Below, piece by piece: positions 1-13,420 of a stretch of 13,420 nt of DNA. The stretch is taken from assembly GCA_013416795.1 (NCBI GenBank), contig RQSC01000757.1, forward strand, positions 1 to 13,420, given 5' to 3'. This DNA is from Prasinococcaceae sp. CCMP 1430. Lineage: Eukaryota; Plantae; Prasinodermophyta. The translations under genes were made by a program, and so were the position numbers. The first letter of the stretch is position 1, and every line of letters starts with the position of its first letter. A model generated the notes under the pieces. The model was not told where the DNA came from, ran no database searches, and was given only the letters and a program-made list of their open reading frames with translations.

Positions 1-67
1 CGCGCCGCGCGCGCCGCCCCCGCCCCCGCTTCGCGCTTCGCCGCCCAAATTACGGCCGAAATGTTTT

Positions 68-770
68 CCCGCGAAGTACATCAAAGTCTATGAACTCCCG
101 AGATGATTTCATAGACTTTGACCTAAAACGCTTGATATAAAAAGTCTATGAAACATGCGGTTCGACCCATCGAATGTCTTGGGGGGCTGAGCAGAGGTCA
201 AAGCCCAGGCTGGGCGCCCCCGCCGAAACTTCGCGGTTCACGCTAAATCTGCACTCGAAATATCTCCCCGCGAAGTACATCAAAGTCTATGAACTCCCGC
301 GAGGATGTCATAGACTTTGAACTAAAACGCCTGATATAAAAAGTCTATGAAACACGCGGTTGGGCCCGTCGAAATGCGGGAAGGCCCCACGGGCGCGCGC
401 CCGCCGCCCTCGTCAAAACGCACGCGCGCGGGGCGCCGTTCCCGCTTCGCAGAATAAAATATTATCTAAAATATGTGCCGTAATCCATATCAAAGTCTAT
501 GAACTCCCGCGAGGATTTCATGGACTTTGACCTAAAACGCTTGATGTAAAAAGTCTATGAAACACGCGGAAGGGACGCGCGAAAAGCTGCGCCCCCCCCG
601 CGCACGAAAATCGAGGGCAAAACGCACGCGAGCATTTCGCGCTTGGCTTGAAAAAGTTCAATCAAAATGTGTTCCCGCGAAATATATCAAAGTCTATGAA
701 CTCCCGAGATGATTTCATAGACTTTGACCTAAAACGCTTGATGTAAAAAGTCTATGAAACACGCGGTTCG
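68..770. repeat. Four-copy tandem array (periods 199, 210 and 197 bp) with a conserved ~90-bp core containing TCAAAGTCTATGAA / TTCATAGACTTTGA / AAAGTCTATGAA and diverged linkers
   Basis: Forward motif at 81-94, 280-293, 490-503 and 687-700. Its reverse complement at 108-121, 307-320, 517-530 and 714-727 (single mismatches in copies 2 and 3). A third, forward 12-mer at 141-152, 340-351, 550-561 and 747-758. Linkers between cores share only short patches. Confidence 0.95.
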
Positions 771-814
771 GACCGTCGAAATTTCGGGAGCCCCGGCGCG
801 CCGCAATTTGCTGG

Positions 815-1041
815 AAACCCTTCCGGGCGCCCGACCAAACCCAAAGTGGCGCGCGCGCGCGCGCGCCCGCGCGCGCGCGGGCGGGGGGGGGCTCCGAAAC
901 CCTGAAGTCGTTGACCCAAATCTGACCAACCCAAAATGGGGCGCGCGCGCGCGCGCGCTCGGCGGGGGACTAACCCTTTTTCTTTTTAACCCTTACGCGA
1001 CCAACCCAAAGGTGCCCCCGGGCGCGCCAGATGGTAACCCT
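815..1041. repeat. Second degenerate repeat: about three units of GACCAA(A)CCCAAA - GC-rich/(CG)n - AACCCT
   Basis: GACCAAACCCAAA at 833, GACCAACCCAAA at 924 and 999. (A/T)AACCCT at 815, 897, 971, 987 and 1035. (CG)n tracts at ~849-879 and ~941-958. Confidence 0.65.
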
Positions 1042-1385
1042 GTAGGCTTCGACCCCAAGGTCCTCACTAGGCGCGTAGGGAAGCCCGGCGGGAAGGACGG
1101 CCGCTGCGCGGCGGCGGCCGAGCGCGCGGAGCGCACTCGTTCGCGCGCAGCCAGAGCGCGCTCCTCCTCCCGCTTAGCTCGATCCTCCTCCATCGCCTTT
1201 TCGGCGATGGAGGAGTAGAGGCTCTCCGAGGCCTCGGCCATCATGGCCGCGGCCTCGGCGGACGAGCTTGTGGCGGCCATCCGTGCCACCAGATCTGGCA
1301 AGGAGGGGGCGATCTGCCCAAGGCCATCACGGAGTGAATCCGTCATGCCCTTGAGGATCAGATCCTCCTCCTCCGTGCCAGGCAT
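993..1385 (-). CDS. Hypothetical 130-aa protein, helical/coiled-coil middle (EKAMEEDRAKREEERALAARER), no recognisable family; 3' end uncertain
   Basis: ATG in a GCCACC-ATG context, preceded by a C/A-rich leader like that of the FG-GAP genes. Codons mostly GC3-rich and natural-looking for the first ~100 aa. The last ~25 codons overlap the 815-1041 repeat, and a GTGAG donor-like site sits at 1067 (minus strand). Confidence 0.55.
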   Translation of the reverse strand: MPGTEEEDLILKGMTDSLRDGLGQIAPSLPDLVARMAATSSSAEAAAMMAEASESLYSSIAEKAMEEDRAKREEERALAARERVRSARSAAAAQRPSFPPGFPTRLVRTLGSKPTGLPSGAPGGTFGLVA

Positions 1386-1697
1386 GGTGGCGCGGATGGG
1401 GGCGTTGGGGGCGGGGGTGTTATGCTGCGGGCACGCGCCCGCGCGCGCGCGCGCGTGGGCGCGTCACAGCGCGCGCGGGGAGGGGGTTGTGGGAGCGCCC
1501 CCGTTCGCGGCGCCCTCGCGGGGAAAGGGGGGCGGTGGTGGCGGGGAAGCGCGCGCGAGCGGGAGGGGCAGGGGTGTGTGGGGGGTGGAGCGCGGAGAGA
1601 AGCTCGCGCGCGTGCTTGCGCTCGCTCGCTCGCTCGCTCGCGCGCGGTCGCGGTCTCGCCCGCGCGGTCGACGTGCCGGCGGCGCGTCGGAGTCCGC

Positions 1698-1739
1698 NNN
1701 NNNNNNNNNNNNNNNNNNNNNNNNNNNNNNNNNNNNNNN
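1698..1739. other. Assembly gap (42 N)
   Basis: Run of N bases; contiguity across it is not sequence-supported. Confidence 1.
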
Positions 1740-1857
1740 CCGCGACAGTCGCAGCCGACGCGCGGCGCGCTTTCAGGAGGAGTGGGGTCGCTGTTCCGCG
1801 GCGGGGGTGGGGGGAGGCGAACGTGCGCGCGCATCCACGCGGGGCGCGCGTGCGAGG

Positions 1858-2045
1858 CACCCGCCTGCGCAGCCTTCGCTCGCCAGCAGCGCGCGCGCGC
1901 TCCCCGCTCGCAGGCGCACCGTGCCTCCTCGTTGGACGGCGCCGTCATGCTGGTGGTTGTATTTTTGGATCGCAGCCCCGCCCGCAGCGCGCGCGCGCTC
2001 CCCGCACGCAACGTTGCACGCCGGTGGCCGCTGACGCTCGACGCT
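1858..2045 (+). promoter_or_regulatory. Conserved non-coding block upstream of FG-GAP gene A (paralogue of 8066-8254)
   Basis: About 190 nt aligns to 8066-8254 at roughly 85% identity by eye. It contains the palindrome GACGGCGCCGTC (1935-1946), an internal repeat GCGCGCGCTCCCCGC and CTGAC at 2031. Confidence 0.7.
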
Positions 2046-2091
2046 TTCCCCGCGACATCTAGCTTCCCACCAACAGCAGCTGGCTCTCAAC

Positions 2092-3581
2092 ATGTCGCCC
2101 CCTCGTCGACCCAGCGTCGCGCTGCTGGCGGCGATGCTGGGGACATCGGCGGTGCGTATGACGCATGCAACCCTCATGGAGGAGGTGTCCAAGCTGCTGG
2201 CCAGCGACGGCGCGGAGCGTGACACTTTCGGCTTAAGCGTGGCGCTCTCGGGCGACTACGCGCTGGTGGGCGCTCCAGATGATGACGACGACGGCGGCGA
2301 CTATGACTATGCTGACGGCGACGATAGCGGCAGCGCGTACGGCGACTACGCGCTGGTGGGCGCTCCAGATGATGACGACGACGGCGGCGACTATGACTAT
2401 GCTGACGGCGACGATAGCGGCAGCGCGTACGTGTTTGTGCGGTCGGGGACGTCGTGGTCGCAGCAGGCCAAGCTGGTGGCCAGCGACGGCGCGGCAAATG
2501 ACAACTTCGGCTACAGCGTGGCACTCTCGGGCGACCACGCGCTGGTGGGCGCTCCAGATGATGACGACGGCGGCGCCTCCAGCGGCAGCGCGTACGTGTT
2601 CGTTCGGTCGGGGACGTCGTGGTCGCAGCAGGCCAAGCTGGTGGCCAGCGACGCCGCGGCGGGTGACGCCTTCGGCTGGAGCGTGGCGCTCTCGGGCGAC
2701 CACGCGCTGGTGGGCGCTCTATATGACGACGACGGCGGCTCCTACAGCGGCAGCGCGTACGTGTTCGTGCGTTCGGGGACGTCGTGGTCGCAGCAAGACA
2801 AGCTTGTGGCCGACGACGCCGCAGCAAATGACTACTTCGGCGTCAGCGTGGCGCTCTCGGGCGACTACGCGCTGGTGGGCGCTTTTGCGGATGACGACAA
2901 CGGCGCCTCCAGCGGCAGCGCGTACGTGTTCGTGCGGAATGGGACGTCGTGGTCGCAGCAGGCCAAGCTGGTGGCCAGCGACGGCGCTGCGTATGACCTT
3001 TTCGGCTACAGCGTGGCGCTCTCGGGCGAATACGCGCTGGTTGGCGCGGATTTCGACGACGACGACGGCTCCGACAGCGGCAGCGCGTACGTGTTCGTTC
3101 GGTCGGGGACGTCGTGGTCGCAGCAGGCGAAGCTCGTGGCCAGCGACGCCGCGATGGGTGATTCGTTCGGCTTCAGCGTGGCGCTCTCGGGCGACCACGC
3201 GCTGGTGGGCGCTGTATATGACGTCGACGGCGGCTCCGCCGGCGGCAGCGCGTACGTGTTCGTGCGTTCGGGCACGTCGTGGTCGCAGCAGGCCAAGCTG
3301 GTGGCCAGCGACGCCGCGGCGGGTGACCGCTTCGGCTACAGCGTGGCGCTCTCGGGCGACTACGCGCTGGTGGGCGCTTTATTTGATGACGACAACGGCG
3401 ACGATAGCGGCAGCGCGTACGTCTTTGATCTGACCGCATCGAGCCCGCCTCCCAGCCCGCCTCCGAGCCCGCCTCCGACCCCGCCTCCGACCCCGCCTCC
3501 GCCGACCCCGCCTCCGACCCCGCCTCCGAGCCCGCCTCCAACCCTTCCTCCTCCGAGTCCTCCTTCGAGTCCTCCGCCGAA
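2092..3581 (+). CDS. FG-GAP repeat (integrin-alpha-like) 7-blade beta-propeller surface protein, segment A: signal peptide + 7 repeats + start of a Ser/Thr-Pro stalk; breaks frame at ~3581
   Basis: N-terminus MSPPRRPSVALLAAMLGTSAVRMTHA is signal-peptide-like. Seven ~55-aa repeats [32 protein letters not shown] ending VFDLT at 3435, then (S/T)PPP repeats. The correct product is not the 568-aa ORF, whose tail is out of frame. Confidence 0.88.
2251..2430 (+). repeat. Perfect in-frame 90-bp tandem duplication within blade 1 of segment A
   Basis: 2251-2340 is identical to 2341-2430 ([30 protein letters not shown] x2). Confidence 0.97.
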
Positions 3582-6500
3582 AGCGGCAGCGCGTACGTGT
3601 TCGTGCGGTCGGGGACGTCGTGGTCGCAGCAGGCCAAGCTGGTTGCCAGCGACGCCGCGGCGGATGCTAGCTTCGGCTGGAGCGTGGCGCTCTCGGGCGA
3701 CTACGCGCTGGTTGGCGCGTTTTGGAACGACGGCAACCCTGTCACCTCGTACGTCTTCGTGCGTTCGGGGACGTCGTGGTCGCAGCAGGCCCAGCTGATG
3801 GCCGACGACGGCGCGTACGATGACCGCTTCGGCTACAGCGTGGCGCTCTCGGGCGACTACGCGCTGGTGGGCGCTCCTCACGACGACGACAGTGGCGTCA
3901 ACAGCGGCAGCGCGTACGTGTTCGTGCGCAATGGGACGTCGTGGTCGCAGCAGGCCAAGCTGGTGGCCAGCGATGGCGTGGCGTATGACGAATTCGGCTA
4001 CAAGGCGGCGCTCTCCGGCGACTACGCGCTGGTTGGCGCCCCTTTTGACGGCGACGACAGCGGCAGCGCGTACGTCTTCTTTCGCTCGGGGACGTCGTGG
4101 TCGCAGCAGGCCAAGCTGGTGGCCGGCGACGCCGCGATGGGTGACTCGTTCGGCTCCGGCGTGGCGCTCTCGGGCGACTACGCGCTGGTGGGCGCTGTAT
4201 ATGACGGCGACGGCGGGGACAAGAGCGGCAGCGCGTACGTGTTCGTGCGGTCGGGGACGTCGTGGTCGCAGCAAGCCAAGCTGGTGGCAAGCGACGGCGC
4301 GGCGGATGACTACTTCGGCCTCAGCGTGGCGCTCTCGGGCGACTACGCGCTGGTTGGCTCTTATTTTGACGACAACGACGGCGGCGACGATAGCGGCAGC
4401 GCGTACGTCTTTGATCTGACCCCCTCGAGCCCGCCTCCGAGCCCGCCTCCGAGCCCGCCGCCGAGCCCGCCGCCGAGCCAGGTCAAGCTTCTGCCCAGCA
4501 ACGCCACGGATTCTGGCAACTTCGGCGTCAGCGTGGCGCTCTCGGGCGACTACGCGCTGGTGGGCGCTCATGGGGACGGCGACAACGGCTTCATGAGTGG
4601 CAGCGCGTACGTCTTTTTTCGGTCGGGGACGTCGTGGTCGCAGCAGGCCAAGCTGGTGGCCAGCGACGGCGCGGCGGACGCCAACTTCGGCTGGAGCGTG
4701 GCGCTCTCTGGCGACTACGCGCTGGTGGGCGCTTATGGGGACGGCAACAACGGCTCCTACAGCGGCAGCGCGTACGTGTTCTTGCGCAATGGGACGTCGT
4801 GGTCGCAGCAGGCCAAGCTGGTGGCCAGCGACGGTGTGGAGTATGACAACTTCGGCTCGAGCGTGGCGCTCTCGGGCGACTATGCTCTGGTTGGCGTGCC
4901 TTACGACGGCGACGTCGGCGACGACAGGAACGGCAGCGCGTGCGTCTTTTTTCGGTCGGGGACGTCGTGGTCGCAGCAGGCCAAGCTTGTGGCAAGCGAC
5001 GGCGCGGACAATGACTACTTCGGCTACAGCGTGGCGCTCTCGGGCGACTACGCGCTGGTGGGCGCTCCTGATGACGACGACAGCGGCTTCAACAGCGGAA
5101 GCGCGTACGTTTTCGTTCGCAATGGGACGTCGTGGTTGCAGCAGGCCAAGCTGGTGGCCAGCGACGCCGCGGACAATGACAACTTCGGCTACAGCGTGGC
5201 GCTCTCGGGCGACTACGCGCTGGTGGGCGCTCCTGATGACAACGATAGCGGCTTCAACAGCGGAAGCGCGTACGTGTTCTTGCGCTCGGGAACGTTGTGG
5301 TCGCAGCAGGCCAAGCTGGTGGCCAGCGACGGCGCGGAGTTTGGTGGCTTTGGAACCAGCGTGGCACTCTCGGGCGACTACGCGCTGGTGGGCGTTCCTT
5401 ACGACGCCGTCGGCGGCGACGACAGCGGAAGCGCGTACCTGTTCGCGCGGTCGGGGGCGTCGTGGTCGCAGCAGTCCAAGCTGGTGGCCAGCGATGGTGC
5501 GGAGTATGACAACTTCGGCTACAGCGTGGCGCTCTCCGGCGACTATGCGCTGGTGGGCGCTCATTATGACGACAACGACAGCGGCGTCGATAGCGGCAGC
5601 GCGTACGTCTTTGATCTGACCCCCTCGAGCCCGCCTCCGAGCCCGCCGCCGAGTCCCCCTCCGAGTCCTCTGCCGAGCCAGGTCAAGCTGCTGGCCAGCG
5701 ACGCCACGGACGCTGACAACTTCGGCGTCAGCGTGGCGCTCTCGGGCGACTACGCGCTGGTGGGCTTGCCTTACGACGGCGACGTCGGCGACGACAGGAA
5801 CGGCAGCGCGTGCGTCTTTTTTCGGTCGGGGACGTCGTGGTCGCAGCAGGCCAAGCTTGTGGCAAGCGACGGCGCGGACAATGACTACTTCGGCTACAGC
5901 GTGGCGCTCTCGGGCGACTACGCGCTGGTTGGCGCTCCTGATGACAACGACAGCGGCTTCAACAGCGGCAGCGCGTACGTTTTCGTGCGCTCGGGGACCT
6001 CGTGGTTGCAGCAGTCCAAGCTGGTGGCCAGCGACGCCGCGGCGGGTGACAACTTCGGCTACAGCGTGGCCCTCTCGGCCGACTACGCGCTGGTGGGCGC
6101 TCCTTTTGACGCCGATGGCGGCTCCGCCAGCGGCAGCGCGTACGTGTTCGTGCGGAATGGGACGTCGTGGTCGCAGCAGGCCAAGCTGGTGGCCAGCGAC
6201 GGCGCTGCGTATGACCGTTTCGGCTACAGCGTGGCGCTCTCGGGCGAATACGCGCTGGTTGGCGCCCCTGATGACGACGACAGCGGCTTCAACAGCGGCA
6301 GCGCGTACCTCTTCGTGCGCTCGGGGACTTCGTGGTTGCAGCAGTCCAAGCTGGTGGCCAGCGACGCCGCGGCGGGTGACAACTTCGGCTACAGCGTGGC
6401 CCTCTCGGCCGACTACGCGCTGGTGGGCGCTCCTTTTGACGCCGATGGCGGCTCCGCCAGCGGCAGCGCGTACGTGTTCGTGCGGAATGGGACGTCGTGG

Positions 6501-7625
6501 TCGCAGCAGGCCAAGCTGGTAGCCGACGACGGCGCTGCGTATGACCTTTTCGGCCGCAGCGTGGCGCTCTCGCGCGACTACGCGCTGGTGGGCGCTTATG
6601 GGGACGACGACAATGGCTCCAACAGTGGCAGCGCGTACGTTTTCGTTCGCAATGGGACGTCGTGGTCGCAGCAGTCCAAGCTGCTGGCCAGCGACGGCGC
6701 CGCGGACGACAACTTCGGCTACAGCGTGGCGCTCTCTGGCGACTACGCGCTGGTGGGCGCTCATTATGACGACAACGACAGCGGCGTCGATAGCGGCAGC
6801 GCGTACGTCTTTGATCTGACCCCCTCGAGCCCGCCTCCGAGCCCGCCTCCGAGTCTCCCTCCGAGCCCTCCGCCAAGCCCTGAGCCGAGCCCGCCTCCGA
6901 GTCTACCGCCGAGCCCTCCTCCGAGCCCGCCGCCTCCGAGCCCTCCTCCGAGCCCTCCTCCGAGCCCTCCGCCGAAGCCTCCGCCGAAGCCTCCGCCGAG
7001 CCCGCCTCCGAGCCCTCCTCCGAGCCCTCCGCCGAACCCGCCTCCGAGCCCACCTCCTCCGAGCCCTCCACCGAGCCCTCCGCCGGGCCTTCCGCCGAAT
7101 CCTCCTCCGAGCCCACCTCCGAGCCCGCCTTCGAGCCCACCTCCTCCGAGCCCACCTCCGAGCCCGCCTTCGAGCCCACCTCCTCCGAGCCCACCTCCGA
7201 GCCCGCCTTCGAGCCCACCTCCTCCGAGCCCACCTCCGAGCCCGCCTTCGAGCCCACCTCCTGCGAGCCCACCTCCGAGCCCGCCTCCGAGCCCACCTCC
7301 TCCGAGCCCTCCTCCGAGCCCGCCTCCGAGCCCTCCTCCTCCGATCCCACCTTCGGGTTCGCCTTCGAGCCCTTCTCCTCCTCATCCTCCTCCTAGCCCG
7401 CCTCCTTTGAGCCCGCCTCCTCGGAGCCGACCACCACCACCACCTCCTCCGAGCCCGCCTCAGAGGACTTCCGCGCCTCCCCGCGCCGGCGCCATCGCCG
7501 CCGGCAGCGTCGCCGCCGCCGCCGCGGTGGCCGCCGCCCTCTTCCTGCGGTTGCGCAGCAGGAGGCCGAAGGATGGTGGCCTCACCGACGGGACGACTCC
7601 CTCCTCTTCCGCCAACCGCGTGTGA
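3582..7625 (+). CDS. FG-GAP multi-propeller type-I membrane protein, segment B: partial propeller (5 full blades + remnant), two 7-blade propellers, Ser-Pro stalk, TM helix, short cytoplasmic tail; own N-terminus absent
   Basis: Frame +3 starts mid-blade (SGSAYVF at 3582). Modules ~3582-4421, ~4476-5621 and ~5676-6821 each end in VFDLT, with SPPP linkers. Stalk 6822-~7463, Ala-rich hydrophobic segment [19 protein letters not shown] at 7491-7547 followed by basic RLRSRRPK, stop TGA at 7623-7625. Confidence 0.9.
6822..7463 (+). repeat. Extensin-like (Ser-Pro3-4)n coding minisatellite (stalk)
   Basis: Repeated CCGAGCCC(G/A/T)CCT units encoding SPPP/SPPPP with PPK, PPN and PPG variants. Confidence 0.95.
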
Positions 7626-7692
7626 CGGCCACCAACACTGGCGCGTCCCCTCTCCCTCGCTTTGCGGACCTCCCGCTCCCCGCGAGCGCGGC

Positions 7693-7740
7693 GGAAAGGG
7701 AAAGGGAAAGGGAAAATGAAACGGAAATGGAAATGGAAAT
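7693..7740. repeat. GGAAA(G/T) hexamer microsatellite downstream of the segment B stop codon
   Basis: GGAAAGGGAAAGGGAAAGGGAAAATGAAACGGAAATGGAAATGGAAAT. Confidence 0.8.
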
Positions 7741-8065
7741 CCCCCCTAACGAATACTGTAGCAATCCCCCTTTTTATTGCCCACACAGACACAGATCAGA
7801 ACAGATCGCATCGACTTCAAATCCGAACCCATCAATGAACAAGAGACCGACACCACGCGTTTTATGAGTTGGGCGCACCTCTCTCTCGCGCCGGCCGGCC
7901 GGCCAAAAGGTCGGTTGGTCGATTGACGGCCTCCGTCGCGCGCTCGGCCCTGGCTGGCGCCCCCGTCCTCCCTGTGGGGGAGGGGGGCGCCGGGGCGCGC
8001 GCGCGGGGCGGGGCGCCCGAGTTCTCGCGCGGCGAGGGGTCGAACGCGCGCGGGGCAGCGCGGGC

Positions 8066-8254
8066 CACCCGCGTGCGCGGCCTTGGCTCGTCAGCAGCGC
8101 GCGCGCGCTCCCCGCACGCAGGCGCACCGCGCCTCCACGTGGGACGGTGCCGTCATGCGAGTGGTTGCATGTTGGGATCGCAGCCCGGCGCCCGCGGTGC
8201 GCGTGCGCTCCCCGCACGCAAGGTTGCGCGCGCTCCCCGCTGACGCTCGACGCT
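8066..8254 (+). promoter_or_regulatory. Conserved non-coding block upstream of FG-GAP gene C (paralogue of 1858-2045)
   Basis: Aligns with 1858-2045; GACGGTGCCGTC at 8143-8154, CTGAC at 8240, CAG at 8271-8273. Confidence 0.7.
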
Positions 8255-8327
8255 CACCCGACGACAACAACAGCTCCTCCCTCCCCCAAAACAACAACAA
8301 AACACCCCCCATCCAACCCCAACAACA

Positions 8328-10335
8328 ATGCCGACCCCTCGTCGCTTGCTTGCATGGGCTGCGATGCTGGCGACCATGGTGGTTGGTACAACGCATGCGA
8401 CCTCGGAGGAGGACTTCCAGCTGCTGGCCAGCGACGCCGCGGACGATGACAACTTCGGCTACGGCGTGGCGCTCTCGGGCGACTACGCGCTGGTGGGCGC
8501 TCCGAATGACGACGACGGCGGCGACAACAGCGGCAGCGCGTACGTGTTCTTGCGCAATGGGACGTCGTGGTCGCAGCAGGCCAAGCTGGTGGCCAGCGAC
8601 GCCGATTCGTATGACAGCTTCGGCGAGCGCGTGGCGCTCTCGGGCGACTACGCGCTGGTGGGCGCCCATGGGGACGACGACAGCGGCCAAGGACGCCGAC
8701 CGCGGCACCGACAGCGGCAGCGCGTACGTGTTCTTGCGGTCGGGGACGTCGTGGTCGCAGCAGGCCAAGCTGTTGGCCAGCGACGCCGCGGCAAATGACT
8801 ACTTCGGCGACAGCGTGGCGCTCTCGGGCGACTACGCGCTGGTGGGCGCTGATTATGACAACAACGACAACGGCTCCAACAGCGGCAGCGCGTACGTGTT
8901 TTTTCGCTCGGGGACGTCGTGGTCGCAGCAGGCCAAGCTTGTGGCAAGCGACGGCGCGGAGGGTGACTTGTTCGGCGGGAGCGTGGCGCTCTCGGGCGAC
9001 TACGCGCTGGTGGGCGCTCCTTATAACGACAACGATCGCGGCAGCGCGTGCGTGTTTTTGCGGTCGGGGACGTCGTGGTCGCAGCAGGCCAAGCTGGTGG
9101 CCGGCGACGCCGCGGAGGGCGACCTCTTTGGTTCCAGCGTGGCACTCTCGGGGGAATACGCTTTGGTGGGCGCTTACTGGAACGACGGCGGCGGCTCCGA
9201 CAGCGGCAGCGCGTACGTGTTCGTGCGCGATGGGACGTCGTGGTCGCAGCAGTCCAAGCTGGTGGCCAGCGACGGCGCGGAGTTTGACAGTTTTGGCGGG
9301 AGCGTGGCGCTCTCCGACGACTACGCGCTGGTGGGCGCTTATGGGGACGGCGTCAACGGCTACCTCAGCGGTAGCGCGTACGTTTTCGTTCGCAATGGGA
9401 CGTCTTGGTCGCAGCAGTCCAAGCTGGTGGCCAGCGACGGCGCGGAGAATGACCGCTTCGGCTGGAGCGCGGCGCTCTCGGGCGACAACGCGCTGGTGGG
9501 CGCTTATGCGAACGGCGACAATGGCTCCAACAGTGGCAGCGCGTACGTCTTCGTTCGCAATGGGACGTCGTGGTCGCAGCAGTCCAAGCTGTTGGCCAGC
9601 GACGGCGCGGAGTATGACAACTTCGGCACAAGCGTGGCGCTCTCGCGCGACTACGCGCTGGTGAGCGCTGCTTATGACGACGATAGCGGCTCCAACAGCG
9701 GAAGCGCGTACCTGTTCGCGCGGTCGGGGGCGTCGTGGTCGCAGCAGTCGAAGCTGGTGGCCAGCGACGGCGCGGAGTTTGACAATTTTGGCTACAGCGT
9801 GGCGCTCTCCGACGACTACGCGCTGGTGGGCGCTCATTATGACGACAACGACAGCGGCGACGATAGCGGCAGCGCGTATGTCTTTGATCTGACCCCCTCG
9901 AGCCCGCCTCCGAGCCCGCCTCCGAGTCTCCCTCCGAGCCCTCCGCCAAGCCCTGAGCCGAGCCCGCCTCCGAGTCTACCGCCGAGCCCTCCTCCGAGCC
10001 CGCCGCCTCCGAGCCCTCCTCCGAGCCCTCCTCCGAGCCCTCCGCCGAAGCCTCCGCCGAAGCCTCCGCCGAGCCCGCCTCCGAGCCCTCCTCCGAGCCC
10101 TCCGCCGAACCCGCCTCCGAGCCCACCTCCTCCGAGCCCTCCACCGAGCCCTCCGCCGGGCCTTCCGCCGAATCCTCCTCCGAGCCCACCTCCGAGCCCG
10201 CCTTCGAGCCCACCTCCTCCGAGCCCACCCCCGAGCCCGCCTTCGAGCCCACCTCCTCCGAGCCCACCTCCGAGCCCGCCTTCGAGCCCACCTCCTCCGA
10301 GCCCACCTCCGAGCCCGCCTTCGAGCCCACCTCCT
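8328..10335 (+). CDS. FG-GAP propeller surface protein, gene C: signal peptide + 9 repeats + Ser-Pro stalk; +1 frameshift at ~8686-8691, 3' end lost at the N (possible pseudogene or sequencing error)
   Basis: [24 protein letters not shown] is homologous to the gene A signal peptide. Blades 1-2 are in frame +3, the rest in frame +1 after GGCCAAG (one extra base). VFDLT at 9880-9894; stalk to 10335. Confidence 0.85.
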
Positions 10336-10336
10336 N
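10336..10336. other. Single-N scaffold join
   Basis: One N joins the truncated stalk of gene C to the truncated kinase on the opposite strand. Confidence 0.95.
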
Positions 10337-11340
10337 TTGTGCAGCAGGCAATCCTCGATCAGCTGGACGACGCCCGTCGGCGCCGACCTGCGCATCTCGG
10401 CGCTGATGGTCGGGCGCAGCTTGGTCTCGTCCGAGCGCACCTCGAGCAGGATGTCGCGCGTACTCTTGCCCTTGTGGTCAGCGTACGGCACATCGCGCGC
10501 GAAGCACTCCCAGCACAGCATGCCGAGGCCGTACACGTCGGACGCCTCGCTGTTGGACTCGCCCGCCAGCAGCTCGGGCGCCATCCAGAACGGCGTCCCC
10601 ACCGCAGAGCGCCGGCCAGCGCCCAGCATGCGGCCTTTCGTCGATGAGAGGCCGAAGTCGGACAGCTTGCAGTCAAAGCTGTCGTTCACGAGCACGTTGG
10701 CGGCTTTGATATCGCCTGTGGGCGCGTGCGCAGGGTGCGAGAGGGGCGAGGGGAGGCAATACAAGAGCACACGGGAGGGACGCGCAGCGTCAGCGAAGGT
10801 GCCAGTAGTCATAGTAGCAAACAGATGCCAGGGACCTTTCCCCCGTGCAGGCGGCGACGCAGCGCGTAGCATCTTTTCTCTTTCTTGCACGCACCGTGTA
10901 TGATGGGCTCCTTGCCGCTGTGCAGGTAGCGCATGCCGCACACGACGTCGCGCACCATGCCGATGAGCAGCGAGGCGGGCAGGTCGGCCGTCGGGTTGAG
11001 CAGAAGGTCCCGCAGCGTTCCCCTGGGCATGTACTCAAGAACGAGCAGCGGGTCGGCCTCCTTGGTGGCTCCAAGCACGGTGACGATGTTCGGATGACGG
11101 AGGCGCACCATGAGGCGAATCTCGCGTTTGAAGATGTTGGCCAGCCGCGCGCTCGACAGCCGCTTGCCGGCGCCCGTGCCTGATGCTGCTGTCCCGCCGC
11201 ATCCGAGTCCCAGATTGCCTGACTGGCTGCCCGTGCCGCTCCCAATCGAGAGGCAACCAAGCGAGACGCACGAGCCGAAGTGGGCCCGCTTCACGCAACC
11301 GATGTCACCGCCACTGCGACTGCCAACACTGCCACTGCCG
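10337..11340 (-). CDS. Partial Ser/Thr (TKL-like) protein kinase, non-RD (HGDIKAAN); exons ~11340-10895 and 10715-10337; both ends truncated
   Basis: Spliced translation gives FKREIRLMVRLRHPNIVTVLG...LLVLEYMPRGTL...GMRYLH...IIHG|DIKAANVLV...KLSDFGLS...GTPFWMAPELL...SDVYGLGMLCWE. The C-terminus is cut at the N. No clear Gly-loop/VAVK; the upstream part is a Gly/Ser-rich stretch, so the 5' boundary is approximate. Confidence 0.88.
10716..10894 (-). other. 179-nt spliceosomal GT-AG intron in the kinase gene (phase 1)
   Basis: Donor CACG|GTGCGT at 10894 and acceptor CACAG|GC at 10716. Splicing joins H-G-D-I-K in frame and restores the catalytic loop. Confidence 0.9.
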
Positions 11341-13420
11341 CTGCCCGGTCCGCCCGGTCCGCCCGGCCTGCCTCCGCCCGCCCGGCCCCCGCCCCAGCAG
11401 CAGCCCCAGCAGCAGCACTTTCAGCAGCAGCAGCAGCAGCAGCAGCAGCTGTACCAACAGCCCCCGGCGGCGGCCGCGGCGGCGCGGCGCCCGCCCCCGG
11501 GCCCGTCCGCCGCGCAGCAGCAGCAGCAGCAGCCGCACTTTCAGCAGCAACAGCAGCAGCAGCAGCAGCACCGACCCCCTCCCTCCCCGACGACGACGGC
11601 CCTCCCCCCGCCGCAGCAGCAACCGCCCCCGCCCCCGACGACGGCCGCCCCCCTCCAAGCTGCTCGGCAGCACCAAACCCCCTCCCCGACGGCCCTCCAG
11701 GCCCGCCCCAAGCCCGGCACCACCGTCGCCTTCCAGCTCCTGCGGCGCAACGTGTACCCCCACCGGCGCACGAAGCGCGTCTCCGACGACGACATCATGG
11801 TGTGCGCGTGCGACCCGCGCGACGGCTGCGGCGCCGACTGCATCAACCGCCAGCTGCAGATCGAGTGCACGCCGGGCTACTGCCCCTGCGGCGATGGCTG
11901 CCGCAACATGGCCTTCCAGCGGCGCTCGTACGCGCCGCTGCGCAACGTCGCGGTGGGGCGCAAGGGCTTCGGGCTGGTGTGCGACCGCGCCCTCGCCAAG
12001 GGCGACTTCGTGATCGAGTACACCGGCGAGGTGCTCGACCAGAAGAGCTTCGCCGCGCGCAAGGAGCGCTACGGCGAGGAGGGCCAGCGCCACTACTACT
12101 TCATGACCCTCTCGAACACCGAGACCATCGACGCGCACCGCAAGGGCAACCTGGGGCGCTTCCTCAACCACTCCTGCGAGCCCAACTGCCGGCCCGAGAA
12201 GTGGCAGGTCCGCGGCGAGCTGTGCATCGGCATCTTCGCCTCGCGCGACATCCCCGCGGGCGAGGAGCTCACGTTCGACTACCAGATGGAACGCTTCGAC
12301 AAGGCGCAGCCGTGCTTCTGCGGGGCGCCCTCGTGTGGCGGCGTCATGGGCGGCACCAACATCGACCACGCCGAGGCGAAGGAGCTGCTCGAGCAGATCG
12401 CCGCCGACGACCCAGAGGAGGGCTTCGACGAGCCCGAGTACCGCTTCGTCGACCCCGTCGACGCGGGCGACGGCGTCGACCCCGACGCGGCGCCGTTGCC
12501 ACCGCGCGGCGCCGCCGGCGGCCGCCCGCCGCGGCGCAAGCACCGCTCGGAGCGCTCGCTCGTCGCCGAGCGCAAGCTCGTGGGGCGCCTCAAGGCGAGC
12601 CGCAACATCGTCGACGCGCTCTCGATGGTCGAGCAGGAGCTGCAGCCCATCACCACCAAGAGCCTCAAGCTGCGGAGGCCCGAGTGCGCGGTGGAGTACC
12701 TGCGCCTCTTCAAGGAGGCCACCAGCGGCAACGCGGGGCAGGCGGCGGGCGGCGGGGCGCCCGGCGCCGCGCTGGCGGCGGCCTCGCCCTCCGCGGCGGC
12801 CGCCGCGACGAGCTACTCGTCGCGCGACCTGAGCATCCTGCTGGAGGTGATGATCAAGACGGACAGCTACGCCGCGCAGACGGCCATGCTCAAGGCCGGC
12901 GCGCCGGGCCTGCTGCTGGGCGTGTGCCTCAAGCTGGCCGGCGACAGGCAGCAGCAGGCGTGCGTGCGCAAGGCGCTGCGAGGGCTGCTCGCGCTGCCGC
13001 TCACCAAGGCGCACATGGGCGCGGTGCGCGTGGGGATGGTCACCCTGGTGGACGCCGTGAGGCGCATGGCCAGCGAGCGCAAGCCGCTCGACGCCGAGGT
13101 CCGCAAGTACGCCGACGAGCTGGCGTACAAGTTCTTTCCGCGCCCGGTGGCGCCCAGGCCCGCGCCGGCGCCGGCGGCCCAGCAGCAGGGCGGCCAGCCG
13201 GGGCAGCAGCCGGGGCAGCTCGGCGCGCCGCAGGCGCAGGAGCAAGGTCAGAACGGCCACCAGCAGCAGCACCAGCAGCAGCACCAGCAGCAGCAGCACC
13301 AGCAGCAGCAGCAGCAATGGGGCGGGGCTGGAGCGGCGGACGCGCCGCTGACGGGTCACAAGCGGCCGCGCGAGGACGCCGCCGAGGCCGCGGGCTCCGC
13401 CGCCGCCGCCGCCGCGGCCG
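11341..13420 (+). CDS. SET2: Histone-lysine N-methyltransferase, Set2/ASHH2 (H3K36) type: P/Q-rich N-terminus, AWS-SET-postSET, helical domain, polyQ; runs off the window (not in the ORF track)
   Basis: Frame +1 is open from 11098 to the window end. Cys-rich AWS at 11803-11925, KGFGL, IEYTGEV, RFLNHSCEPN (12157-12186), ELTFDY (12265-12282), post-SET CFCGAPSC (12313-12336). Very high GC3 from 11341. Start uncertain (in-frame ATG at 11302). Confidence 0.92.
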   Translation, partial: MPGPPGPPGLPPPARPPPQQQPQQQHFQQQQQQQQQLYQQPPAAAAAARRPPPGPSAAQQQQQQPHFQQQQQQQQQHRPPPSPTTTALPPPQQQPPPPPTTAAPLQAARQHQTPSPTALQARPKPGTTVAFQLLRRNVYPHRRTKRVSDDDIMVCACDPRDGCGADCINRQLQIECTPGYCPCGDGCRNMAFQRRSYAPLRNVAVGRKGFGLVCDRALAKGDFVIEYTGEVLDQKSFAARKERYGEEGQRHYYFMTLSNTETIDAHRKGNLGRFLNHSCEPNCRPEKWQVRGELCIGIFASRDIPAGEELTFDYQMERFDKAQPCFCGAPSCGGVMGGTNIDHAEAKELLEQIAADDPEEGFDEPEYRFVDPVDAGDGVDPDAAPLPPRGAAGGRPPRRKHRSERSLVAERKLVGRLKASRNIVDALSMVEQELQPITTKSLKLRRPECAVEYLRLFKEATSGNAGQAAGGGAPGAALAAASPSAAAAATSYSSRDLSILLEVMIKTDSYAAQTAMLKAGAPGLLLGVCLKLAGDRQQQACVRKALRGLLALPLTKAHMGAVRVGMVTLVDAVRRMASERKPLDAEVRKYADELAYKFFPRPVAPRPAPAPAAQQQGGQPGQQPGQLGAPQAQEQGQNGHQQQHQQQHQQQQHQQQQQQWGGAGAADAPLTGHKRPREDAAEAAGSAAAAAAA
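11395..11570 (+). repeat. CAG/polyglutamine tracts in the SET protein N-terminus
   Basis: Two related QQQ(P/Q)HFQQQQQ blocks, at ~11395-11460 and ~11515-11570. Confidence 0.9.
13258..13317 (+). repeat. (CAC/CAG)n His-Gln tract in the SET protein
   Basis: HQQQHQQQHQQQQHQQQQQQ. Confidence 0.9.

Follow-up and report, generated by a model that had tools for sequence, protein, structure and literature searches.

What purpose might an alga-like eukaryote have for long arrays of almost identical propeller blades that differ from one another mainly in two loops? The window analyzed here (the whole stretch of 13,420 nucleotides from Prasinococcaceae sp. CCMP 1430, contig RQSC01000757.1) comes from a GC-rich marine alga-like eukaryote with a genome GC content of 68%, and it carries two tandem genes for membrane-anchored proteins built from near-identical integrin-like propeller blades. 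The initial annotation described 35 FG-GAP blades in five modules and read them as an antibody/VLR-like recognition repertoire. FG..[VA]ALS cores mark exactly 35 blades in the window, and the Pfam family PF14312 (FG-GAP_2) covers all of them, with E values of 2e-144, 0, and 3e-146 and bit scores of 470, 1187, and 476 over 7, 19, and 7 matched stretches for three pieces, all above the curated gathering score of 23 bits. The blades and their conserved framework were confirmed, and the five blade groups are also real, but they are split over two tandem genes, the first with modules of 7/5/7/7 blades and the second with a single module of 9. The repeats have periods of 165/330/495 nt (TRF), and the 23 blades of canonical length share a mean pairwise protein identity of 0.73.

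Both genes lie on the forward strand. The translation of gene 1 opens with the start codon and a predicted signal peptide, MSPPRRPSVALLAAMLGTSAVRMTHA (2092 to 2169), a call that relies on the hydrophobic N terminus. Module 1 (2170 to 3435; FG motifs at 2227 to 3331) contains seven FG-GAP_2 blades and is followed by Ser/Thr-Pro linker 1 (3436 to 3581), which closes in a frame-breaking junction at about 3580. Module 2 (3582 to 4421; FG at 3672 to 4314) consists of one leading strand and only five blades, in the reading frame of the open reading frame (ORF) 3597 to 7625. Module 3 (4479 to 5621), chosen for structure modeling, and module 4 (5679 to 6821) have seven blades each. As first described, gene 1 ends in a Ser-Pro stalk, a transmembrane (TM) anchor, and a 25-residue tail: the extensin-like (SPPP)n stalk (6822 to 7484) has 221 residues, 149 Pro and 51 Ser among them, and is followed by an Ala-rich TM helix (7485 to 7547) and a tail with a basic start, with the stop codon at the end of this segment (7485 to 7625). 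Gene 2 starts with a start codon and a predicted signal peptide of 24 residues in translation (8328 to 8399) and continues with module 5, nine blades long (8400 to 9894; FG at 8454, 8619, and 8803 to 9787), and a stalk (9895 to 10335) that breaks off at an N at 10336; the assembly contains neither a TM helix nor a tail beyond this point, and the sequence there is unrelated to the gene 1 tail. The 5' flank of gene 1 (1838 to 2045) is 85% identical to that of gene 2 (8049 to 8254) by blastn, indicating that the tandem gene duplication took in the upstream region. Each propeller has 46 to 71 acidic residues versus 14 to 17 basic ones. The flanking ORFs (754 to 1218, 1243 to 2034, 11183 to 12013, and, on the reverse strand, 11305 to 13359) have no Pfam match.

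The state of the two copies bears on how far the array can be read literally. In gene 1, linker 1 runs out of frame at about 3580, directly into a mid-blade SGSAYVF, and a Logan contig of run X3 stops exactly at 3580; an intron does not rescue this break, because the available GT..AG pairs (3593 to 3629/3632) span 37 to 40 nt, and their removal would leave the blade out of frame. In gene 2, the frame shifts at about 8688 (8685 to 8691), within a 2-3 loop with 19 nt more than usual, so that the repeat spacing is 184 where 165 is normal. In blade 1 of module 1, a 90-bp segment is duplicated exactly and in tandem (2251 to 2340 repeated at 2341 to 2430), and N runs occur at 1698 to 1739 and at 10336. 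Both genes are broken as assembled (about 3580, about 8688, and the gap at 10336), which counts against the explanation that we favor below, and the 5- and 9-blade modules could be due to misassembly or decay.

One may go further and regard the whole locus as decaying or misassembled, with pseudogenized or collapsed and chimeric repeats whose blade order and part of whose diversity are artifacts. Besides the two frame breaks, the 90-bp duplication, the odd modules, and the N runs, the public runs lend this view some weight: only 54 to 79% of the sampled 31-mers of the window occur in any run (21 to 46% are missing), though about 800 bp of unique intergenic DNA (7542 to 8349) are identical in four of them; and the contigs of run X5 have an alternative linker joint, 3575>5672. 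Moreover, frameshift disruption is common in repetitive propellers (PMC9218822). Against this stand the framework omega of 0.12 to 0.15 given below, the 4-kb open frame that passes through modules 2 to 4, the stalk, and the TM helix to a stop codon, and the Logan contigs compared with the window, in which no indel relative to it was reported. The locus appears in no RNA run among the public runs, only in DNA runs and there as fragmented contigs in which alleles are inseparable from paralogues. We consider decay or misassembly a rather doubtful account of the whole locus, albeit one to be kept in mind, and the question it raises is whether these two copies are intact, not what kind of family they belong to.

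Sequence alignment of the blades reveals where they vary. Most framework columns are 90 to 100% conserved, and entropy peaks in two windows, as had been proposed, one around D-x-FG-x (columns 9, 11, 12, 14, and 17) and the other in the loop after LVGA (columns 31, 32, 35, 46, 48, and 49). The Asp-rich loop is variable only in part: its D-D-D-x-G core is conserved, and the changes fall on the two residues that precede it and the two or three that follow. We counted 33 distinct 4-1 loop peptides in 35 and 30 distinct 2-3 loop peptides in 34. The framework had been called almost invariant at the DNA level, which is an overstatement, as its mean nucleotide identity is 86% (range, 71 to 100%; loops, 64 to 68%) and its pS is about 0.22 (0.17 to 0.26). 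At the variable sites, Y/W/F/H make up 28% of residues where random codons would give 7%, and D/N make up 29% where they would give 5%, a strongly nonrandom usage that looks like that of a binding site, as judged from composition. The variable codons are mostly NNC/NNT. DGR-like adenine mutagenesis was considered and rejected, since the window has no template repeat or reverse transcriptase and bacteria share the residue usage.

To place the loops, we turned to the AlphaFold2 model of module 3, a seven-bladed, four-stranded propeller with 28 strands (pLDDT, 95.4; pTM, 0.94). Its 1-2 and 3-4 hairpins have two residues, and its 2-3 and 4-1 loops have ten. The best structural matches are integrin alpha propellers (TM score, 0.70 to 0.76; Z score, 38 to 42; identity, 18 to 22%), whereas WD40 propellers match less well (Z score, about 30). 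According to this model, the variable windows correspond to the 4-1 and 2-3 loops in an integrin-alpha-like propeller, and propeller topology together with the integrin analogy would put both on one face, in keeping with the original proposal; this face assignment derives from DSSP strand order and the analogy, not from measured coordinates.

The two windows could simply be places where the fold imposes no constraint, so that the loops drift while the framework is conserved in a recently amplified array, with neither selection for diversity nor a role in recognition. The site-wise dN/dS analysis proposed in the initial annotation speaks to this point. Using our own M1a/M2a implementation rather than codeml, on a fixed FastTree topology and with no synonymous-rate variation, we obtained a likelihood ratio (LRT) of 76.1 for M2a over M1a, 69.6 with F61 frequencies, and 69.4 with internal blades only, with an omega2 of about 4. 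Columns 12, 14, 17, 31, 32, and 48 exceeded a posterior probability of 0.95, joined by column 49 in the internal-blade run, and the framework had an omega of about 0.12 to 0.15 in the site model, which indicates recent purifying selection. None of the 12 neutral-loop simulations gave an LRT above 5.7. Eight of them had three-block mosaic genealogies, and recombination was excluded as the source of the signal at the level tested; codon-frequency misfit was likewise set aside, the F61 result being the same as the F3x4 result. Drift under structural constraint alone sits poorly with these likelihood ratios and with the Y/N/D/S/G usage, which is far from the mutational expectation at 68% GC and suggests that the variable sites are not free to drift. 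It draws support from the dN/dS of whole loops, which is about 1 (0.87 to 1.19), from within-site binomial tests of synonymous versus nonsynonymous counts, none of which is significant after correction (column 48, P = 0.005 uncorrected), and from an identical pattern across the whole PF14312 family. Synonymous changes are also elevated at the variable codons, so that rate heterogeneity or a depressed framework dS could inflate omega; GC3 is 0.90, and this composition, codon bias, and biased gene conversion could lower the framework dS. Taken together, we find constraint without selection for diversity improbable.

The blades also exchange sequence. A diagonal scan, which maps internal repeats that stay hidden in a blastn self-comparison, linked modules 1 and 4, modules 3 and 4, and genes 1 and 2 by tracts of 98 to 99.4% identity. 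Within module 4, two blades are duplicated (5889 to 6190 and 6219 to 6520; 98%); modules 3 and 4 have a tract in common (4897 to 5116 and 5767 to 5986; 98.6%); and 9813 to 10335 of gene 2 is 99.4% identical to 6740 to 7262 of gene 1. Loops recur in new pairings, that is, in recombinant 4-1/2-3 combinations. In the public runs, between 602 and 7641 Logan contigs per run matched a 6-kb stretch at 95% identity or more, which points to many paralogous blades genome-wide. In JGI metagenomes, a scan with the tail peptide and an exact 26-nt scan for alleles both returned no match.

The same pattern is found far outside this alga. Two PF14312 word searches each scored at least 8000 candidates, nearly all of them significant; bacterial and metagenomic homologues number in the thousands at 50 to 65% identity with a consensus equal to the window framework, and 436 IMG/VR contigs encode relatives. 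In bacteria, archaea, and viral contigs, this identity extends across the whole seven-blade module, and multipropeller arrays occur as they do here. The entropy profiles of window blades and homologue blades agree (r = 0.80) with variable positions alike, and the between-blade pS of bacterial PF14312 proteins (0.15 to 0.27) is as in the window. When three unrelated bacterial proteins were run as controls, they gave LRTs of 13 to 24 and an omega2 of 3.7 to 3.9, at the same positions as in the alga. Because the framework, the variable positions, and the sites with omega above 1 are common to the bacterial relatives, they are a trait of the PF14312 family, not an algal antibody-like system, and the pattern is not special to the alga or to this locus. 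What differs is the mounting: in bacterial members the propellers are accompanied by PKD, Ig-like, Calx-beta, cadherin, TSP3, or T9SS sorting domains, while those of the window stand on a eukaryote-type, extensin-like Ser-Pro stalk that leads to one TM helix and a short tail. Sequence search found no solved structure for PF14312 (PMC8078820), and no member with a tested function was found.

The likeness to the bacterial proteins places the pattern in a known class, the "highly repetitive" propellers of Pereira and Lupas (2022; PMC9218822), defined by a median blade identity above 60%; the mean blade identity of 0.73 in the window lies above that threshold. The class includes propellers with odd blade numbers, and frameshifts frequently disrupt its members; the window has variable blade numbers (5, 7, and 9), locally reamplified internal blades, and frameshifts as well. 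In that survey, highly repetitive propellers of the FG-GAP/alpha-integrin type came only from archaea and bacteria, no site-wise selection was reported for FG-GAP, and a link of the class to recognition or immunity was suggested; the array described here sits in a eukaryote-type gene. The propeller class itself is therefore already known, and what is new is the variant on a eukaryotic anchor.

Compared with the integrin alpha head, the window propellers have the FG and GAP motifs on the same strands, and both are type I proteins with a short tail. In integrin alpha, the upper face carries the 4-1 and 2-3 loops, which bind ligand. The Ca2+-binding DxDxDGxxD hairpins of integrin alpha, located between strands 1 and 2, are absent from the window, where every blade has a two-residue hairpin (S-G-D) at this place; the acidic loop here is instead the 2-3 loop with its D-D-D-x-G core. 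Also lacking are the thigh and calf (Integrin_alpha2) domains, as Pfam finds FG-GAP_2 only and the Ser-Pro stalk comes next, and the GFFKR motif, which is absent from the 25-residue tail of gene 1. In turn, the window has tandem propellers and a proline-rich stalk, with no evidence for a beta subunit. Lamprey VLRs and antibodies resemble the window in their constant scaffold, single variable surface, and positions rich in Tyr/Asn/Asp/Ser/Gly, but they arise somatically, when dedicated enzymes join cassettes or gene segments; the window shows complete arrays in the germline, no cassette architecture, and no sign of such assembly or its machinery. Algal hydroxyproline-rich glycoproteins such as the Chlamydomonas sexual agglutinins display a globular binding head at the cell surface, raised on a long polyproline-type shaft of (SP)n. 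The window proteins would resemble them in this plan, but the agglutinin heads are not known to be FG-GAP propellers.

The nearest evolutionary analogue is the fungal NWD/HET WD40 repertoire. In HET-D, HET-E, and other NWD proteins, WD40 repeats evolve in concert within and between genes, and positive diversifying selection acts on a few codons of each repeat, located on the interaction face (Paoletti et al., 2007, PMC1805685; Chevanne et al., 2010, PMC2873952). Repeat exchange within and between genes is likewise seen in the window (tracts of 98 to 99.4% and recombinant loop pairings), as is an omega above 1 at a few codons of each repeat on the putative interaction face, the codons called with our own code and the face taken from topology. 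The NWD/HET proteins differ in having a WD40 fold within cytoplasmic STAND/NLR proteins, with RIP feeding their mutation supply, while the window encodes FG-GAP surface proteins; their recognition role and repeat-number polymorphism are proven experimentally, whereas for the window proteins both would be predictions. Such a comparison invites a bolder reading, in which the genes belong to a large, fast-evolving germline receptor family that recognizes viruses, bacteria, prey, or mates and turns over its blades from strain to strain. Positions with omega above 1 on one face, mosaic tracts common to both genes, a genome with many paralogous blades, a short-tailed protein displayed on a stalk, and the 31-mers missing from other runs in which the unique intergenic DNA is identical would all suit it. 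But the JGI allele scans had no match, and bacterial secreted proteins with the identical signature suggest a generic binding module (lectin or adhesin). We hold it to be unlikely. The same low standing applies to its fullest form, with hundreds of blades over many loci that combine a uniform scaffold with six to eight selected positions and serve, shuffled and strain-variable, as receptors for viruses, bacteria, or mating; if it were true, the alga would have an extracellular eukaryotic-microbe counterpart of NWD/HET, and the bacterial family members would follow the same logic.

According to the above-described analysis, we favor, with a probability of roughly 60%, two duplicated type I surface-protein genes whose array is shuffled by duplication and conversion and whose diversified loops form acidic pockets for ligand binding. 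Each gene encodes one to four propellers of the integrin-alpha-like, seven-bladed FG-GAP_2 type behind a predicted signal peptide, with short Ser-Pro linkers between propellers. The array would change through duplication of blades or segments, unequal crossing-over, and gene conversion, which would leave tracts of 98 to 99% identity. Purifying selection (omega, about 0.12 to 0.15) would hold the four-strand framework, while six to eight positions of the 4-1 and 2-3 loops, rich in Tyr/Asn/Asp/Ser/Gly, would outpace synonymous sites (omega, about 4) and ring the conserved D-D-D-x-G core on one face. Most likely, each propeller would present seven related but nonidentical acidic binding pockets, which a rigid stalk would keep at a long distance from the membrane. 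The ligand may be a repetitive one, for which our best guess is a glycan, possibly with a cation, although D-D-D-x-G does not match the canonical DxDxDG. All of the diversity seen is germline encoded, and the design is that of the PF14312 family mounted by a eukaryote on its own type of anchor, not an adaptive-immune-like invention specific to the alga.

The pattern by itself is no evidence for an adaptive-immune-like system, which deflates the more exciting claim. Meanwhile, the "highly repetitive propeller" phenomenon of the FG-GAP lineage is extended to a eukaryote, and PF14312 emerges as a very large family with a reproducible signature, a conserved scaffold with about seven positions of omega above 1 assigned to one face, in the alga and in three unrelated bacterial proteins. 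This shared signature, as read from the sequences, suggests that the blades are a general and evolvable module for binding, and it supplies concrete residues to mutate as well as a stalk-anchored eukaryotic version for binding tests.

Within positions 2092 to 10335 of this window of about 68% GC, we found 35 copies of a unit of about 55 codons (a blade) with the core FG..[VA]ALS, all on the plus strand and with array periods of 165, 330, and 495 nt (TRF). Pfam assigned every piece to FG-GAP_2 (PF14312) at 470 to 1187 bits, the family cut-off being 23 bits. The blades form two tandem genes. Gene 1 (+) begins from 2092 with a signal-peptide-like N terminus, followed by module 1 (7 blades) and a Ser/Thr-Pro linker, which adjoins a mid-blade SGSAYVF at about 3580 in a different reading frame. 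Next comes a 4-kb open frame (3597 to 7625) with module 2 (only 5 blades, preceded by one extra strand), modules 3 and 4 (7 blades each), SPPP linkers of 19 residues separating the modules, a stalk of 221 residues (149 Pro, 51 Ser), an Ala-rich transmembrane helix (7485 to 7547), a 25-residue tail, and the stop codon. Gene 2 opens at 8328 (+) with a predicted signal peptide like that of gene 1, and the 5' flanks of the two genes are 85% identical; its module 5 has 9 blades, and a loop exceeding the usual length by 19 nt shifts the frame at about 8688. Its stalk lies in a tract (9813 to 10335) 99.4% identical to 6740 to 7262 of gene 1 and ends at a single N (10336), beyond which the sequence is unrelated. 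The 35 blades, motifs, stalk, anchor, and tail described in the initial annotation are thus borne out; its five modules exist, though as 7/5/7/7 and 9 blades over two genes, interrupted as assembled.

Assembly gaps, seen as N, flank the locus on both sides (1698 to 1739 and 10336), the second truncating the gene 2 stalk. An antisense ORF of 1134 aa (3360 to 6764, minus strand) spans the array, and other long ORFs occur on both strands; these are expected of a 68% GC repeat and are not evidence of a gene. Downstream, an ORF of 684 aa (11305 to 13359, minus strand) has long CAG/GCA trinucleotide runs (repeats at 11395 to 11570 and 13261 to 13316) and gave no match in a Pfam search. Blade 1 of gene 1 contains an exact, in-frame 90-bp tandem duplication (2251 to 2430), which would add an extra strand and loop; its source is a very recent slip or, alternatively, misassembly.

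The assembly was compared with public reads by way of fragmented Logan contigs. The 20 DNA runs, under two organism labels, hold 54 to 79% of the sampled 31-mers of the window, and none of the RNA runs holds them; the absence of the other 31-mers from the DNA runs could stem from arrays that differ between strains or from assembly errors in the window. The unique DNA between the genes (7542 to 8349) is identical in four runs. Because 602 to 7641 contigs per run match a 6-kb stretch at 95% identity or more, and many contig joints run framework to framework with differing loop letters between, the genome holds many paralogous blades. A single contig terminates exactly at 3580, and in one DNA run (X5) linker 1 is joined instead to a proper module start (3575 to 5672), so the junction at about 3580 is unconfirmed. 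Two allele scans of JGI metagenomes, by tail peptide and by an exact 26-nt string, found no match.

Variation among the blades was placed earlier in two regions, around D-x-FG-x (the 4-1 loop) and after ALVG (the 2-3 loop), and entropy per column agrees. When 34 blades are aligned by codon, framework columns are mostly 90 to 100% conserved, and entropy is high at columns 9, 11, 12, 14, and 17 around D-x-FG-x and at columns 31, 32, 35, 46, 48, and 49 between LVGA and SGSAYVF; distinct peptides number 33 of 35 for the 4-1 loop and 30 of 34 for the 2-3 loop. The Asp-rich loop varies in its flanking residues, while its D-D-D-x-G core is conserved. Nor is the framework almost invariant at the DNA level, as had been claimed: its mean nucleotide identity is 86% (range, 71 to 100%) versus 64 to 68% in the loops, and its proportion of synonymous differences (pS) between blades is 0.17 to 0.26. 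Codon choice is specific to the column (e.g., GCT at 30, GCG at 53, CTC at 21), which indicates that the blades descend from a single ancestor or undergo ongoing conversion, rather than codon bias alone. The variable sites use Y (18%), N (15%), D (14%), S (11%), and G (10%), with aromatics at 28% and D/N at 29% versus 7% and 5% expected from random codons; homologue variable sites have 23.5% and 23.4%. Such residue usage suggests that these sites are functional rather than drifting. GC3 at variable codons (columns 12, 14, 17, 31, 32, 46, 48, and 49) is 0.62, with 35% T-ending, versus 0.90 elsewhere in the blades; this could be due to relaxed codon selection where residues are not conserved, to young mutations, or to GC-biased gene conversion that affects chiefly the homologous framework. 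At column 59 (R-[S/N]-G-T-S-W), S/N alternation in the 3-4 hairpin toggles an N-G-T glycosylation sequon (7 in module 3, 7 in module 4, 1 in module 1) on the opposite side of the propeller from the variable loops.

Pairwise Nei-Gojobori dN/dS was 0.31 to 0.43 for the framework, 1.1 to 1.2 for the 4-1 loop, and 0.87 to 1.02 for the 2-3 loop, reaching 1.65 to 2.0 for eleven columns chosen post hoc. By parsimony counts, dN at eight sites was 2 to 3.2 times global dS, with synonymous changes also raised there, and no within-site test on these counts was significant after correction. With our own implementation of the codon site models (fixed FastTree topology, no synonymous-rate variation), M2a was preferred over M1a for the window blades (LRT 76.1, p = 3e-17; omega2 4.0, 11% of sites), and columns 12, 14, 17, 31, 32, and 48 had posterior probabilities of at least 0.99. 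The LRT was 69.6 with F61 codon frequencies and 69.4 with only the 23 internal, non-duplicate blades, where column 49 joins the selected sites. The site-wise dN/dS analysis to which the initial annotation had pointed thus returned a class with omega2 of about 4 (LRT 69 to 76), against an LRT of at most 5.7 in 12 M1a null simulations (8 mosaic, with three blocks of independent genealogies), a small number, and omega is to be read with the framework GC3 of 0.90 in mind. Three bacterial proteins gave LRTs of 13.3, 23.6, and 23.9 (omega2 3.7 to 3.9) at the same positions, suggesting that the signal is family-wide.

Module 3 (4479 to 5621), modelled from a 48-sequence alignment (pLDDT 95.4, pTM 0.94), is predicted to have seven blades of four strands, with 1-2 and 3-4 hairpins of two residues and 2-3 and 4-1 loops of about ten. 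The 2-3 and 4-1 loops exit on one face in any four-stranded antiparallel blade, so the earlier placement of the variable loops on one face would hold, on strand order and propeller topology rather than coordinates. In integrins, this face binds ligand. The best 50 Foldseek matches to the model were all integrin alpha heads (TM 0.70 to 0.76), and an independent all-against-representatives search gave integrins Z scores of 38 to 42 versus about 30 for generic WD40 propellers. The locus does not encode an integrin alpha subunit: Ca-binding 1-2 hairpins, leg domains, and the GFFKR motif are all missing. It belongs to PF14312, with a eukaryote-type stalk and anchor. A sequence search found no solved structure of any PF14312 member (PMC8078820).

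A word-index protein search listed PF14312 proteins of bacteria and metagenomes by the thousand, at 50 to 65% identity over a whole module, along with many multi-propeller proteins. Their consensus is the constant framework of the window, and its undetermined residues fall exactly at the variable positions; the entropy profile of the window blades is correlated with that of 373 homologue blades (r = 0.80, Spearman 0.72). Blades of the same homologue protein share a median identity of 0.67 (range, 0.53 to 0.84) versus 0.73 in the window, and framework pS is 0.15 and 0.27 in two bacterial genes, a range like that of the window. Each of three multi-propeller proteins from bacteria has a near-invariant framework of its own, with loops varying at the same places. 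In IMG/VR, 436 viral-collection contigs encode seven-blade propellers at 44 to 52% identity to module 3; one contig with PF14312 propellers (L056) is labelled a giant-virus MAG. The literature mentions FG-GAP genes for a Mantoniella prasinovirus and for the virion of a haptophyte virus (PMC11467894, PMC11953307). Bacterial PF14312 genes lie beside an RHS/YD-repeat protein (L085, 5607 to 6389) and, elsewhere (L001, 952 to 2947), next to CsgG/LpoB-like and cohesin-domain genes, neighbours that would fit a cell-surface context.

Near-identical tracts link modules and genes: 2909 to 3047 with 6127 to 6265 (99.3%), 4897 to 5116 with 5767 to 5986 (98.6%), 5889 to 6190 with 6219 to 6520 (98%), and the stalk tract shared by genes 1 and 2. 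The same 2-3 loop is found paired with different 4-1 loops. Highly repetitive propellers (>60% blade identity) are continuously amplified from single blades, with off-median blade numbers and frequent frameshift disruption, and those of the FG-GAP/alpha-integrin lineage were reported only in archaea and bacteria; the authors raised a possible tie to immunity or self-recognition (Pereira and Lupas 2022, PMC9218822). Among propellers, the closest evolutionary precedent for a constant scaffold whose variable face is under selection comes from fungi, in the NWD/HET-D/E WD40 family (PMC1805685).

With these corrections, the observation in the initial annotation is confirmed and its interpretation partly supported. 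An antibody- or VLR-like repertoire specific to the alga is unsupported, as bacterial relatives share the framework, the variable positions, and the selection signal; the constant framework with variable loops is a family trait of PF14312. What is well supported, in silico, is a constant scaffold that carries a variable face and is held up by a stalk, and this face would probably bind ligand.
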